Source: a virus (Duplodnaviria; Caudoviricetes). Taken from it: DNA of 64,000 bases. The stretch is taken from the IMG/VR virus record IMGVR_UViG_3300044723_001152, positions 24,139-88,138 of that record. One strand, written 5' to 3'. The notes below the pieces were generated by a model. That model was not told the DNA's origin and did not search any database. It saw nothing but the letters and a program-made list of their open reading frames with translations. Shown here piece by piece: positions 1-64,000 of this stretch; positions within the stretch are counted from its first letter, which is position 1; each line of letters opens with the position of its first letter. The position numbers and the translations under genes were made by a program.

Positions 1-1982
1 TTGTATTCTTCATATGTCTCATAACCCATATATGCGTTTTTAGTAGATACGTGGGAAGATACATCAGAAAAACTAACATTCTTACCATGAGTGATATAGA
101 AACCAATCAACTGACTATTAGTCTTATGTTTGAAGTAATTGAACATACCCTCGTGGGCAGCCTTGAATACACTTCTAGTGGCATGTCTATCGTTATACTT
201 GAATTGATAGTTACCATCTTGTATTACAAGTTGTCCGTTTGAGTAGTCGGCATTATACTTGTTAGTTATATCACCATCATATGGTTGGAATTGTTTTGAT
301 TGGTCTCTCTCTTTAGTGAAAGCGCCCTTAACATGTCCACAACCATCTGTTAGGAATATCGTAGTCATCTTCTGGACTTTGTATTCTCTCTGAAAGTTAT
401 TAACCAGGTCGATAGATTGTAGTATCGCACTATCTAGTGGAGTACCACCAAGTCTCATACAACTAGGCATTTTAAATTTATAGTCTCTATCATCATCATA
501 GTGGTAGTATCTACCAGAACCTCTGTGTGAGTAGTAATCTATAATCTTATGAAAGTATGCCATCGAAGCGTTATACTGTGGAGTTTTAACAGTTGTATCA
601 ACTAACTCAATCATCGTAACATTCTCCATGATTAACTCATTCTCATTCTCATAAGTGTATGGAGTGTTGCTGTATCTCTCACCATATGTGTAACCTTCAT
701 CACTATTAAGTTTAAAGTGTCTCTTGTTAACATCAGAGAAGGCATATACCTTACAAGGTATCTGAACAGCCTTACAGAACATAACTAGGTTAGCAGTTTG
801 TATCAACGTATCATACATACAAGAATCCATACTACCTGACCAATCTACAACTAATATCATACCATGATTTTTGGCACCAGGTGTGATATTAATTCTTTTG
901 AATATATCGTCATTGTATTTGTATTGGTGTAGTTTAGACATATTCAACATACCAGTTTTTGATGTTTTAGTTCTCTTGTAATCGTCCGCAGATTTTTTCA
1001 TTTCGAACTCTTTAATCATGTAGTTAACAGTTCTCAATTGTTTTCTTTTGAATGATTGAAAGTTCTGGTAGTATTGACCACGTCTCTCAGAGTTACCCTC
1101 ATCAAATAATGCGATAACTTCTTTGTTTGTTACCGTACTTGGTTTTCTCTTAGGTAGAGTTACATACTGATTATCAGTATATTCATTATCTTGTGGTTTG
1201 AATGATGACTTCTTATTCTCATCAAATGCCTTATCAGTTAACGCTTCGTTTTGGACTTCGCCACCTTCTGGGCCGTTACCTTCGTTTTCGTCTCCTTCAT
1301 CATGTTCTTGTCCTTGAACAGGATCAGTTCCATCTTGGGAAGGAGTTTCCTCATCAGACTCTTGTTGCTCACCATCACCTCTTACTGTTAGATTAACTTC
1401 CGTTTCTTCATACTGGTCTTCATCAAATTCTTCCGTACCAGAATATGCGAATATATCTTGTACCAATTTCTCAACATCTTGCCAAGTATCTAAACTTTCT
1501 GAACGTTTAACGAACCCTTGTTCGATATCGTTAAACTCGATATCATTCATTGTATAACCAGATTTGGTATATACATTAAGTCTATCAATAAATCTCATGC
1601 CATTGATATCTCTATCTTCTAACATGAAAAAATTTCTTTCTAGTAATTCATTGTAACCATTAAAATAAGATTTTCTTAAACCAGGATATTTTAATTTCAT
1701 CTTCTTATCAATACGGATATCTTCTACTACGTTATAATAAGAATGTGGTATCTTGTTCTCTTTTAATTTCTGTACGTCTTCGATTGGTGTATATAAAGCA
1801 TGACCAACTTCGTGTCCAACTAACATATCATATAAATCGTTAGACATATCTTCCCAGATAGGAAGACATAATAATCTTTGTTTAGGTACAAAGTATGCCG
1901 TCTCTACATTACGGTGTTGTACCGTAATGTTCTCTGTAGCCAATAATTTTGCTAGTGATGATTTTTGTTCTTTAGTTATCAT
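1..1982 (-). CDS. HEXXH metallopeptidase-like plus VWA (CobT-like) protein, 3' end runs off the window
   Basis: Not in the ORF track because it has no stop in the window. Hand translation from ATG at 1982 gives MITKEQKSSLAKLLATENITVQHRNVETAYF...LVGHEVGHALYTP (HEXXH), then GAKNHGMILVVDWSGSM (MIDAS DxSxS), LGGTPL and IFLTDG. Typical of marine T4-like phages. Confidence 0.85.
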   Translation of the reverse strand, partial: MITKEQKSSLAKLLATENITVQHRNVETAYFVPKQRLLCLPIWEDMSNDLYDMLVGHEVGHALYTPIEDVQKLKENKIPHSYYNVVEDIRIDKKMKLKYPGLRKSYFNGYNELLERNFFMLEDRDINGMRFIDRLNVYTKSGYTMNDIEFNDIEQGFVKRSESLDTWQDVEKLVQDIFAYSGTEEFDEDQYEETEVNLTVRGDGEQQESDEETPSQDGTDPVQGQEHDEGDENEGNGPEGGEVQNEALTDKAFDENKKSSFKPQDNEYTDNQYVTLPKRKPSTVTNKEVIALFDEGNSERRGQYYQNFQSFKRKQLRTVNYMIKEFEMKKSADDYKRTKTSKTGMLNMSKLHQYKYNDDIFKRINITPGAKNHGMILVVDWSGSMDSCMYDTLIQTANLVMFCKAVQIPCKVYAFSDVNKRHFKLNSDEGYTYGERYSNTPYTYENENELIMENVTMIELVDTTVKTPQYNASMAYFHKIIDYYSHRGSGRYYHYDDDRDYKFKMPSCMRLGGTPLDSAILQSIDLVNNFQREYKVQKMTTIFLTDGCGHVKGAFTKERDQSKQFQPYDGDITNKYNADYSNGQLVIQDGNYQFKYNDRHATRSVFKAAHEGMFNYFKHKTNSQLIGFYITHGKNVSFSDVSSHVSTKNAYMGYETYEEY

Positions 1983-1987
1983 ATAGA

Positions 1988-2179
1988 CTAGGCCTCATTC
2001 ATAACGTTTTCTTCAACGTTATTCCAGTTAATGTCATAAACATTAGGGTAGAAGTTTTTCATAATCTCAACAAACTCTAATCTCTCATTCGTAGATTTAA
2101 GGTTAGCGAATGTTCTAAAGATATTTTCTTTAGTCATATTGTTTTCAAGTTCTTTAATATTCATAATGTTCTCTTTCAT
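1988..2179 (-). CDS. small hypothetical protein (63 aa), first gene after an early promoter
   Basis: ORF track; lies between the promoter at 2196-2224 and the VWA gene. Confidence 0.65.
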   Translation of the reverse strand: MKENIMNIKELENNMTKENIFRTFANLKSTNERLEFVEIMKNFYPNVYDINWNNVEENVMNEA

Positions 2180-2195
2180 TTTTTATTATTCTTAT

Positions 2196-2224
2196 ATCCT
2201 ACACCATTTTTGGTCAAAAGTCAA
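2196..2224 (-). promoter_or_regulatory. sigma70-type early promoter
   Basis: TTGACT (2224-2219), 17 nt spacer, TAGGAT (2201-2196). Confidence 0.7.
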
Positions 2225-2262
2225 TAATTATTTTTAATAAAACCAAAGAAAAAAACGTTATA

Positions 2263-2274
2263 TTTCAATAACTT
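2263..2274 (-). promoter_or_regulatory. upstream motif AAGTTATTGAAA, 38 nt before the -35 box
   Basis: 11/12 match to AAGTCATTGAAA at 57042-57053, which has the same 38-nt spacing to its -35. Confidence 0.5.
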
Positions 2275-2300
2275 CGTTAGGGTGCGTCAATCCGCACAGC

Positions 2301-3845
2301 CTAATGGACACTTTTCCAGTCAAAATTCGTCACTAATTCCATTCCATACTCGTTGGAACCCTCTGGCAATACCACTCCATCTCGGAGTTTTAACTTATTC
2401 ACTTTAAATGGAGTATAATCCACAAAGTGGTGCCATCTACCATATTTCCATACTAAGGTTGCCACATCTGGGTGCATATCTACCAACATCTGGGATTTGT
2501 TTATCGTGCCATCTACGTTATAACCAGTCTTCTTAAACTCATCATTATCTGTATTCTCGGCATGATAGAACTCTGCCGTGTTACCACCTTTAACTGTTTG
2601 AGTGGCAGCCTTGCCCTGTAGAAAGGCATTGAACTGGACACATACATCACCATCTTTCAACACTCTTAAACATATATCCGTGTCTTCATTATATCTACCA
2701 CGCCATCTATGTTTGGTATCGTTACGAATTAATAAACATGAATATATTCTCGTGTTAGAAACAAAAGGTGGATAGTTACTATCTGGTGCGATGAAGAAAC
2801 GATATTGTGGTCCTGCGATATAAACGTTTGAATATCTATCAACGAAATCTTCCATCACTTGAAACCCTACACCACTCTCAAATCTTATCCTCTTGTTATT
2901 ATGTAATCTGTAAAAGTCTGTTATGTTGTCATCAAAAACCCAGTGACTTGTCGCACCAATAGATATGGAATGGTCCCATGCCCAGTTTCTGGCACGACCA
3001 GGTCCATCACCGTGATTGGAGAATGGTGCCTCTAGTAGTGTTACATATGGTCGTATCTTAAAATTATCAAGTGCCTTATCATAGTCGTTCATGTCTTGTG
3101 GTTCTACAACGATATAATGTGGTATCTCCATTCGTGCCAGACTTCTACTCGTAATCATCGTATCACTACGACCTTTACTTACGATGTAACAAGGGTGTTT
3201 TGGGTTCGTTCTACCATTTGGTTGTATCCATCTGAGTAGTAAGTTCTTCGTTATCTCTAACTTTGGATGCCACAGAGATTTACTTTTCTCTGTCACCTCT
3301 TGTTCTATCTTCTCACCAAACTCCTTGTAATCTTCCTTAGTTCTAAAGTGTAGTAAAAATTTTCTGTATGGTGCGTTGTCCTCTTGTTTAAATTTTGGCA
3401 TACCCTTCCAATGTTTGGGCCATGCGTTCTCTTGTATCTCACTATCTCTCGTCTTATCTGCTTTTATCTTACCAAAAAATTTCTTTGCCTTCTTTGGTTC
3501 TATCTTGTTCCTATCAATCACAACTGGTTCATCATCATCTGCCAAGAATGACGTGCCCTCACTCGTTGATTTGATTGGGTAGTATGTCTCTGATACGTTA
3601 CCTGGTATTGATTGGTTAATCTTCTTACAGAAATCTTCTAGGTCATCTAGGTTACGGAATGCCATGTATACTGTCTTATACACATCATCTTTACCCTTAC
3701 TCTCTTTCTGTTTGTGATCCACCACAGCGTCAGCGATGAGTTCATCACCCTCAACATGTCTATCAAGTGTTGCGATATAATCGTCATTCTTTACCTGTGT
3801 CTTATCCATGAAGTTATCATATCTAGCCGTTTCTTTTACCATCAC
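2301..3845 (-). CDS. TAGT/GREB1-like GT-A glycosyltransferase with an N-terminal extension of small repeated domains
   Basis: Motifs PCYIVSKGR, HYIVVEPQD..Y, GPGRARNWAWD, HWVFDDNI, RWRGRYNEDTDICLRVLKDG, KGGNT, HHFVDY. Confidence 0.8.
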   Translation of the reverse strand: MMVKETARYDNFMDKTQVKNDDYIATLDRHVEGDELIADAVVDHKQKESKGKDDVYKTVYMAFRNLDDLEDFCKKINQSIPGNVSETYYPIKSTSEGTSFLADDDEPVVIDRNKIEPKKAKKFFGKIKADKTRDSEIQENAWPKHWKGMPKFKQEDNAPYRKFLLHFRTKEDYKEFGEKIEQEVTEKSKSLWHPKLEITKNLLLRWIQPNGRTNPKHPCYIVSKGRSDTMITSRSLARMEIPHYIVVEPQDMNDYDKALDNFKIRPYVTLLEAPFSNHGDGPGRARNWAWDHSISIGATSHWVFDDNITDFYRLHNNKRIRFESGVGFQVMEDFVDRYSNVYIAGPQYRFFIAPDSNYPPFVSNTRIYSCLLIRNDTKHRWRGRYNEDTDICLRVLKDGDVCVQFNAFLQGKAATQTVKGGNTAEFYHAENTDNDEFKKTGYNVDGTINKSQMLVDMHPDVATLVWKYGRWHHFVDYTPFKVNKLKLRDGVVLPEGSNEYGMELVTNFDWKSVH

Positions 3846-4915
3846 ATAAATCCTTCCAAGTTACTGTATTCCATCTTATCATCATACCTCTTATTAATCA
3901 TTTCGTTGATACCCTGTAGCCAATTATTTAGGCTATGTTTCTCTATCGTTTTCTCTTGTATATCTCGCCTATGTTGTCTGGTGATAGTATATAGGGCATG
4001 GATACACTCCTCAAAGAAAGAACTATTACACACCCTCTTAACTTTCATTATGTGTAGTGGGTCTGCGGCAATCCTCTCTGACGCATGTTTATTGGTATCG
4101 TCAGTAAAGAGTATTGTTGGCACACCACAACCTAATGCTTCCATCGCGGTTATACCCCAACTCTCTCTTGGCCATGTTGATACGAATACTTTTGATTTAG
4201 ATATATTCTCTAATACTTGTTTGTGGTCGGCACCCCTTATCACATTATCCCAATGTTGGTTGTTCTTTACATAGTCGTTGTTGGCGTCATTCTTATATGT
4301 GGCGTCATTCGTCATAACCAGACTTGTCACATTTGTTTTCTCTAATTTCTTCTTTATGATGAATGGTGCTTTCTCTGGGTCATTTCTTGCCACCGTAGAT
4401 ACGTCCCATATACTTTCTTCGTTGAATGGCATATCTTCTGGTAGATAAGATGAGTTGATGTAACCCTTGATTGGTCCAAAATCTATGTTCTTTATTCTCT
4501 TTGCTAATGCCACGTGGTAGTCATATTGATTTGGACTCACAAAATATAAGTGTGTGCCATTATCGTTTAGGTCTTTTAGGATATTACCTAACTCAATCAT
4601 ACGGACGTCACGGACCAGAGGTTCGTGCATCACACAGATAAGTGGTATCTGAAAAGATAACATCATTCTACCCCACCATGGATTATTAAATAATATCATG
4701 TCTGGTTTATGTTTTGTGATGGCGTCTTGTATTGTTTGTTTTGTCTTTCTATTCTCTTTTATCTCATCAGTAATACACAATGGTATTGCCTCATCGTAGT
4801 TATCAAATATATCGTAACAAAACTTCTCTATACCACCAGTGACAACTCTACCAGTATTTGGTTCTACGGTCTCTGTCAGTTTGAAGTGTGTTGAGTATGG
4901 TATTAATACTTTCAT
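3842..4915 (-). CDS. GT-B fold glycosyltransferase (GT4/Glycos_transf_1-like)
   Basis: N-terminal GGIEKF; C-terminal KVFVSTWPRESWGITAMEALGCGVPTI with the E-X7-E motif; ATGA overlap with the next gene. Confidence 0.8.
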   Translation of the reverse strand: MKVLIPYSTHFKLTETVEPNTGRVVTGGIEKFCYDIFDNYDEAIPLCITDEIKENRKTKQTIQDAITKHKPDMILFNNPWWGRMMLSFQIPLICVMHEPLVRDVRMIELGNILKDLNDNGTHLYFVSPNQYDYHVALAKRIKNIDFGPIKGYINSSYLPEDMPFNEESIWDVSTVARNDPEKAPFIIKKKLEKTNVTSLVMTNDATYKNDANNDYVKNNQHWDNVIRGADHKQVLENISKSKVFVSTWPRESWGITAMEALGCGVPTILFTDDTNKHASERIAADPLHIMKVKRVCNSSFFEECIHALYTITRQHRRDIQEKTIEKHSLNNWLQGINEMINKRYDDKMEYSNLEGFM

Positions 4916-4922
4916 ATTCTAT

Positions 4923-4951
4923 ATTATATCACAAAACGATAAAAAAGTCAA
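4923..4951 (-). promoter_or_regulatory. sigma70-type promoter with extended -10, driving the glycosyltransferase pair
   Basis: TTGACT, 17 nt, TATAAT preceded by TGA (TGn); ATG follows 7 nt after the -10. Confidence 0.8.
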
Positions 4952-4953
4952 GC

Positions 4954-6660
4954 CTAGTCCACAATCTTAGTGAAATTCCCTGCTTTTTCGAACCTCATCA
5001 CGTTGGCAAACTTATCCGCTATCATGTCCGTCTTGTGGGATATGATGAAGATATTCTCACCCTCTAAAGTATTTAGGATTTTGAGAAAGTCGTCCGTACC
5101 AGTTCCATCTAAACTACTGTCGAATATCTCATCTAGTAATAAGAGATTGGTGGATATACTGTTCTTCATCTTGGCAATAGCACGCCATGTGAATAGTAGT
5201 GCCAGATTTATTCTCATCTTCTCACCCTCACTAAAAGAGGCGTATGAGAACTCATCACGGAATCTACTTCTTATAGTTTCTTTAAATTCATTGTCTAATC
5301 TAAAGTTTACAAAGAAGTCCATACTGGCAAGATACTTGTTAATCAACTGGTTCATTATTGGTAGGTATTGTTTGATGACCTTCGTCTTAATACCAGTATC
5401 ATTCAACATCGTTTTTGCGGCCTGTAGGTAATCCAGTTCTTCACTCTTCACCAACTTCTTCTCATCGATACCCTTTTGTTGTTCTTCTAACTCTGACAAC
5501 TTGCCCTTCGCTTCGCCAGTATCACTAGATTGTTGTTTGAGTTCATTTATCTTATGTGTCAATTTTGTGTTAATATTGTGTAACTCTATTTTTGACTGTT
5601 CAAACTTCGCAACGTCAATCTCAACTGTTCTTATATCTGTTTCGACACTCTGTATCTTTTCTAACCTCTTACTCAATGATTGTATCTCTTTGTCAGCGTC
5701 CTCTAGTGCCTGGTTCCATTTCATTATCTGTCTGTTGTTATCATCAATCATTTCTTGTTTATTAGATAGTGCCTGTTTACATGTTGGGCAATCATCGTGT
5801 GTCTCGTAGAATGATTTGTGTTTGTTACATTCTCGTAACTTACTCTCAAACTGTGCCTCGAAGTTTCTGAGTTTCGTTGATTTGTCTTGTATGCCATCTT
5901 TATCTAATATATCTTTTCTGAGTTTAGATATCTCTGATTGTAACCCTTGTATGTGTGTGTTGTATTTGTCTATGGCATCCGTGTTATCTGTCACCTTCTT
6001 TATCTCACTCTCAATCTCTATATCACTACGTACCTGTAGTTTCTCTATCATTTCTTTCTGTGTCTCTATCTTCGAGGTTACGATATCCAGTTCTCTCAAT
6101 ATATCTTTCGTCTGTTCTTCCTGTTCTTTTATCCGTATCTTCGCCAACATTTGCATCACGGAGAATACCTTGATATCCAATATATCTTCTACCACCTCTC
6201 GTCTATGTGCTGTCTTTAATTCCATGAATGGTACGAAGGTCGTTGAACCAAGTATGACAACCTGTGTGAATGACCTGAAGTTAAACTTTAGTATCTGTTG
6301 TTCTAACATCTTCTGGTGGTCTGCTATCGTTGCGTCCTGGTCAATCATCTCACCATTGAGGTATATCTCAAATATACCTGGTTTGATACCTCGTCTTATC
6401 TTATACTTGTTATTGGCGATACTGAACTCTAGTTCTATCTCTGTGCCACCTAGGTTGACACTATTGATTAACTGTTCTTTCTTTATCTCTCTGAAAGGTT
6501 TATTGAATAACGCAAAACATAATGCGTCTAGTATGGTAGATTTACCCGCACCATTGTGACCAACCATCAACGTGGTTGAGTTCTGGTTAAGTGGTATCTC
6601 TATAAATGTATTACCGGAAGAAAGGAAGTTCTTCCATCTTATTGTTTCAAATGTTATCAT
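4954..6660 (-). CDS. gp46: recombination endonuclease ATPase subunit (Rad50/SbcC-like)
   Basis: Walker A GHNGAGKST, CPTC zinc hook, signature FSEGEKMRI, Walker B LLLLDE, ISH motif. Confidence 0.97.
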   Translation of the reverse strand: MITFETIRWKNFLSSGNTFIEIPLNQNSTTLMVGHNGAGKSTILDALCFALFNKPFREIKKEQLINSVNLGGTEIELEFSIANNKYKIRRGIKPGIFEIYLNGEMIDQDATIADHQKMLEQQILKFNFRSFTQVVILGSTTFVPFMELKTAHRREVVEDILDIKVFSVMQMLAKIRIKEQEEQTKDILRELDIVTSKIETQKEMIEKLQVRSDIEIESEIKKVTDNTDAIDKYNTHIQGLQSEISKLRKDILDKDGIQDKSTKLRNFEAQFESKLRECNKHKSFYETHDDCPTCKQALSNKQEMIDDNNRQIMKWNQALEDADKEIQSLSKRLEKIQSVETDIRTVEIDVAKFEQSKIELHNINTKLTHKINELKQQSSDTGEAKGKLSELEEQQKGIDEKKLVKSEELDYLQAAKTMLNDTGIKTKVIKQYLPIMNQLINKYLASMDFFVNFRLDNEFKETIRSRFRDEFSYASFSEGEKMRINLALLFTWRAIAKMKNSISTNLLLLDEIFDSSLDGTGTDDFLKILNTLEGENIFIISHKTDMIADKFANVMRFEKAGNFTKIVD

Positions 6661-6661
6661 A

Positions 6662-7315
6662 TTAAAAAAAGTAGTTAGGCCATTCGTCTCTATTAGTATA
6701 TATCAGATTACCTGATACAGATATTCTCACACCATCACATCGAAATGGCAATACCATGTGTGATTGTAGTGCTGGAAAGATGAACATATCTCCAACTTCT
6801 GGTGTAAAATACCTCTCTGTCATAGACCACTGTGGCCGGTTTACGACACCGTGTTGGAATATAATTGAACCTGGGGGTGCTGAGTTTGGGTTAATGCCAT
6901 GTAGGTCTGTCATACCTTCTGGTATCTGGCAATAGATTACGAATGACACATCACCAGAGTGGGTGTGTGGTGGGTTCGCCTCACCCTTGGTCATATAGTT
7001 GATCCATAACTGTGTGCCTCTCATAGCCACAGGGGTGTTTGGCGCACCGTGTTTACCAAATCCATGGTAGTTGTAATGCCTCAGACGGTACTCATTCCAT
7101 ATTGGTGCCATCTCATTGTAGAACCATTCACATTGTGCTTCGTTATATTCCCTCTCCACTTTTAGGTGCCCAGCAAGTTGATCCCTAAAATCTGTATCTA
7201 ACGCATCACCACCAGCGATAAGATTATCTATCATATACTGAGGTAGACGGCAGTGCATTATGTAGGGACCCCAATTAATATCTTTCGTTTCAAATTGTAC
7301 ATCTGCTAAGTTCAT
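6662..7315 (-). CDS. putative 2OG-Fe(II) oxygenase inserted between gp47 and gp46
   Basis: WINYMTKGEANPPHTH (HxH), FIFPALQSHMV (distal His), RISVSGN. Confidence 0.8.
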   Translation of the reverse strand: MNLADVQFETKDINWGPYIMHCRLPQYMIDNLIAGGDALDTDFRDQLAGHLKVEREYNEAQCEWFYNEMAPIWNEYRLRHYNYHGFGKHGAPNTPVAMRGTQLWINYMTKGEANPPHTHSGDVSFVIYCQIPEGMTDLHGINPNSAPPGSIIFQHGVVNRPQWSMTERYFTPEVGDMFIFPALQSHMVLPFRCDGVRISVSGNLIYTNRDEWPNYFF

Positions 7316-8361
7316 ACTTCTATGTCTCCCGCCTCTGTGTATAAGGACTTCATCAATGTTTTGAGTTTGTCTTTATCGAGGTCTGTTTCAAGTTGTTCGA
7401 TATAGTTATCTAACAACGTTGGTGTGTCTTCACTCCTCTCAGCGATATCATCTGCCACTGTCGAAGCGTCTAGGTCAGAATAGTCCTCTATAACTTTTAT
7501 ATCGTTGATATCTACCTTATAGAAACTATCTAAAAATTTGTCGAATAAGAAGTAATCTTTCTTCTTCTCTACTATCAGTTTTATATATTTGTCCTTGTAT
7601 TGTTCGAAGTCAAAATCTTTGTAATCGTTTTCTTCGTCATTATAATATATCTTCTCGTGTATCGTTGTATGATTTCGTATCTGTGTTAGTTCTCTCGTCT
7701 CTGTATCGTATATGTGAAAACCCTTGGGGCAATTATGGTCTGCCCAGTTAAACTCATATGGCGCACCAAGATAATATATCTGACTATCGTCAGATTTCTT
7801 GTGGAAGTGTCCGGAGAATACTGTCTCAAATCTTCTAAACAATCTCTTATCTAGTCCAATGTCAGATATGTGGCCATTATGCATTTCAAAGCCTTTTATC
7901 TCTAGGTGACCCATAACTATATCTGCGGTCTCCTGTTCTAACATCATCGTTGTTCGTTCAGTATTCTGTGAGTTGACCCATGGTAAGAATAACATTCTCA
8001 TACCACCACGTTCGACCACTGTGGGTTCTCTATAGATGTTAAAGAAATCACCAAGTAGTTCGTCTGGTGCGTTTATATCATTCGTATTCTTATAGTATGT
8101 ATCATGGTTACCCACGATGATATCTACATTGTATTTCTCTAAACGTCTCACAATCTTATTGTTGAAATCAGATAGTGTCTTAAAATTAACAAACTTACGT
8201 CTATCTAATACGTCACCAAGATGTATAACGTCTTCTATCTTATGTTCTTCTAGGTATGGGAAGAATAACTCATCGTAAAACTTATAGAAGTATTTACTGT
8301 AATGTGGGTTATCGTTTCTCGCACCTAGGTGTGTGTCCGCAATAATCGCTATCTTTGTCAT
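7312..8361 (-). CDS. gp47: recombination endonuclease nuclease subunit (Mre11/SbcD-like)
   Basis: DTHLG, HLGDVLD, GNHD, GHLE and SGHFH metallophosphoesterase motifs. Confidence 0.97.
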   Translation of the reverse strand: MTKIAIIADTHLGARNDNPHYSKYFYKFYDELFFPYLEEHKIEDVIHLGDVLDRRKFVNFKTLSDFNNKIVRRLEKYNVDIIVGNHDTYYKNTNDINAPDELLGDFFNIYREPTVVERGGMRMLFLPWVNSQNTERTTMMLEQETADIVMGHLEIKGFEMHNGHISDIGLDKRLFRRFETVFSGHFHKKSDDSQIYYLGAPYEFNWADHNCPKGFHIYDTETRELTQIRNHTTIHEKIYYNDEENDYKDFDFEQYKDKYIKLIVEKKKDYFLFDKFLDSFYKVDINDIKVIEDYSDLDASTVADDIAERSEDTPTLLDNYIEQLETDLDKDKLKTLMKSLYTEAGDIEV

Positions 8362-8921
8362 GCCATAAAGTATTCTAACTTACGAGGTTCTTTCTTCTTA
8401 CGTTTAACTGTTTTAGTTTCTTCTTTTGGTTTGTCTTCCTCGTATATCATGTTCTTCTTTAGAAAGTCAGCGTAGGCATTCTGGTATTCCGTGTTGTCAC
8501 CTTCCTGTCTGACTATCTCATCTAGTCCACCCTTCATTATTAACTTTTGTTTTATCGTGGTCTGTTTCTTCTCTTTCTGTATTCTACGAATAAAAGCGTA
8601 ATAGATTATCTGGGTGAAGTAGGCAAAAGGGTTGTTTGATTTCTCTGGGTCGAAGTTTGCTACATACTGTAGGCAATTCTCTATACCATCACTAATCATA
8701 TCCTCTTTGTATGTGTAGTTGATGAAGTTTGGTCTATACGATAAGTGGTTAGCAATCTTTAGAAAACATTCACCAATATAGTCAGATATCTTTGGATCTC
8801 TGTGGTTTCGTTTTCTAGCAGATACCACCTTCTTGTGGTACTTCTTCATTTCTTCTAGGAACTTTTTATTGTCAACGTAATGTTCCGTCTTCTTCTTTTT
8901 TAATTTTACATTCATAGGCAT
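8358..8921 (-). CDS. gp55: late-transcription sigma factor (start may be the second ATG at 8915)
   Basis: HYVDNKKFL, IANHLSYRPNFINYTYKEDMISDGIENC, NPFAYFTQIIYYAFIRRIQKEK. Confidence 0.96.
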   Translation of the reverse strand: MPMNVKLKKKKTEHYVDNKKFLEEMKKYHKKVVSARKRNHRDPKISDYIGECFLKIANHLSYRPNFINYTYKEDMISDGIENCLQYVANFDPEKSNNPFAYFTQIIYYAFIRRIQKEKKQTTIKQKLIMKGGLDEIVRQEGDNTEYQNAYADFLKKNMIYEEDKPKEETKTVKRKKKEPRKLEYFMA

Positions 8922-8950
8922 ATTATATCATATTTTAGTACGAAAGTCAA
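8922..8950 (-). promoter_or_regulatory. sigma70-type promoter with extended -10 for gp55-gp47-gp46
   Basis: TTGACT, 17 nt, TATAAT preceded by TGA. Confidence 0.8.
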
Positions 8951-8996
8951 CCTCTCATACTAGGTTTAGTTAATTAAATTATTTTGAAAATAATGC

Positions 8997-9025
8997 TTGA
9001 CATTTACCCTAACTTGGTGTATAAT
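8997..9025 (+). promoter_or_regulatory. perfect-consensus sigma70 promoter pointing antisense to the 148-aa gene and uvsW
   Basis: TTGACA (8997-9002), 17 nt, TATAAT (9020-9025). Confidence 0.75.
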
Positions 9026-9057
9026 AGGCCATGTTAGGTCCTTCAGAGTATAGTGCT

Positions 9058-9504
9058 TTAGTTCTTCTTTCGATTACCTTTGAGATACTCTAAAGTCTCA
9101 AAGTAGTCATCATCATTCATTCTGTCTAATATCTTATTCATACTATCTTCCCTCTTTCTCTTTTCGAGTATAGGTTCCAAGTTTTTCTTATAGTTTATCC
9201 TCACGTTATTATAGTAATCTTTTAGGTTATCATTAGGCACGGCTAACGTCATTATGTGGTTTTTATGGACACTAAAAATCTTATCTGTAGATTGGAACAC
9301 CCAGGGTCTGAGTGCCATACGTTCCTCAACATAGTAAGCCTCTTCCTCTATCTCAGAATTATATAAGTCTATCTTATAAGGTTCAGAAAGTCTGATGAAA
9401 TCACTACCCTCTGTAACATACATGCCAGCGATAATCTGCTCACCAGATGTAAGTTTTAAAAGTCTAGGGACTGGTACTCTAACTGTTGTTTCTTTTTTAT
9501 CCAT
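9058..9504 (-). CDS. conserved T4-like phage protein, possibly Sm-like fold
   Basis: RLLKLTSGEQII...LRPW pattern; position between uvsW and gp55. Confidence 0.7.
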   Translation of the reverse strand: MDKKETTVRVPVPRLLKLTSGEQIIAGMYVTEGSDFIRLSEPYKIDLYNSEIEEEAYYVEERMALRPWVFQSTDKIFSVHKNHIMTLAVPNDNLKDYYNNVRINYKKNLEPILEKRKREDSMNKILDRMNDDDYFETLEYLKGNRKKN

Positions 9505-9508
9505 GTTC

Positions 9509-9516
9509 TATTTATG
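9509..9516 (-). promoter_or_regulatory. late promoter variant CATAAATA
   Basis: Directly upstream of the 148-aa gene. Confidence 0.55.
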
Positions 9517-9517
9517 T

Positions 9518-10975
9518 CTATATTATATCTACGTTGTGGATCTCATAGTCGAACTCTTGTTCAGTATAGAATCCAACACGTTCCATAAAGTGATTGAGTG
9601 TGAAGTTTTTCTTATCATTCCAACTTAGATTATCCGCGATATCGTATAGAGTTGCTTTAACTTTATTATCACCAAGACGCAACCCACGACCAAGAGACTG
9701 TAAAACTCGTATCTTAGATTTGGTAGGGCTTGCGAATATAACATTGTGAAGATTCCTAATATTGATACCAGTACTAAAAGTTCCATAACTCGCCACAATA
9801 ATCGCATTGTTCTCACTTTCTGTAATCTTTCTTATGTCTTCTCTATCTGTGGTGTCTGTACCACCATAAACGAAAAAAACTTTTCTATTTAATTCTTTTA
9901 TACTATCATACAACATTCTGCCATGTTTGTCAACATATTGAAATAAAACTAAAGTATTCCCTTTTTGATCCTTGGCAAGGTTGTAGATAAACTTGTTTCT
10001 CTTTTGATGTGATACTATATAGTCCATCTCCTCCTGATAGGTTAGACCCTTGACTTGTTGACAATCTTCTTTGGGGTACTTCAATACGACACATTGTATC
10101 TTTAGGTCCGCCAGTTGTCCCTTGTCAATGAGTTCTCTTGTCGATGTTACATTGGTTACAGGTCCAAATAAACCTTCTAATACCAATTTATGAACCTTAC
10201 TATCATCTAGTGTGCCAGTAGTGCCTATACGAAAGTTGGCATTGACTAGGTTACCCATAATCTTTTGTAACTCTTTTGATTTGTAGAGATGGGCCTCATC
10301 TCCTATCACACAATCAAATTTCTCAAACCACTTCTTGTCGAATGTTGATAGTGATTGCCATGTGGATACAACGACAGGTTTAGCCTCATCTATATCGTAA
10401 CCATAATACTTCCTCTGTACATGTGCCTCAGCGTCCCAACTGTAATCGATGAAGTCTTTATACATCTGCTCGACCAGAGATGTTGTTGGAACCACCAATA
10501 GACTTTTCTTGCCAAGTGTTGTCATCATTCTTATTATACAATAGATGATGAGTGACTTGCCAGAAGCGGTAGGTGATAGTAGAATACATCTTCTATGGTT
10601 GATAGCGTGACTAAATGCGTCCAGTTGATAATCTCTAATTTTGAGGGTTTTCGTCAAAATCGTGTCAACAAACTTGGAAAAATCGTCTCTAGGAACGCTA
10701 CCACCGCTGTTTAAGCCTTCCGGTAGTATGATTGTATGGCTGTTTTTTTCGCAAAAATGCTGTACATACGGCACTAGCCCTCTATATAACTTGCCAGTCG
10801 CCTTACTGTATAATCGTATCTTACCATCCCATCTCTTTGCCCTAACTGATGGCATGAATGAGGCTCCTGGTACTTGAAACGTAAAGAAATCTGATAGGTC
10901 TTGGAGTAACCCAAGATCCTCTGACTTACACTTGACGTATGCCTGATTAAAGATTTCTATTTGTAATTCGCTCAT
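9518..10975 (-). CDS. uvsW: SF2 DNA helicase
   Basis: RDYQ, SPTASGKS, DEAH, GTTGT, GTFSTGINI, QSLGRGLR. Confidence 0.96.
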   Translation of the reverse strand: MSELQIEIFNQAYVKCKSEDLGLLQDLSDFFTFQVPGASFMPSVRAKRWDGKIRLYSKATGKLYRGLVPYVQHFCEKNSHTIILPEGLNSGGSVPRDDFSKFVDTILTKTLKIRDYQLDAFSHAINHRRCILLSPTASGKSLIIYCIIRMMTTLGKKSLLVVPTTSLVEQMYKDFIDYSWDAEAHVQRKYYGYDIDEAKPVVVSTWQSLSTFDKKWFEKFDCVIGDEAHLYKSKELQKIMGNLVNANFRIGTTGTLDDSKVHKLVLEGLFGPVTNVTSTRELIDKGQLADLKIQCVVLKYPKEDCQQVKGLTYQEEMDYIVSHQKRNKFIYNLAKDQKGNTLVLFQYVDKHGRMLYDSIKELNRKVFFVYGGTDTTDREDIRKITESENNAIIVASYGTFSTGINIRNLHNVIFASPTKSKIRVLQSLGRGLRLGDNKVKATLYDIADNLSWNDKKNFTLNHFMERVGFYTEQEFDYEIHNVDII

Positions 10976-11768
10976 CTAGTTCTTCATAACTAATATTCGT
11001 CCAGTTGTCTCTTTCTTCTAAATCATCTATTGGTTGCCCAACGTGTATGAACTCGTGGTTCTCATATCTGTTCAATAATCTCTTAGTGTGATATATCCAG
11101 TTCTGAGGATCAATTGCGGCTGCCTTCTCCCCAACATAACCCTTGGTGCCTTTATACACATTATTCACAGTTGATAACTTTGAATAGTAATCATAACCTA
11201 TGAGGTATATCTTCTTATCCACATCTGCGGCCATCATGGCAATCAATATGCCTGCGTTTGTCTTCTCATTCTGATACTTACCAAGACCCATCACCTTATC
11301 TTTCTTCTTCAACCATGTTATGAGATATCCCTCTTGGTCTTCACTCAGATATAACTTGAAGTCATCTTCTTTCCAATCTTTTCTTTCTTCTCTCATCTTC
11401 TTCATTAGGTCTTTATTGTTCGCCCAACAAACAAAGTATTTTTTCTTCTCACCCTTCCATGCCCACTCGTCTGTGTATTCAGATATATCTTCTATATCCT
11501 GTCCTATGAACTTGGCGATAGTCTCTGGTTCGAATAGTTTGGGGTGTAGGGTATGTGGGTTCTTATCCCATGATTTCAGATATACTGGATTCTCAAAAGC
11601 ATATCCACTCCTGTAAATCTCGTGGCATATGTTGTAATCCATCGCCAACAATACATCAGGTGTAAAGTCCCTGTATAGACCATTACAACCATATATCTTA
11701 CCAAAGTCTCTCAACCTATGTAGGTCAAAGTCTTTTCTACTCTCACCATTACCTATACAAAATAACAT
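10947..11768 (-). CDS. hypothetical protein with a Rossmann-like GNGxSR...YGCN...D motif (MptE/DUF115 or sialyltransferase-like), paralog 1
   Basis: MLFCIGNGESRKDFD...YGCNGLYRDFTPDVLLAMD; later NAG, IYLIGYD, NNVYKGT. Confidence 0.55.
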   Translation of the reverse strand: MLFCIGNGESRKDFDLHRLRDFGKIYGCNGLYRDFTPDVLLAMDYNICHEIYRSGYAFENPVYLKSWDKNPHTLHPKLFEPETIAKFIGQDIEDISEYTDEWAWKGEKKKYFVCWANNKDLMKKMREERKDWKEDDFKLYLSEDQEGYLITWLKKKDKVMGLGKYQNEKTNAGILIAMMAADVDKKIYLIGYDYYSKLSTVNNVYKGTKGYVGEKAAAIDPQNWIYHTKRLLNRYENHEFIHVGQPIDDLEERDNWTNISYEELDERITNRNL

Positions 11769-12312
11769 TATCTTTCTCCTTCAATACGTCAGTCATAGTC
11801 CCGTGTTGGACATATGTCATCTCTGGGAACATCTCAAAAGTGTCCAAGAAACTGTGTGTGATACCCCAACGACCACCTTCGTGGTAACATGATGTATTAG
11901 AGTATATATTAGTTTGGTCAAAATCAAATCCAACCATGTGTATCTCAACACCACCATGTTTCTTATCACCTAGGTATTTCATAGCGTTATGACTTGCCTG
12001 TCTTATCGCCATCGTACCCGTGTCTGTGAAGTCCTCATTCTTAAACCATCTCTGATGTGACCATAGAGAGATGTGGTTCTGTATTGGTCTGAACTCACTA
12101 TCGTTTCTCCAATACGTCTGAACACTTACCCGTCTGTCTTTCCACGCACCACTTCGATAAATCTCAAAGGTGATTGGTTTATCTTTTGAGAACAGGTAGT
12201 CTGTCCAGTAATCTCTGTATATCGCATTACAACCATACTTGACACCTTTCAGTTTATCTACATCAACATCTTTCCTACTAACACCATTACCAATGACCCA
12301 ATGTATCAACAC
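11749..12312 (-). CDS. hypothetical protein, paralog 2 of the same GNGxSR...YGCN family
   Basis: WVIGNGVSRKDVD...YGCNAIYRDYWTDYLFSKD; later DTG, IHMVGFD, NIYSNT. Confidence 0.55.
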   Translation of the reverse strand: MLIHWVIGNGVSRKDVDVDKLKGVKYGCNAIYRDYWTDYLFSKDKPITFEIYRSGAWKDRRVSVQTYWRNDSEFRPIQNHISLWSHQRWFKNEDFTDTGTMAIRQASHNAMKYLGDKKHGGVEIHMVGFDFDQTNIYSNTSCYHEGGRWGITHSFLDTFEMFPEMTYVQHGTMTDVLKEKDNVILYR

Positions 12313-12740
12313 TAGAAATCACCACCTGTAAATTTCTTCCACTCTATGGCGTTCTTAATCTGGAATGTGCGATTGTTAATCTGTTTGAGTGTGTCCTCAC
12401 AGAATTTACATATCTGTTTTAGATACTCTATCTTTTGTCTCTGTTTGATGATGAGGTCGTCAGCGTCAATAAACTTATCCACATCTTGTCGTAACACTTT
12501 CAGTTGAAAGTCTTGGTCTTTGTATTCTTCTGGGTCTGCCTTACCAGTGAAGAATAACCACTTCTTAACATGTAGTTTAGAGTAGTCACCTTCCTCTTTC
12601 TTCAACATAAGGGCATATGTCGAATATATCTTTAGGTATTTACTGTGTAGTGTTGGTGTAGACAAGGACTCAATGTCTAGTTGGGTCTCATCTATCGCCA
12701 GGTCTTTAGACGCCTGGTCTTGTAGTTCTTCTAAGGTCAT
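12312..12740 (-). CDS. uvsY: recombination mediator
   Basis: LAIDETQLDIESL.TP.LHSKYL; NNRTFQIKNAIEWKKF. Confidence 0.93.
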   Translation of the reverse strand: MTLEELQDQASKDLAIDETQLDIESLSTPTLHSKYLKIYSTYALMLKKEEGDYSKLHVKKWLFFTGKADPEEYKDQDFQLKVLRQDVDKFIDADDLIIKQRQKIEYLKQICKFCEDTLKQINNRTFQIKNAIEWKKFTGGDF

Positions 12741-12752
12741 AGTATCTCATAA

Positions 12753-13343
12753 TTATAATGTGGTGTAAGTATGGATTTTATATCCAAATACCACTGTTGC
12801 TGTTAAATATTCAACGTCAGTTAAAAGTTGGTTGTAATCCAGAGCACTCAGGCTCTTAGGATATATATCTTGGTAGTTTATCTCCATTATTGGGATATTC
12901 CTACTCGACATGACAAGCAATTTACCATCAGCGAATATCGCACCGTCTGGTGTCGCATTTGTAGGTCTACCTGCGTCAGTAGATGTTGATTGTTGAGATA
13001 GTGGCATCCTGTCATTACCTGATGATATCAATGCCCTATACTTCTCGTCACTATCTACCTGTGCCAGACCTGCCATCCAATCGTGTATCTGTTTGTATGT
13101 CTCTAGGTTCTCATCGACCGTGAATACTATCGTTAGGTCTTCGAACGTCAAATCATTACCTGGTATCTTCAATTGTTGTAACCTAGTTGGTTGTGTTAAC
13201 TCTGTGAGAGATACACCTGGTATATTCGCCTGTACAGTATTGAACTCCACCTTTGGAATCTTCGCACATTGGAACCTAAACTTGGTAGGGTCAGCGAAGT
13301 CCAGATTGACTGGTTGTTTCGATGTTATGGTTGTCTCTGTCAT
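12753..13343 (-). CDS. gp3: tail completion / tube terminator protein
   Basis: ANIPGVSL, IPGNDLTFEDL, FTVDENLETY..IHDW, PKSLSALDY; follows gp23. Confidence 0.88.
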   Translation of the reverse strand: MTETTITSKQPVNLDFADPTKFRFQCAKIPKVEFNTVQANIPGVSLTELTQPTRLQQLKIPGNDLTFEDLTIVFTVDENLETYKQIHDWMAGLAQVDSDEKYRALISSGNDRMPLSQQSTSTDAGRPTNATPDGAIFADGKLLVMSSRNIPIMEINYQDIYPKSLSALDYNQLLTDVEYLTATVVFGYKIHTYTTL

Positions 13344-13348
13344 ACTAT

Positions 13349-13356
13349 TATTTATG
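13349..13356 (-). promoter_or_regulatory. late promoter variant CATAAATA
   Basis: Upstream of gp3. Confidence 0.6.
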
Positions 13357-13359
13357 CAA

Positions 13360-13389
13360 TAAAAAAGGGGACTCTAAGAGTCCCCCTTT
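13360..13389 (-). terminator. rho-independent terminator after gp23
   Basis: GGGGACTC-TTA-GAGTCCCC stem followed by TTTTTT on the minus strand. Confidence 0.85.
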
Positions 13390-13410
13390 GATCCAGTGAT
13401 GGAATGTAAC

Positions 13411-14676
13411 TTACATTAAGTTAGTTACTTTTACCATTCTGTAATAGATGTTTGCTTGGTCTGTACCAACGTCACTTGCCTGAGCAGAACTTTCCGCAAA
13501 TGGGTTTCTAATTAGACCATATCTAGTTTTGAAACCAATTTTTGGTTGGAAAGTAGATTCACCAACCGCACGTACCATTTGTAGTGGAACGTATGGGCAG
13601 TAGAACATACCAGCATCGTAAGGTGAAGTTCCTTTGTAACCTACTACAAAGTATTGAGCCGCTGTGTTGTTAGACGCATATGGATCAATGTACACTTTGT
13701 ATCTACCGTTTAATGTACCAGCAAAAGTGTTACCAGTATCATCAACGTTAAGTGAGTTGTTAAGAGCAGGAGCGTAATCTAATACACCAGCCATCTGTAA
13801 AGCAGAAGCAACGTCAGAAGAACAGATAATGATATTACCTTTTCCACGTCTTGTTTCTTGTGCGATTACGTTAGCGTCTCTCTCAACTTGGAACATTAAG
13901 CCTTTGAACTTCTCTACTGACCATCTTCCGTTGGAATCAGTATCTAAGTCAAAAGTACCTGATGTAGTTGTGTTTGTGTTAGCACCTTTTTTAGCCTTTT
14001 CGTAAATTGTTCTTACAACTTCTCTGTTGATTTCCGCAAGGATCTCAGCAGATAGGATGTTAGCCAATTCAGTCTCAGCATCTAAACCGTGGATCGCTTT
14101 AAGGTCTTGAGCAAGTTCCATTGTGTATTCTGCTTTTAACTGTCTAGTTTTAGCAGTAACAGTAGATTTCTCAATACTGAAAGCCATCTCTGCGAAAGAT
14201 GAAGACGCTTCTGCCGTAGCAGTAGCAATACCAGTACCAGCAGTTACTGAGGTAGTAGTGTCGTTCATCAATCCTGGATTTAGGGAAGAACTATGAGTAC
14301 CAGTTCCAGAAAAGTCTGAATCTGCTTCATTGAATAGCGCTTCTGTGCCAGAGTTACTTGTAAATCTGCTCTTCATAGCGAAGATTAGACCAGTTGGACC
14401 AGTCATTGGTTGTACACCACAGATGTCGTATGCGATTAAGTTAGGCATTGCTCTTCTAACTAATGAGATTAGGATTGGATCCCAGTTTGCTACAGCACTG
14501 TCACCAGTTACGTTCGCAATCTCACCTAGAAATGCTTTGTCTTCTTTAGCCGCTTTTTCTTGGTTTTCCAAGATAACAGCAGTTACAGCCTTTTTGTAGG
14601 GATTGTCAATCTTTGGCAAATCACCATGTTCTAAGACTGGAGACCACTTTTCTTGTAAGTTTTGTGAATTAAACAT
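13411..14676 (-). CDS. gp23: major capsid protein
   Basis: DPILISLVRRAMPNL, GVQPMTGPTGLIFAM, LKAEYTMELAQDLKAIHGLDAE, FQPKIGFKTRYG. Confidence 0.98.
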   Translation of the reverse strand: MFNSQNLQEKWSPVLEHGDLPKIDNPYKKAVTAVILENQEKAAKEDKAFLGEIANVTGDSAVANWDPILISLVRRAMPNLIAYDICGVQPMTGPTGLIFAMKSRFTSNSGTEALFNEADSDFSGTGTHSSSLNPGLMNDTTTSVTAGTGIATATAEASSSFAEMAFSIEKSTVTAKTRQLKAEYTMELAQDLKAIHGLDAETELANILSAEILAEINREVVRTIYEKAKKGANTNTTTSGTFDLDTDSNGRWSVEKFKGLMFQVERDANVIAQETRRGKGNIIICSSDVASALQMAGVLDYAPALNNSLNVDDTGNTFAGTLNGRYKVYIDPYASNNTAAQYFVVGYKGTSPYDAGMFYCPYVPLQMVRAVGESTFQPKIGFKTRYGLIRNPFAESSAQASDVGTDQANIYYRMVKVTNLM

Positions 14677-14698
14677 TTTGTTTATCTCTCCTTATTTC

Positions 14699-15970
14699 TT
14701 ATTGTTTGTTGTAGATATCTCTACTTTTTCCCCTACTGATAGCAGCCGTATAGCGAGACATTGAATCACTCAAGTCCACTACTGTGTTACCGTCATTAGA
14801 ATCTTCGTTGATAGCGTCAACATTAGTTGCCGGTGCTTCTTTCTTAGTACCAAAGTAACTCTCTTTAATAGTATCAAGTTTCTTCTTGTAAGCGTCAGCG
14901 CCTTCAAAACTAATATCTTCAACTAATGATTTCATCTTCTCTTTCTCAGTATCAGCCATTCCGTCAACTGTGCTCTCAAAGATTTCGTCTTTAGTGAAAC
15001 TATCGATAATTGTTTTATCTTCCACAGATTTTTCTACCATCTCATTAACTTTAGATTTCAAGTCTTCCAACTCTTTCTCTTTCGCTTCTAAGATGTCGTA
15101 TTTTTCATCTGGGACATCAATGTAATGATCCTCAAATAATTGTTTTAGACCACCAATAAAGTCCTCAGCGATTTCTCCCTTGATTCCTTTTTCGATTGCT
15201 AATTCATTATCTGCCATCCATTGTTCAACAACATAGTTTAAGTAGTTGTCAACCTTAGTAGTTAACTCTTCCTTAACACTTTCTTTCGCTTCTGTTAGTT
15301 CGCTTGAGTATTCACCCTCTAATCTTTCGATTTCAGATTTTACTTTTGATTTAACAGCCGCTTCAAAGATTGTTGCCGCTTTAGTTTTAAACTCCTCTGA
15401 TAAAGAATCATCTCCAGAAGTAAGTGCCGCAACATCAGCAGAAACGTCAATAGATTTTACTCTCTGATCCACTGCTTCTTTGTTTACAGTTTTACTTTCT
15501 TCTTTTTCTTCTTCGTCTTCTTCATCATCATCGCCGCCGTGCATAGCAGCCATCATTTTGCCGTAAGAAGCAGCGATTTCAGATTTCTTCATTTTAGACA
15601 TGTTATCATACATAGCCTGGATCATACCTGATTTAGTCTTAGGCATTTCCATGATTTCATCTTCATCTTCTTTTTCTTTATCGTCTTCCTTGTCGTTTTC
15701 TTTCTCGTCTTCGTCAGCGTCCTCTTTTACTTTTTGAGGTTTTTCTGCCGGAGCCGCACCTTTAGTAGGAGCACCAGAGTCTTTTTTCATTTTGTCGTCT
15801 GCTTTAGTCTGACCAGGTTTATCGTCTGGTTTTACTAATGCTGGACCAAGATCCTCATAGTCGCCGCCCTTTTGCATTGGGTCCGCTTTACCAGCGGATG
15901 CTTTTGGAGCGTCTGCGCCCTTAGGAGCCTCAGAAACGATTTCTTGTTCGTTTTTGTATTCTTCAGCCAT
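14699..15970 (-). CDS. gp22: prohead core scaffolding protein with long acidic N-terminus
   Basis: LSEEFKTKAATIFEAAV, VDNYLNYVVEQW, GLKQLFEDHYIDVP. Confidence 0.93.
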   Translation of the reverse strand: MAEEYKNEQEIVSEAPKGADAPKASAGKADPMQKGGDYEDLGPALVKPDDKPGQTKADDKMKKDSGAPTKGAAPAEKPQKVKEDADEDEKENDKEDDKEKEDEDEIMEMPKTKSGMIQAMYDNMSKMKKSEIAASYGKMMAAMHGGDDDEEDEEEKEESKTVNKEAVDQRVKSIDVSADVAALTSGDDSLSEEFKTKAATIFEAAVKSKVKSEIERLEGEYSSELTEAKESVKEELTTKVDNYLNYVVEQWMADNELAIEKGIKGEIAEDFIGGLKQLFEDHYIDVPDEKYDILEAKEKELEDLKSKVNEMVEKSVEDKTIIDSFTKDEIFESTVDGMADTEKEKMKSLVEDISFEGADAYKKKLDTIKESYFGTKKEAPATNVDAINEDSNDGNTVVDLSDSMSRYTAAISRGKSRDIYNKQ

Positions 15971-16016
15971 TTTGTATATTCTCTCCTTATTTCGAAATAA
16001 AAATTTTGCGTATAAC

Positions 16017-16024
16017 TATTTATC
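16017..16024 (-). promoter_or_regulatory. late promoter variant GATAAATA
   Basis: At the gp21 stop, upstream of gp22. Confidence 0.55.
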
Positions 16025-16676
16025 TTTTTGTTAATTTGTTCATAAAACTCTCAAAGGCATTTGCCTCTGCCGCAGCCTTACGTTGTCTAGTTTCACGCTC
16101 AATTTGTTCTTGTATTTCAGAAACATCTTGCTCTTTGATGATTCCGTTGTCCCAGATCCATTCTTTACCTTCCATTACGCCATTGACGAATGCTTGTGGT
16201 GCGGATGGATCCGCTACGATATCTGCGGCAGTTGCCAGGTAAAAATCACTTTTTACATAGTTCGTACCACCTTTATTCTCCAAAGAGCCCATGCCTCTGG
16301 AAGAAACTCCTAATTGTGCGCCTTCGTCTATCAAAGACTTCACAATCTTACCATATGGTGTGTCTGTAATCTTCGCTTCGCCTATATAATTACCCTTGTT
16401 ATCACCCTCTAACTTAGTTATCAAGTGTGATACTCTCTCCAGATTTACAGTTGGACCGTCAGGATGCCCTAGTTCTCCAAATGCTCTCTTTCTCTGGACA
16501 AATTCTTTATTATATCTGCTTACTTCCTTCTCTAATACTTCTTGTGGGTATACACGGCCATTTCTATTCTTAATGTTGGCTTGCATGAAGATACCCTTTA
16601 TCTTATGAGACTTCTTACCATTATCTTCTTCAACAATGTATTCTGCCTCGTTGATTTCTTCTCTAATTAGTTTCAT
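16020..16676 (-). CDS. gp21: prohead protease
   Basis: IKGIFMQANIKNRNGRVYP, GELGHP, GVSSRGMGS, ADIVADPSAP. Confidence 0.96.
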   Translation of the reverse strand: MKLIREEINEAEYIVEEDNGKKSHKIKGIFMQANIKNRNGRVYPQEVLEKEVSRYNKEFVQRKRAFGELGHPDGPTVNLERVSHLITKLEGDNKGNYIGEAKITDTPYGKIVKSLIDEGAQLGVSSRGMGSLENKGGTNYVKSDFYLATAADIVADPSAPQAFVNGVMEGKEWIWDNGIIKEQDVSEIQEQIERETRQRKAAAEANAFESFMNKLTKR

Positions 16677-16700
16677 GGTGCGTATTTTCCCCTTTTGTTC

Positions 16701-16708
16701 TATTTATA
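16701..16708 (-). promoter_or_regulatory. T4 late promoter TATAAATA
   Basis: Exact consensus upstream of gp21. Confidence 0.75.
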
Positions 16709-17095
16709 TTATCTGACCTCTAAAACGACGGAATAACTATCACCGTTCACAAAATTGTGAGTGGAGAACAAAATATCTCCTGTTGGTGTTGTCGCATTAT
16801 TGGCTATCTGTATCGCTGGTGTTTGTAAGTCTATCGTGCCAGAACCACCTAGGAAGAGTGCCGTTGCGTTGGTATCACCTTCAAACAGTATTTCCACCGC
16901 CCCTTTGGGGTCAGTAGTGTTGATTGAATAGATTACCCTCGCAATCTTGGTAGAGGTTGACAAGTGGTTCAAAGACGCACTTGTCATTTTCTCTACTAAA
17001 CTCTCACCAGTACCATCTGACTTGTTGGTGAACTTCATCACCGTCTTACTACCAGCAACGTCTGCTATAGTCTGTGATGTTACTGTGTCAGCCAT
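16709..17095 (-). CDS. putative virion structural protein (128 aa), paralog of the next ORF
   Basis: Beta-rich; shares GSG...I.N...TGDI...S..LEV with 17095-17499; inside the head operon. Confidence 0.6.
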   Translation of the reverse strand: MADTVTSQTIADVAGSKTVMKFTNKSDGTGESLVEKMTSASLNHLSTSTKIARVIYSINTTDPKGAVEILFEGDTNATALFLGGSGTIDLQTPAIQIANNATTPTGDILFSTHNFVNGDSYSVVLEVR

Positions 17096-17499
17096 TATCT
17101 TGTCTGTCCTGAAGCGGTATAACCTCTAGTCTTCTTAACTTCTAAGATGAACGTACCAGTCACCGCACTTGCGTTGGTAATCTTTATATCACCAGTTACG
17201 CCTGAACTCTCTGGGTTAGTTATCATTGGTTGTTTACCATGATACCCATACTCGCCACTACCATGTACTGATATTGCGTGGTCATCTGAACTTGCGTCAA
17301 ACAAGAATGTCACATCACTTGTCGCTGCCGTTGTGTTCCACTTGATACTCTTAATATCTAACGTTGGGTTAGATGAGTGTCCTCTTAATGCGGATGCGTC
17401 CACAACTGATACAGCACTATTCGTATCGTTATTGATTTCGAACATTACCACGTGTCTAGTTTCACTATCCACTAATGTTCTTTTATTGACAACTGCCAT
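17095..17499 (-). CDS. putative virion structural protein (134 aa)
   Basis: GSG...ITNPESSGVTGDI...FILEVKK; head-operon context. Confidence 0.6.
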   Translation of the reverse strand: MAVVNKRTLVDSETRHVVMFEINNDTNSAVSVVDASALRGHSSNPTLDIKSIKWNTTAATSDVTFLFDASSDDHAISVHGSGEYGYHGKQPMITNPESSGVTGDIKITNASAVTGTFILEVKKTRGYTASGQTR

Positions 17500-17511
17500 T
17501 TTTACTCTCCT

Positions 17512-17760
17512 TTATATGGTTAGACCTGTTTCCTTTTCGAAATAGGTTTCTATGTCTTTTTGTTGTACCCTGTATTTCTTTGCCACGTCTCGTACAACCC
17601 TTGGAAACGTAGTCAAAACTTTTTGCGGTGTCTTCGCCATCATGCCAAATAAGTCATCGACCGCCTTCTTTACTTTAGGCGATAACTTACGATAGGCAGG
17701 TGAACGTTTATGTTCGTCCTTTTCCTTAATCGTCAATTTCAGTTGGCTCAACGTCAACAT
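17512..17760 (-). CDS. small basic protein at the gp68 position (prohead core candidate)
   Basis: ORF track; positional inference only. Confidence 0.5.
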   Translation of the reverse strand: MLTLSQLKLTIKEKDEHKRSPAYRKLSPKVKKAVDDLFGMMAKTPQKVLTTFPRVVRDVAKKYRVQQKDIETYFEKETGLTI

Positions 17761-17938
17761 TACTTTCCTTATCCGCTTCTAATTCTTTGTTGAGTAAAGT
17801 ACCTGCGAGGTCTTTTCTCTTTGTGTCTAACTCGACACCCACTTTATCTGATAGTGCCGCCTTGAAAGCCTTCTCTGCCTCAACGTTGTCACCTGTATCT
17901 AAAGCGTTAATCATGTTCTTTGTATCTTCAATACTCAT
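17726..17938 (-). CDS. small acidic prohead core protein (gp67-like)
   Basis: 70 aa, acidic, immediately after the portal gene. Confidence 0.6.
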   Translation of the reverse strand: MSIEDTKNMINALDTGDNVEAEKAFKAALSDKVGVELDTKRKDLAGTLLNKELEADKESNVDVEPTEIDD

Positions 17939-19477
17939 TTAAAAGTCTCCATCTTGTTGCTGTGCGTTTGGATCTGCCAATACGCCCTGTTTAATTTCAG
18001 TCGCTATGTTTTCTCTCTCTTTTTCAATATCAGCGTCATTCATCTTTAATATATGTTTGTTAACATAGTCCATAGAATATACTGTGCCTATCATACCTGC
18101 GTCCTTCATAGTACGGAATATTTCCATCCTATCTTTGAACATCTCACTTTCTTTAATCTCAGCGAAATATCCATCCTGAACATAATCGTATTTGATAGTT
18201 TGTGATAGAGAGTTTTCCCAATCTTCGATAGTGACAACACCTGTGAGGATCAGTTGAGTTTTCAGTAGGTCGTGGAACAGACCGTTAAATCTATTTCTTA
18301 ATCTACTGATAAACTTCGTAAATTTAATCTCGTCTCTATTTACCTCAGTTGATTTACCAAGTTGTAAACCACCCGCAGCCTCACTATCTAGTCTGCTGTA
18401 TGGTACGTTTAGAGATTGATATAGTTTCTTCTGGAAGTATTTAATATCATCTATCTCACCAAGGTTTGATCCACCTGGTAAAGTTGTAATCTCTGTCCCT
18501 CTACCACCTTCTCGTCTTGGTAACCAGAAGTCTTCCAACATACTCATATATTGTCTATCGTCTCTAATCTCTCCTGTAGAGGCGTCATATACCAGTTTGT
18601 TTCTATATCTGTTCATCACATCTTTGAGGTATTGTTCTGCCTTTACTTTTGGTAGGTTACCTACATCGATGTAAAAAATTCTTCTTTCTGGTGCCCTTGA
18701 TATTCTGTATATGACAACAGAATCCTCAATCATTCTTAACTGATTGACTGGTTTGATTGCCTTATGTAGATATGATAGGACCATGTTTCTCTGTTGGTCC
18801 ACTAATCCACTCACACAATGGGCGATTGCGTCTTTAGAAATCTTCAATCCAGTTGTCGCACTCGCACCTGGTTGTACACCCTTCTCGTTGTAGATGAAAA
18901 ATTCTTCGAACTCTACCACGCCAGGTTTGTTTGGATCTTTTGGTGCGAAACTCTCAGTACCTGGTTTCTGTTTTGGTGCCCTTACCTTCTTAATCTTTCT
19001 TGGGTCGATATATCGTAACTCTGTGAGACCCGCCTTAGTGTTCTTTGGATCTATTATCTTGTGGTATACGATACGACCATCGACATACCATCGTCTGAAT
19101 ATATCGTGTCCCTTCTGTTCAAATTCCAATAATCTAATGACGTTCTTAAATTCTTCGTCAATTCTTTTCTTTACCTGAGATGAGAATGGTATGTTGTTTA
19201 GGTTTAATCTCACCACCTCTTGTTTATCATCGACAACAACTGCCTCATTGATGATATCCTCAATAGCCATATCACACTCTGGGTGTATGGAAACTTCTCT
19301 ATATCTTCTTATTAAATCTGCTTCGTTATTTACTTTTCCTTCTTGGTCGAGGTACGTGCCAAAGTGGCCACCACCCATAATCGTCTGGACGCCATCGTCT
19401 GCCGTTGGTGCCGTGAACGATTGTGAAGTCGCCTTCTTGTCCGCTCGTTTAATGCTAAATCCAAATATCTCTGCCAC
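17939..19477 (-). CDS. gp20: portal protein (likely GTG start at 19477, MAEIFGFSI)
   Basis: WYVDGR, LRYIDPRKI, IYRISRAPERRIFYIDVGNLPK, EDFWLPRREGGRGTEI; GGAGA RBS before the GTG. Confidence 0.97.
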   Translation of the reverse strand: MAEIFGFSIKRADKKATSQSFTAPTADDGVQTIMGGGHFGTYLDQEGKVNNEADLIRRYREVSIHPECDMAIEDIINEAVVVDDKQEVVRLNLNNIPFSSQVKKRIDEEFKNVIRLLEFEQKGHDIFRRWYVDGRIVYHKIIDPKNTKAGLTELRYIDPRKIKKVRAPKQKPGTESFAPKDPNKPGVVEFEEFFIYNEKGVQPGASATTGLKISKDAIAHCVSGLVDQQRNMVLSYLHKAIKPVNQLRMIEDSVVIYRISRAPERRIFYIDVGNLPKVKAEQYLKDVMNRYRNKLVYDASTGEIRDDRQYMSMLEDFWLPRREGGRGTEITTLPGGSNLGEIDDIKYFQKKLYQSLNVPYSRLDSEAAGGLQLGKSTEVNRDEIKFTKFISRLRNRFNGLFHDLLKTQLILTGVVTIEDWENSLSQTIKYDYVQDGYFAEIKESEMFKDRMEIFRTMKDAGMIGTVYSMDYVNKHILKMNDADIEKERENIATEIKQGVLADPNAQQQDGDF

Positions 19478-19495
19478 TACATTTCTCCTTTTCAA

Positions 19496-19522
19496 TATTT
19501 AGTGGGGCACTAAGGCCCCACT
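19496..19522 (-). promoter_or_regulatory. 8-bp hairpin abutting late promoter variant CTAAATA upstream of gp20
   Basis: AGTGGGGC/GCCCCACT inverted repeat at 19501-19522; CTAAATA at 19502-19496. Confidence 0.5.
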
Positions 19523-19534
19523 TTTCATTACAAC

Positions 19535-20062
19535 TTATGTTGTAGTATTAGATTCCCAGTATTGGTATCTCCAAGTACATTCAAAAGTTTCTAAAGTCGT
19601 TACCTGATCCATGTTTAAGTCAACCTGACCTATGATAGTTGGGAATAACCCTCTAAAAGTATAACTCTTAATAGTGTTACCGTTTCTATCTAGGTGGTCA
19701 ACGAAAGCGTCAACTTGATAGTCGACAGGATTCGCAAGTCCTTCGTTATCTGAATGGTTGTTAATACCATTTGACCATCTCTCTATAGCATTTTTGATTG
19801 CGAAATCAGTATCGTTGATGATAGTAGTTGTCCAAGTTTGGAACGTTCTATCACCTGCCATATAAATTGGTCTACCACGGAAGTTTACAGTTAATTCCCC
19901 AATCTCACTTGACGGTAGGTTTGTTGCCGTACATAAGAAAGCCATGCTCTCTGTCTCGCCACCTACTGCCGCGTAACCTGGGAAAGGCATTGTTACTTTA
20001 AACTGGTTTTGTCTTGCTCCACCACCTTTAAGTTTAGAAATAAAGTCTGATACGTTTGCCAT
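19535..20062 (-). CDS. gp19: tail tube protein
   Basis: GGARQNQF, FRGRPIYMAGDRTFQTW, WSNGIN, TWRYQYW. Confidence 0.95.
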   Translation of the reverse strand: MANVSDFISKLKGGGARQNQFKVTMPFPGYAAVGGETESMAFLCTATNLPSSEIGELTVNFRGRPIYMAGDRTFQTWTTTIINDTDFAIKNAIERWSNGINNHSDNEGLANPVDYQVDAFVDHLDRNGNTIKSYTFRGLFPTIIGQVDLNMDQVTTLETFECTWRYQYWESNTTT

Positions 20063-20071
20063 TGTCTACTC

Positions 20072-22075
20072 CTATGCCCCTGCCACTTCACTAAACGCAA
20101 CGCCAGTTCTTGTAGCGATGAAGTTTAGTTTGATGAAGTTGATTGAACGATTTGGTTTGACAAAAATGTCAGCCACAAATTCGTTTCTATCAATGATTTC
20201 ACCCGTGTTGTTTGTTTCATCACACACTACTGAAAAGTCTGTGATACCTCTTCTACCTTGGATGTCCCTTAGGAAAGGTTCTACTAGGTTTCTAAATTGT
20301 GCTCTTGTGAACTCATCATTGAACTCAAAGAGTTGGAATTTAGCAGCCGTAGATACTGCTTTCTCTAGGACCAAGAATAAACGTCTTACGTTAATTCTAT
20401 CGAAAGCACTAGGTTTTGCCTGAGCAGTCTTATCACCAAACAAGACGGTGCCTTGTCCAGGGAATGTAACTACTGGGTTTACTCTTGCTTTATATAGTTC
20501 GTCACGCTGAGTTTGGTTAGGGTCGAATGCCAACTTAACCGCACCTCTAATCTGCCCTCTACTGAAACCAGCAGGTGAGAAGAATGGGTCCGCTACGTTG
20601 TCTGTTCTCGCACATAATCCAGCGATATCACCACATAGTGGCACAAATCTATATACGTCATTGTATTTGTCGTACATGTACTTATAACCACTGTCGATGA
20701 CAGCGTATGATGAACTTGCTAGACCATCAGCAAAAGCCTTGACATTAGAAGTCGCAACGATTTCATTTGCCACATTTACAACGTCTGCTCTCGCAGGTGA
20801 AATAAATGCCACACAATCTTTACGTCCTTCAGCGATATCAATTACCTTTGTTGCGTGTGTGTCTCCTGTAGCATCAGCCGCAGTAGCACCACCACCTTGA
20901 GATGGTCCGCCTATAAGTAAGTTTACCTCTTCCGTTTCAGCATCGCTAAATTTATCATATGCCAATGCCATCTCGCCAAGAGTTGGTTCGTTATCAGTTG
21001 TTCCACCAGATAGACTAGAATTAAAGATAGTCTGGTCTGCCGTACCCTGTTGGTCAAAAGTTTGTCCAAGTTTTGCTGAACCCGCATTTGCCAGTGTACT
21101 CTCATGGTCTAACCAATAGATGTATTTACTATTCTCATATAGGTAATCAACATAGTATATTGATCCACCCTGCGCTGACTTAGCGTCAGAAGCCTGAGAT
21201 AGTCCTTCATGTGTTTCTAATATTGTACCAGCAGTACCTGTAATACCACCATCTTCGTCAACAACCGCGATGTGTAATTCATCTAATGAACCACCTGCGT
21301 TTGAAACGTCATCAGTAGTTGAAGGCGCTTGAGAGAAGTTGAAATAATATTCCCAATATCTTCTCACTTTTGCGTCATCAACTAATGCGTGTCTCAGACC
21401 ACCATCAGATGTGACACCCGTTGAGGAATCAAATCTTTTGATTGTTAAAACATTTGTTGATATTCCAGTTATCTTATAATAGAATCCAGAAGGTGCGCCC
21501 GCTGTAGCAGGTATAGCACTTGCGTCTCCAAATTCAATTATATCTCCTACTTGGAACTGTGTACCGTCATCAACTGTAACAGTTGTTGATCCTACTGCCT
21601 TACCAGAACTTTCGTCAACGAGTATACCGCCACCTAAGTCCGGGCCAAATGCCGTAGAGTTTGTACACATAGATACTTTTAGATTGTTGCCTAGAGTCCC
21701 TGCTTCCCTTGCTCCCCAAGAGCCGTTAGAAGCCGCACCGCCGGCATAGTTATTTAAGTAATGAGTTGTATTCTTAATCTGTAACCCGGTGCCACTTGAA
21801 GTCGCATTTAGGTTGCCAGTTGTTGCTCTCACTACCTTTAAGGCATTACCGTATTGTAAAAAGTTGGTCGCACTAAAAAAATATTCGAAATTCGCGGCAG
21901 TTGGTTTCCCAAAAATTTCCACGTATTCGTCTTCACTAGAGATAAGAACTACCTCGTCCATTGGCCCTTTCTCAGCAATAACACCAATAGCACCAATCGA
22001 AGTTGATACTGCCGGGATTACATTTGTGAGATCCTTTTCAGTTACGTTCACACCTGGTGATACTAAAAAAGCCAT
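20072..22075 (-). CDS. gp18: tail sheath protein
   Basis: SPGVNVTEKDLT, RKDCVAFISP, FFSPAG, SAFDRINVRRLF, FEFNDEFTR. Confidence 0.97.
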   Translation of the reverse strand: MAFLVSPGVNVTEKDLTNVIPAVSTSIGAIGVIAEKGPMDEVVLISSEDEYVEIFGKPTAANFEYFFSATNFLQYGNALKVVRATTGNLNATSSGTGLQIKNTTHYLNNYAGGAASNGSWGAREAGTLGNNLKVSMCTNSTAFGPDLGGGILVDESSGKAVGSTTVTVDDGTQFQVGDIIEFGDASAIPATAGAPSGFYYKITGISTNVLTIKRFDSSTGVTSDGGLRHALVDDAKVRRYWEYYFNFSQAPSTTDDVSNAGGSLDELHIAVVDEDGGITGTAGTILETHEGLSQASDAKSAQGGSIYYVDYLYENSKYIYWLDHESTLANAGSAKLGQTFDQQGTADQTIFNSSLSGGTTDNEPTLGEMALAYDKFSDAETEEVNLLIGGPSQGGGATAADATGDTHATKVIDIAEGRKDCVAFISPARADVVNVANEIVATSNVKAFADGLASSSYAVIDSGYKYMYDKYNDVYRFVPLCGDIAGLCARTDNVADPFFSPAGFSRGQIRGAVKLAFDPNQTQRDELYKARVNPVVTFPGQGTVLFGDKTAQAKPSAFDRINVRRLFLVLEKAVSTAAKFQLFEFNDEFTRAQFRNLVEPFLRDIQGRRGITDFSVVCDETNNTGEIIDRNEFVADIFVKPNRSINFIKLNFIATRTGVAFSEVAGA

Positions 22076-22117
22076 CTTGTTTTCTCCTAATTTTAAAATT
22101 AAAATGTTTCTTACTAC

Positions 22118-22124
22118 TATTTAG
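22118..22124 (-). promoter_or_regulatory. late promoter variant CTAAATA
   Basis: Upstream of gp18. Confidence 0.55.
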
Positions 22125-22131
22125 TAAATCG

Positions 22132-23769
22132 TTATTTTCCGTCTCTGACTACTGGGTTCCACACTTGACCGTATGGATCTGTATAACTCTCTGTCTCTGG
22201 ACCATCTATACCATTATCCACGAACCCAAATGGCGCCATGTCCTGTTCCATGAGGTGTGATTGTTCATCTACCAATCGTGCCCGTATATCTTGGTCAGTT
22301 AATTCTTTGAAGTATGTCTGGTTAGATAACCATGCGAACATCACCAGACAGGTGACTAAATCGTCAGTAGAACCCTCCTCAGCCTCGAACTTCTCCTTGC
22401 CCTTCGCCACATATGTCGATAACTCAGCGATGATATCAAAGTCATGGATCAGGTACTTGTCTGTCTCTATCATCGTCTTTAAGTTAGAACACCCAATCTT
22501 CTTTGTCGCTTTCGTGGTTCTCAACCCTAGTTGAGATTGTTTGCCACTGAAACCTGTTCCCGCAATCTGACCACTACGACCTCGTTGATTGACCATGATG
22601 AGGTTATCGTATTCTAAATCGAACTGTAACGTATCTGCCACCTGACCACCAATATCGTTGACCTCCACCAATATCTCTGCCGTGTTGTAACTCATCGCAA
22701 CCTTGTGGATAATCTGTGGGAATAACATTGGTCGTATCTCATTATCTCTGAACTTGCCTATCACCTTGTATGGTATCTGTGTTGCGTCTGTGATGACGAA
22801 GGCACTATAATCGTTGACCGTACCACGTGCCACATCGACGGTAATCACGTACCTGTGACCTTTTATGGGCATTTCGTATATATCCAGCCCAGCATTACTT
22901 TGTATCGCTTGGTTGTGCGTTAATACTCTTAATTTCGATGAATTTATGAGGGTATCTACACTACCTAGGAACTCACAATCAAACTCCGTTCGAAACTGTT
23001 GTTCACTCGTGTTTCGTATCGTCTCCGCCTTCCACTTCTCATCTCTGCCTGGCACCTCTGACCAGTGAACCTCGATTGGCACATAACTGTTACGTTTATT
23101 CTGTGCGTCATTCCATAACTTGTAGAACATGTTCATACCATGTGGCGTTGATACTATCATCACCTTCGATGATTTACCAGAAGATATCGTAGGATAAACT
23201 GAACTGAAAAACTGTTCAGCGATATTATTAGGGACATAGGCAAACTCGTCCAAGAATATGACGTTGTAAGAACCACCACGCACAGCACTCGATGATGTTG
23301 CCGCGGCAAGTATTCTACTACCATTCTCCAACTCTAAACTACCCTTGTTCCAGTTAATGACACCCTGTTGTAACCACTTTGGTAAATTCTCATATGCCAA
23401 TTGTAATCGACCTAGTAGATCCCTGGCGATAGCAGCCTTGTTCGCAAGTATGGCGATATTCACATTCGCATTGAATATGGCGTAGTGTAATAGGTAAGAT
23501 ATTATCGTTGTAGATTTACCAGTCTGTCTTGGTAACTTACAGATAGAGAAACGATTATCGTGGAATGTATCAACCATCTCTTTCTGGAAGTTATACATCT
23601 TAAATTTCTGTAGACCATGGTCTAGCGTGACTATCTGAATATAGTTAGTAATAAAGTAAACAGGATTCTCTTGGCACTTTATAAATTCTTCGACCTGTTT
23701 CTTTGTGAACTTAACCTTCTGGTTTGCGGCCTTCAGGTTAGGGTTACCCAAATAAGTTTTATTTTCCAT
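22132..23769 (-). CDS. gp17: terminase large subunit
   Basis: YLGNPNLK, RQTGKST, IFLDEFA, STPHG, VDVARG, DDLV. Confidence 0.97.
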   Translation of the reverse strand: MENKTYLGNPNLKAANQKVKFTKKQVEEFIKCQENPVYFITNYIQIVTLDHGLQKFKMYNFQKEMVDTFHDNRFSICKLPRQTGKSTTIISYLLHYAIFNANVNIAILANKAAIARDLLGRLQLAYENLPKWLQQGVINWNKGSLELENGSRILAAATSSSAVRGGSYNVIFLDEFAYVPNNIAEQFFSSVYPTISSGKSSKVMIVSTPHGMNMFYKLWNDAQNKRNSYVPIEVHWSEVPGRDEKWKAETIRNTSEQQFRTEFDCEFLGSVDTLINSSKLRVLTHNQAIQSNAGLDIYEMPIKGHRYVITVDVARGTVNDYSAFVITDATQIPYKVIGKFRDNEIRPMLFPQIIHKVAMSYNTAEILVEVNDIGGQVADTLQFDLEYDNLIMVNQRGRSGQIAGTGFSGKQSQLGLRTTKATKKIGCSNLKTMIETDKYLIHDFDIIAELSTYVAKGKEKFEAEEGSTDDLVTCLVMFAWLSNQTYFKELTDQDIRARLVDEQSHLMEQDMAPFGFVDNGIDGPETESYTDPYGQVWNPVVRDGK

Positions 23770-24160
23770 TTTTCTTTATCAGTTTTTGTAACTCAGCGGT
23801 AGAACCAACGAATAGGTTGTTCTCTACTTTACTAGGTCCTTTCTGTGTCTCCTCACCCAACTTCTTCATCTTCTCTTGTTGTTGTAATAATTTTTCTGAT
23901 ACCTCACTCACCGTCTTTATAAGTTGTCCTGCGACCTCATATGTTCGTGGGTGTTCAGTCTCTTTCGCAAGTTGTAAAATACCATCTAGGGCATCCTGCC
24001 CTCGCTCTACTAGATTATATAAATTCTCCCGACTATACTTGTAGTCGTTCATTATATCCTCTTGTTCTTTAGGGCGAGGTATCGCTGGTGTTTTCTCCTC
24101 AACTTCAACTTTAGGTGTTATGTCTAAAATCTCGTTGAGTTTATCCTCAACTTTTTTCAT
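23759..24160 (-). CDS. gp16: terminase small subunit
   Basis: DYKYSRENLY, HPRTYEVAGQLIK, NNLFVGSTAELQK. Confidence 0.93.
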   Translation of the reverse strand: MKKVEDKLNEILDITPKVEVEEKTPAIPRPKEQEDIMNDYKYSRENLYNLVERGQDALDGILQLAKETEHPRTYEVAGQLIKTVSEVSEKLLQQQEKMKKLGEETQKGPSKVENNLFVGSTAELQKLIKKNGK

Positions 24161-24978
24161 TAGGAATCTTTATCTGTGCCAGAAACTGGATCGTATTCGT
24201 CAGCGTCCTGGAAGAAAGAGTGTTCTTCATTGAAACCAAAGTTATCGTCAGCGTCTGCCGTCGTAGGATTTGGTGTAACCACAAGTCTCTGTTCTCTCTT
24301 AGGTGAGTTAACAGGTGTATCTGTGTATTGATCCACTTGAACTCTCTTAATGATTTTCTGAGAAGTCACAGGTCCATATAGATACATCTTCGCTGTGAAA
24401 TTCATCGTGTACATGATAACTCGTCTCTCTGTGAAGTTACCATCATAGGTATCTTCATATGATACATCATTCAATACGATTGGTACATCTCTCACAATCT
24501 CCATTGTTGGTAGTACGTTTAGACTAATCGTATAGTCTGGTTGAAACATTGGTAGTATCTGTTCGACAATCTGTAAGGCATCCTCACTATTCTTCGCCAT
24601 AGCGAATAGACTGAAACCTACATTGTATGGTACAGGCATGTAACTATGTTGTAGTGACTTAGCGTCTGCCCCTTTCACCTTCTTAAACTTTTGTATCCTG
24701 TTTAACTTTCTTGGTGCGTCATATGTGAGTGTGGTCATCTCAAAACCAACACGTGGTAAAGTCAATGCGGTCGTCTTTACGTTATCCGCACCCCTCGTAC
24801 TATCTTGGTCTAGTCTAACTAAAAATTTTTGTTTTGGTCCGTACGCTAGTGGTACTTTCATCTTTTGTATCGTCTTACCAGTTGAGTTCTTACGATAGAC
24901 GTACATATCGTTAAATAGTGTGCCAAAGGCAACGACCGTCTTTCTTATCAACTCATGGTATTGTGCATCTTTAAACAT
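24160..24978 (-). CDS. gp15: tail sheath stabilizer
   Basis: VAFGTLFN, KVPLAYGPKQKF, LPRVGFE, QIVEQILPMFQP. Confidence 0.93.
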   Translation of the reverse strand: MFKDAQYHELIRKTVVAFGTLFNDMYVYRKNSTGKTIQKMKVPLAYGPKQKFLVRLDQDSTRGADNVKTTALTLPRVGFEMTTLTYDAPRKLNRIQKFKKVKGADAKSLQHSYMPVPYNVGFSLFAMAKNSEDALQIVEQILPMFQPDYTISLNVLPTMEIVRDVPIVLNDVSYEDTYDGNFTERRVIMYTMNFTAKMYLYGPVTSQKIIKRVQVDQYTDTPVNSPKREQRLVVTPNPTTADADDNFGFNEEHSFFQDADEYDPVSGTDKDS

Positions 24979-25847
24979 TATTTACTCCTTGGGTCTCCAA
25001 ATGGGTTGTTTTCTGTGAAATCAAATATATCGTTCTCAGTATCAAAGTCATCTAACCCTGCCGCCGTGTCAAATGCCAAGTTATCACTATCGACACTATC
25101 TGAAGCCAAGTTACTTGTTAGATTATCCTCAAGTATTATATATTCAACGAAATTAGGGTCATCTTCCAAGATGATATTATCAGCGTCCGTCTCATCAACG
25201 ATTGTATCACCTGCCTCTGATAGGAGAGCAGATACATCGCCAGCGATATTTTCTGATAATAGGGAACCAGAACTTGTCGTGCCAGATTCCAGAGTGATTT
25301 GATTTTCTAATAAGTCTAATGTGACGTTATCAAGTTTCTCATCTATCTCTGTTAATCCAGTCTCAACACTCTCTGAACTGTAATCCCATGTAGAACATTT
25401 TAGTTTGAAGATAGGCAAGTCAGAAATCTGATACATTGGATCCTCGTCTTCAACGAAGTCAACTTGCCAAAACTTTTTAAAGAGAGGCATGTATATAACA
25501 TCACCCTCTTTTGGTCTATTAAATGTAAGTGTGTTTGATGGTTGGTCAACCAGTAATTCAAAAGTACGTCTCGCAACAACGAAGGTTAGTTCGTCTCGCA
25601 TATCTAAACCAAACTTACCAATCAGGTCTCCCTGACCAGCAAAACCATTTACTTCTTCAACGTACATCTCAATCATGTACTCGTCAGTAAACTTATCAGT
25701 TGTATTACCTAGGACACCGTCAGTATATAGATTTTCTCTTGGCATATAATGAACATCATGTCCATATATTTTGAGTTGTTCTATAATTAAATCTTCGTAA
25801 AGATTTTTCTCTGCCCTGGTCCCATGTGCGAAGTATGTACTTCTCAT
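24978..25847 (-). CDS. gp14: neck protein
   Basis: EQLKIYGHDVHYMPR, KFGLDMRDE, PKEGDVIY, ENNPFG. Confidence 0.92.
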   Translation of the reverse strand: MRSTYFAHGTRAEKNLYEDLIIEQLKIYGHDVHYMPRENLYTDGVLGNTTDKFTDEYMIEMYVEEVNGFAGQGDLIGKFGLDMRDELTFVVARRTFELLVDQPSNTLTFNRPKEGDVIYMPLFKKFWQVDFVEDEDPMYQISDLPIFKLKCSTWDYSSESVETGLTEIDEKLDNVTLDLLENQITLESGTTSSGSLLSENIAGDVSALLSEAGDTIVDETDADNIILEDDPNFVEYIILEDNLTSNLASDSVDSDNLAFDTAAGLDDFDTENDIFDFTENNPFGDPRSK

Positions 25848-25848
25848 A

Positions 25849-26676
25849 TTAACCTATCATGTATTGCGGTGGTAACTCGTAAGATAATTGTATCTGTTCT
25901 TCTAACTTCGTTATTTCTTCCTGTGCCTGTGTGTATAGTTGTTCGCCATTAAGTTGAACACCACCCAACATCGCAACACCTTGAAACTTGATTAAGTTAG
26001 CACCCCATTGTCTCTTAATTAATTGTATGAGGTATTTCTTTAAAAAGATATCGTCAAATACGTCCGTGAAAGTTGAACCATCTAGTTTTCTATAACACTC
26101 TATGATTAAGAAATCACCTGCGTCAACATCATTATCCCAATCCATGTCGATGTATAATCTGTTCTTGTGCATGTTGTATCTGACAGGTTTCTCACCAACC
26201 AATATGTGGTCTAACATATCTAAATGTCTCAACGTCATATCGTAGTGTATTATAGATGTAGATGAGAAGTCGTATAGGTCATTCAATCTCAGTTGATATC
26301 TCACATCAAATAAATTCAATGCGGCTCTGTCTGAGAATGGGTATACTTGGATAACGGACATTACGTTTGAGGGCATAGGAATATAATTCTTACCTTCTTT
26401 AAATGAAGCCGTAACCGTGCTGTCTGCTGTGTCTGTTACAGTTGAGAGGGTCTCGTTCGTCCTCGCTCTAGTCTTATCGTCCGCTGAGACTTGATACTTG
26501 AGGTACATTCTCTCTGTACCATCATAGTGATACTGTGCGAAATATTGTAACGCCTCGTCAATACGGTCCTCTACCTGGTCATCTTCAACGTTAATCTCAA
26601 TGACTGGTTTGCCTAATGCTCTGAGGCAATATTGTTTAAGGGTCTCTCTTGTAGTAATCGGGTTATTCTGTGCCAT
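25849..26676 (-). CDS. gp13: neck protein
   Basis: LRALGKPVIEINVEDDQVEDRIDEAL, KRQWGANL, GGVQLNG. Confidence 0.94.
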   Translation of the reverse strand: MAQNNPITTRETLKQYCLRALGKPVIEINVEDDQVEDRIDEALQYFAQYHYDGTERMYLKYQVSADDKTRARTNETLSTVTDTADSTVTASFKEGKNYIPMPSNVMSVIQVYPFSDRAALNLFDVRYQLRLNDLYDFSSTSIIHYDMTLRHLDMLDHILVGEKPVRYNMHKNRLYIDMDWDNDVDAGDFLIIECYRKLDGSTFTDVFDDIFLKKYLIQLIKRQWGANLIKFQGVAMLGGVQLNGEQLYTQAQEEITKLEEQIQLSYELPPQYMIG

Positions 26677-26695
26677 GTTATAGTCCTTATGAGAC

Positions 26696-26703
26696 TATTT
26701 ATA
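26696..26703 (-). promoter_or_regulatory. T4 late promoter TATAAATA
   Basis: Exact consensus upstream of gp13. Confidence 0.75.
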
Positions 26704-26709
26704 ATGGTT

Positions 26710-29010
26710 TTAATATCTAACTACTACCCTATCGCCAGAAGCAGGTGCCGCGTCTAGTGTGATGGTCGAACCAGAGTATGTGAAATCCTCTGTTGGTTCT
26801 TGCATTACACCGTTAATCGTCACAAAGAACTGGTCAACATCATATCCTGCCGCAACTGAAACCGTAGTCGCACTACCATTTCCATCTAATGTTGCCTTAT
26901 TCGCATAAGAAGCCACTTTAAATGTCTCGTTAGGGAATGTTATCGTTCTATCTGCCGTTGGATCTGTTACTGTTAGAGTTGTTTCAAAAGAGTTATTTGA
27001 AGCACCCTCGAATACGATTGTACCATCTTCCGTGATATTGACACCGTCAAATGTCGAAGCACCTGTAGATGTGAATGAAGTTGCCGTTACAGCGTCATTG
27101 AATGTCGCAGCCCCAGCCGCACTACCATCTATCGTTAAGAAGGTCGTATCTACCCCACCATCTGTTCCTTTGAATATGATATCTGTATCATCACCCTGTG
27201 CGTCTATTGTGATATCACCAGCACTTGTAGTTACATTTACTGCCGCGTCACCAACTGTGAAGTCATCATATGCCAGAGATATACCACCTTGCATATAAGT
27301 CTTAACTGTCTCTACAGTTGTCATCTTCATCGTGCCAGCATCGTTGATTAAGATACCATCACCATCTGCCAGAGCGTCAGTACCTCTAGCGGTATCACCA
27401 TCAATTAAGTTAATCTCTGCTGGTGTAGCCGTAATTTGGTCTGTCGAAGCAACCGCGAATGGTTGTAATGTACCTGCCACGTTTGCGATGTTAACTGTTC
27501 TATCTGCTGTTGGATCAATAACACCTAATGTTGTCTCAAATGAATCCGCAGTAGAACCTTCGAATACGATTGAACCACTGTTGATTAATCCTGTTGCCGT
27601 TACTGTAGATGATGAAGTTATCGCACCAGAACCAATAGTTCCTGCGAAAGTTACGTTGGCACCATCAAATGTTGCCGCCGTAGTCGTGCCAGATTTTACA
27701 ATCAGGTTATTTGAATTGTTTGTTAATGAAGCGAATTGTGAACCACCATCTTGTAATAGTATGTCACCACCGTCAGCGTCAATCTTAATATCTCCTGGTG
27801 CGTCTAACGTTACGTCAGTTGCCCCATTTAAAACAAAGTCTAAGACGGTTGTACCACCCGCCTTCATAGTGATATTATCACCGTCAGCGTCTAGTATAAT
27901 GTCTGTTGTTGCGTCTAATGTTATATCCGCTCCTGAATCAATCTCCGCAATTACTGGAGTTGTCAATGTTTTATTTGTTAGAGTATCAGTTGTATCTCTA
28001 CCAACTAACTGTGTAGTTGCGTTTGGTATAGTTACCGTTCTGTCTGCTGTTGGATCTTCTACCGCAAGAGTTGTCTCAAATGAGTCCGCAGTAGCACCCT
28101 CAAAAGTGAAAGAGTTAGTTACTGAGACAGTTGAGGAATCAATTGTTGTAGTTGAACCAGAAACTGTTAAGTTACCTGCGATGGTAACATTCGCACCTGA
28201 CATTGTGATAGCAGTAGTTGGTGAAGAACCTGATTGGATTCTTAATTCACCACCATTGTTATTCAACGCACCGTATGTGGTGCCGCCATCTTTTAATACA
28301 ACGTCCGCACCGTCAGCGTCTAATACGATATCTGCCCCAGCGTCTAATGTTATAGAGCCAGCGTTGTCGATTTCAGCGATAATTGGTGTCGTTAGTGTCT
28401 TGTTTGTTAATGTGTCTGTTGTTGCTCTACCTACTAATGTGTCAGTAGCATTTGGTAGAGTGAGTGTTCTATCTGCCGTTGGGTCAGTTACAGCGATAGT
28501 TGTTTCGAAACTGTCTGCTGTGTTACCCTCGAATATCAACGGACTTGCGTTAGAGAATATACCTTGAGTTGCCGTTACTGTTGATGAAGATGTAATCGCA
28601 CCAGAACCTACAGTCCCTGCGAAAGTTACATTGGCACCTGAGAAGGTTGCGGCAGTAGTTGTGCCTGACTTGATAATTAAGTTACCAGAACTATTTGTGG
28701 CACTACCAAAAGTTGTACCGCCATCTTTGAAGAATATATCTCCACCGTCAGCGTCTAAAACGATATCCGTAGTTGCGTCAAGTGTGATAGTAGATCCACT
28801 ATCAATCTCAGCAATAACTGGTGTCGTTAAAGTCTTGTTTGTTAAAGTCTGTGCGGCAGCATTGGAAGTAATTTCAAAACCACCAGCAGCGGATCCGTCA
28901 TGGATTCGCAACGTATCTAGTGTGGTATCTACACTAATTTCCCCTACAGCACCCGTAAATGAGTTGTTTTGAGAGGTAGTACCCCTTCTAAATTGTAACG
29001 CTGTTGGCAT
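26710..29010 (-). CDS. repetitive fibre protein (766 aa) with Mtd_N-like N-terminus
   Basis: QFRRGTT...FTGAVGEISVDT...HDG...GG; 4 [12 protein letters not shown] modules; C-terminal V.INGV.QEPTEDFTYSG domain. Confidence 0.75.
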   Translation of the reverse strand: MPTALQFRRGTTSQNNSFTGAVGEISVDTTLDTLRIHDGSAAGGFEITSNAAAQTLTNKTLTTPVIAEIDSGSTITLDATTDIVLDADGGDIFFKDGGTTFGSATNSSGNLIIKSGTTTAATFSGANVTFAGTVGSGAITSSSTVTATQGIFSNASPLIFEGNTADSFETTIAVTDPTADRTLTLPNATDTLVGRATTDTLTNKTLTTPIIAEIDNAGSITLDAGADIVLDADGADVVLKDGGTTYGALNNNGGELRIQSGSSPTTAITMSGANVTIAGNLTVSGSTTTIDSSTVSVTNSFTFEGATADSFETTLAVEDPTADRTVTIPNATTQLVGRDTTDTLTNKTLTTPVIAEIDSGADITLDATTDIILDADGDNITMKAGGTTVLDFVLNGATDVTLDAPGDIKIDADGGDILLQDGGSQFASLTNNSNNLIVKSGTTTAATFDGANVTFAGTIGSGAITSSSTVTATGLINSGSIVFEGSTADSFETTLGVIDPTADRTVNIANVAGTLQPFAVASTDQITATPAEINLIDGDTARGTDALADGDGILINDAGTMKMTTVETVKTYMQGGISLAYDDFTVGDAAVNVTTSAGDITIDAQGDDTDIIFKGTDGGVDTTFLTIDGSAAGAATFNDAVTATSFTSTGASTFDGVNITEDGTIVFEGASNNSFETTLTVTDPTADRTITFPNETFKVASYANKATLDGNGSATTVSVAAGYDVDQFFVTINGVMQEPTEDFTYSGSTITLDAAPASGDRVVVRY

Positions 29011-29037
29011 TGTAATATTCTCCTATTGTTCTTCTTC

Positions 29038-29045
29038 TATTTATA
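29038..29045 (-). promoter_or_regulatory. T4 late promoter TATAAATA
   Basis: Exact consensus upstream of the 766-aa fibre. Confidence 0.75.
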
Positions 29046-29053
29046 ATGTTTTG

Positions 29054-30658
29054 TTATGCGACACTACCTAAATCTACGGACACACTTGAACCTCGTGGAT
29101 CCATCTGGTCATATACTGTACCACTTGCCACGGCAAATGCGTCTGTGACACTTTCAAATGGTGTCTCACTCTGTGCCATATCGAAGTTACCACCTGCGGC
29201 AGGGTGTGTTGTGGTTGTTGAGTTACCAAAAAATACATCAGTTGTTGTCGCAAGTGTACCAGTTGAGTTTGGTAATGTTATCGTTCTATCAGCAGTTGGA
29301 TCTTCTACCGTTAAGGTTGTCTCAAAACTGTCTGCCGTACTACCCTCAAAGATGATATTACCAGTCGTGGTAGCATTACCTGTTATCGATGGTGTCGCAA
29401 GTGTTCCACTGTTTATCGTTGGACTCGTTAGTGTTTTGTTCGTTAATGTCTCTGAACCAGTTAATGAAACAAAACTTTCAGATTGTAACGCACTATTAAA
29501 TTCTGCCAGAGAACCTGTTATTGTGTTGTTTGCCAAGTCTATTGATTTATTCGTTAGTGTGTCTGTTGTTGCCTTACCAACTAATGTATCACTACCAGAA
29601 CTTGGTAGCGTCAATGTGATATCAGCACTTGGATTACCTGGCGCTAGAGTTGTCTCAAAACTATCTCCAGTTGATCCCTCAAATATTAAGTTTGTTGATA
29701 TAGTACCATTGAAGGCTACAGTATCAGTTGCCGCGTCACCTATTGTGATTGTGCCACCGTTAAATGTAGTCGTACCAGTTACTGTTAGGTTACCATCTAC
29801 ACCAACATTACCTGCGGCAGTTATGTTTGCCCCACTAAATGTTAATGCCGTTGTCGTGCCTGATTTGATTATTAGATTACCAGATGTATTTGTTAATGAC
29901 CCGTAAGTTGTACCTGCGTCTTTTAAGAATACATCGCCACCATCAGCGTCTAAAACGATGTCCGTAGTTGCGTCAAGTGTAATCGTAGAACCACTATCTA
30001 TCTCTGCTATGATAGGTGTTGTTAAAGTCTTGTTCGTTAATGTGTCTGTTGTCGCTTTACCTACTAGAGTGTCTGACGCACTACTTGGTAAAGTTAGAGT
30101 TATGTCTGAACTAGGGTTACCTGGTGCCAGAGTTGTCTCAAAACTATCACCAGTCGAACCTTCAAATACTAAGTTACCTGAAATCGTACCATTGAAAGTA
30201 ACAGTATCAGTATTGGCGTCACCAATTATGATATTACCATCACCCTCAGTTGTGCCAGTTACTGTTAAGTTACCTGCGATTGTCGTATTCGCACCAGACA
30301 TGGTTATGTTCGTTGTCGTTGAACTACCACTTGAAATTCTTAACTCGCCAGAGTTATTGACAAATCTACCAAATTCTGTGCCACCATCTTTTAAGATGAT
30401 GTCTGCCCCATCAGCGTCCAGTATGATGTCTGCCGCACTATCTAATGTAATGTCACCAGATGATGTTGAAAATCCATCACCAAATTCTATGGCATTACCT
30501 GCCCCATTTACTCTTAATACTTGACCCGCATTACCTAATGATGATAACCCTGTACCACCATGGATATGACCTACCGTCTCACCTGATTGAAACTCTGCTA
30601 ACCCAGTAGCGTTACCACTACTGTCGAAGACCGTACGAATTGGAACTTTATCTGTCAT
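29054..30658 (-). CDS. repetitive fibre protein (534 aa)
   Basis: GGTGLSSLG.AGQVL fibre motif; 3 FEG modules. Confidence 0.75.
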   Translation of the reverse strand: MTDKVPIRTVFDSSGNATGLAEFQSGETVGHIHGGTGLSSLGNAGQVLRVNGAGNAIEFGDGFSTSSGDITLDSAADIILDADGADIILKDGGTEFGRFVNNSGELRISSGSSTTTNITMSGANTTIAGNLTVTGTTEGDGNIIIGDANTDTVTFNGTISGNLVFEGSTGDSFETTLAPGNPSSDITLTLPSSASDTLVGKATTDTLTNKTLTTPIIAEIDSGSTITLDATTDIVLDADGGDVFLKDAGTTYGSLTNTSGNLIIKSGTTTALTFSGANITAAGNVGVDGNLTVTGTTTFNGGTITIGDAATDTVAFNGTISTNLIFEGSTGDSFETTLAPGNPSADITLTLPSSGSDTLVGKATTDTLTNKSIDLANNTITGSLAEFNSALQSESFVSLTGSETLTNKTLTSPTINSGTLATPSITGNATTTGNIIFEGSTADSFETTLTVEDPTADRTITLPNSTGTLATTTDVFFGNSTTTTHPAAGGNFDMAQSETPFESVTDAFAVASGTVYDQMDPRGSSVSVDLGSVA

Positions 30659-30663
30659 ACTAC

Positions 30664-30671
30664 TATTTATA
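30664..30671 (-). promoter_or_regulatory. T4 late promoter TATAAATA
   Basis: Exact consensus upstream of the 534-aa fibre. Confidence 0.75.
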
Positions 30672-30681
30672 TCCTTTTAGT

Positions 30682-33600
30682 TTAAAACAAGAAGATTGTT
30701 TCTTCCTGTGTCGTTAATGCCGTGCCGTTTGCTTTTGTGAAATTTCTAAACGTATAGTTGTTATTTCCAGATGCCGCAAAGGTAAATGTTGCGTTTGCCG
30801 TACTAAGATTGCCCTTCTTAAAGAAATCAACCTCACGTATCGCCTTACCTGTAGCCTCGTCTGCCTTCGCAATTGCCTGGGTTCCAACCTTAGATCCAAC
30901 AGGTAATGTCGCACCAGAGGCAGATATGGAAATACTACCAGAGGCGTCTGAACTGATTGTCGCACCACCTAGGTCAATCGTACTCGCACTTACGAATAAT
31001 GTCCTCCATCTGAGAGCATCAGAACCAAGGTCGTATGTATCGTTTGCCGCAGGTAGTATGTGACTATTGACCCTTGCGTTGAATACAACGTTGTCTGAAC
31101 TTGCGTCACCTAGTGTTACGTTACCCGTAGTCGCAAGTGTCGTAAATGAACCTGCCGCACCACCACCTGTAACGTCTGTTAAGAATGCCAATGTGCCACT
31201 ACCATCTTGTAGTGTGATTGTCCTATCTGCTGTAGGGTTCGTAACTGTTAAAGTCGTTTCAAAACTGTTCGATGAACTACCCTCGAATACGATACTACTA
31301 TCTGTGAGTGATAGACCAGAGACAAGAGGACTCGTCAATGTCTTGTTCGTCAATGTGTCTGTCGTTGCCTTACCAACTAATGTATCTGTGGCATTTGGTA
31401 GAGTAATAGTTCTATCTGCTGTTGGGTCTGTTACCGCTAAAGTTGTTTCAAAACTATCTGATGTACTTCCCTCAAAGATAATTGTTGGGCTATTGATAGT
31501 TGGACTATTGATAGTTGGACTGGTTAAAACTTTATTGGTTAAAGTTTCTGAACCAGTTAATGAAACGAAACTATCACCTTGTAGTGCCGTGTTAAATTCA
31601 GATAGACTACCAGAAATGGTGTTACTATCTAAATCAATTGACTTATTCGTTAGTGTGTCTGTTGTCGCCTTACCAACTAATGTATCAGAAGCATTTGGTA
31701 ACGTGATTGTCCTATCTGCTGTTGGATCTGTTACCGTCAATGTGGTCTCAAAAGAATCCGCAGTAGAACCCTCAAAGATAATATTACCAGTGGTTGATGT
31801 GTTGCCTGTTATAGTAGGTGTGGCAAGTGTTCCACTATTGATTGTAGGACTTGTTAAAACTTTGTTCGTTAGTGTTTCACTACCAGTCAATGAGACAAAA
31901 CTATCGTCCTGTAATGCTGTGTTAAATTCTGCTAGTGTACCAGAGATAGTATTACCATCTAAATCAATTGACTTATTCGTTAGTGTGTCAGTAGTGGCTT
32001 TACCTACAAGTGTGTCCGTTGCCGTAGGCATTGTGAGTGTCGTAGAACCATTTGGTTTTAATGAAGCGATAACTGGTGTCGTTAATGTCTTATTCGTTAG
32101 TGTGTCAGTTGTTGCTTTGCCAACAAGAGTATCACTTCCACTCGACGGTAATGAAAGCGTAATATCACTTGATGGATTACCTGGTGAAAGCGTTGTTTCA
32201 AAACTGTCGTCAGTAGAGCCTTCGAATACAAGATTACCTGTAATCGTACCAGTCAATGCGATAGTGTCAGTTGCCGCGTTACCAAGTGTTATCGTTGAAC
32301 CTGTCGTTGATGATGTACCAACTACTGTTAGGTTACCTTCTACTTGTACGTTCGCTCCTGACATTGTAAGAGCGGCAGTAGAACTTGAACTTGATTTGAT
32401 TACAAGTTGTCCACTTGAATTACTAAATCGTCCAAACTCCGTGCCATCGTCTTTTAAAATAATGTCCTGTTCACCTGCGTCTAAGATAATATCTGTTGCC
32501 GCGTCTAGTGTGATAGAACTATTACTATCAATCTCAGCAATTACAGGTGTCGTTAAAGTCTTGTTTGTTAATGTATCAGTGGTCGCTTTACCCACTAATG
32601 TGTCCGTAGCATTTGGTAATGATAATGTTCTATCTGCTGTTGGATCTACCGTTGTTAATGTTGTCTCAAAACTATCTGCTGTCGCCCCTTCGAATACAAA
32701 GGCATTCTGAATATTGATTGTCGTACTATCTACTGTGGTTGTGGAACCTTGAACTGTGAGAGTACCCGCAACTGTTAAATCACCTGCGGCAGTTAAATTC
32801 GCACCACTAAATGTTAATGCGGTTGTCGTGCCTGATTTAACAATTAAATTACCAGATGTATTTGTTAGACTACCAAAAGTTGTACCGTCATCTTTTAAGA
32901 AAACGTCACCACCGCCTGCGTCTAATGTGATATCTTGTACAGCGTCTAACTCTATGCCACCAGTACCGTCTATGTGTGCGATGACTGGAGTTGTAAGTTG
33001 TTTGTTCGTTAGTGTCTCACTACCAGTCAATGAGGCAAAACTCTCTGATTGTAAGGCACTATTAAATTCTGCTAGAGAACCAGTGAGTGTGTTGTTGCCT
33101 AAATCTATACTCTTATTTGTGAGTGTATCAGTTGTTGCTTTACCAACTAATGTGTCTGTCGCATTTGGTAATGTAATAGTACGGTCAGCGTCTGGGTCTG
33201 ATACTGTTAGAGTTGTTTCAAAACTATCTGCGGTACTGCCCTCGAAAGTTATCGTGCCACCTAGTGTTAAGTTTGTGATACTTGGACTTGCGTCTAGGTT
33301 AACTGTGATAGCATTGTCTGATACTGCCGTGTTGATGTTCGTGCCACCAGTGAATGTGAGTGTATCATTCGCCAATGCGACACTATCGTTCGAACCACTA
33401 TCCGCGGCAACTGTTAATGCCGTTGTGATAGAAGCCGTACTCGCAGCCGTGACTAAACCTTTAGCGTTTACTGTTACAACTGGTATCGTTGTCGTAGAAC
33501 CAAATGACCCTACGTTACTATTTACTGTTGCGAAAGTTAACACACCACCTGTTGACATTGTAGCGTCACCAGATACCATCGCTGTTACTGGTAATGTACC

Positions 33601-34479
33601 ACCAGTCGTTGGTAATGATACTGTGATATCACTTGATGGGTTACCTGGTGTTAGTGTCGTTTCAAAACTGTCTGCTGTGCCACCCTCGAATACTAAACTA
33701 CCTGTTATCGTACCTGTGAAAGCGACCGTGTCTGTTGCGGCGTCACCTAGTGATATGGAACCACCAGTGAATGTCGTTGTACCTGCCACGGTAAGATTAC
33801 CAGCGATTGTGGTATTCGCACCTGACATGGTGATATTTGTTGTCGATGAACTACCTGAGGCAATTCGTAATTCGCCAGAGTTGTTCGTTAATCTACCAAA
33901 CTCCGTGCCACCATCTTTGAGTATGATGTCCGCACCATCAGCGTCAAGTATGATATCACCACCTGTGTCGAGTGTGAAGTCACCCGCAGCCTGATTTATC
34001 TGTGCGATGGTAGGCGTGTTTAGTGTCTTGTTTGATAATGCCTCTGTGCCAGTCAATGAGACAAAACTATCGTCCTGTAATGCTGTGTTAAATTCTGCTA
34101 ATGTACCTGTTATGGTATTGGCGTCTAGGTCTATGGTCTTGTTTGTGAGTGTGAGTGTCTCTGTTCTTCTACTATCAATATATGCTTTGATACTCTCACC
34201 AGAGTTTATCGAGGTGTCACTTGTCTCACCCGTCATCGTATCACTATCAACAATCGCTGTCGATATGAAGTTACCTCCATCTGACTGTATCTGTAAGAAT
34301 GAACCTCTCGTTGTCTGGTTAATCGTTACGTCCGTTAATGAGGCTATGTTTGAAACTGAGGTTACTGTGCCAGATTCCGCAGGAACTGAAACTGAAACCT
34401 GATTAGGACCAGACGAATTGGTCGATGTAATCTTCGCCTTCTTGGCGTTTGTGCTTGAAACTCTACCCTTTAATGCCAT
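30682..34479 (-). CDS. repetitive fibre protein (1265 aa)
   Basis: 7 FEG modules; [14 protein letters not shown]...W motif near the C-terminus; T/G/D/S rich. Confidence 0.78.
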
Positions 34480-34497
34480 GATACCCCTAGTATCAAC

Positions 34498-34505
34498 TAT
34501 TTATA
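34498..34505 (-). promoter_or_regulatory. T4 late promoter TATAAATA
   Basis: Exact consensus upstream of the 1265-aa fibre. Confidence 0.75.
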
Positions 34506-34509
34506 AGGA

Positions 34510-34851
34510 TTATCTTGTGGCGTTGGGTGAAACTGTGACTATGCCTTGGATAACACGGGTTACTGAACTGTCTGCCGTTTTGGTCAGTTCCACATCATAC
34601 ACATAACGACCTTCATCTAATGTGGCCGTCTGTGTTGGTGTTAGTGATATCGTAATCTCACCAGTAGCCCTATCAGTGGCGAATCCCACAGTAAAGGTGG
34701 CACTCGCACTTGATGAACTGTAAGATTTTCTTATCTGTGACGCACCAGTATAACCTGTCGTATCAAATAGGGAATCATCATCATTGAATACCGTGATGGT
34801 ACTACTGAATGAAGCCCCTTGGTCTATCAGTAAATTTGCGATTGCTGCCAT
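34510..34851 (-). CDS. conserved virion structural protein (Ig/BppU-like, 113 aa)
   Basis: ANLLIDQGASF...QIRKSY...ISLTPTQT...GRYVYDVE...RVIQG...SP; GATAAATA late-promoter variant at 34858-34865. Confidence 0.7.
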   Translation of the reverse strand: MAAIANLLIDQGASFSSTITVFNDDDSLFDTTGYTGASQIRKSYSSSSASATFTVGFATDRATGEITISLTPTQTATLDEGRYVYDVELTKTADSSVTRVIQGIVTVSPNATR

Positions 34852-34856
34852 AAAGA

Positions 34857-35075
34857 CTATTTATCGTCTTTTGGTGCTTCTTCTGGTGTTGTTTCTAAAA
34901 TTTCTTTTGGTATCGTGGTCTCGTAATATTTCAACAGTACATCTATCTTCTCAATCTCTAATTGATGTTTGATTTTCTGTACTTGCATCTGTTGATATTG
35001 TTCCGCATGTAACTTACCCTTAGGTGTTAATGCGTCCATGTTTATATCTTGTGGTTGTTTTGCTTCGTCAGCCAT
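34857..35075 (-). CDS. small hypothetical coiled-coil protein (72 aa; start reassigned to ATG 35075)
   Basis: GGAGA RBS before MADEAKQ; late promoter at 35169-35176. Confidence 0.55.
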   Translation of the reverse strand: MADEAKQPQDINMDALTPKGKLHAEQYQQMQVQKIKHQLEIEKIDVLLKYYETTIPKEILETTPEEAPKDDK

Positions 35076-35077
35076 AA

Positions 35078-35578
35078 CTATCTCCATTCTTTCATCGTGT
35101 TTCTGTTGAATGGATAACTTTTTAGTTTCCATTTCATCGTAATCAACTTGACGTTTGATCCGTTTAAGTATTTATATACCGTCTTACCAGTCATTATGTA
35201 CATGTGGTTAAATTTAACTCGTAAATCCACACCCTGTATGTTGATGTATGTATTATCGTCAGCCTCTATCACATAGAACCCATGTAGTTGCCACTCATCT
35301 TCATTACCCCACTCCGTCTCATGTTCATTATTGTGGACAAAAGTGTTGAATATAAAGTTAGGTCGTTCAGCGGGTACGAATTGTGCCAGGTTCTGGTTTA
35401 TACATTTACCCGCAGCCATAATTACCTGCCCATGAAACCCCGCATAGTCATCACCCATGTTCGTGTTTGACCTAGTTGTCACACTGGCAAATTCTCTTAC
35501 GAGAGATTGTTTCATAACGGCACTCAGGTCCGTCTCAAAAACGTTATCAGTTATTATTTGTAATTTTTCTTCGTCCAT
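35078..35578 (-). CDS. hypothetical protein, possibly a degenerate double-stranded beta-helix (oxygenase-like) fold
   Basis: Last gene of the oxygenase cluster; WQLHGFYVI pattern, but no clear HxD...H triad. Confidence 0.4.
   Translation of the reverse strand: MDEEKLQIITDNVFETDLSAVMKQSLVREFASVTTRSNTNMGDDYAGFHGQVIMAAGKCINQNLAQFVPAERPNFIFNTFVHNNEHETEWGNEDEWQLHGFYVIEADDNTYINIQGVDLRVKFNHMYIMTGKTVYKYLNGSNVKLITMKWKLKSYPFNRNTMKEWR
35169..35176 (-). promoter_or_regulatory. T4 late promoter TATAAATA (internal to the 166-aa ORF)
   Basis: Exact consensus about 95 nt upstream of the 72-aa gene. Confidence 0.55.
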
Positions 35579-36306
35579 ATCTTATTCCTATATATGTCAA
35601 TATAATTAGAGAAGTAATCCCAACCCCACTTGTTCATATGTTTCTCGTATAATTTTGGTTCGTGTTTTACCTCCATCTTCCAATCGTCCCTCTTAAATGG
35701 AAATACCAGAGCGATGGGTGTGCCCTTCTTCACTATCTTAATAGGATTCTTGGTCTCGTCCCAATCTCGTAGGGCAAATGGAAAGTTGACATGATTTAAA
35801 AATTTATCAGTATCAACGATACCTGTGATTATCCTTATGTCTCGTCTCTCCGTGTTGAATGGTGGTGTGAATATACAACTATAACCTGGTGGTGTTTTAA
35901 TTATCCATGGATTCAATAATTTCAATGCCATGGGCATCTCATCAGGATAGAAAGTATCTTCAGCAACCTGTGCTTGTGCGTGACCCTCTATCTTATAATT
36001 CAAATCAGGTGGATTAGGTTTTTGAATGAGGTCCTCTCTACCAGTAGTTCCAGTAATCTTATAGTTACAACTACCATCTTCAAAAGTTTCGTGTGCTTCT
36101 TTAGTGAACGCTAGGTCAGATGGAGCCAGTATGGCATAACCCATTGATACAGCGTCTAATACTGGGACACATTTCCTGATTGTTGGCATGTTCTGATCCT
36201 TATTGATGAGGACATCCAACTTCTTATACCAATCTGGCATGACCTTCTTAACAGGCACTGGGTGTAGAAACCAGTCAGCGTATTTACTTATAAATTCTAT
36301 CTTCAT
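35554..36306 (-). CDS. conserved marine-phage protein of dUTPase-like fold (DUF6065-like)
   Basis: PDWYK, TIRKCVP, MGY, KLLNPWIIKTPPGYSCIF, GIVDTD, NFPF, KKGTPI, PFKRDDW. Confidence 0.65.
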   Translation of the reverse strand: MKIEFISKYADWFLHPVPVKKVMPDWYKKLDVLINKDQNMPTIRKCVPVLDAVSMGYAILAPSDLAFTKEAHETFEDGSCNYKITGTTGREDLIQKPNPPDLNYKIEGHAQAQVAEDTFYPDEMPMALKLLNPWIIKTPPGYSCIFTPPFNTERRDIRIITGIVDTDKFLNHVNFPFALRDWDETKNPIKIVKKGTPIALVFPFKRDDWKMEVKHEPKLYEKHMNKWGWDYFSNYIDIYRNKIWTKKNYK

Positions 36307-36893
36307 TGTTTTTTGAATGCTGGTGGTAGACCAAGTAGTGGTCTGTTGTCAGCCTTTGTTTCAGAGTTCTCTATTGGATTGTAGTGATAGAATACCTGTG
36401 TACATACCTCACCTTCAAACTTTTCTCTCCAGTGTTCTACCTCACAACCTTTGTATACCAGACAATCACCTGGGTTCAAATCGACCTGTTCGCCATCAGC
36501 GAATATTGGCCATGGGTCACCACCTAAATTCATCGTCAGGGAAATCTCACATGATTTCCTATCTGTGTGTCTATCTAACGTGGCACCATTCGTGTATACC
36601 CTACCAAAAGTGTACATCTCAACTAATTTTTTACCAATCACCTGTTCTACCTTAGGTTGTACCATCAACATGTGGCTATCAAACAACGGGTCACCATATA
36701 GAGAATACATGCCAGGGCATTGTGGGTCATTGAATGTTCCGTGTATCATCTCCTCAGGTGGTATATATTGAGCGTCAAATAATTTTGCCGCAACATTTCT
36801 CTTTAGTATGAAATAATTACTGAATACCTTTGCCATATCTCCAGTGATTAACTCATCGATAACCATATACTTCTCTCTATCAAAATCTATCAT
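36303..36893 (-). CDS. 2OG-Fe(II) oxygenase (start reassigned to ATG 36893)
   Basis: RVYTNGATLDRHTDRKSCEIS (HxD), GDCLVYKGCEVEHWRE, QVFYHY; ATGA overlap with the upstream gene. Confidence 0.85.
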   Translation of the reverse strand: MIDFDREKYMVIDELITGDMAKVFSNYFILKRNVAAKLFDAQYIPPEEMIHGTFNDPQCPGMYSLYGDPLFDSHMLMVQPKVEQVIGKKLVEMYTFGRVYTNGATLDRHTDRKSCEISLTMNLGGDPWPIFADGEQVDLNPGDCLVYKGCEVEHWREKFEGEVCTQVFYHYNPIENSETKADNRPLLGLPPAFKKQ

Positions 36894-37513
36894 CGCCATT
36901 CTGGTCCTCTCAGCCAACACACTACAGAATATCTAGTGCCTCTTGTTATGGGTTTAACTCTATGCCAAAAGAAACTAGGGAAGACTACCAACTGCCCTCT
37001 CTCTTTTGAAATCTTTATAATTCGTCTATCTTCTGGTTCATCTGGAGCAATCATTGGATCAATAATCTCTAAATCACCACCATCATATTCTGATGGGTCA
37101 GTTATATTACACACTATCGACACCTTACGTTGTCTCCCTTGAATATCATCGCTCTTCATATCTTCGTGGTCAGGATCAAATTGATCCGTGTGCCACCCAT
37201 AATGTCCATCTGGAGCATTGTATATTGTGAACTGTATGGGTTCTGGTCGAACGGTCTCCCATCCAACATGTTGACATATACCCATCGCACCCTCACATAC
37301 CCACTTTGCTATCCATGCCTCACTACGAAACCATGATACGTTTGATTTTCTTCTCTTATGTAGATCCTCTAGGTATTCCTTATCGTCTGATAGTTTATCA
37401 TCACCAGTCGTGCCTAATGTATTTTGTTTCGTCTTACCATATTCTATAATCTGGTCACATATGTGGTCTGGTATCCTCTTTGGTAGTAGATACACTGGTG
37501 GATTAAAACTCAT
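36890..37513 (-). CDS. 2OG-Fe(II) oxygenase, prolyl-4-hydroxylase/PKHD-type
   Basis: QFTIY...HYGWHTD, RKVSIV, YDGGDLEI, VVFPSFFWHRVKPITRGTRYSVVCW. Confidence 0.9.
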   Translation of the reverse strand: MSFNPPVYLLPKRIPDHICDQIIEYGKTKQNTLGTTGDDKLSDDKEYLEDLHKRRKSNVSWFRSEAWIAKWVCEGAMGICQHVGWETVRPEPIQFTIYNAPDGHYGWHTDQFDPDHEDMKSDDIQGRQRKVSIVCNITDPSEYDGGDLEIIDPMIAPDEPEDRRIIKISKERGQLVVFPSFFWHRVKPITRGTRYSVVCWLRGPEWR

Positions 37514-38037
37514 TTCTCAATACCCATCGACATAATTATCCTTGGTTCCATCGCTATCGCTTTGTGGCACTTCTTAGGTGGTATGTAGATGAAATCACCC
37601 TTACGAATGCTATAATCTTTATCACCAAACACCCTATATATAGTGTGACCGTATAACCCTATTATATACACATGTTCCCAGTCTTGGTGTGAGGCACCAG
37701 ATAGTGCCATGAATGTTAGATGTAAGTGTATATCACTATACTTGTTATCTGGGTTGAAAATTTTATTGAAGACTTTTAGATATGTTTCGAAGAAAAGATC
37801 CTTCTCCACATTCCTTACTTGTAACTGTGTCGATAATATGCCACCAGCGCCATGTGGTCTAAATGCTGGACTCTTAAACTCAGAACCTAGTTCATGTCGT
37901 TCCAGTATTTCCGCTAGAAAATTAAAATCTGTCTCTTGTTTGATTTCTGTAAAGTTTGGTATATATACTACTTCTTTTCCGGCATTGATTTTCACAATCA
38001 AATCCTCCGTTAGAGCCAACTCACTTGTCCATCCCAT
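37510..38037 (-). CDS. JmjC/cupin-like oxygenase
   Basis: SHQDWEHVYII (HxD), GDFIYIPPKKCHKA. Confidence 0.75.
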   Translation of the reverse strand: MGWTSELALTEDLIVKINAGKEVVYIPNFTEIKQETDFNFLAEILERHELGSEFKSPAFRPHGAGGILSTQLQVRNVEKDLFFETYLKVFNKIFNPDNKYSDIHLHLTFMALSGASHQDWEHVYIIGLYGHTIYRVFGDKDYSIRKGDFIYIPPKKCHKAIAMEPRIIMSMGIEK

Positions 38038-38073
38038 ATCATCACCTTTTTAATTATATAGTTAGAAAAAAAA

Positions 38074-38619
38074 CTAACAGAAATTGGTATCAGTCATATG
38101 ACCGTGAATATCACAACCTTTGTATTCACCACCTGGTAGTAAAAAACCACTCTCATCAGTATTAGGTATCCATGTCGTACAGTCACCTTGTGTACCATCT
38201 ATATTACCAGTACCTAACGCAACTGTTGGCCACTGTATGCCTGAGTGAAATACATCACCAGAAACATAACCAGCCCATGATTTCCAATTCTTACTTGCGT
38301 CAGCGTCAAACATATCTCTTAATTTCTGTCTGTATGCTTTGATACGATCCTGAACCGTGCTGTTATCGATGTATGGACTATCTGTTCCAACTAAGAAATC
38401 AGATTGCATTAATAATCTGTTTCTCACATCTTTAATCATATCCGTAGGATAAAGTCTCCTATCGTGTATAGTGTTAACACCTGTGCCTGAAAGATTATGT
38501 TTGTCTATCCATTTATCCACTGCTGCTGTATCACCTACCTCATAATCACAATTGAATACACTGGTATTGGAAATCTCTACAACATATCCCACACTATCCG
38601 TTCTTACAAATTTTGCCAT
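38074..38619 (-). CDS. tail-fibre assembly chaperone-like protein
   Basis: RNRLLMQSDF...YRQKLRDM...WP motif; follows a fibre-like gene. Confidence 0.65.
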   Translation of the reverse strand: MAKFVRTDSVGYVVEISNTSVFNCDYEVGDTAAVDKWIDKHNLSGTGVNTIHDRRLYPTDMIKDVRNRLLMQSDFLVGTDSPYIDNSTVQDRIKAYRQKLRDMFDADASKNWKSWAGYVSGDVFHSGIQWPTVALGTGNIDGTQGDCTTWIPNTDESGFLLPGGEYKGCDIHGHMTDTNFC

Positions 38620-38630
38620 CTCTATATCTC

Positions 38631-39443
38631 CTAAGCGTGCATGTCAACAAGAAGAACTTGACCAGCCCCTCCAGATCCACCTGTTCCGTTTCCTGATCCA
38701 CCAGTTCCTCCACCACCTACTGTGACAGATTGTGTTGATCCGTATTCACCAGATCCTAGGAAAGCAAATGCGTTTCCGCCAGCCCCTCCAGCACCACCTG
38801 GTGCGTTATTAGTTGGGTGTCCAGCACCTGGACTTCCTCCGCCGCCTTTACCAGCCGCTGTGAATGCTGAGTTAACAACTGTGCTACCTCTACCCGCTCC
38901 GTAGATACCTACGAAAGATCCAGTTTGTGTTCCAGCACTACCGGAACTGCCTGGTTGATTTGAACCCGCATTTTGTCCACCTTGTCCTCCGTTACCACCA
39001 TTAGCAGCCACTAGAGTTCCAAAGGTAGTATTTCCTCCAGCATTTCCACTTGGACGTCTGTTAATATCACCAGCGGGAGTTCCACCCCCACCGCCTCCAC
39101 CAGCACCTGTTGACATGACCACAACGAATTGTGAAGCCGTGCCTGCCGTGAATGTTCCTGGATTATTGAATGTCGCACCCGTATCGTCTGTGATACCTCC
39201 TGCCGCACCAAATTCTAAAGCAGAACCTGGAGAAGCAACTTTTAAAACTTGTCCTGCGGTACCTGATCCAAGACGTGCCAATGGTAATATTCCAGAACCA
39301 ATGTTGGCTGCGTCAGTGGTATCCGTAGTCGCACTTGCAGCCAAACCACTTACTTTAGTAGCCGCAACTGCCGCAGAAGCGTTAACATCAGCGTCGAGTA
39401 TTGTACCGTCAGTAATCTGACTTGATTTGATTCTAGTTACCAT
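38631..39443 (-). CDS. short glycine-rich fibre/adhesin protein (270 aa)
   Basis: RIKSSQITDG N-terminus; GAGGGGGG and GGNGGQGG glycine loops; GQVLLV C-terminus. Confidence 0.7.
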   Translation of the reverse strand: MVTRIKSSQITDGTILDADVNASAAVAATKVSGLAASATTDTTDAANIGSGILPLARLGSGTAGQVLKVASPGSALEFGAAGGITDDTGATFNNPGTFTAGTASQFVVVMSTGAGGGGGGGTPAGDINRRPSGNAGGNTTFGTLVAANGGNGGQGGQNAGSNQPGSSGSAGTQTGSFVGIYGAGRGSTVVNSAFTAAGKGGGGSPGAGHPTNNAPGGAGGAGGNAFAFLGSGEYGSTQSVTVGGGGTGGSGNGTGGSGGAGQVLLVDMHA

Positions 39444-39462
39444 TGTTTTTCTCCTATAATAG

Positions 39463-39470
39463 TATTTATA
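39463..39470 (-). promoter_or_regulatory. T4 late promoter TATAAATA
   Basis: Exact consensus heading the adhesin-chaperone-oxygenase run. Confidence 0.75.
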
Positions 39471-39494
39471 ATAGATTTACTCTATATATAAAAT

Positions 39495-40793
39495 TTAATA
39501 AGTCACCACAACTCTATCACCTGAACCTGGTGCCGTGTCTAACGTGAGTGTAGTGCCTGAATATGTAAAGTCTTCCGTAGGTTCCTGTCTCACACCGTTT
39601 ATTGATACGATGAATTGGTTTACATTGTATCCTGAACCTACTGTGAGTGCCACTGTTGAACCATCTCCGTCTAATGTCGCTTTGTTGGCATAACTTGCCA
39701 CTTTGAATGTCTCGTTTGGTAATGTTATAGTCCTATCTGCTGTAGGGTCTGTGACGGATAACGTTGTCTCAAAACTGTCCGCGGTACCACCCTCAAATAC
39801 AATTGAACCAGATGATACGACAAAACCCGTACCAGTGACGGTACTCGTTGAAGTAATCGCACCAGAACCTACTGTGCCTGCCAACGTCACATTGGCGCCA
39901 CTAAATGTTGCCGCTGTTGTCGTGCCTGATTTAACTATTAAATTACCAGATGTGTTTGTTAAACTACCATAAGTAGTCCCATCATCTTTTAAGAATACGT
40001 CTCCCCCACCTGCGTCTAATACGATATCAGTTGTTGCGTCTAGCGTAATCGTTGAACCACTATCTATCTCAGCGATAACTGGTGTCGTTAGTGTCTTGTT
40101 CGTTAGTGTGTCCGTTGTCGCTTTACCTACGAGTGTGTCTGTCGCATTTGGTAAAGTTATAGTCCTATCCGCTGTAGGGTCTGTTACTGTTATTGTTGTC
40201 TCAAAACTATCTGCTGTTGAACCTTCAAATACGATACTATTACTACCCATCGTTAAATTAGCACCTAGTGTAATTGTTGCTGTATTAATAGTAGGACTCG
40301 TTAGTGTCTTGTTCGTCAATGTCTCAGCAGCAGTTATCAATGATACTGTGCCAGTTAGATTTGGAAAAGTAATCGTCCTATCTGCCGTAGGGTCTGTGAT
40401 AGCGAAAGTTGTTTCGAAACTATCTGCCGTACTACCTTCAAATACAAGGGTACCAGTTACTGAGGCAGTTCCTGTTATCGTTGGACTTGTTAATGATGGT
40501 GTGTTGAATAAATTCGCAACCGTCATCTCCCTCAATGCGTTGGCACTTGCGTCTCTTATGATGAAACTATCACCAGTCGCTGGTGCCGCACCTAGGTCAC
40601 TTGCGTTCGATATCGTGTTTACACTAAATGCTGATACCTCACTCTCAATCTCGTTAATCGCACCTACAAGTGACGTTGCGTCTATCGTTGCACTTAAGGT
40701 TGCCAAGTCACCAATGTCTGTCGCTGATAAACTGTTAAAGGTCGTTCTAAACGTCTCTAACGTATCCGTTGATGCTACACTTCTCGCTGCCAT
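39495..40793 (-). CDS. repetitive fibre protein (432 aa)
   Basis: TDTLETFRTTFN N-terminus; 3 FEG modules; C-terminal about 70 aa highly similar to that of 26710-29010. Confidence 0.72.
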   Translation of the reverse strand: MAARSVASTDTLETFRTTFNSLSATDIGDLATLSATIDATSLVGAINEIESEVSAFSVNTISNASDLGAAPATGDSFIIRDASANALREMTVANLFNTPSLTSPTITGTASVTGTLVFEGSTADSFETTFAITDPTADRTITFPNLTGTVSLITAAETLTNKTLTSPTINTATITLGANLTMGSNSIVFEGSTADSFETTITVTDPTADRTITLPNATDTLVGKATTDTLTNKTLTTPVIAEIDSGSTITLDATTDIVLDAGGGDVFLKDDGTTYGSLTNTSGNLIVKSGTTTAATFSGANVTLAGTVGSGAITSTSTVTGTGFVVSSGSIVFEGGTADSFETTLSVTDPTADRTITLPNETFKVASYANKATLDGDGSTVALTVGSGYNVNQFIVSINGVRQEPTEDFTYSGTTLTLDTAPGSGDRVVVTY

Positions 40794-40794
40794 A

Positions 40795-41016
40795 TTATTT
40801 CTCTACTATCTGTTTCAACAAAGATTTTATCTCAAACATCTCTGCCTTTAAATTATTTATATCTCTCACAGCATTTCTCAAATCGTTACTCGATTGTCTC
40901 GCCTCTCTGATACGTTGTACATGTATCTGATATGCTGACTTGTCTGTGTTGATGATGGCATTAGATGAACTGTCTCTCACCATCGTTCTATGTCCTTGTA
41001 CCTGTATTCTACTCAT
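40795..41016 (-). CDS. conserved small T4-like phage protein (73 aa)
   Basis: VQGH..MVRD..SNAIINTD...EIKSLL pattern, typical downstream of the VrlC-like gene. Confidence 0.7.
   Translation of the reverse strand: MSRIQVQGHRTMVRDSSSNAIINTDKSAYQIHVQRIREARQSSNDLRNAVRDINNLKAEMFEIKSLLKQIVEK
40854..40861 (-). promoter_or_regulatory. T4 late promoter TATAAATA (internal to the 73-aa ORF)
   Basis: Exact consensus about 60 nt upstream of the 432-aa fibre. Confidence 0.6.
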
Positions 41017-44000
41017 TATACTGCCAATGCGATCCCTCTCATATCCGTTATACGTGGTGGATATGCTGGGTTCGTACCTTTCATAACTATCTTAATTTTG
41101 AAAGATGTAAACTCGTTGATATCGCTGTCACTAAACTCATAATCAAAGAAGTCTGTCTTAAAACTATCAGCGTATGGTGATTGACTACGACCCTCAGCAC
41201 TTATAGCCGCGTTGGCTTGTGTCATCTGGACGTAAGGTATATCTTTCATCTCCCTATCGTCATCGATACCTTTTACTTTTCTGAATACTTCTATCGAAGA
41301 TGTTGGGAATACACTCGCCGCAATTCTTAAATCTAATGCGGTTGATGGATTCTCTAAACTAATCTCTCTTGTTATATACTTCGCACCCGCACTACCTCCA
41401 GTTGGATCTGTCTCTGCCACAAATCCAGTTGTGTTGCCTGATGTAGGACTATCTAGTCTGTTATGTATCGCATATAGACTTGTTCTGGATAGGTCGATAA
41501 CTGGACTTACGTTTGCGTTCGTAGTGTTCAATGTGATATTATAGAATAATGATTTTGTGCTTGACAAGTGGGTAGTCTCGTTTATAGTCGATAATACTGC
41601 TTTCGCACTCGTAAAGTAGAAGTTATCATTAGGCACAATACTTGTAAATGAACTGTCCGTCACGTATGGTGTCTCACTACCGTGTACAGATTGTGTACTT
41701 GTAGTTTTGATACTGTGTGTCGATGTTGTATCTGGGAAGTTTAACATACCAATCTTAGGCATGACACTCTCAAAGGCACGGTCTTGCGTTGCCACAACGT
41801 CTGTGCTTCCAACTGAACCAGTTGAAGTTGCCGGGTCACCACTTAGTGTGATTGTGTATGAATCCTCAGTTACGTTACCAACATCATGTGTTCCGTTTAT
41901 AACACTACCTTGAATACCATTGTAATCAGTTGTACCACCAAGACCAGATATCGTCACCTTACTTGGTTTGTTATCCGTCATGCCATGATGTTTATGATTA
42001 ATCTTAATAATGTTAGGGTTACCACCAAATGCCGTACCACTACCTGCGGTAGCGTTCGTCTCAATTGGATTGTTATCTAATGTCTTAGTCGCCAGGGCGT
42101 CATTCGTCATACTGAAAGTACCCTCAGTATTCGCGGTGAATGCTGCCTTGTATAGAGTAAATTTTAAATCTTCCATCTGGTCATCTGTCCATAGTGTCGC
42201 ATTTTGCGAACGGAATAGAGTACCTAATAATGGTTGAACTGTAACTCGTCTCGTGCCACCAACATCAATATCACCCAATCTACTTACATATGCCTTATAA
42301 CTCTGACTATCTGGTTTTAAGATAATCGCATATTCTTTATTACCTTGTAGGTATACAGGACTTGGGAAAGTTACCGTGGTCGCTGTTGAAGCGTCCGTAG
42401 ATGTATTAACACTCGCCGCAGGTACAGTAACCTCAGAGAATGGTATAATTCTTCTACCAGGTCTGCTCTCAATAGTCTCAACCAGATATACTTTGATTGG
42501 TATATTATCATCTTTCTCACTAAAGAATAAATCAACCTTAGTTAAGAAGACACCACCAACATCATCAATAGTAAATGTTTGTGCTAATGGATCGCCTCTT
42601 GGTTGTTCGATACTGATACCAGCAGTAATATTATCTACCGTTCTTCTCTCATCTGTTTCAGTAACAGTATTTGAACGTATGATTGGAACCCTTGTGGATT
42701 CAATCGTCTCTTGTTTAGTAGTTTGTAATCCACGTGCCGTGAATGTACTATCAGCGAAAGTATCAACATCATCATCAATCTTTCTATTCGTTGATGAACT
42801 TGTTAATCTGAATACCCTATCACCAGTTCTAAATCTTGTAGCGTCTGTATTTGGTAATGCGAAAGTACCTGATACTGAACCAGTTGAGTCCGTTACTAAG
42901 TTACCTCCTATTACACCTGATGTAGGTGTGACGAATGAAGTTATATTCACATTATCAAAGAATGGGAATACCTTAGTGTTAGGTTTTAATCTTGTCGCAC
43001 TAAATGAAATAGTCTGACTACGAATGAAAGGTATGAATGCCACATCAACAACTCTATCACCAAATGATTGACGTTGTATGTTTGATCCAGAAATCTCTCT
43101 GGTAATACCTGTTCTGGTTCTACTTGTAACCGTACCAGATACTGTCGCACCAGCACTTATGTTACCCTGTGAGGCACTCGCTGATTGTGACCACTGACCT
43201 GACCAGTTAGTCTGCCAGTTATTCCAAACCGTACCTAGACTATTACCACCACCCGCAAGTGCGGACATGGTGTCAAATAAATTATTATCGTTGATGATTA
43301 AGTCTGGTCTTCTCTCTGTCTCGTACCATTCATCTAAACTTGGTGTTAATGCGATATCACCCTGGTATTGGAATACCAAGAATGGGTTACAGTTAACTGA
43401 TTTAGTAGCGTATGGATTTTTGATGAACTCACTTGATGTATATGGTAGAGTAATCAAGTCACCAGTTTTCTGATAACCTGCTGTTGTTCTCTCAGCGTCC
43501 GTGTCATTACTCGCCAACTCAATGAGTTTAACTTGGTCAGTATGGTGTTCTGGTCTCAACTCACCCTCACTCATATCAACTGAACATCTATATTCACCTG
43601 ATAATACATCACCAACATTGTGACCCTTGAAACTATCTACTATGATACCATTCTTAAATCTATCAAGTCCAGTAGCACTATCTTGTATCTGTGTGTTGAC
43701 CGCCTGTTGTTCTAATAGACTTAACTGTGTGTAGTATTCTATGTTCTTAATTCTCTGTTCTAACTTACCAATGTCTCTCATCGTGTAACGTCTGTTATCT
43801 ACCGTTGTAATCTTAACGTCACTCGTATTGAAAGTATATGGTGGTAAGTTTAAGTAGTATAATGCCATAGCGTCATTGAACGGTTCTGGTCTCTGTGGGT
43901 CAATCGCAGGCGTTCCTTTTGCCTGTTTGAATAGACCCTCTTGCGTTAGGAATATCCCATCTATTCTACTTAAATAAAATTCGAAGTCTAGTGTTGCGTC

Positions 44001-47000
44001 ACTACCTGGTTTAGGCATATCAACTGCTGATGAACCACCACCTGTGTAGTTCTTCGCACCAATACTATCTACCGCACCAAATCCTACAACGCCACTATCG
44101 TTCGCAACCATTGGTCTAAAGTCTAATGCGTCTCTTAATTCTATCTTACCTTTTGTTGGACTGTCGAAAGATGGTATAGCGTCATAATCTACAACACCTG
44201 AATAACTATCTACTGAGAAGTAATCTCCACTACCATGTGTGAAGTGTGAGAAAGTGATTAACAATCTACCAGTTGGAGTTTGTGCTCCATCTTTTCTTAC
44301 GATACGACCAATGTCGTAATAACTATCTCTTTGTCCATTATCTAATGTAAATCTGTCTGTGATATCAGTATGACTTGTTGTCGCTGCCGTACTAAAGTCT
44401 GGCGCCATGAATACACTCGTCAATGCGAAGATATCACCCTTACCCATACCAATTGTTTTTTCTTCACAATCAGCCTGAGTTGATATCGCTGTTGTCGCAC
44501 CTGTTACTAATGCTTTCGTTTTCTCGTTGGCGATACTTCTTGTTATCGTTGCCACGAGTTTAACTTTTGCCGTAGCGAAGTTTGCCCCTAAGTCAATCTG
44601 AACTTGTCTACCAGATGGACTACCAGTCAATGTGAACTTACTGTCGCCCTCGTGGTTGTTACCTGATAATGATATGACATCACCAACAGCACCGTCACTC
44701 GCACCTGCCGTCATTATCGATAACGTATAGTCTGCCTCAGCGTGAGCGTTGAAAGTCTCATTCGCACCCGCACTAAATGTTGCCTGACCAGATGATGATA
44801 AAGTCTCAACGAATTGTCTTCTTACCTTGTGTGACGTATCTGTGATACCTGCGTTAGTGTCTGTCTTCAATGTCTTAATGACATTCTCTGGCAACTTATA
44901 AACAAGTGCCGTAGTATCGATATTATTTAATCTCGTTCTTCTTCTCTGTGTGGACGCGGACGTAACTACCGTCTGTTGTGTCTCTGTGATTGACGCCCTG
45001 GTATTATTTGTGATACCAGAAATAAATCTACTGTGTTGTGCCCCATTATCATCTTCAAAGACGATGTTATCACCAATCTTTAATTCTGTGTTGAACTTAG
45101 TATTCTTACCAAATACAACTGTTGTGCCTGCCGCGATATCAATTGATCCCGCAAGTGTGATATTTGATTTGTCTTTCTCGTTTGCCGCACTCGAACTTAG
45201 TACCGTGTCTGCCGTGAAGTTTGGTGACCCTGCCATACCTACAGATTTAACCTCAGCAAACTCGAAACTGTTGACCGCTTTCTGTGTAGAGATATCACCA
45301 ATTACTGTGCCACTATTCGTTGATGTGCCACCTGTGACCGTCTCTGCTGCCGCGAAGGTACCAGATACGTTACTCAATACGATAGTTGTAAATATAGTTT
45401 GTTCAGCGATAAGTTGGTCACCCTCATCTGTCTTGGAAGCGTCCGTGCCATCTAATACTAATGGGTCACCCTCTTCCGTGATAAATGCGTCTGGGTCAGT
45501 TGATGAACTGGCAGATATTGCCTCAACAACACCTGTAGCCCCACTCGTTCCGCCTGATACTGTCTCACCAGTTGTGAAAGATACCGCAGTGGTTATACCA
45601 ACATGTGTGAACATGTCGATATTGAAAAGACCTAATTTATAGATTGAGGTTGTATTTGTTGATAGTGAACCTGCCGTACCAGAAACATATTCGAAGTATC
45701 TAGGTTTTGCCCTACCAATCTGTTGAACATCAACGTTAGTCGTTGCGTTGTTCGTGCCTCTAATCTTATTCTTATCTTTGAATAGTGATAACTCTTTGAA
45801 TGCCTCTGTCTCACCTGATACTGTGCCAATGTCTGGCGAACCATGTATGTTTGTGACATCAACGAAGTTACCAATATCTAATCTCGTTGTACTATTCTGT
45901 ATCGTATCGAAGTCTCTCGCCTTCTCTATGGTTACAAATTTTTGAGATGTAGTATCTAACTCGTAACCTTTGACATATGCTTTACCTGGAGATAGACCAA
46001 CAGCCAATCTCGCCTCTGAGTTAGTCGCACTCAACCCATCATGTAAACCGTCACTATCTGCCGCGAAGATACCACGATTTGATCCAGTGTCTTGGTGTTC
46101 TCTGACATCTATATCGAAAGGCTGAATTACATAATCACCACTCTCCTCTGCTGTTCTTCTTGCCAGAGTTTCTTCTAAGATATTATAGTCCGCTCTCTTT
46201 ACAATTCTCTCTGTGTTACCAGTATTCGTTCTCACCAACTCTACGAAGTTTGTATCGTCTGTATCAGTTGTAAGTTTCTTCGCAAGTGTTAATGCGATTT
46301 TAAATCTATGTGCCCCTGGAGCGTTGATGTTTGATGAACCAGTTGCGTTATCGTTCAACGATGTATCATCTTCTGGTGTTATGAAACTCTCTGTTACTGT
46401 GAATCCAACCCTGTAAGATGGTGTGTTAGTGTATGGGTCTAGTATTAATGTTTCTTCACTATTCTTAACGAAGAACCCATTGACGAAATAGACACCTGCC
46501 TGTACGTTGACTGAACTACCTTGACCCAGAGCATTTGAACTCGTAGGTAATGATGTGCCAGATGTACCAACGACAGCACTTGATGATGTGCTGTTATATG
46601 TGAAGGTTAAAGTCTCACCCTCTGTAAATCTCTTTGTCGTATTGTCTGTGCCCGACTTCTTGTATATAACATAGATAGTCGCCGCAGCCGTAGAACTCGC
46701 CTCACTCGTATTGACAACCTCTGCCTCGATACCTGATGTGGAACCTGTTACGGTTAGACCCACCATGTTTGAAGCGGTCGTTGTAGAGTGACTTGCCAGT
46801 TTTACATATTCGTATTTCGTGTTGAGTGTGACCTCACCAGGTATGACCATGCTACCTTCTTTGAATACATGTTCACCAAATCGTTGAACCTGATTTTGAA
46901 GTATGGTCTGTAACTGTGTTAGTTCTCTCGCCTGTACAGCGAAAGCAGGTCTGAATAAAAGTCTGTGAAAATTCTTACTGTCTGAAAAGTCATCATAGTA

Positions 47001-47027
47001 AGGTGAGACGTTAAAGTTTGTTGCCAT
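41016..47027 (-). CDS. large VrlC-like / DUF4815 baseplate structural protein (2003 aa)
   Basis: TNFNVSPYYDDF, LFRPAFAVQARELTQLQTILQNQ, APGAHRFKI, GKAYVKGYE, RFKNGIIVDSF, DPLAQTF. Confidence 0.88.
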   Translation of the reverse strand: MATNFNVSPYYDDFSDSKNFHRLLFRPAFAVQARELTQLQTILQNQVQRFGEHVFKEGSMVIPGEVTLNTKYEYVKLASHSTTTASNMVGLTVTGSTSGIEAEVVNTSEASSTAAATIYVIYKKSGTDNTTKRFTEGETLTFTYNSTSSSAVVGTSGTSLPTSSNALGQGSSVNVQAGVYFVNGFFVKNSEETLILDPYTNTPSYRVGFTVTESFITPEDDTSLNDNATGSSNINAPGAHRFKIALTLAKKLTTDTDDTNFVELVRTNTGNTERIVKRADYNILEETLARRTAEESGDYVIQPFDIDVREHQDTGSNRGIFAADSDGLHDGLSATNSEARLAVGLSPGKAYVKGYELDTTSQKFVTIEKARDFDTIQNSTTRLDIGNFVDVTNIHGSPDIGTVSGETEAFKELSLFKDKNKIRGTNNATTNVDVQQIGRAKPRYFEYVSGTAGSLSTNTTSIYKLGLFNIDMFTHVGITTAVSFTTGETVSGGTSGATGVVEAISASSSTDPDAFITEEGDPLVLDGTDASKTDEGDQLIAEQTIFTTIVLSNVSGTFAAAETVTGGTSTNSGTVIGDISTQKAVNSFEFAEVKSVGMAGSPNFTADTVLSSSAANEKDKSNITLAGSIDIAAGTTVVFGKNTKFNTELKIGDNIVFEDDNGAQHSRFISGITNNTRASITETQQTVVTSASTQRRRTRLNNIDTTALVYKLPENVIKTLKTDTNAGITDTSHKVRRQFVETLSSSGQATFSAGANETFNAHAEADYTLSIMTAGASDGAVGDVISLSGNNHEGDSKFTLTGSPSGRQVQIDLGANFATAKVKLVATITRSIANEKTKALVTGATTAISTQADCEEKTIGMGKGDIFALTSVFMAPDFSTAATTSHTDITDRFTLDNGQRDSYYDIGRIVRKDGAQTPTGRLLITFSHFTHGSGDYFSVDSYSGVVDYDAIPSFDSPTKGKIELRDALDFRPMVANDSGVVGFGAVDSIGAKNYTGGGSSAVDMPKPGSDATLDFEFYLSRIDGIFLTQEGLFKQAKGTPAIDPQRPEPFNDAMALYYLNLPPYTFNTSDVKITTVDNRRYTMRDIGKLEQRIKNIEYYTQLSLLEQQAVNTQIQDSATGLDRFKNGIIVDSFKGHNVGDVLSGEYRCSVDMSEGELRPEHHTDQVKLIELASNDTDAERTTAGYQKTGDLITLPYTSSEFIKNPYATKSVNCNPFLVFQYQGDIALTPSLDEWYETERRPDLIINDNNLFDTMSALAGGGNSLGTVWNNWQTNWSGQWSQSASASQGNISAGATVSGTVTSRTRTGITREISGSNIQRQSFGDRVVDVAFIPFIRSQTISFSATRLKPNTKVFPFFDNVNITSFVTPTSGVIGGNLVTDSTGSVSGTFALPNTDATRFRTGDRVFRLTSSSTNRKIDDDVDTFADSTFTARGLQTTKQETIESTRVPIIRSNTVTETDERRTVDNITAGISIEQPRGDPLAQTFTIDDVGGVFLTKVDLFFSEKDDNIPIKVYLVETIESRPGRRIIPFSEVTVPAASVNTSTDASTATTVTFPSPVYLQGNKEYAIILKPDSQSYKAYVSRLGDIDVGGTRRVTVQPLLGTLFRSQNATLWTDDQMEDLKFTLYKAAFTANTEGTFSMTNDALATKTLDNNPIETNATAGSGTAFGGNPNIIKINHKHHGMTDNKPSKVTISGLGGTTDYNGIQGSVINGTHDVGNVTEDSYTITLSGDPATSTGSVGSTDVVATQDRAFESVMPKIGMLNFPDTTSTHSIKTTSTQSVHGSETPYVTDSSFTSIVPNDNFYFTSAKAVLSTINETTHLSSTKSLFYNITLNTTNANVSPVIDLSRTSLYAIHNRLDSPTSGNTTGFVAETDPTGGSAGAKYITREISLENPSTALDLRIAASVFPTSSIEVFRKVKGIDDDREMKDIPYVQMTQANAAISAEGRSQSPYADSFKTDFFDYEFSDSDINEFTSFKIKIVMKGTNPAYPPRITDMRGIALAV

Positions 47028-47036
47028 CTATCTCTC

Positions 47037-48428
47037 CTAAAACTCTACGATTAACTTTACATTCTCCGTTTGGTCTGACGCCCTAGTGATAGGTTTTCTG
47101 TTTTCTACATACAGTATCTCACCACTATCTGCCGTCAACTCTGGAGTAGTATCATGTGAACTTGGTGTGCCTGTCGCACCTGAAGTACCACCAGTAACCG
47201 TTGCCGTGCCAGTAAAGGCAGTTAGATTTTGGTTAGCATCGATACCCTGGTTTGCGAATTGTGGTTGTATGTATCTCAATACCTTAGTTGTCGCATTGAA
47301 ATCAACAACGAACCCTACCGCACCAGAAGTAGCCTGTGTAATCTTCTCGTCTGCCTGGAATGTCCCTGGTGAACCACTGAATGTGATTGACTTTGTTGCG
47401 TCTAGTGTCGAAGCACTTGCCGTTGAACCTGTTGTACTGTCTGTTGGATTTCTCAGTAGAGCGATCCTTCTAAAGTCGTTAGTGACGTTGAAGTCACCAC
47501 TACCATCACCCTGTGTTAAATCTAAATTCATCATTACGAAGAATCCACCTAACTCTGTGATAACGTCTGACGCATGACCACCTGGTGGTGATATGATGAA
47601 GTCTATATCAGAACCTGATACGTTTCCAAAATCACTTGCCTTGATACTTGCGAAAGTGTAACCAGTACCTGCGGTCGTTATCGTTACTGCCGTTACAGCA
47701 TTACCAGATACGACTACCGTACATTCACCACTTGATCCGTCACCTCTTATTGCGACACCCGTATATGTTCCGTTAGAACCACCACTACCCCCAGCGGTTA
47801 TCTTAACATTTTCTATCGCACCTGCCGTAGTTGAATAGTCTGTACTCTCTGTTGAGAGGTGCATGAAATCTGTCGAAAGGAAGTTTGCCTGTTCAGAGGC
47901 AGATAGTGAATACATGTATTTCCACGTGTATCCATCTGCCGTACTGAATACTGACGTTGATTTATTACCCGTAGGTTCAGTAGTTGAGGCTGTATCGCCG
48001 TTGTTATCAATACATTTATAAACATCGAAGGTACTATTCATTACATAGAATGTACTATCTAATAAAGTCGTAGCCCCAGAGTTTGCCGCAATTACTGTAC
48101 CCGCACTATTAATCTCTCCGTAATCGTGCCTGTAATAATCGTATGTTGTGCCAGTCGTCCAGTTTCTTCTTGGAATACATAGAGATATGTCTGAACTTGT
48201 TATCTTTTTTGCGGATAATAAGTCATCATAGACATAATGTTCGATAGATCCAACACTATCCACTGGTGTAGGTGGTGCCGTATCTGTCCCATCGTTAAAT
48301 GCTTGGTTGTCAGCGAACGCCTGTGGTCTGCCTATCGCCAAGTAATATACATCAGCACTCTCAGAAAATGATTCCTGAAACTGTCTGGCGTTATGTACTC
48401 TAAAATCTTTTGTAATTATTGCTGGCAT
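47037..48428 (-). CDS. gp8: baseplate wedge subunit
   Basis: MPAIIT..FR..NA, YYLAIGRPQ, IPRRNW, DVYKCIDN, DGYTWKYMY, GEILYVENRKPITR. Confidence 0.9.
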   Translation of the reverse strand: MPAIITKDFRVHNARQFQESFSESADVYYLAIGRPQAFADNQAFNDGTDTAPPTPVDSVGSIEHYVYDDLLSAKKITSSDISLCIPRRNWTTGTTYDYYRHDYGEINSAGTVIAANSGATTLLDSTFYVMNSTFDVYKCIDNNGDTASTTEPTGNKSTSVFSTADGYTWKYMYSLSASEQANFLSTDFMHLSTESTDYSTTAGAIENVKITAGGSGGSNGTYTGVAIRGDGSSGECTVVVSGNAVTAVTITTAGTGYTFASIKASDFGNVSGSDIDFIISPPGGHASDVITELGGFFVMMNLDLTQGDGSGDFNVTNDFRRIALLRNPTDSTTGSTASASTLDATKSITFSGSPGTFQADEKITQATSGAVGFVVDFNATTKVLRYIQPQFANQGIDANQNLTAFTGTATVTGGTSGATGTPSSHDTTPELTADSGEILYVENRKPITRASDQTENVKLIVEF

Positions 48429-48445
48429 TGTCTTTCCTTATAATC

Positions 48446-48453
48446 TATTTATA
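48446..48453 (-). promoter_or_regulatory. T4 late promoter TATAAATA
   Basis: Exact consensus upstream of gp8. Confidence 0.75.
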
Positions 48454-48455
48454 CA

Positions 48456-48707
48456 CTATTCTGCGGCAATATCGCCGTGATCCCCATTAATTAAAGCGTT
48501 ATACAAATCTCTACCATGTTGTTCTACGTCAGTAGAAGTTGCTGTAAAAGGTAACCAGTCCTGTGTGTTGTCTCCTAAGTGTGACCATTGACACTCACAA
48601 TCGATAACTCTAAGATTAGTTCCATCTTCTTGGACTATTGGATTGTCGTCCTTGTCTTTTATAGTTTTCCATTGTGGATTTCTTACTGCTATTAATGTTA
48701 TACTCAT
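48456..48707 (-). CDS. small tail-fibre assembly protein-like (83 aa; start at ATG 48707)
   Basis: VRNPQW...IDCE...WLPFTA...DVEQHGRDLY...G.I; TAATG coupling to the upstream gene. Confidence 0.6.
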   Translation of the reverse strand: MSITLIAVRNPQWKTIKDKDDNPIVQEDGTNLRVIDCECQWSHLGDNTQDWLPFTATSTDVEQHGRDLYNALINGDHGDIAAE

Positions 48708-49078
48708 TATGATATCCTCAACCACATAGTTCCTCTGGCTTCGTCACTATCTGAATTAAGTGAATGACCCATACATCTCCATGTTCCAGAGCGATTACTT
48801 GCTCCATCATTACCACCAAAACTTACAATATCAAGACCACTTCCTGCTGTTGTGTTACCACCAAAAAATGTTGTGCCACTGACACTATAACAAAGTGCCG
48901 CATAAGAGCCAACAGCATCAAATGCTATACCTGATGTTGCAGTTGCCACATTTGCCGCACTTGGTGCTGGTAAGTTTGTTATATTACTTCCGTTAATCGC
49001 GGATGCCGTGCCTGTTAATTTACTGGCATCCAATGTCTGTGTGCCTGTTACAGTTACACCACCTACTACTAAAGCCAT
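48707..49078 (-). CDS. mini fibre-tip protein (123 aa)
   Basis: AVGSYA...GTWRCMG...MWLRIS C-terminal fibre-tip pattern. Confidence 0.6.
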   Translation of the reverse strand: MALVVGGVTVTGTQTLDASKLTGTASAINGSNITNLPAPSAANVATATSGIAFDAVGSYAALCYSVSGTTFFGGNTTAGSGLDIVSFGGNDGASNRSGTWRCMGHSLNSDSDEARGTMWLRIS

Positions 49079-51033
49079 TACTCTATCTCCTCTAATTTGA
49101 ACTTGTATTTCTTACCGTTCAATCTGTTAAGTATGTATAAGTTATCATCACCCTCTTGTATCGTCCAAGAACCAGAAGTCCCATCGACCTCATTCGCCCT
49201 GTGTCTTGTATTATTCAAGTTTAAGTCACCTGTATATATGTCTCTGAATTGTAGAGAAGCAGAACCTAAATCCTGTGCGTCATCTGACCCTGGTAATAAG
49301 TGACCACTGGAATCAATTTTTAATTTATCAGCCCCAGCAGTTTGAAATCTTAAATTATCTCCGTTATGTTCATAAATAACTGCACCTCGTGAATTTCCTC
49401 CATCATCATTAAAAGCAATTTTACCATTAGAAGTATTACCACTTAAAATTGAAAGCCCACTCGCACCACTTCCTTCTATTACTAATTCATCAGAATCTGT
49501 CGCTACACTCGCACCACTATCAGCGGATCTAATATGAAGTCCAACTCCTAAATCTCCTTCACTACCAACACCCACAACATCATTACCACCACTAATGAAT
49601 AACATGTTAGCGTTACCACTAGTCTCAACCCTAAAGTCTAGGTCATCACCATCCTCGTTGATAACTACTGCCGTATCTGTTATTGTAATTTGGTCATCGT
49701 TGGAAGATGATTGGTCATCAAGTCCTGGTGATGAAACAATGTCTGATGTCACAGCGATTGTACCTGACTTGTCTGGTAAAGTCAATGTTCTATCTGCCGT
49801 TGGATCTGTTACAGCGATTGTCGTTTCGAAACTGTCTGCCGTAGAACCCTCGAATACAATAGTTGGACTATTGATTGTTGGACTCGTTAAAGTTTTATTT
49901 GTTAATGTCTCTGTCGCTGTGATAAGTGATACTGTACCAGTTAGGTCAGGTAACGTGATAGTTCTATCCGCTGTTGGGTCTGTCGCTGTGAGTGTTGTCT
50001 CAAAACTGTCTGCTGTCGAACCCTCGAAGATGAATCCAGTTTGTAGATTAACAGTAGTTGAATCCACAGTTGTTGTTGAACCAGATACTGTTAGGTCACC
50101 TGCGATTGTCACGTTGGCGCCACTCATTGTTAGTGCCGTAGTTGTGCCTGACTTGATGATGAGATTACCACCTGTGTTCGTTAGTGAACCAAATGTAGTA
50201 GTATCATCTTTTAAGAATACGTCTCCGCCACCTGCGTCTAAGATAATATCAGTGGCAGCGTCTAATGTAATATTACCTGTACTGTCAATTTCTTCTATTA
50301 CAGGTGTCGTTAAAGTTTTATTTGTTAGTGTGTCTGTTGTCGCCTTACCAACTAATGTATCTGTCGCATTTGGTAGAGTAATCGTTCTATCAGCGGTTGG
50401 GTCTGTAACAGCGATTGTTGTTTCAAAACTATCTGCCGTACTACCCTCAAAGATAATTGTTGGACTATTAATAGCAGGACTATTAAGAGTTGGGCTTGTT
50501 AATGTTTTATTTGTTAAAGTTTCTGTTGCCGTAGTCAACGATACAGTACCAGTTAGGTCAGGTATTGTGATTGTTCTATCAGCGGTAGGGTCTGTTACTG
50601 ACAAGGTCGTCTCAAAACTGTCTTCCGTGCTACCCTCAAAAATTAGTGAAGTCCCAAATGCGATATCAGATAAGTTGCCCGTTGTGACTACTGTACCAGT
50701 TGCGTCTGGAAAATTGATTGACCTATCTGCGGTTGGATCCACGACACCAATAACTGTCTCAAAACTATCATCAGTTGAACCCTCATTCGTTAGGGTCGTA
50801 AATGTGGTTGCTTGAATTGCTGTTGGTTCAAATCGTGTGTTTGATGAATTATATACTAATGCGTCACCATTTGAAGCACCAGTTGTAATAATTCGTAATG
50901 CGGTAGTTGAACCTGCCCCTAAGGCTGTATAGATTTCGACAAAGTTATCATTAACCTTATCACCACCTACTCTTAAGGTATCACCCGTCCCATCGTTCGC
51001 ACTTGATCCTAATCCTATTGCTTGATATGCCAT
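49078..51033 (-). CDS. gp9/gp10-like baseplate-anchored fibre protein (651 aa)
   Basis: N-terminal IGLGSSANDGTGDTLRVGGDKVNDNFVEIY; 5 FEG modules; C-terminal GDLNL...VDGTSGSWTIQEG...KKYKFKL. Confidence 0.8.
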   Translation of the reverse strand: MAYQAIGLGSSANDGTGDTLRVGGDKVNDNFVEIYTALGAGSTTALRIITTGASNGDALVYNSSNTRFEPTAIQATTFTTLTNEGSTDDSFETVIGVVDPTADRSINFPDATGTVVTTGNLSDIAFGTSLIFEGSTEDSFETTLSVTDPTADRTITIPDLTGTVSLTTATETLTNKTLTSPTLNSPAINSPTIIFEGSTADSFETTIAVTDPTADRTITLPNATDTLVGKATTDTLTNKTLTTPVIEEIDSTGNITLDAATDIILDAGGGDVFLKDDTTTFGSLTNTGGNLIIKSGTTTALTMSGANVTIAGDLTVSGSTTTVDSTTVNLQTGFIFEGSTADSFETTLTATDPTADRTITLPDLTGTVSLITATETLTNKTLTSPTINSPTIVFEGSTADSFETTIAVTDPTADRTLTLPDKSGTIAVTSDIVSSPGLDDQSSSNDDQITITDTAVVINEDGDDLDFRVETSGNANMLFISGGNDVVGVGSEGDLGVGLHIRSADSGASVATDSDELVIEGSGASGLSILSGNTSNGKIAFNDDGGNSRGAVIYEHNGDNLRFQTAGADKLKIDSSGHLLPGSDDAQDLGSASLQFRDIYTGDLNLNNTRHRANEVDGTSGSWTIQEGDDNLYILNRLNGKKYKFKLEEIE

Positions 51034-51039
51034 ATACTC

Positions 51040-51047
51040 TATTTATA
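51040..51047 (-). promoter_or_regulatory. T4 late promoter TATAAATA
   Basis: Exact consensus upstream of the 651-aa gene. Confidence 0.75.
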
Positions 51048-51051
51048 CTCC

Positions 51052-54021
51052 TTACTTAGCGTTATCATCAAAAGTCTTGCCTGTCGTATCGAAAGTTGTT
51101 GCCGCAGGACCTGAAGATGAGAAATCGTCTGATTGATACGACACCTCGCACGGTAATGCGAAATTCGTATGTATTGGTAATGTGAAGTCACCAATCTGTA
51201 CCGCGTCACCATCGATAGATGTATTCGTACCCATAATCTTCAAATCGTTCAATGTCTTTAGTGTGATACCAGACATACCATTCGTCTCACCAAATGCCGT
51301 CAAGGCAAAACGACCTACTGTCGCCAGTCTTGGTCCCGCATAGATAACACCAGTCGTTGGTGTCGTTGAGTGAACGGTGGTGTTAGGTGTTCTATCTTGT
51401 CCTAGTTTGAGTGTTATGTCTTGGTTTAAGGTCACCGCCCTGGTGTTCGCTGCTCCCAAAGAGGCATCCAACTCCACTGAACTCTCTGGGTTACTTCGTA
51501 ATGTTGAACCGTCAGTTGCCGTACCTAGTTTTCTACCAAATTTCTCTCCAAAGATAACTGTTAAGATTTCGATTACTTCATCGTCCTCAGTCTTACCAGA
51601 CAATCTAGTGAATCCAGTTTTCATTCTAGCATTTAATCTACTACGAATACTAACCTCACCAGCGAAATAGAAACCAGCAGGGTGTACGGCAGATTTGAGA
51701 TAGTCTCTCCACTCCGTGATACTCTCACCAACTTTTACGATGTATGAATAATCTTGGTAGTATAAACTGTCCTGTATCTTCTTCGTACTCTCTGATATGA
51801 ATCCATCAACACCACTGAACTCTCCATCTGTCTCAATGACCGTGCCAACACTCGAAGACATTATTGCCGTATCAGCACTTCGAACTCGTGCGGTCGCACC
51901 AGAGGTACCACCAGTGAGTGTTACTTTATCATCGAAGGTTCCATCTACCGTGTTCAATGTTAAGATGTTCGTATCTGAATCCAATAATTCTTCCACGACA
52001 GCAGTTGTTGTCGATGTGTCCTCGTTTAACAATCTACTATCATCTGAACCGTTATGTGTGATTGTGAGATAGTCTGTCGTGTCTGCTACCTCATATACCG
52101 TGTTGACAATTTTATCACCATCTTCCGTGATTATCTTATCTTGTTCGAAACCATCGAAGACTGGATCTGTCACCAGTTCCTCGAAGGCGATACTATCACC
52201 ATCCTCTGTTATCAAGTCACCCTGTTCGCCATCTAATCGTATCACCGCTTGTCTGTGATCCTCTAACAGTATCGCATAATCTAATTCTTGGAATGGTTCT
52301 AGGATTATGTTATCTTCTTTCGTTGAACTCACCGTCTCATTTACAGCGAACGCACCTGATACGTTATCAATCTGCATGTGTAACTTAGGTAGTATCCCAG
52401 GTGGTTCTTCGTATCTGAATCCTTGGTCGATTGGTTTAACTGATAATGCTTTACCAATACTATCTGATACAGGGAATACATCTGCCCCACTACCACCAGA
52501 TGATGTGACCGTAACTGTTGGTAGTGATAGGTAACCACCACCAGCATTTGTAATTAAAATTTTTGTGATATCATTTGTGCCAGAGTTAGTCTGTGCCTCC
52601 ATGACGAGTTGGTCAGTTGAACTGCCTTCTAACATGATGATACCATCGTCTAGTGTATCTTGTTCTAATGTGAAACCACCATTGACTACGGCAACCTTAC
52701 CTGCCAGACCAGAACCATGTGTTGGATTTGTGACGTTTAAAACATCACCCTCAGCGTAACCACTACCACCATCATCAACGATTATGTTATCGACACTACC
52801 ATAAGATGTGTTATCAATCTGTGCGACCATGCCACCCCCACCTCTTTGTTCGTTAGGGTCTATAGCAACTTGTTCACCAACCGTATAGTAACGTCCTGGT
52901 TCTGATACCGTCACATCATCTACGATAGAATGAACCGTACATGTTAAGGTAACATCTGGATCATCATTTGGAACACCAGTGAGTGTCGATGAAGTCTGTT
53001 GTAATACACTTGATCCATCTTCGTTTAGTATTTGACTATCAGTTTCCAACAACATCGTATCACCATTGTTGGTGACGAATGTACCACTGATACTCGCCTT
53101 ATTCAATATGAGTGTCGCAACATCTCTCTGGATACCACCAAGTTGAACACTTGATACAGATACATCTTCTACCGTTGCTGTCGCCAGGTTGACGTTAGTA
53201 TTACCAACGATGTTCGCCTGTGTTATCGTCTGTCCTTTTAGTTTCGTCATATCACCATCTGTTGGTGATACCAATGTAATCTTCAATATGTTTGATGTGT
53301 TGAACTTACCAGCAGACACTCTCAACATGTCAACTGTTGGGTAGTATAACTCTGGTGTCTCGTTTAACAACGCACGGAAGAAAATTTCGTGTCCCTTCTT
53401 CGTGCCTTTTCTCTTATACAATGATAAGATATTCTTCGTCAGTTGTCTCTTATTTAATCCATCTGTGAGGCTATTTGGTATCGTCTGTAAGAATGTGTTC
53501 CTAAACTGAACGAAGAAGTCATCTATCGTATCATTGACGTCCGCATATTCTAATAGTTGGGTTAGTGTCTCGTTAGGGTTACCACGATACTTACCAATGA
53601 TACCTTCAGCGCCAGATGAACTACCTGTGATGGTCTCACCAGTCACAAATAAACTGTTAGCACTAATATAAATTTTTAGATTGTCCGTGTCCTCTGCCAG
53701 TATCGTTGCCGTCTGACCAGAGGTAGAACCTGTTATCGTCTCACCCTTTGTGAACTCACCAACACTACCTTCTTCGTTGAGTATGTAATCATTCTCGTTA
53801 TTACTCTTATCGTCTGTGCCATCTAGTGCCAGGAAACCCTCTGATGCCGTCTCTAATAATATCTGGTCTGAAGCCGTGACACTCGATAACGTAATCTGTG
53901 CCGCCTCCATATAGACGTAGTATTGTTTTAGAAACTCCGCTAATAGTGGATTGTTAGCCTGTATGTGTTGGGGTAACTGTCTGTTAACTAACGGACTTAA
54001 TTTCTTGTTGAACTTAGCCAT
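51052..54021 (-). CDS. gp7: baseplate wedge initiator
   Basis: QLPQHI...FLKQYY, LYKRKGTKKGHEIFFRALL, KIQDSLYYQDYSYIVK, SAVHPAGF; follows gp6. Confidence 0.8.
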   Translation of the reverse strand: MAKFNKKLSPLVNRQLPQHIQANNPLLAEFLKQYYVYMEAAQITLSSVTASDQILLETASEGFLALDGTDDKSNNENDYILNEEGSVGEFTKGETITGSTSGQTATILAEDTDNLKIYISANSLFVTGETITGSSSGAEGIIGKYRGNPNETLTQLLEYADVNDTIDDFFVQFRNTFLQTIPNSLTDGLNKRQLTKNILSLYKRKGTKKGHEIFFRALLNETPELYYPTVDMLRVSAGKFNTSNILKITLVSPTDGDMTKLKGQTITQANIVGNTNVNLATATVEDVSVSSVQLGGIQRDVATLILNKASISGTFVTNNGDTMLLETDSQILNEDGSSVLQQTSSTLTGVPNDDPDVTLTCTVHSIVDDVTVSEPGRYYTVGEQVAIDPNEQRGGGGMVAQIDNTSYGSVDNIIVDDGGSGYAEGDVLNVTNPTHGSGLAGKVAVVNGGFTLEQDTLDDGIIMLEGSSTDQLVMEAQTNSGTNDITKILITNAGGGYLSLPTVTVTSSGGSGADVFPVSDSIGKALSVKPIDQGFRYEEPPGILPKLHMQIDNVSGAFAVNETVSSTKEDNIILEPFQELDYAILLEDHRQAVIRLDGEQGDLITEDGDSIAFEELVTDPVFDGFEQDKIITEDGDKIVNTVYEVADTTDYLTITHNGSDDSRLLNEDTSTTTAVVEELLDSDTNILTLNTVDGTFDDKVTLTGGTSGATARVRSADTAIMSSSVGTVIETDGEFSGVDGFISESTKKIQDSLYYQDYSYIVKVGESITEWRDYLKSAVHPAGFYFAGEVSIRSRLNARMKTGFTRLSGKTEDDEVIEILTVIFGEKFGRKLGTATDGSTLRSNPESSVELDASLGAANTRAVTLNQDITLKLGQDRTPNTTVHSTTPTTGVIYAGPRLATVGRFALTAFGETNGMSGITLKTLNDLKIMGTNTSIDGDAVQIGDFTLPIHTNFALPCEVSYQSDDFSSSGPAATTFDTTGKTFDDNAK

Positions 54022-54024
54022 AGA

Positions 54025-55872
54025 TTAAGCATAACTTGTTGTTGTTGTATAACCTATACCTGAAGTTGTATCGAAGTCATCAGCCGTTACAGTTGTCGTA
54101 GTATTTGTTTCATCAATCTCTATGACCTGGTTACGAACTGGTTTGATATCAATTGAGTTTGGCACAACTGTTAATCTTACCGCCGTTGATGTAGAACCAT
54201 CAACGTCTGACACTTCGCTTATATGTAATGAGTTTAACACAATCTGTCCAGTCGTGTAGTTAATCGTACCTTGAGTATTGTTCGTGTATGTTCGAACACC
54301 TGCGGTGATGTAGTATAACCTCACATTACCCTGTCCGTCTTCGTCTAAGAAATATTCGTTAGTCGTATCGCCAGAGATTTTGAAACCACTCGAAACTAAT
54401 ATACCACCAGCACTTGCGTTATGCCCACTATGTGGATTATAAAATGCGTTGTTGAAACTTATCGTGTAAGTTGTCGTACCAGTCGTTGTCGCTGTGAATG
54501 ACTTATGTAATTTTACCGTGGTGATGTTTGATAGTATCGCCGTATCAACCTTGTTTATCGTCTCTATGAATTTACTGTGTCTGAACATCTGGTCGAACTG
54601 TTGTAGGTTGTTCTCGTTGTATGTTGTAATCGTATTCTGAACTAATGACTTGATTGTATCAGGTGCCTTAGTTGTTGCCTTCTGGTCATACTTGACCACG
54701 ACATTTAACTGAATGAAAGTTGTCTCTGGATCCTCTATTACTGGTGTGATACTCGCAACGTTGAAGTCTTTCAACTGTGTGACGATATCTGATTTGTTAC
54801 TCTCTGTAACTGTGACACCAGATTTTGGATTGATAGAGATATAGACACGACCATAAACTGGTGTGCTGTTATCCTCACCACCCCATACCTGAACTGACTT
54901 AGCGTTAGGGAAGATTGTCTTCACCCTCGCTTCGTAATCTTTTGTTGTCACGGCACGGTTCTGTGAAGCGTACTGTCTTGGTGCGTTGAAACGAATACTG
55001 TCTGGTGTTTCTGGTTCTGCCCCACCTGATGAATTACTCGCCGTTGTGATAGTCGCTGATGAACTACCTGCGATGTTACCAGATAGACTGAAAGATGTGG
55101 CACCGTTACTGCCTGTGCCACTCGTCACTATGTAAGATAGTGTGACGATGTTGCCTGTTGATAATGCCTTACCTAGGACACCATCACCAAATATAACTTC
55201 GTACTGTTCATCTTCGACACCCTCTAGGTAATAGACCGTTGATGTAGATATAACATCTGCCAAGTCTGTTGACTTCGTGTAAGTTACCGTGGTCGTATCA
55301 CTTGAACTATTTTGAACTGTTACCTGTAGCGTTGTCGTATCCGCAAATTTATTCTTAATTAAAAATCTTTGGTCAGCGTTTGTAACGTCAACCGTATATT
55401 TGTTATTAACTAACGTGCCCTCATAGACTGGTAATTCAGAAAATGTATAGACACCTGAAACTGGTGAGATTGTCGTATCATCTTTAACAATATAGTTGTA
55501 AGATGTACCATCAACTGTTGTTGTGAAAGTTGTACCTCTTGCCGCGGTAGCACTTGATCCTGTCAAGTCAGAAACAACCACATTTAATTTCGCAATTGGT
55601 GAGGTCGCACTTCTTGGTGTGTAACCTACATGTTTCGCATGTGAGACGATACTGTTTCGTATGTCCGCACTATCTAGGAACATCTCGTTGGCGAGAACAT
55701 TGGCATAGACCGCGTTGTAGTGTGTGTTGTATGCCAAGACATCTAGTAGAGTTGATATCGTACTCCCTTCGAAATCATAGTCAGTAAATTGGTCTTGTTG
55801 ACGTAGAAACGTCTTCATATTATTTTTTATATCGTCAAAGTCTAAACTGGTGACACTTAATCTCTTTGCCAT
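54025..55872 (-). CDS. gp6: baseplate wedge subunit
   Basis: LDFDDIKNN, DYDFEGS, LAYNTHYNA, FGDGVLGK, QNRAVT..DY, WGGEDN. Confidence 0.95.
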   Translation of the reverse strand: MAKRLSVTSLDFDDIKNNMKTFLRQQDQFTDYDFEGSTISTLLDVLAYNTHYNAVYANVLANEMFLDSADIRNSIVSHAKHVGYTPRSATSPIAKLNVVVSDLTGSSATAARGTTFTTTVDGTSYNYIVKDDTTISPVSGVYTFSELPVYEGTLVNNKYTVDVTNADQRFLIKNKFADTTTLQVTVQNSSSDTTTVTYTKSTDLADVISTSTVYYLEGVEDEQYEVIFGDGVLGKALSTGNIVTLSYIVTSGTGSNGATSFSLSGNIAGSSSATITTASNSSGGAEPETPDSIRFNAPRQYASQNRAVTTKDYEARVKTIFPNAKSVQVWGGEDNSTPVYGRVYISINPKSGVTVTESNKSDIVTQLKDFNVASITPVIEDPETTFIQLNVVVKYDQKATTKAPDTIKSLVQNTITTYNENNLQQFDQMFRHSKFIETINKVDTAILSNITTVKLHKSFTATTTGTTTYTISFNNAFYNPHSGHNASAGGILVSSGFKISGDTTNEYFLDEDGQGNVRLYYITAGVRTYTNNTQGTINYTTGQIVLNSLHISEVSDVDGSTSTAVRLTVVPNSIDIKPVRNQVIEIDETNTTTTVTADDFDTTSGIGYTTTTSYA

Positions 55873-56315
55873 TATCTACTTCTTTCTAACATTGTTGTTA
55901 AGGTTATTAATTCACCTGGTACATTAACGACATAAAAACTGATAGTCACTTCGTAACTATTTCTATCTGGTTGCGCTGAGGCGATTACAGATACAAGTCT
56001 GGCACGTGGCTCAAAATTTTCTATGACCTCAGATACGGCACGTTGTAATACGTTTGCCGTGATAGGGTTCATTGGTTCAAACAATAGTGCCGCCACACTC
56101 GACCCAATCTCTGGGTGGAATGGTCTCTCGTAATGATTTGTTAATATCAGGTTACGGACAGATTGTTTGACAGCCTCAACGTCCTTCTTCACAATCAGAT
56201 CCTTGGTAGCCACGTTCTTCTCAAAAGAAAGTGCCAAGTCACTATAAAGTCTCGTACTCCTGGCACTCGCATTGGTGCCACTTGCGTCTCTATATCCTGA
56301 TTGTAGTATTGCCAT
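55872..56315 (-). CDS. gp25: baseplate wedge subunit
   Basis: AVKQSVRNLILTNHYERPFHPEIGS, IENFEPR; GATAAATA late-promoter variant at 56322-56329. Confidence 0.93.
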   Translation of the reverse strand: MAILQSGYRDASGTNASARSTRLYSDLALSFEKNVATKDLIVKKDVEAVKQSVRNLILTNHYERPFHPEIGSSVAALLFEPMNPITANVLQRAVSEVIENFEPRARLVSVIASAQPDRNSYEVTISFYVVNVPGELITLTTMLERSR

Positions 56316-56332
56316 GATAACTATTTATCAAG

Positions 56333-56593
56333 TTACCCAGCGAAAACGTTAGAACTCCCTGAACTTCTTGTATGGGCGCAGGTGTCAGCGTCACCTTGAC
56401 GATTGACTGGTTTGCCATTCGCATTGACACTACCACTACCATTGGCAGTTTTAACTCCTATATGCCCTACTGGGTGTGCCGAGACACTATCTCCATCTAC
56501 GGAGATGGGTTGCCCATTCACATTGACGTTACGACTAGAACTAACGATACCGCCACCAGTATTGCTATCACCATTTCGATGGACACTAGGCAC
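56333..56593 (-). CDS. PAAR-like spike-tip protein (gp5.4-like, 86 aa; GTG start at 56593)
   Basis: MPSVHRNGD...VNVNGQP...GD...H...GSGSVNANGKPVNRQGD...C.H...GSSNVFAG. Confidence 0.85.
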   Translation of the reverse strand: MPSVHRNGDSNTGGGIVSSSRNVNVNGQPISVDGDSVSAHPVGHIGVKTANGSGSVNANGKPVNRQGDADTCAHTRSSGSSNVFAG

Positions 56594-56720
56594 TACCCTG
56601 TCCCCTGGACTTGGTGTGTTGGCGTCTCTTTTGTTTGTTCTTAGGCCTTGACCTACAACTGTTACCAATAGATGTGCGTTTCTTTGGACCCTGTCTATAA
56701 TTATTATTACTTATAGCCAT
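56586..56720 (-). CDS. basic microprotein (44 aa)
   Basis: Hand translation MAISNNNYRQGPKKRTSIGNSCRSRPKNKQKRRQHTKSRGQGSA; TAATG-coupled; resembles the PKK...RGQG peptide found near baseplate genes of T4-like marine phages. Confidence 0.7.
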   Translation of the reverse strand: MAISNNNYRQGPKKRTSIGNSCRSRPKNKQKRRQHTKSRGQGSA

Positions 56721-56812
56721 TACCCGTGCTCACAATTCGCACATTCACAACTCTGGCAAGATCCACCACTAGAACAGTGGCATCCGTGTTCACAATTTAT
56801 ACATGTACCCAT
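56720..56812 (-). CDS. metallothionein-like microprotein (30 aa, 8 Cys, 3 His)
   Basis: Hand translation MGTCINCEHGCHCSSGGSCQSCECANCEHG; AGAGGA RBS; TAATG overlaps at both ends. Confidence 0.75.
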   Translation of the reverse strand: MGTCINCEHGCHCSSGGSCQSCECANCEHG

Positions 56813-56988
56813 TATTTCCTCTCTTTCTTCTTGGCAGCCTTCTTCTTCTTTTTGACTACTTTCTTTTTCTTCTTCTTTGGTTCTTCTGGTGTGCCAAAGT
56901 GTTCTGCCAGGTTCTTCGTCTTACCCTTCTTACTCTTTGGTTGCCATAAACTATCTGTCATTGTCCATAATTTGTCTAAAAATCCCAT
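56812..56988 (-). CDS. lysine-rich microprotein (58 aa, 21 Lys)
   Basis: Hand translation MGFLDKLWTMTDSLWQPKSKKGKTKNLAEHFGTPEEPKKKKKKVVKKKKKAAKKKERK; GGAGA RBS. Confidence 0.7.
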   Translation of the reverse strand: MGFLDKLWTMTDSLWQPKSKKGKTKNLAEHFGTPEEPKKKKKKVVKKKKKAAKKKERK

Positions 56989-57041
56989 AAAATCTCCACT
57001 TGTTGTAAAAATACAACACTTTTTATTTGTTCAATATTACT

Positions 57042-57053
57042 AAGTCATTGAAA
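57042..57053 (+). promoter_or_regulatory. upstream motif AAGTCATTGAAA, 38 nt before the -35 box
   Basis: Counterpart of 2263-2274. Confidence 0.5.
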
Positions 57054-57091
57054 AACAACACTTTTAATTTAAAAAAAAGTGTATTTTTTAT

Positions 57092-57120
57092 TTGACTTTC
57101 TATTATTTATAGTATATAGT
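57092..57120 (+). promoter_or_regulatory. sigma70-type early promoter
   Basis: TTGACT (57092-57097), 17 nt, TATAGT (57115-57120). Confidence 0.75.
57104..57111 (-). promoter_or_regulatory. T4 late promoter TATAAATA nested in the spacer of the opposite-strand early promoter
   Basis: Exact consensus; upstream of the microprotein-PAAR run. Confidence 0.6.
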
Positions 57121-57152
57121 ATACCTATAATAACAAAGAAAGAGACTATATT

Positions 57153-57392
57153 ATGAGAATCAAAACTACTAGAAACAACTTATTAAAATATAAAAATACT
57201 CCATTTGACGGACAAGATTATGAGACTGCGGCTAACCTTATCTATGGTAGACAGTTTATTGCCGCTACTAATTTTATTGATAGATTAGATACAATGGTTA
57301 GAGATACAATGAAAATTGTTATCATCAAATCATGTCCAAAGATTTCTATGGAAATGTTTGGTGCGACAGAATTTTTATACGGAGACGAATAA
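57153..57392 (+). CDS. early hypothetical protein (79 aa)
   Basis: ORF directly behind a promoter cassette. Confidence 0.7.
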   Translation: MRIKTTRNNLLKYKNTPFDGQDYETAANLIYGRQFIAATNFIDRLDTMVRDTMKIVIIKSCPKISMEMFGATEFLYGDE

Positions 57393-57398
57393 TAACGC

Positions 57399-57427
57399 TT
57401 GACAAATACATCATTGTGGTGTATAGT
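57399..57427 (+). promoter_or_regulatory. sigma70-type early promoter
   Basis: TTGACA (57399-57404), 17 nt, TATAGT (57422-57427). Confidence 0.8.
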
Positions 57428-57459
57428 ATAACTATAATAACAAAGAAAGAGACTATATT

Positions 57460-57735
57460 ATGAAACTTGAATTTAAAAACCTCCCTGATATACTTGACTT
57501 TATCAAGGACAAATCTAACAAAGACAGTTTGTTCTTGTTAGAGTGTGCGATTAGAGACGCTAAGTCTAACTCTAAACATGACTTCAAAAGAGGAGACCAT
57601 GTTATCTTTGGAAGACCTAACGGTCGTAAGAGACCTGGTGTCATCTTAACAGTTAACCCTAAGAAGGCTGTCATCAGAGACACCAACCTTGGTGGTATGT
57701 GGAGAGTTCCTTACTCTCTAGTGGAGGCAGCGTAA
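57460..57735 (+). CDS. early hypothetical protein with SH3/KOW-like C-terminus (91 aa)
   Basis: FKRGDHVIF...G.I...NPKKAVI...WRVPYSLV. Confidence 0.7.
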   Translation: MKLEFKNLPDILDFIKDKSNKDSLFLLECAIRDAKSNSKHDFKRGDHVIFGRPNGRKRPGVILTVNPKKAVIRDTNLGGMWRVPYSLVEAA

Positions 57736-57992
57736 TGAGAAATATGCTCTCCCATATGTTATACGATTTTATGTTTGACAATCAGATACCTTTCACTTTC
57801 CCAATGTATGGTGAAGTGTCATTGATGAAAAAAATTGATATCAAGTATCTGAAATCTGTTAAAGAGTTTATCAAAAAGAATAGACTACGATTAAGAGTTA
57901 GGTATCGTGGATCATCTACGGATACTTATAGACGTGACCCTAGTTATGTCTTAATGAATAATGCTCAAACTTTTGCCTTATATGAAAGGTAA
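57735..57992 (+). CDS. early hypothetical protein (85 aa; start at ATG 57735)
   Basis: TAATG overlap and GGAGG RBS; LRVRYRG motif. Confidence 0.65.
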   Translation: MRNMLSHMLYDFMFDNQIPFTFPMYGEVSLMKKIDIKYLKSVKEFIKKNRLRLRVRYRGSSTDTYRRDPSYVLMNNAQTFALYER

Positions 57993-58134
57993 TATATTTT
58001 GGATTATATTATTTGTAGCGGCACTTTTAGTGCCATTCTTCATTGGTCAAGCCATTGACGGTGAACTGTTTACCTTGAATTTAGAATTGAAAGAGTTTTG
58101 GAAGTTTGGTGTGAGGGAGTGTAGGTTATGTTAG
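57982..58134 (+). CDS. small membrane protein (50 aa)
   Basis: Hand translation MKGNIFWIILFVAALLVPFFIGQAIDGELFTLNLELKEFWKFGVRECRLC. Confidence 0.5.
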   Translation: MKGNIFWIILFVAALLVPFFIGQAIDGELFTLNLELKEFWKFGVRECRLC

Positions 58135-58271
58135 AGAAGATTTTGAAGTGTAAGATGAAGTATGATAAACTTGCCATGAGAGAACCAAGGAATGGTAGAC
58201 AAGTGTATGACCGTATCGTCTGGGAAAGACTTCGAAAAATCTTAATTCAACGATACGGTCGTTTTGATTAA
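58128..58271 (+). CDS. small basic protein (47 aa)
   Basis: Hand translation MLEKILKCKMKYDKLAMREPRNGRQVYDRIVWERLRKILIQRYGRFD; GGGAG RBS. Confidence 0.55.
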   Translation: MLEKILKCKMKYDKLAMREPRNGRQVYDRIVWERLRKILIQRYGRFD

Positions 58272-58462
58272 CCTCGAACTTCGTCCGCTGATACTTCAGG
58301 GACAACTATCTCAGGTTCACTCTCAAAAACAATCTTTGGTACTGGTACTTCATCAATCATCTTCGCAGCCTCTTCACCATATTGGTGACCAAGCCAGAAA
58401 GCGAATATAACTACCACTACATAGAAAAATTTTTTCCAGCGATTTTTTGTTATGTCTCTCAT
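58268..58462 (-). CDS. single-TM membrane microprotein (64 aa)
   Basis: WKKFFYVVVVIFAFWLG hydrophobic helix after a basic N-terminus. Confidence 0.65.
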   Translation of the reverse strand: MRDITKNRWKKFFYVVVVIFAFWLGHQYGEEAAKMIDEVPVPKIVFESEPEIVVPEVSADEVRG

Positions 58463-58470
58463 TGTGTTTC

Positions 58471-58632
58471 CTATTTGCCGTTATATCTCTGCCATACGTT
58501 GACAGCGATCCAAGCAATTAGACCCCACTTGACTACTGCCATTACTGGTAGTATGCCTGTAAAGATTGATACCGCTAATAAAATTAGTCCGTAATCTTTC
58601 CATGCGCCTAAATCTTTGATCCATTTATCCAT
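58471..58632 (-). CDS. two-TM membrane microprotein (53 aa)
   Basis: Hand translation MDKWIKDLGAWKDYGLILLAVSIFTGILPVMAVVKWGLIAWIAVNVWQRYNGK; AAGGAG RBS. Confidence 0.7.
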   Translation of the reverse strand: MDKWIKDLGAWKDYGLILLAVSIFTGILPVMAVVKWGLIAWIAVNVWQRYNGK

Positions 58633-58657
58633 TGTTTTTCTCCTTGTTTAATTTTGT

Positions 58658-59515
58658 TTAGAACGTAAATTTCGCACCTGCGCTATAATGTTGTAGGTCT
58701 GTGCCAGTATCTAAATCGTCTTGTTGCATCTCAGCATAGACGGTTAGACTTTCTGTCATATCATGGCTCAACCCATAAGTCATATACGTTCCTGTACCTT
58801 CTTTATCTCCGTAACCAACTGTCAATGCTTTCCATCCAATCGTTGCTTCCATACCAGTTAGATCCGTTGCCGCATCCTTAACAGTATAAGTTGAAGCGAT
58901 TGTTAAATCACCTACAGTTGTTGAAGCGCCACCGCCCCAATAAGAGATATCGTTAACCACATCATCAGCGTATCCTACTGATACATCAATGCCACTCATA
59001 CTATGAGAAAGCGAACCCTCCCACATATCAATACCATCTTGCCCAGCGGAACCATCAATCATAGCCATGACACTTAAAGAGCCATTGTCCAATTTGATTG
59101 TGTTCGATGAACGGTCACCATATTTGAATACAGCGTTTGATCCATACACACTAAAGTTAGCAGTCTTACTAACCCATGAATGTGCCTGACGACCAGCAGT
59201 GATAGATACACCGTTATTCTCTATACCAACATATGCCAGCCTAGAGTCCAGTGTGTCTGATCCATTATCGTCAACGTCAACGCCCACTTCCAACTTAGCG
59301 ATACCCGATATGGAACTTCCTTCATCAAAACTTTCGATAACATCTATACCTAGGATTGATCCGTTGTTCTCCAACTTATCGTGTGCCACGCCTGAAGTGT
59401 TCTCATCGTGTGACCATTTGTAGTTAAAGGTACCATACGGTGTGATATCCGCAGCCATAGCCTGATAGGCAAATAGCGACATGAATACCGCCGTAATAGT
59501 AATTAATCTTAACAT
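58658..59515 (-). CDS. Gram-negative outer-membrane porin (285 aa precursor; start at ATG 59515)
   Basis: Signal peptide ending AMA-A; SILGI, KLEVG, SRLAYVGI, GRQ, LTVYAE; C-terminal YSAGAKFTF; GGAGA RBS. Confidence 0.85.
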   Translation of the reverse strand: MLRLITITAVFMSLFAYQAMAADITPYGTFNYKWSHDENTSGVAHDKLENNGSILGIDVIESFDEGSSISGIAKLEVGVDVDDNGSDTLDSRLAYVGIENNGVSITAGRQAHSWVSKTANFSVYGSNAVFKYGDRSSNTIKLDNGSLSVMAMIDGSAGQDGIDMWEGSLSHSMSGIDVSVGYADDVVNDISYWGGGASTTVGDLTIASTYTVKDAATDLTGMEATIGWKALTVGYGDKEGTGTYMTYGLSHDMTESLTVYAEMQQDDLDTGTDLQHYSAGAKFTF

Positions 59516-59579
59516 ATTTTCTCCTTGATTAATTTTAAACTCAACACCCAGAAAGGGTGGATAATGTATTACCTCATGT

Positions 59580-60302
59580 TTATTTATACTTCTCGTCAAA
59601 TGTCTCTGTGTATATCCTGTCCACATCCTCTTGGGACTCTAAGACGTATGCCGAAATATGAGTGTAGGCGTTCTTTTTTGCCCATAGTATCCTACGACCA
59701 CCAGCCTGCCACTTTCTATATTTACCATTCATTCTACGTACCATGATAGGGTGTAACATGCCATTCTGATCCATGTCCTCGAATAGTTCCCTATAGTTTA
59801 TCCCCCTAGCGTCAGCGTATGATTCCCAGTTGCCAGTGACGTTGTCCCACTTGAAAGTGAGTTCATCTAGTGGTATGAGTTGATGGTGTTGTGGGTGTGT
59901 AATTTCTTTTGCGATTAGTTCTTTCACTTCATCATTCATATATTTTTTCCAATAGTCTTCGCTGTTACAATAATTAAATATCTCTAAGTATATATTATCG
60001 TTAGTTGCCTCGTAACAGTCGATGTGTGTATAACCATGTTCCTTCGCATACCATAGTCGTTGATTGCCCACAGCGACCTTATCGTTGTTCCAGGTATTGA
60101 TGATAATTGGATGGGTCATACCATGTAGTCGTATATCCTTATAGAGGGAATACAATCTATGTCTCTGTTGCTTTCGTTCTTGTCCTCCGAGGAATACTTT
60201 ACGTTGGTCGATACTATCGCCTAGACTTGTAATCTCTCTTACTGTATGATATTGTGGAAACTCTATGTGATTAGCAGTTAATACTTTTCTGGAAAGCAGC
60301 AT
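59580..60302 (-). CDS. tandem ParB/sulfiredoxin-like N-terminal-domain protein
   Basis: Two repeats: GMTHPII...VGNQRLWYAK..GYTHI and GMLHPIM...AGGRRILWAK..AYTHI. Confidence 0.65.
   Translation of the reverse strand: MLLSRKVLTANHIEFPQYHTVREITSLGDSIDQRKVFLGGQERKQQRHRLYSLYKDIRLHGMTHPIIINTWNNDKVAVGNQRLWYAKEHGYTHIDCYEATNDNIYLEIFNYCNSEDYWKKYMNDEVKELIAKEITHPQHHQLIPLDELTFKWDNVTGNWESYADARGINYRELFEDMDQNGMLHPIMVRRMNGKYRKWQAGGRRILWAKKNAYTHISAYVLESQEDVDRIYTETFDEKYK
59581..59588 (-). promoter_or_regulatory. T4 late promoter TATAAATA upstream of the porin
   Basis: Exact consensus overlapping the last codons of the ParB-like gene. Confidence 0.65.
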
Positions 60303-60817
60303 TATATGTATAACGAAACGAAGTTAAATGAGATAGATTTTCTAACAATATTTTTATTTTTATTTGGTTCCACACTATGTTGTAACCATGACGGGAAGAT
60401 ATACAAGGTGTTGTTATCTGGCGTCAGCGCAATCTTCTCCGTATTCATCACATCTGGTCGTTTTATCGTCCTAGGGTTCCAATCATAGTTGATGTAGTTA
60501 CATGGATGGTGAAGGACCAATCGACCAGTGTTCTCTCCTGTTGATAGATAGACCACACCTGATAGTGTCACACCAGGGTGGACGTGTGTCTCGTTATGGT
60601 CACCAAACTTGTTCTCATTATACCATGCGTTGTTGAGTTTCACATCGTGTAACCCAATCTGGTCAGCGAAGGTGTTGGCGTGACGTTCCAACGCTGGCTT
60701 CGCCTGTTCCGTCAGGACGATATTGTGTTGTTCGCCAGAACCAGAACCAATCCTAGGCTGAACTAATGTGTGTCCACCCAACTCGATACGACCTGTGTAG
60801 AATGGTATACTAAACAT
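60302..60817 (-). CDS. putative 2OG-Fe(II) oxygenase (TIGR02466-like)
   Basis: AWYN...HNETHVHP...LSGVVYL, YIFPSWLQHSVEPN, RKSISFN. Confidence 0.85.
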   Translation of the reverse strand: MFSIPFYTGRIELGGHTLVQPRIGSGSGEQHNIVLTEQAKPALERHANTFADQIGLHDVKLNNAWYNENKFGDHNETHVHPGVTLSGVVYLSTGENTGRLVLHHPCNYINYDWNPRTIKRPDVMNTEKIALTPDNNTLYIFPSWLQHSVEPNKNKNIVRKSISFNFVSLYI

Positions 60818-61487
60818 CTTCTCGTATGAATGGCATGGACCGTGAAGCCGCGAGTGGTGTCCCCTTACTGATGACGGAGGTCACAAAGGTAATCATCGTT
60901 AATCTTTCTTCTTTACTATCGAAACCCTGTGCCCCATGCCACAACTGACTATCGAAAGCCATACACCTATTGAAGATGTTACTTACCCGAGTGTCCTCGA
61001 TGAACTGCCCATTGTGTAGCCCTCTTGCCTCATCTGCCACCTCCTTCGAAACATTCTTCTTGTAATACTGTACCTTGGTCGTCTGTAGATCCTCTCGTAT
61101 GTCCTCATTACGTTTCTTGTATAGACATGTACCAGTATCCGCCCTAGCCCCTGGTGTGAGGTAGTTTATTATCGTGTGGGTATGTGGGTAGTCACTATGT
61201 ATCCAACCCTGTTCCTCACCAGTAATCTTTTGAAAATATGTCTGAGCCTTGACACCAAACATGCCAGACGTTATGTATTCGTGGTCGTAGAACTGTAGAT
61301 AGAAACGTTTGATGAAGTAATTAAAAAATTCTTTATCTATGTCCTCTAAAAGTAGTGAGCGAACACCTGGCCAGTTCCCGCTTGACGATGGTTTGTACTC
61401 TAAACCAGGTCTGTTCGCAAGGTCGATGACATACCATGGGTCATCAAAGAAGTTGTCTGTTATCGTGGTAGGAAAATGTATCATCAT
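60810..61487 (-). CDS. DUF6445-like 2OG-Fe(II) oxygenase (start at about ATG 61487)
   Basis: ITDNFFDDP, WPGVRS, WIHSD, YLTP...GTCLY, FNRC..FDS..WHG, RLT. Confidence 0.75.
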   Translation of the reverse strand: MMIHFPTTITDNFFDDPWYVIDLANRPGLEYKPSSSGNWPGVRSLLLEDIDKEFFNYFIKRFYLQFYDHEYITSGMFGVKAQTYFQKITGEEQGWIHSDYPHTHTIINYLTPGARADTGTCLYKKRNEDIREDLQTTKVQYYKKNVSKEVADEARGLHNGQFIEDTRVSNIFNRCMAFDSQLWHGAQGFDSKEERLTMITFVTSVISKGTPLAASRSMPFIREDV

Positions 61488-61546
61488 AAAAATCTTTCTG
61501 AGGGCGGGCAACGTTTAGGCGTCACCCTTCCTAAATTAACCCTCCA

Positions 61547-61650
61547 TGGTACGGTCTGCCAGATTTGAACTGGCATGTCTCTATCCTTATTGGACATAAA
61601 CGACTTGTATTCGTAGTCCAAGTTGCGTCTACCTCTTCCGCCAAGACCGC
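61547..61650 (-). tRNA. atypical 104-nt tRNA-like gene: Leu-type (class II) body, extended anticodon arm with ACG apex, encoded CCA
   Basis: Acceptor GCGGTCT/AGACCGT plus ACCA; D-arm GCG-GAAGAGGTAGA-CGC; ACTTG/CAAGT stem around GA-CTACGAA-TA; 10-bp variable stem with one mismatch; T-arm GCCAG-TTCAAAT-CTGGC. Confidence 0.8.
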
Positions 61651-61662
61651 AATAGTATATAG

Positions 61663-61974
61663 TCAGACGGAAAAAGAGGTCCCACAACCACAACTCGATT
61701 TTGCCGCTGGGTTACTGAACTTGAACGTAGCCCCGAAATCGTCCTTGTCATAGTCTATCTCCGTACCTGCAAGGTATATCTCATACATCTTATGTACGAG
61801 GAGTATGTCATCTACGATCCTATCGTCCCTAGTTTCCTTATCATCAAAACTCCACTCGTACTCGTAACCAGCACAACCACCAGCCTTCACATCTAACCGT
61901 ATAAATTCCTTATTGTGTTTCTTTCTTAAATCTCGTAAATGCTCGTAGGCATTATCTGTAAGTGTTATGTCCAT
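61663..61974 (-). CDS. A-type Fe-S cluster carrier (HesB/IscA/SufA/ErpA family)
   Basis: GGCAGYEY, GTEIDY, FKFSNP, CGCGTSF; CTAAATA late-promoter variant at 61980-61986. Confidence 0.93.
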   Translation of the reverse strand: MDITLTDNAYEHLRDLRKKHNKEFIRLDVKAGGCAGYEYEWSFDDKETRDDRIVDDILLVHKMYEIYLAGTEIDYDKDDFGATFKFSNPAAKSSCGCGTSFSV

Positions 61975-61990
61975 TTAAGTATTTAGAATG

Positions 61991-62079
61991 TGGCCAGTTC
62001 CGCCCTAATACACCCTAACATATCTCCTAGTATCTTTATTACATTTATAGATTGCTTCGCCATGGCCAGTTCCGCCCTA
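61991..62079. repeat. 17-bp GC-rich direct repeat, two copies 72 nt apart
   Basis: TGGCCAGTTCCGCCCTA at 61991-62007 and 62063-62079. Confidence 0.85.
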
Positions 62080-63117
62080 GTTAAGGTTTATAGGGGAACC
62101 ATTGATATCGTTCTCACCAGAACTATCTAACAACATCTTATCACCACTCGATATCGTAACCTTATTAGAAGCATCCAATCGAAAGTTATCACAGGTCATA
62201 TTGATATCATCGTTCACAAACATATTGACGTTACCATTGACATGAAAGTTACATGAACCAGACCGTACCATAATATTAAAGTTAGAGTTAGACCCTACTT
62301 CGATATCATAGTTATTACCAGAACTATCAGATTTATTTACTTTTACCTTGAGAGAACCATCAATCGTCTCTATACTATCACCCTCTATGAGAGAAGACTT
62401 AGAACTAGACACCACTTCAAACATCTTAGCAACCACATGACTAACTAAGGTACCATCGTTACTATACTCGAAGTAGGAACCACTAGAGTGAGAGAGTAAT
62501 ATACGGTTATGGTCACTACTATCATCGAACTCGAACAAGTGCCCGGTCTCTGTACTATACACATGGTTATAGGGGTACTCAGGCTTATACGTGCCATTCA
62601 CAACGAGTGGTTCATCGAAGGACCCACCACTACTACCAGTCACACTCAGTGCCTCCCCTACAGTAGGGATCTCAAAGCCATCGAAGTCCGCACTGGCTAC
62701 TGCTACCTTACGTATAGCGTCCCGTCCTACAGGATTACTCGCTGTGCTACTGCCTCGTGCATTCTCGTGTACATCACTGGTGTTGGATTCCCTAGGGTAT
62801 GTGCCACTACCATCACTAAAGCCTATAGTGCTATCAACACTCGTAGGGCTTATGCCAGGTAGTCCCCCTAGGACGTATGGCTCCTGCCTATCAGCATCGA
62901 AGAAGGATACCAGGACCCATGTGCCCTCCACGTAGAACGATGGTGTACTGCCAAGGCCACTCATGGCCCCATCATGGCTTATGACTGTGGCCCATGGGAG
63001 GTCCTGTGTAGGTAGTGCCACCCTGTCCTCCGTGTGTAGGCCTAGTACCCTAACTCGTAGCCTGCCTAACTGTTTTGGATCTCCGCGGTCCTCTACAACT
63101 CCGTAATAATTCTTCAT
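62077..63117 (-). CDS. gp5: baseplate hub / cell-puncturing spike, no lysozyme domain visible
   Basis: GVVEDRGDPKQLGRLRVRVLGLH...DLPWA OB-fold; YPYNHV..TETGH..EFDD; beta-helix repeats at the C-terminus. Confidence 0.92.
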   Translation of the reverse strand: MKNYYGVVEDRGDPKQLGRLRVRVLGLHTEDRVALPTQDLPWATVISHDGAMSGLGSTPSFYVEGTWVLVSFFDADRQEPYVLGGLPGISPTSVDSTIGFSDGSGTYPRESNTSDVHENARGSSTASNPVGRDAIRKVAVASADFDGFEIPTVGEALSVTGSSGGSFDEPLVVNGTYKPEYPYNHVYSTETGHLFEFDDSSDHNRILLSHSSGSYFEYSNDGTLVSHVVAKMFEVVSSSKSSLIEGDSIETIDGSLKVKVNKSDSSGNNYDIEVGSNSNFNIMVRSGSCNFHVNGNVNMFVNDDINMTCDNFRLDASNKVTISSGDKMLLDSSGENDINGSPINLN

Positions 63118-63344
63118 AGGTCCTCTTTTTTGAAGCGATATGTGGTTTGTTTTGTCTCACTAACTACCCATCTCTTTTCATCTTTTGCGTAATGTAAAGA
63201 TTGTAAAGGTTTCTGTAAATCTTGTAAACTATCACCTCTGAATGATTCCAACTCAGCACCACGTTTCTTCATATAGGTAGTCATAAAATCTAGCACGTTA
63301 CTCCTGCGTATGGCCTCTATCCTGTTCTTTATATAGTCTAACAT
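63114..63344 (-). CDS. hypothetical protein (76 aa)
   Basis: ORF track; ATGA overlap with gp5. Confidence 0.55.
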   Translation of the reverse strand: MLDYIKNRIEAIRRSNVLDFMTTYMKKRGAELESFRGDSLQDLQKPLQSLHYAKDEKRWVVSETKQTTYRFKKEDL

Positions 63345-63345
63345 T

Positions 63346-64000
63346 CTACAGCCTATTCACCACGCTCGTAGGTGTCTGATACCTATTCTTGTTGTTTTCT
63401 GCTATACTTTGGTCATTGGATTCGTAGGTCGTCTCTACACTATTTCGTATCACCTCGCATGTGGTGACGTAGGCGTTATTATCTACACGATGGTTGATGG
63501 ATTCTACTAGGTAGTTCCCTGTGAGGAATACGTCATATGTCTTCTCGTCACTAGCGTTGGTGATTGGTTCGAAGTTTGGCATGGTGATGTGTATGATATC
63601 CCCTGCGGCTATGTTACTGTTACCATGCATCTCTATCTTTAACTTGATACCATAACTAGATGTGCTACGGAACTGGTCTGGCTGTAGTTCTCCCGTGTTA
63701 GAGTAGTCCGTCGAGTCTTCATCTCCTCTGGCGTATCGACACGTGGTCTCTGGTATGCTGTGTGGAATCGTTCGACCACATCTCTATCCTCGACCCTGTT
63801 CTTCTTAAACAATGCGGATTTACTACTGAATATGTAGCCCCTGTGGTTCTCAAAGAAACTGTATGACACGGCATTGTGTTGCGTTGATATGGACTTCTTC
63901 GCAGCCATACGAATGAACTCAAATGGATACATGTTGTTACCCTGTAGGTGTAGGAACTTGTTGGATTCCTCCACGCTCAAACTCTTTGATGTCTTTATGG
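63346..64000 (-). pseudogene. baseplate hub/tail protein (gp27-like), frame-disrupted and 5'-truncated by the window edge
   Basis: One frame is open from the window end (YPFEFI..AAKKS...FFENHRGY) and stops at 63639; a second frame, open from about 63786, carries the typical C-terminus HGNSNIAAGDII...GNYLVESINH. Confidence 0.6.

Follow-up and report, generated by a model that had tools for sequence, protein, structure and literature searches.

A long-form TAGT glycosyltransferase and an exchangeable GT4-type partner next to gp46 of a marine T4-like phage: a candidate DNA glycosylation operon

Gene neighbourhood and expression of the glycosyltransferase pair

The window analysed here is a stretch of 64,000 nucleotides (IMG/VR record IMGVR_UViG_3300044723_001152) from an 88-kb contig that is about 60% complete and related to Pelagibacter phage HTVC008M; the phage looks strictly lytic and T4-like. 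Two glycosyltransferase genes, P0001 and P0002, are present on the minus strand exactly as the first-pass annotation had placed them (Table 1), and are preceded, in this order, by gp55, gp47, a 2OG oxygenase gene and gp46. The annotation had put the pair directly after gp55-gp47-gp46, which is correct as to order, but had omitted the 2OG-FeII_Oxy_5 gene between gp47 and gp46. The product of this gene has no match to Tet_JBP and is hence not a TET/JBP enzyme, nor does it track with TAGT, as HTVC008M has the oxygenase without TAGT and many TAGT contigs are devoid of the oxygenase. The gp46 protein, which is 67.5% identical to its HTVC008M counterpart, is the conserved anchor upstream of the glycosyltransferase island. 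In HTVC008M the island instead carries genes for a 335-aa protein of no known kind, a JmjC-like cupin and a DruA-like protein, so the content of the island varies and not all pelagimyophages have TAGT. The only methylase near the pair, a D12 N6-adenine enzyme, shows no conservation together with TAGT, and the nearby genes include no flippase or membrane partner. A parallel drawn earlier with T4, where a-gt sits beside gene 47, holds for the adjacency, but a-gt lies upstream of gene 47 and the present pair downstream of gene 46. A megablast search with the region against cultured phages returned no match. Close homologues are also carried by contigs of 138.9 kb and 146 kb.

Table 1. Coordinates of the genes, domains and signals at the locus (positions in the window)
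Feature	Position	Strand	Evidence or composition
P0001, 357-aa GT4-type GT-B glycosyltransferase, soluble	3842..4915	-	Pfam Glycos_transf_1, AF2, Foldseek
P0002, 513/514-aa long-form TAGT glycosyltransferase	2301..3845	-	Pfam TAGT, phrog_842, AF2
P0002 N-module repeat 1, residues 56-98	3552..3680	-	beta-alpha-beta unit, duplicate of repeat 2
P0002 N-module repeat 2, residues 134-208	3222..3446	-	WxxHWxGMPxF helix and beta-alpha-beta unit
P0002 GT-A catalytic core, residues 218-421	2583..3194	-	R226, D305-D306-N307, E332-D333-F334, E387-D388
P0002 C-terminal extension, residues 431-514	2304..2555	-	H458, P459, R470, H473, Y477 conserved in long-form subfamily
Exchanged cassette body	3880..4897	-	blastn breakpoints; Pfam; synteny table
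Sigma-70 promoter, early-type, extended -10	4923..4951	-	TTGACT, 17 nt, TG, TATAAT; consensus scan
gp46 (SbcC-like recombination nuclease subunit)	4954..6660	-	phrog_77, E 1.4e-164
2OG-FeII_Oxy_5 oxygenase, 217 aa, between gp47 and gp46	6662..7315	-	Pfam

The claim that the pair has its own extended -10 promoter is borne out by a consensus scan, in which a sigma-70 promoter matches at 11 of 12 positions and has a TG ahead of the -10 element. The -10 hexamer ends at 4923, only 7 nt from the ATG at 4915, so that little or no mRNA leader is expected. This promoter is of the early type, and the promoter scan found no late promoter for the pair. A relative (L006) retains the promoter together with the first 18 nt of the open reading frame, while the gene body differs. 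The junction between the two genes reads ...ATG TGA TGG..., and P0002 could start either at a GTG (514 aa) or at the ATG at 3842 (513 aa), of which the latter is favoured because the nearest homologue is 513 aa long; the ribosome-binding site is GAAGGA. The two genes are thus coupled as annotated earlier, but the overlap, then given as ATGA, is a 1-nt TGATG or, with the GTG start, a 4-nt GTGA. A contig from an RNA library covers 3340-4805 and spans the gene junction, with DNA carry-over as a possible source.

P0002 is a long-form TAGT enzyme

P0002 matches the TAGT family (PF20691) over the full length of the profile (positions 2-205 of 205) with 141.6 bits against a cut-off of 27.5 (E 4e-41), which confirms the TAGT assignment made from the sequence by eye, and also matches phrog_842 (E 1.8e-42). 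Its homologues form at least 7,627 clusters. The AlphaFold2 model (pLDDT 89.1, pTM 0.89) has a GT-A fold, and Foldseek matches it to GT-A enzymes and viral TAGT proteins, including the T-even-type enzyme of phage PKO111 (E 6e-11); a sequence-based profile search of the PDB found no relative. Among 145 sequences, R226, D305, D306, N307, E332 (of the EDF motif) and D388 are invariant. The core fits the R...DDD...EDY/F motif of phage DNA GT-A enzymes (10.1101/2023.12.21.572611), with the third Asp being always Asn in the long-form subfamily.

The long-form TAGT is a conserved form in which the GT-A core is combined with an N-module and a C-terminal extension. Neither addition is covered by a Pfam family, and an ESM Atlas search with the N-module returned no usable match, its scores being at most 0.84. 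The first repeat of the N-module (E57-63, H66-76 and E86-89 by DSSP) is matched by a stand-alone partner protein (L162:3468-3797, E 2e-5), and the second is 42% identical to a 109-aa ORF (E 1e-24); residues 141-215 are basic, with a pI of 9.7. Other phages mostly encode the N-module in a small gene of its own adjoining TAGT, as seen at 60 of 75 loci.

P0001 is a GT4-type GT-B enzyme

The similarity of P0001 to Pfam Glycos_transf_1 is confined to its C-terminal half (27.9 bits, cut-off 26.4). Its EX7E motif (E251-E259) is intact with both Glu residues invariant in 68 homologues, and its AlphaFold2 model (pLDDT 90.8) has the two Rossmann halves of a GT-B fold; profile, motif and fold together uphold the GT-B family call. 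Foldseek matches the model to GT4 enzymes, and the top match is the DNA glycosyltransferase of phage HY126 (PDB identifier 9ir0, E 6e-12), though the structural likeness to 9ir0 is no better than that to ordinary bacterial GT4 enzymes. P0001 is a GT4 enzyme with no kinship to the T4 alpha- or beta-glucosyltransferase, and homologues of T4 a-gt or b-gt (GT72 or GT63) were absent from the contig and the fetched loci (tblastn, E 1e-3). A tblastn search with P0001 against cultured phages found no match. Neither P0001 nor P0002 has transmembrane helices.

The partner gene is exchanged while TAGT is retained

In a group of related loci (L006-L012), the body of the P0001 gene is replaced by a gene for a TAGT-like GT-A protein of 282-285 aa (32.6 bits against Pfam TAGT), with both flanks 83-87% identical, and this gene-for-gene swap is exact between genomes that are about 85% identical. 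More broadly, the gene adjoining TAGT encodes a GT4 enzyme (28 loci), a TAGT-like GT-A (24 loci), or otherwise an FkbM methyltransferase or a P-loop kinase. Sugar-activating genes, namely those for cytidylyltransferase and phosphomannomutase, are found near TAGT loci. Where a GT4 at least 49% identical is present, TAGT is immediately downstream in 20 of 24 loci; a GT4 lies within five genes of TAGT in only 8 of the 75 loci from other phages, and in cultured phages, Aeh1 and POP12 among them, no second glycosyltransferase is annotated beside TAGT. Since TAGT is without a neighbouring partner in such cultured phages and without a nearby GT4 in most of these 75 loci, it should be able to act on a primary acceptor. 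This distribution suggests that TAGT acts first and the GT-B enzyme second, which is the reverse of the order in T2/T6.

Links of the TAGT subfamily to DNA and to virions

Fusions and gene neighbourhood provide indirect evidence for transfer to DNA. TAGT is fused to a family A DNA polymerase in five clusters at 50% identity (P0225, P0240, P0246, P0254 and P0272), and one such fusion is an uninterrupted ORF of 1077 aa in a 100%-complete viral contig of 57.8 kb. Nine marine T4-like loci have TAGT directly upstream of gp43, the family B polymerase; in Paraglaciecola virus GD1 a pair of helicase genes precedes it, and its position after gp46 is fixed in dozens of contigs. In two clusters the fusion partner is a SLOG domain, which binds nucleotides. 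Among the members of the family are the T2/T6 enzyme responsible for glucosylating glucosyl-hmC DNA (PMC13216743, PMC13390438) and GT-A enzymes that have been shown to glycosylate 5hmC in DNA (10.1101/2023.12.21.572611).

About 18 of the 75 loci, however, have TAGT adjoining terminase, portal or capsid genes, which fits virion glycosylation too. The pair could accordingly decorate a virion protein (capsid, portal or tail) or another host or phage protein, with the cassette diversifying a surface glycan. The position of TAGT between portal and head-morphogenesis genes in Vibrio phage 1.076.O, the many small phage contigs in which it neighbours terminase or capsid genes, and the nearby epimerase, UDP-glucose dehydrogenase and extra glycosyltransferases, which resemble viral capsid-glycosylation sets, all point this way, as does the failure to find a pathway to an acceptor base (see below). 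The PDB matches of P0002 in Foldseek also include protein-modifying GT-A enzymes, and the TAGT-like domain of GREB1 has been reported to glycosylate a protein. Yet a protein target sits poorly with the fusions to DNA polymerase A, the adjacency to gp43 and helicase genes, the location of TAGT in the replication region of T4-like contigs, and the presence here of an early-type promoter and no late one; we therefore consider it unlikely, albeit the strongest of the alternatives.

Search for acceptor-making enzymes

To our knowledge, every known DNA glycosyltransferase requires a pre-installed hydroxyl group. The first-pass annotation had recognised no TET/JBP or hydroxymethylase in the window, and the same is true of the whole 88-kb contig, in which no TET/JBP, ThyA-family, ThyX or C5 methylase gene was detected; as neither the C5 methylase (PF00145) nor the Tet_JBP (PF12851) profile has a match, a methylase-TET-glycosyltransferase cluster is absent. 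Across ten viral genomes that are at least 90% complete and carry the TAGT subfamily, a ThyA-family hydroxymethylase, TET/JBP, C5 methylase and DpdA were each found in none. Among related contigs, three of 131-141 kb (76-86% complete) that encode both GT4 and TAGT are free of ThyA-family and TET genes. Tet_JBP is likewise missing from 10 long related contigs, from 14 complete or near-complete genomes, and from five cultured phages, four of which have a TAGT homologue (the fifth, HTVC008M, does not). Aeh1, GD1 and POP12 each encode one canonical ThyA only and lack TET; Vibrio phage 1.076.O lacks both. The ThyA-family search is capable of finding hydroxymethylases, as it detects T4 gp42 with 58 bits; the ThyA genes of some relatives score 342-350 bits over the whole profile, as true thymidylate synthases do. 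ThyX, an ordinary thymidylate synthase, is confined to large marine myovirus contigs. With the contig only about 60% complete, the absence of a hydroxymethylase is strong but not final for this genome.

A hydroxymethyl-pyrimidine acceptor, as implied by the T-even analogy, is thus not supported by the near-complete genomes. A T-even-like pathway would need hmC, hmU or 5hoC to be made by a hydroxymethylase, hydroxylase or TET encoded in the unsequenced 40%, with the pair glycosylating the base. The incompleteness of the contig leaves room for it, a hydroxylated pyrimidine is the substrate of every TAGT and GT-B DNA glycosyltransferase characterised so far, and ThyA is present in some relatives. 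The thymidylate synthase-like scores of these ThyA proteins, the absence of ThyA-family and TET genes from the three long contigs and the ten near-complete genomes, and the gene content of the cultured phages nevertheless make such a pathway improbable. Two other acceptors were considered and rejected. N6-hydroxymethyladenine, produced by Dam and a 2OG oxygenase, is rejected as a general mechanism because neither gene tracks with TAGT, a D12 methylase turns up in just one of 17 records, and 2OG oxygenases are limited to the four large genomes. 7-deazaguanine is rejected as DpdA/TGT is found in 0 of 14 genomes.

A host envelope glycan (a precursor of LPS or capsule) or a small molecule such as a nucleotide or metabolite, modified for superinfection exclusion or counter-defence, is a very remote candidate for the target: the nearest folds to those of the GT4 and GT-A enzymes belong to proteins of cell-wall and LPS synthesis (TarP, BshA, HepE), genes for cytidylyltransferase and PMM, which lie near TAGT, are usual in pathways for envelope sugars, and the SLOG fusion hints at a nucleotide ligand, but both proteins are soluble with no flippase or membrane partner nearby, the phage looks strictly lytic, and the polymerase fusions would be hard to explain.

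Comparison with known glycosylation systems

The T2/T6 beta-glucosyl-HMC-alpha-glucosyltransferase, which acts with an alpha-GT, shares the Pfam family and GT-A fold of P0002, and both systems combine GT-B and GT-A enzymes in a two-enzyme disaccharide scheme near genes 46/47 of T4-like phages. The T-even TAGT, however, is about 280 aa long without the N-module and C-terminal extension of P0002, and it adds the second sugar onto glucosyl-hmC and needs gp42, whereas no hydroxymethylase was found here. Moreover, the GT-B enzyme here is a GT4 rather than a GT63 or GT72, and TAGT is the conserved partner, probably acting first.

The metavirome GT-A and GT-B enzymes active on 5hmC (Pyle et al., 10.1101/2023.12.21.572611) resemble the present pair in their R...DD(D/N)...EDF active site, sequential glycosyltransferases, linked sugar epimerases, heptose- or hexose-type donors and GT4-like GT-B enzymes. 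Their clusters adjoin a methylase and TET, or ThyS, none of which accompanies the long-form subfamily in complete genomes. In that study about 65% of the glycosyltransferase contigs were set aside as having no neighbouring base-modification enzyme, and the long-form subfamily falls within this set. The arabinosyl-5-hydroxycytosine system of RB69, DLP3 and HY126 (PMC13326640) likewise belongs to T4-like phages with phage-encoded sugar-nucleotide synthesis and has GT4-like GT-B DNA glycosyltransferases, that of HY126 heading the structural matches of P0001, but it needs a ThyA-homologous 5hodCMP synthase and a nucleotide kinase, neither of which was found here. Solitary TAGT homologues, without alpha-GT or beta-GT, occur in 288 of 753 phage genomes and have been flagged as possibly novel transferases (PMC13216743). 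That work contains no acceptor analysis, domain architecture or marine lineage. What the present analysis adds is the N-module partner, the polymerase fusions and the lack of genes that would make an acceptor.

A proposed role in DNA glycosylation

The proposal that the pair builds a base modification survives in its enzyme families and in the idea of a two-step glycan, with DNA as no more than the best reading of the target; the hmC/hmU acceptor suggested by its T-even parallel is not supported. We tentatively favour DNA glycosylation, at somewhat less than an even chance. The two genes would form a glycosylation operon transcribed early from its own sigma-70 promoter, alongside the replication and recombination genes. 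The long-form TAGT most likely moves the first sugar from the host nucleotide-sugar pool to phage DNA, either at the replication fork or close to it, and P0001 most likely adds the second. The product would be a disaccharide-type DNA decoration that perhaps shields the genome from host nucleases. Exchange of the second enzyme would give closely related phages distinct glycans, a variety that one would expect from an arms race against modification-dependent defences.

It is improbable that the acceptor is 5hmC, 5hmU or 5hoC from a known enzyme. A bolder proposal, and one we regard as rather doubtful, is that the long-form TAGT and its small N-module partner suffice by themselves to glycosylate DNA, with no need of a pre-installed hydroxymethyl- or hydroxyl-pyrimidine; their acceptor would be, for example, a canonical base, the backbone or the product of an unrecognised enzyme.

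Implications

The search for undiscovered sugar modifications of phage DNA has its best candidates in the TAGT family, whose solitary members are an acknowledged puzzle. The lineage studied here is very abundant in the ocean and infects SAR11-type hosts or is kin to phages that do, and its gene-for-gene exchange of the second glycan enzyme is the pattern that an arms race would be expected to leave. Several cultured phages share the TAGT subfamily, namely Aeromonas phages Aeh1, phiAS5 and 65, Tenacibaculum phage PTm1, Pectobacterium phage POP12, Vibrio phage Kuja and Vibrio phage 1.076.O, so the question of its target is directly testable. If the target is protein, marine phages would share a virion glycosylation system of wide distribution. 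If it is DNA, complete genomes without a known acceptor-making enzyme imply a chemistry yet to be described, which would bear on restriction and CRISPR evasion, on metagenome sequencing biases and on enzyme tools; a self-sufficient TAGT, if true, would stand for a new and, among marine phages, widespread class of DNA modification.

Organization of the glycosyltransferase locus

The source record is a linear IMG/VR contig of 88,138 bp (CheckV completeness ~60%), of which the window represents bases 24139-88138, and nearly all of its genes lie on the minus strand. The closest cultured relative is Pelagibacter phage HTVC008M and, given that the gp46 proteins are 67.5% identical, the source is a marine T4-like phage related to this pelagimyophage. 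The first-pass annotation placed a coupled glycosyltransferase gene pair directly after gp55-gp47-gp46. This order holds, with an oxygenase gene additionally lying between gp47 and gp46, and the coupled junction is present but reads TGATG rather than ATGA; one RNA-library contig crosses it, for which DNA carry-over is possible. The pair was also correctly credited with its own extended -10 promoter, TTGACT-17-TG-TATAAT, which matches 11 of 12 consensus positions. With just 7 nt separating the end of the -10 hexamer from the P0001 ATG, and no Shine-Dalgarno sequence, the mRNA from which P0001 is translated may have little or no leader.

Features of the locus in transcription order, followed by features of compared loci
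Feature	Coordinates	Strand	Remarks
gp55		-	late sigma factor
gp47		-	SbcD-like
2OG-FeII_Oxy_5 oxygenase	window 6662-7315	-	217 aa
gp46		-	SbcC-like
Promoter to P0001 start	window 4915-4951
P0001	window 3842-4915	-	357 aa; GT4-type GT-B; 3' of gp46
P0002	window 2301-3845	-	514 aa; long-form TAGT
ORF			63 aa
phrog_459 protein			732 aa
CobS-like AAA ATPase
Ribosomal protein S21	contig 22362-22604 (locus L003 3362-3604)		Pfam E 1.2e-18
HTH protein
Hsp20
D12-class Dam methylase
Unknown protein			416 aa
HTVC008M gp105, gp106	L085 9737-11420		equivalent island
Tandem TAGTs	L102 8180-13180		57.8-kb viral contig, 100% complete
Marivivens donghaensis CECT 8947 TAGT pair	L098 7956-11041		cultured Rhodobacteraceae

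The oxygenase gene is a swapped cassette too: its DNA is non-homologous between relatives that are ~90% identical elsewhere, and public-run contigs join window position 6694 straight to 7310. The phage-encoded S21 gene, 1.5 kb before the window start, adjoins the CobS-like and Hsp20 genes, an arrangement also seen in HTVC008M.

Sequence and structure of the two enzymes

P0001 matches Pfam Glycos_transf_1 barely above the cut-off. Its assignment as a GT-B enzyme is borne out by E251 and E259, which are invariant among 68 aligned homologues and constitute the EX7E signature of GT4 enzymes, and by an AlphaFold2 model (pLDDT 90.8) with two Rossmann halves. The best Foldseek matches of this model are GT4 enzymes, the first being the glycosyltransferase of phage HY126 (9ir0), whose DNA contains arabinosyl-5-hydroxycytosine (PMC13326640). 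However, ordinary bacterial GT4 enzymes score nearly as high, and hence this match is not discriminating. The homologues form 76 clusters, and none was found in cultured phages.

P0002 proved to be a TAGT as annotated, with the PF20691 profile covered in full (E 4e-41) and a match to phrog_842 (E 1.8e-42). Its model (pLDDT 89.1, pTM 0.89) comprises two small beta-alpha-beta units, a GT-A core and an 80-residue extension; Foldseek retrieved generic GT-A enzymes from the PDB and, among viral models, TAGT proteins including a T-even-type enzyme. The residues invariant across 145 sequences (R226, D305-D306-N307, E332 within EDF, and D388) agree with the published R...DDD...EDY/F pattern of phage DNA GT-A enzymes (10.1101/2023.12.21.572611). 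Homologues fall into at least 7,627 clusters at 90% identity and at least 2,814 at 50%, and the alignment of most begins only at residue ~140.

Among 75 loci from other phages, 60 have a ~110-aa ORF directly adjoining a short TAGT (272-327 aa); the ORF is upstream of it in 44 and downstream in 11. The encoded protein matches P0002 residues 117-208 (42% identity, E 1e-24) and, more weakly, residues 56-98; judged by these sequence matches, the N-terminal part of P0002 is a fused, duplicated copy of a partner protein. This basic region, with its conserved WxxxWxxMPEF motif, matched no Pfam family and is a new accessory module.

A conserved TAGT with an exchangeable neighbour

The TAGT is the conserved element of the site and the gene beside it is a cassette. 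Across 80 IMG/VR loci, the TAGT is mostly in a fixed place after gp46, while its neighbour may be a GT4 (28 loci), a second TAGT-like GT-A of 282-294 aa (24 loci), an FkbM methyltransferase, a P-loop kinase or unknown proteins of 353-387 aa. Cytidylyltransferase-like (22 loci) and phosphomannomutase-like (seven loci) genes occur one or two genes further off. The related locus L006 shares 83-87% identity with the window from gp47 through gp46 and the promoter up to nt 18 of the glycosyltransferase ORF, and this level of identity returns 35 nt ahead of the TAGT start. In L006, a GT-A gene takes the place of the intervening DNA, window 3880-4897. A search starting from the GT4 agrees with this: of 24 loci whose GT4 reaches 49% identity or more, 20 have a TAGT immediately downstream, and a contig end truncates three of the remaining four.

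The genes at the equivalent island of HTVC008M are unrelated to the pair: gp105 and gp106 comprise a JmjC-like cupin and a match to the DruA family of Druantia (E 5.5e-18); this family belongs to a defence system and is unexpected within a lytic phage. In a separate contig group (L053-L061), a 93-aa WYL_2 (Sm-like SH3) protein is encoded ~300 nt upstream of the TAGT and the GT4 follows the TAGT, reversing the order.

Target and acceptor of the glycosyltransferases

We tentatively favour, at somewhat under even odds, a pathway in which the TAGT with its N-terminal module would attach the first sugar to phage DNA as it replicates and the exchangeable GT4 would then extend that sugar. The TAGT should act first, since it is often found without a second transferase; this order is opposite to that of T2/T6. 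Several observations count for a DNA target. The TAGT family includes proven DNA glycosyltransferases (10.1101/2023.12.21.572611; PMC13216743; PMC13390438), and members of the P0002 subfamily are fused to family A DNA polymerase in five distinct clusters, one fusion being an uninterrupted 1077-aa ORF on a 100%-complete contig. The TAGT directly precedes gp43 in nine marine T4-like loci and follows two helicase genes in Paraglaciecola virus GD1, a SLOG nucleotide-binding domain occurs in two TAGT clusters, and Marivivens donghaensis has, in an island flanked by integrases, two TAGT-type genes with N6-methylase genes as neighbours. On the contig with the uninterrupted fusion (L102), a 518-aa TAGT ORF precedes it in tandem.

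Protein glycosylation is an unlikely alternative, though in some loci the TAGT lies among terminase, portal and capsid genes, and virion glycosylation is therefore possible. Less probable still is a conventional hydroxymethylated base made by an unseen gene. The absence of TET/JBP and hydroxymethylase genes, noted earlier for the window, extends to the whole 88,138-bp contig, which has no Tet_JBP, ThyA-family, ThyX or C5-methylase gene. Neither ThyA-family nor TET genes were found in three related contigs (131-141 kb) carrying GT4 and TAGT, and ThyA-family, TET/JBP, C5-methylase and DpdA genes were all absent from 10 viral records at least 90% complete and four at 73-84%, all 14 with a TAGT. 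The ThyA-family search detects T4 gp42, and the ThyA genes of a few relatives and of Aeh1, GD1 and POP12 have scores typical of true thymidylate synthases. The presence of D12 methylase, 2OG oxygenase and ThyX does not follow that of TAGT. These results count against the acceptor logic of T-even phages, on which the first-pass annotation drew. An envelope or small-molecule target is very improbable; neither P0001 nor P0002 has a membrane helix.

Solitary TAGTs (PMC13216743) and glycosyltransferase contigs that have neither TET nor ThyS as a neighbour (10.1101/2023.12.21.572611) are on record in the literature, which gives no account of their acceptor, architecture or marine diversity. The M. 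donghaensis region, probably a prophage or island, encodes a 575-aa TAGT-like protein and an adjoining 451-aa long-form TAGT between integrase genes, with N6-adenine methylase genes adjacent, and would be a tractable system.

Follow-up and report, generated by a model that had tools for sequence, protein, structure and literature searches.

A marine phage family of tRNA-Leu-derived RNAs with an exchangeable anticodon arm and a linked 3' pseudoknot

A tRNA-like gene in an intergenic gap

The window, the whole 64,000-nucleotide stretch analyzed here from an 88-kb viral record, has all of its genes on the minus strand. A 150-nt gap separates the Fe-S protein gene (stop codon ending at 61663) from a DUF6445/2OG-oxygenase-like gene downstream. 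Inside this gap, starting 12 nt after the stop codon and overlapping spurious ORFs only, lies a tRNA-Leu-derived tRNA-like gene of 104 nt (61547..61650, minus strand), identified from its sequence, its minimum free energy (MFE) cloverleaf and its family homologs. Read along the minus strand, it runs GCGGUCU-UG-GCG-GAAGAGGUAGA-CGC-A-ACUUG-GACUACGAAUA-CAAGU, continues through a 28-nt extra region and ends with GCCAG-UUCAAAU-CUGGC-AGACCGU-A-CCA.

The 5' acceptor strand GCGGUCU (61644..61650; all features on the minus strand) pairs with 61551-61557 in a stem of 7 pairs, the first of which is a wobble, G1.U72, that went unmentioned in a preliminary description of the locus. The leucine-type D arm, GCG-GAAGAGGUAGA-CGC (61625..61641), contains A14 and A15 and a D loop reading G18 G19 U20 A20a; it agrees with the published D arm of E. 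coli tRNA-Leu except at positions 16-17. U8, G9 and A26 are present between the arms of the cloverleaf. The extended ‘anticodon’ arm (61603..61623) consists of the stem ACUUG/CAAGU followed by a G.A and an A-U pair below the loop CUACGAA, which is the anticodon loop of tRNA-Arg(ACG), with C32, U33, A37 and A38. The extra (variable) region (61575..61602, 28 nt) ends in U48 and forms a stem of 10 stacked positions, one of them A.G, capped by AAUAA. The T arm GCCAG-UUCAAAU-CUGGC occupies 61558..61574, its stem covarying across the family, and the 3' acceptor strand AGACCGU, A73 and the encoded CCA (61547..61557) are invariant in the family alignment.

Most of the structural account in the preliminary description stands. 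The minus-strand cloverleaf with its seven-pair acceptor stem, A73, CCA and canonical T arm is present in both the sequence and the MFE structure; A15, U48 and U20 are read directly from the sequence; and the 11-nt loop closed by a 5-bp stem can extend the stack by G.A and A-U, leaving CUACGAA exposed. The long variable arm has the 28 nt claimed for it, but its ‘10-bp stem’ is 10 stacked positions made up of 9 pairs and one A.G. The unconstrained MFE structure of the element is exactly the cloverleaf (-32.5 kcal/mol, z = -3.4), and 0 of 200 shuffled sequences folded as well.

The expectation that the gene is easily missed, overlapping as it does a spurious ORF, was borne out. Default ARAGORN reports 0 genes in the window, and Rfam returned nothing for the element at gathering score, nor at E<=10 on 600 nt. 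When introns are allowed, ARAGORN finds the element as the sole locus in the whole 88-kb record and types it as Ile-UAU with a 17-nt intron, while its closest relative (L001) is typed as Phe-AAA with a 5-nt intron. We rejected these intron readings because they disagree between near-identical relatives and need mismatched stems, and because a middle part made of two hairpins suits all 25 variants of the family. The 104 nt recur letter for letter in another assembly (L033), where the flanks are slightly different, and are also identical in contigs from DNA runs of two further studies; recurring in independent assemblies, the element is neither a sequencing error nor an artefact.

A family with a conserved tRNA frame

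Pattern scans of viral contigs, metagenome contigs and cellular genomes, based on the T arm, the D arm, the downstream flank and a gapped frame pattern, gathered 25 distinct sequences from 49 marine phage loci. The context genes of these loci (gp5, baseplate wedge, terminase, 2OG oxygenases), together with neighboring tmRNA genes that match those of Pelagibacter phage HTVC008M and OM43 phage Melnitz, indicate that the family belongs to pelagimyophage/Melnitz-like Kyanoviridae. The element is absent from the genomes of both HTVC008M and Melnitz, and the papers on pelagimyophages and Melnitz report a small number of tRNAs and the tmRNA and say nothing of the element (PMC7029224, PMC9004378). The window region was unmatched in a blastn search against named phages, and a search for related loci with the downstream protein as query recovered nothing. 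The bacterial genome scan returned only ordinary tRNA-Leu genes with C72, apart from one marine MAG contig, which proved to be a phage-like family member. Two metatranscriptome runs yielded only small, low-depth contigs of a relative, possibly from DNA carry-over, and one metatranscriptome contig runs on into a different middle variant.

Frame statistics come from 22 aligned variants. Little or no variation occurs at positions 1-26, at U48, in the T loop or at the 3' end, and the interval between the D arm and U48 is hypervariable. The acceptor, D and T stems are paired in 330/330 cells, as against only 28-45% with slid partners, and 6 of the 15 frame-stem pairs have changed on both sides. All 7 acceptor pairs form in all 22 variants, with G.U at 1:72 throughout (22/22) and covariation at 6:67 (C-G vs G-C). 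Positions 8-26 of the D arm are near-invariant except that pair 11:24 covaries (C-G vs U-A), and the T stem has compensatory changes in 4 of its 5 pairs beneath a loop that reads UUCAAnU in 24 of the 25 variants. The 3' acceptor strand-A73-CCA is kept even in loci retrieved with no constraint on that part. U72, and with it G1.U72, is a hallmark of the family that also appears in loci found without constraining position 72; cellular tRNA-Leu genes sharing the 5' half carry C72. The extra arm is compensated as well, at the base of its stem in L001 (GUUU/AGAC vs AAAG/UUUU) and in the upper stem in a metatranscriptome contig (GUCC/GGAU vs GCCC/GGGU). The frame diverges more slowly than its flanks. 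Judged by these sequence comparisons, the upper tRNA frame (acceptor stem with G1.U72, A73-CCA, D arm, A15-U48, extra arm and T arm) is strongly selected.

Unrelated viral contigs (L002/L009, L005/L010, L011, L012) share the leucine-type D arm in all 18 nt and have behind it an insert of 85-130 nt and then a hairpin resembling a T arm; the acceptor stem of L002 is apparently 9 bp. These look like members of a larger ‘tRNA-Leu frame with insert’ class.

Variation of the anticodon arm

When folded alone, the middle part of every variant gives two hairpins, the ‘anticodon’ arm and the extra arm. The first of these is canonical in L049 (5 bp and UUUAAAA, tRNA-Leu(UAA)) and L076 (5 bp and UUCAAAA, tRNA-Leu(CAA)), both of which share the family acceptor stem, G1.U72 and the downstream pseudoknot described below. 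It is near-canonical but damaged in L004 (loop UUUAACC), and closed, with 7 bp and a triloop, in the ‘UAU’ forms L013, L029, L030 and L038. Ten distinct sequences carry stubs of 3-4 bp with the loops UUCG, GAGA, GUAA, UUAC, ACUA, UAAG and AUU; their stable-tetraloop caps suggest selection for a compact fold rather than decay. The remaining form is an over-long stem with a 7-nt anticodon-like loop, which is CUACGAA in the window, L040/41/43/54, L044, L047 and L066, and UCUAGAG in L056. In L001, GAA-GUAA-UUC replaces the ACG arm between flanks that are ~95% identical to those of the window copy. Among orthologs the anticodon is therefore not conserved: the loop presents UAA, CAA, UAU or ACG, resembles UAG, or is missing. 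The anticodon arm is a free, swappable position in the family.

The ACG loop behaves differently from its surroundings. ACUACGAAU is unchanged in four distinct sequences that represent three backbones, each with its own D stem, T stem, extra arm and pseudoknot, and the stems that carry it, ACUUG/CAAGU in the window, AUACUA/UAGUAU in L040/44/47 and CCUUC/GAAGG in L066, are all complementary, with 4 of 7 pairs changed on both sides. In every lineage the pair next but one to the loop is non-Watson-Crick (G.A, G.U or U.U). There are 7 stacked pairs below CUACGAA in the window (the 5-bp stem, G.A and A-U), 8 in L040 and 7 in L066. An invariant loop on different complementary stems argues that the loop sequence is under selection in three lineages, while the existence of close stub relatives (L001 for the window, L046 for L066) indicates that the ACG arm is an optional, exchangeable module. 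The same pattern, ACUACGAAU held constant on three different covarying stems, lends some support to a decoy or mimic for a host factor that binds anticodon loops, a wider form of the decoy for host anticodon nucleases suggested in the preliminary description.

The search for marine phage homologs and the covariation check recommended in the preliminary description thus produced both relatives and compensated stems in the ACG arm and the extra arm. It had also proposed that homologs with a normal 7-nt loop would mark this copy as decayed or mis-sequenced. Some homologs are indeed normal tRNA-Leu(UAA/CAA) genes, but the window form is a recurrent, selected variant and neither decayed nor mis-sequenced.

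Decay would be the simplest account of a family that holds canonical tRNA-Leu genes alongside many copies with damaged anticodon arms, and the T loop of L066 is aberrant (AUCAUAC). That the element is a functionless, decaying tRNA-Leu pseudogene is nonetheless hardly credible when the frame stems are paired in 100% of cells with many compensatory changes, stable tetraloops cap the stubs, covariation is seen in the extra arm as well as the ACG arm, the frame has changed more slowly than its flanks and the identical 104 nt occur in independent samples.

Three further observations concern ACG-arm copies. The L066 variant (L066:56-149), in which AUCAUAC stands in place of UUCAAnU, comes from a 99%-complete 146-kb genome, and this copy may be degenerating. 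The 99%-complete relative G001 has one ordinary tRNA gene (Thr-UGU) beside its ACG-arm copy. Within the window, an exact 10-nt complement of the ACG loop (AUUCGUAGUC) lies in mRNA sense at 43016-43025 (minus strand), inside a gene for a 2003-aa protein; we estimate that ~0.1 such sites are expected per window, and a single site is not convincing.

Decoding

The ACG loop raises the question of whether the RNA is a working decoder, either a Leu-charged tRNA that reads CGU/CGC/CGA or an unusual ArgRS-charged tRNA-Arg(ACG). The first version, put forward in the preliminary description, would mean Arg-to-Leu recoding or deliberate mistranslation of the kind associated with nematode nev-tRNAs, and nematode class II tRNAs with non-Leu anticodons are indeed charged with leucine (PMC3333845). 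CUACGAA matches the canonical Arg(ACG) anticodon loop at every position and is kept in three lineages; default ARAGORN types L040, L044, L047 and L066 as tRNA-Arg(ACG); and L040 is among the orthologs that pass the Rfam tRNA model RF00005 (L049, 54 bits; L040, 41.9; L004, 41.8; L048, 36.5).

Several properties of the arm and of the phage speak against decoding. At 7-8 stacked pairs the arm exceeds the 5 of a decoding tRNA, and the Arg(ACG) calls of ARAGORN need potential pairs among these 7-8 to be left unpaired or mismatched. The window copy does not have the canonical arrangement of a 5-bp stem that closes a 7-nt loop with U33; default ARAGORN passes it over, and so does Rfam, even at E<=10. 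It has the loop of a tRNA-Arg(ACG), but not the class I body with a short variable region, and the ArgRS determinant A20 is absent, with U20 in its place. Sister copies with near-identical flanks carry no anticodon: the closest relative, L001, is without the ACG loop, and most members are without any anticodon. In 68 long ORFs, the phage itself uses 141 CGU, 12 CGC and 81 CGA codons (234 in total, 24% of its Arg codons), so that leucine brought to these codons would be misincorporated into the phage’s own proteins, to their harm. Arg-to-Leu recoding by the window RNA is unlikely in view of the over-long stem, the unconserved anticodon and this codon use, and the proposal of a Leu-charged CGN reader was not upheld; for a decoder of either kind we see very little probability.

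A covarying pseudoknot downstream of the CCA

A pseudoknot of 45 nt, supported by covariation, follows the element at 61500..61544 (minus strand). It begins 2 nt 3' of the CCA in the window and 1-3 nt 3' of it in the family. The layout is an outer helix (P1, 61539-61544 with 61500-61505), a 5' bulge and an inner hairpin (P2, 61520-61527 with 61506-61513), and the entire apical loop (61514-61519, CCUAAA) is complementary to the bulge (61530-61535, UUUAGG). Among 24 variants of the downstream element, 22 have a covarying pseudoknot after the CCA. In a plain MAFFT alignment both sides have changed in 14/20 pairs, 89% of cells pair vs 43-54% with slid partners, and the loop/bulge pairing takes six different forms, all of them complementary. 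A covariance model of the pseudoknot gave 22 matches in 346 kb, all directly after a tRNA-like gene, and no other match in the window or the remaining genome.

The pseudoknot is unmatched in Rfam. Pistol and the other ribozyme classes considered as candidates do not match it there either, and an HDV-like theta ribozyme was rejected on the same ground and because the helix order obtained from covariation is incompatible with that class (PMC10879173). Theta ribozymes are likewise compact pseudoknotted elements directly after a phage tRNA, often tRNA-Leu, but they form a nested P1/P2/P3/P1.1 double pseudoknot, cleaved at its 5' end, in place of the order outer helix, 5' bulge, hairpin, and the CCA that is encoded in the present element is rarely encoded at theta-ribozyme tRNAs (PMC10879173). 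The pseudoknot may guide 3' processing, block an exonuclease or cap the 5' end of the next mRNA. The DUF6445-like ORF (60810-61511, minus strand) has a listed TTG start at 61511 that overlaps the pseudoknot; the ATG at 61487, just past the pseudoknot, is the more likely start and gives a protein of 225 aa.

Genomic context

No convincing promoter or terminator was found for the window copy, which is probably co-transcribed with the Fe-S gene. Four relatives (L004, L030, L036, L076) have a consensus sigma-70 promoter (TTGACA-17-TATAAT) 7 nt 5' of G1. In about half of the variants a permuted two-piece tmRNA gene of alphaproteobacterial type ends 3-30 nt upstream (L014:2727-2999, with the tag ANFNEYALAA; L019:6188-6463; L040:1503-1814; also L021, L022, L042, L047, L050 and L053); none was seen in the window’s 88-kb record. 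The flanking protein genes vary widely between loci. AAGGAG and an ATG occur within 10-15 nt of the pseudoknot at most loci, and no ORF was called within ~260 nt 3' of the element in L034.

This arrangement would suit a cis-acting processing or stability cassette, in which the tRNA shape is a cleavage signal for RNase P (and a 3' endonuclease), the upstream tmRNA or mRNA gains a defined 3' end, the downstream mRNA gains a 5' end protected by the pseudoknot, and the anticodon arm, even in its ACG version, has no function of its own. The spacing behind the permuted tmRNA in about half of the variants, the position of the window copy 12 nt after a stop codon with no promoter of its own, the AAGGAG and ATG that shortly follow the pseudoknot at most loci, the change of flanking genes from locus to locus expected of a portable cassette, and the usefulness of A73-CCA, the elbow and the acceptor/T stack to RNase P all favor it. 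For the window copy, with no convincing promoter and the Fe-S stop codon 12 nt away, a cis-acting role fits equally well. Several members, however, have their own promoter 7 nt upstream and hence no upstream RNA to release, L034 has no called ORF downstream, and HTVC008M makes the same tmRNA without the element. Nor does a cleavage signal need an invariant leucine-type D arm, A15-U48 or an extra arm, and the invariant ACUACGAAU loop on covarying stems would go unexplained. We regard the cis-acting cassette as a serious but distinctly less probable alternative to a selected RNA that acts in trans.

Other RNA and protein genes were seen near some members. The Rfam manA RNA motif occurs at or above gathering score at L019:2606-2811 and L022:7575-7781, within a few kb of the module formed by the tmRNA and the tRNA-like gene. 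The canonical tRNA-Leu(UAA) member L049, on a 328-kb viral contig, is directly preceded by a gene (L049:4389-5261) for a 290-aa class II aminoacyl-tRNA-synthetase-like protein (Pfam tRNA-synt_2, E = 1.4e-13). In Melnitz, a glutamine riboswitch aptamer (L060:1562-1610) lies directly after the tmRNA, where relatives carry the tRNA-like gene; this riboswitch has already been published (PMC9004378).

Leucine identity elements

Charging by LeuRS needs A73, U8-A14, A15-U48, G18G19, A20a and the D/T-loop pairs, whereas E. coli tRNA-Leu without its anticodon and variable arms is still charged (PMC9976931; PMC2377443). [quoted passage not shown] The leucine identity set named in the preliminary description (A73, A15-U48 and a long extra arm) is invariant across the family, and the wider LeuRS set of A73, U8-A14, A15-U48, G18G19, A20a, U55, C56 and C2-G71 is invariant in the 22 aligned variants. 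Leucylation of the family RNA is plausible on these grounds: the parts that vary are all dispensable to bacterial LeuRS, which can therefore probably charge the RNA with leucine.

RNase P has determinants of its own in A73-CCA, the elbow and the acceptor/T stack. The conserved LeuRS features do not single out leucylation, because RNase P and the tRNA fold use them too. The canonical members L049 and L076 share the same 3' trailer, so that some nuclease must free the CCA in these, and presumably the CCA is freed by a nuclease in the derived copies too. Genes for an L/F-transferase, a CCA-adding enzyme, a FemAB protein and a peptidyl-tRNA hydrolase were sought in this ~60%-complete record and none was found.

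Comparison with known tRNA-like RNAs

The nearest precedent is phage T5 RNA1 (AY543070 30501-30644), annotated as ‘tRNA-like stable RNA with unknown functions’. Like the window element, it has a leucine-tRNA frame, including a GGAAUUGGUAGAC-type D arm, an extra arm, U48 and a T arm, which in T5 RNA1 reads GAAGG-UUCAACU-CCUUC, and in both T5 RNA1 and the window family the anticodon arm is replaced by a non-decoding element. The likeness is that of a generic tRNA-Leu frame, beyond which no significant sequence similarity is shown. T5 RNA1 has a ~60-nt insert and belongs to a large coliphage tRNA cluster, whereas in the family the replaced position holds either a very short stub or a long stem with the Arg(ACG) loop; the family also has G1.U72, a 3' pseudoknot and often a tmRNA neighbor, and can be traced in one orthologous locus to canonical tRNA-Leu(UAA/CAA). 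The T4 stable RNAs C and D offer a looser parallel. A non-decoding stable RNA like RNA C/D was one of three readings offered in the preliminary description, and it is the one that fits best, with T5 RNA1 as the closer parallel.

Bacterial class II tRNA-Leu (RF00005) is matched by the element in the 5' half of the acceptor stem and the D arm of cellular genes, and shares with it A73, A15-U48, G18G19, A20a, C2-G71 and a long extra arm. In the window copy, by contrast, a Leu anticodon is missing, the arm has 7 stacked pairs, the extra region is 28 nt long and U72 replaces C72. Nematode nev-tRNAs also combine a class II leucine-type body with the anticodon loop of a foreign amino acid (PMC3333845), but they keep a 5-bp anticodon stem and a conserved anticodon, unlike the over-long stem and the anticodon of the element, which is not conserved among orthologs. 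The tRNA-like domain of tmRNA resembles the element as an anticodon-less tRNA mimic that is charged by an anticodon-independent synthetase (as we suppose for the element) and is followed by a pseudoknot. The element differs from tmRNA in its one-piece full cloverleaf, its leucine features (G3-C70, no G3.U70) and its lack of a tag frame, and the Rfam tmRNA models match only the neighboring gene and not the element.

Proposed role and significance

The conserved frame and the exchangeable anticodon position make it very probable that the element is a selected, non-decoding derivative of tRNA-Leu. In the scheme that we favor, RNase P would cut at G1, as it does for tRNA, and an endonuclease would cut between the CCA and the pseudoknot, as the canonical members must also require. 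The RNA would then probably be leucylated and act in trans, off the ribosome, as a tRNA mimic. The window arm, a look-alike of the tRNA-Arg(ACG) stem-loop, is most likely a bait or ligand for an enzyme that reads the loop; guesses at such an enzyme include the A34 deaminase TadA, ArgRS and an anticodon nuclease. Codon reading has no place in this scheme, since the stem is too long. A pseudoknot 1-3 nt after the CCA could hinder release of the 3' end, which counts against the scheme. Taken as a whole, with a non-decoding phage RNA of the T5 RNA1 kind that is processed, leucylatable and active in trans as a mimic with an ACG bait, the statement seems to us evenly balanced between right and wrong.

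A broader and more speculative reading, which in its entirety we hold only tentatively and think rather improbable, is that unrelated phage groups make anticodon-free RNAs that are leucylated, as tmRNA uses alanine, with the leucine-tRNA frame as the working part; that such an RNA delivers leucine to, or traps, a non-ribosomal partner; and that the vacant anticodon position accepts exchangeable baits, the tRNA-Arg(ACG) loop being one. If this broader reading were true, the marine family would be the minimal form, since ten of its variants carry no insert.

T5 RNA1 and similar tRNA-shaped RNAs have gone for decades without an assigned function, and the marine family is unusually informative about them. 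One locus spans the range from an ordinary tRNA-Leu to an anticodon-less RNA while the remainder stays under selection, which implies that the tRNA-Leu frame has a function apart from the inserted module; the features that are kept are only those needed by LeuRS and RNase P. Standard finders miss the genes of this family or type them as tRNA-Arg(ACG), tRNA-Ile(UAU) or tRNA-Leu(UAG), and such calls can mislead host prediction and codon-usage arguments for the abundant SAR11/OM43-type phages. The 3' pseudoknot, with its strict linkage, and the tmRNA gene so often found nearby are new leads.
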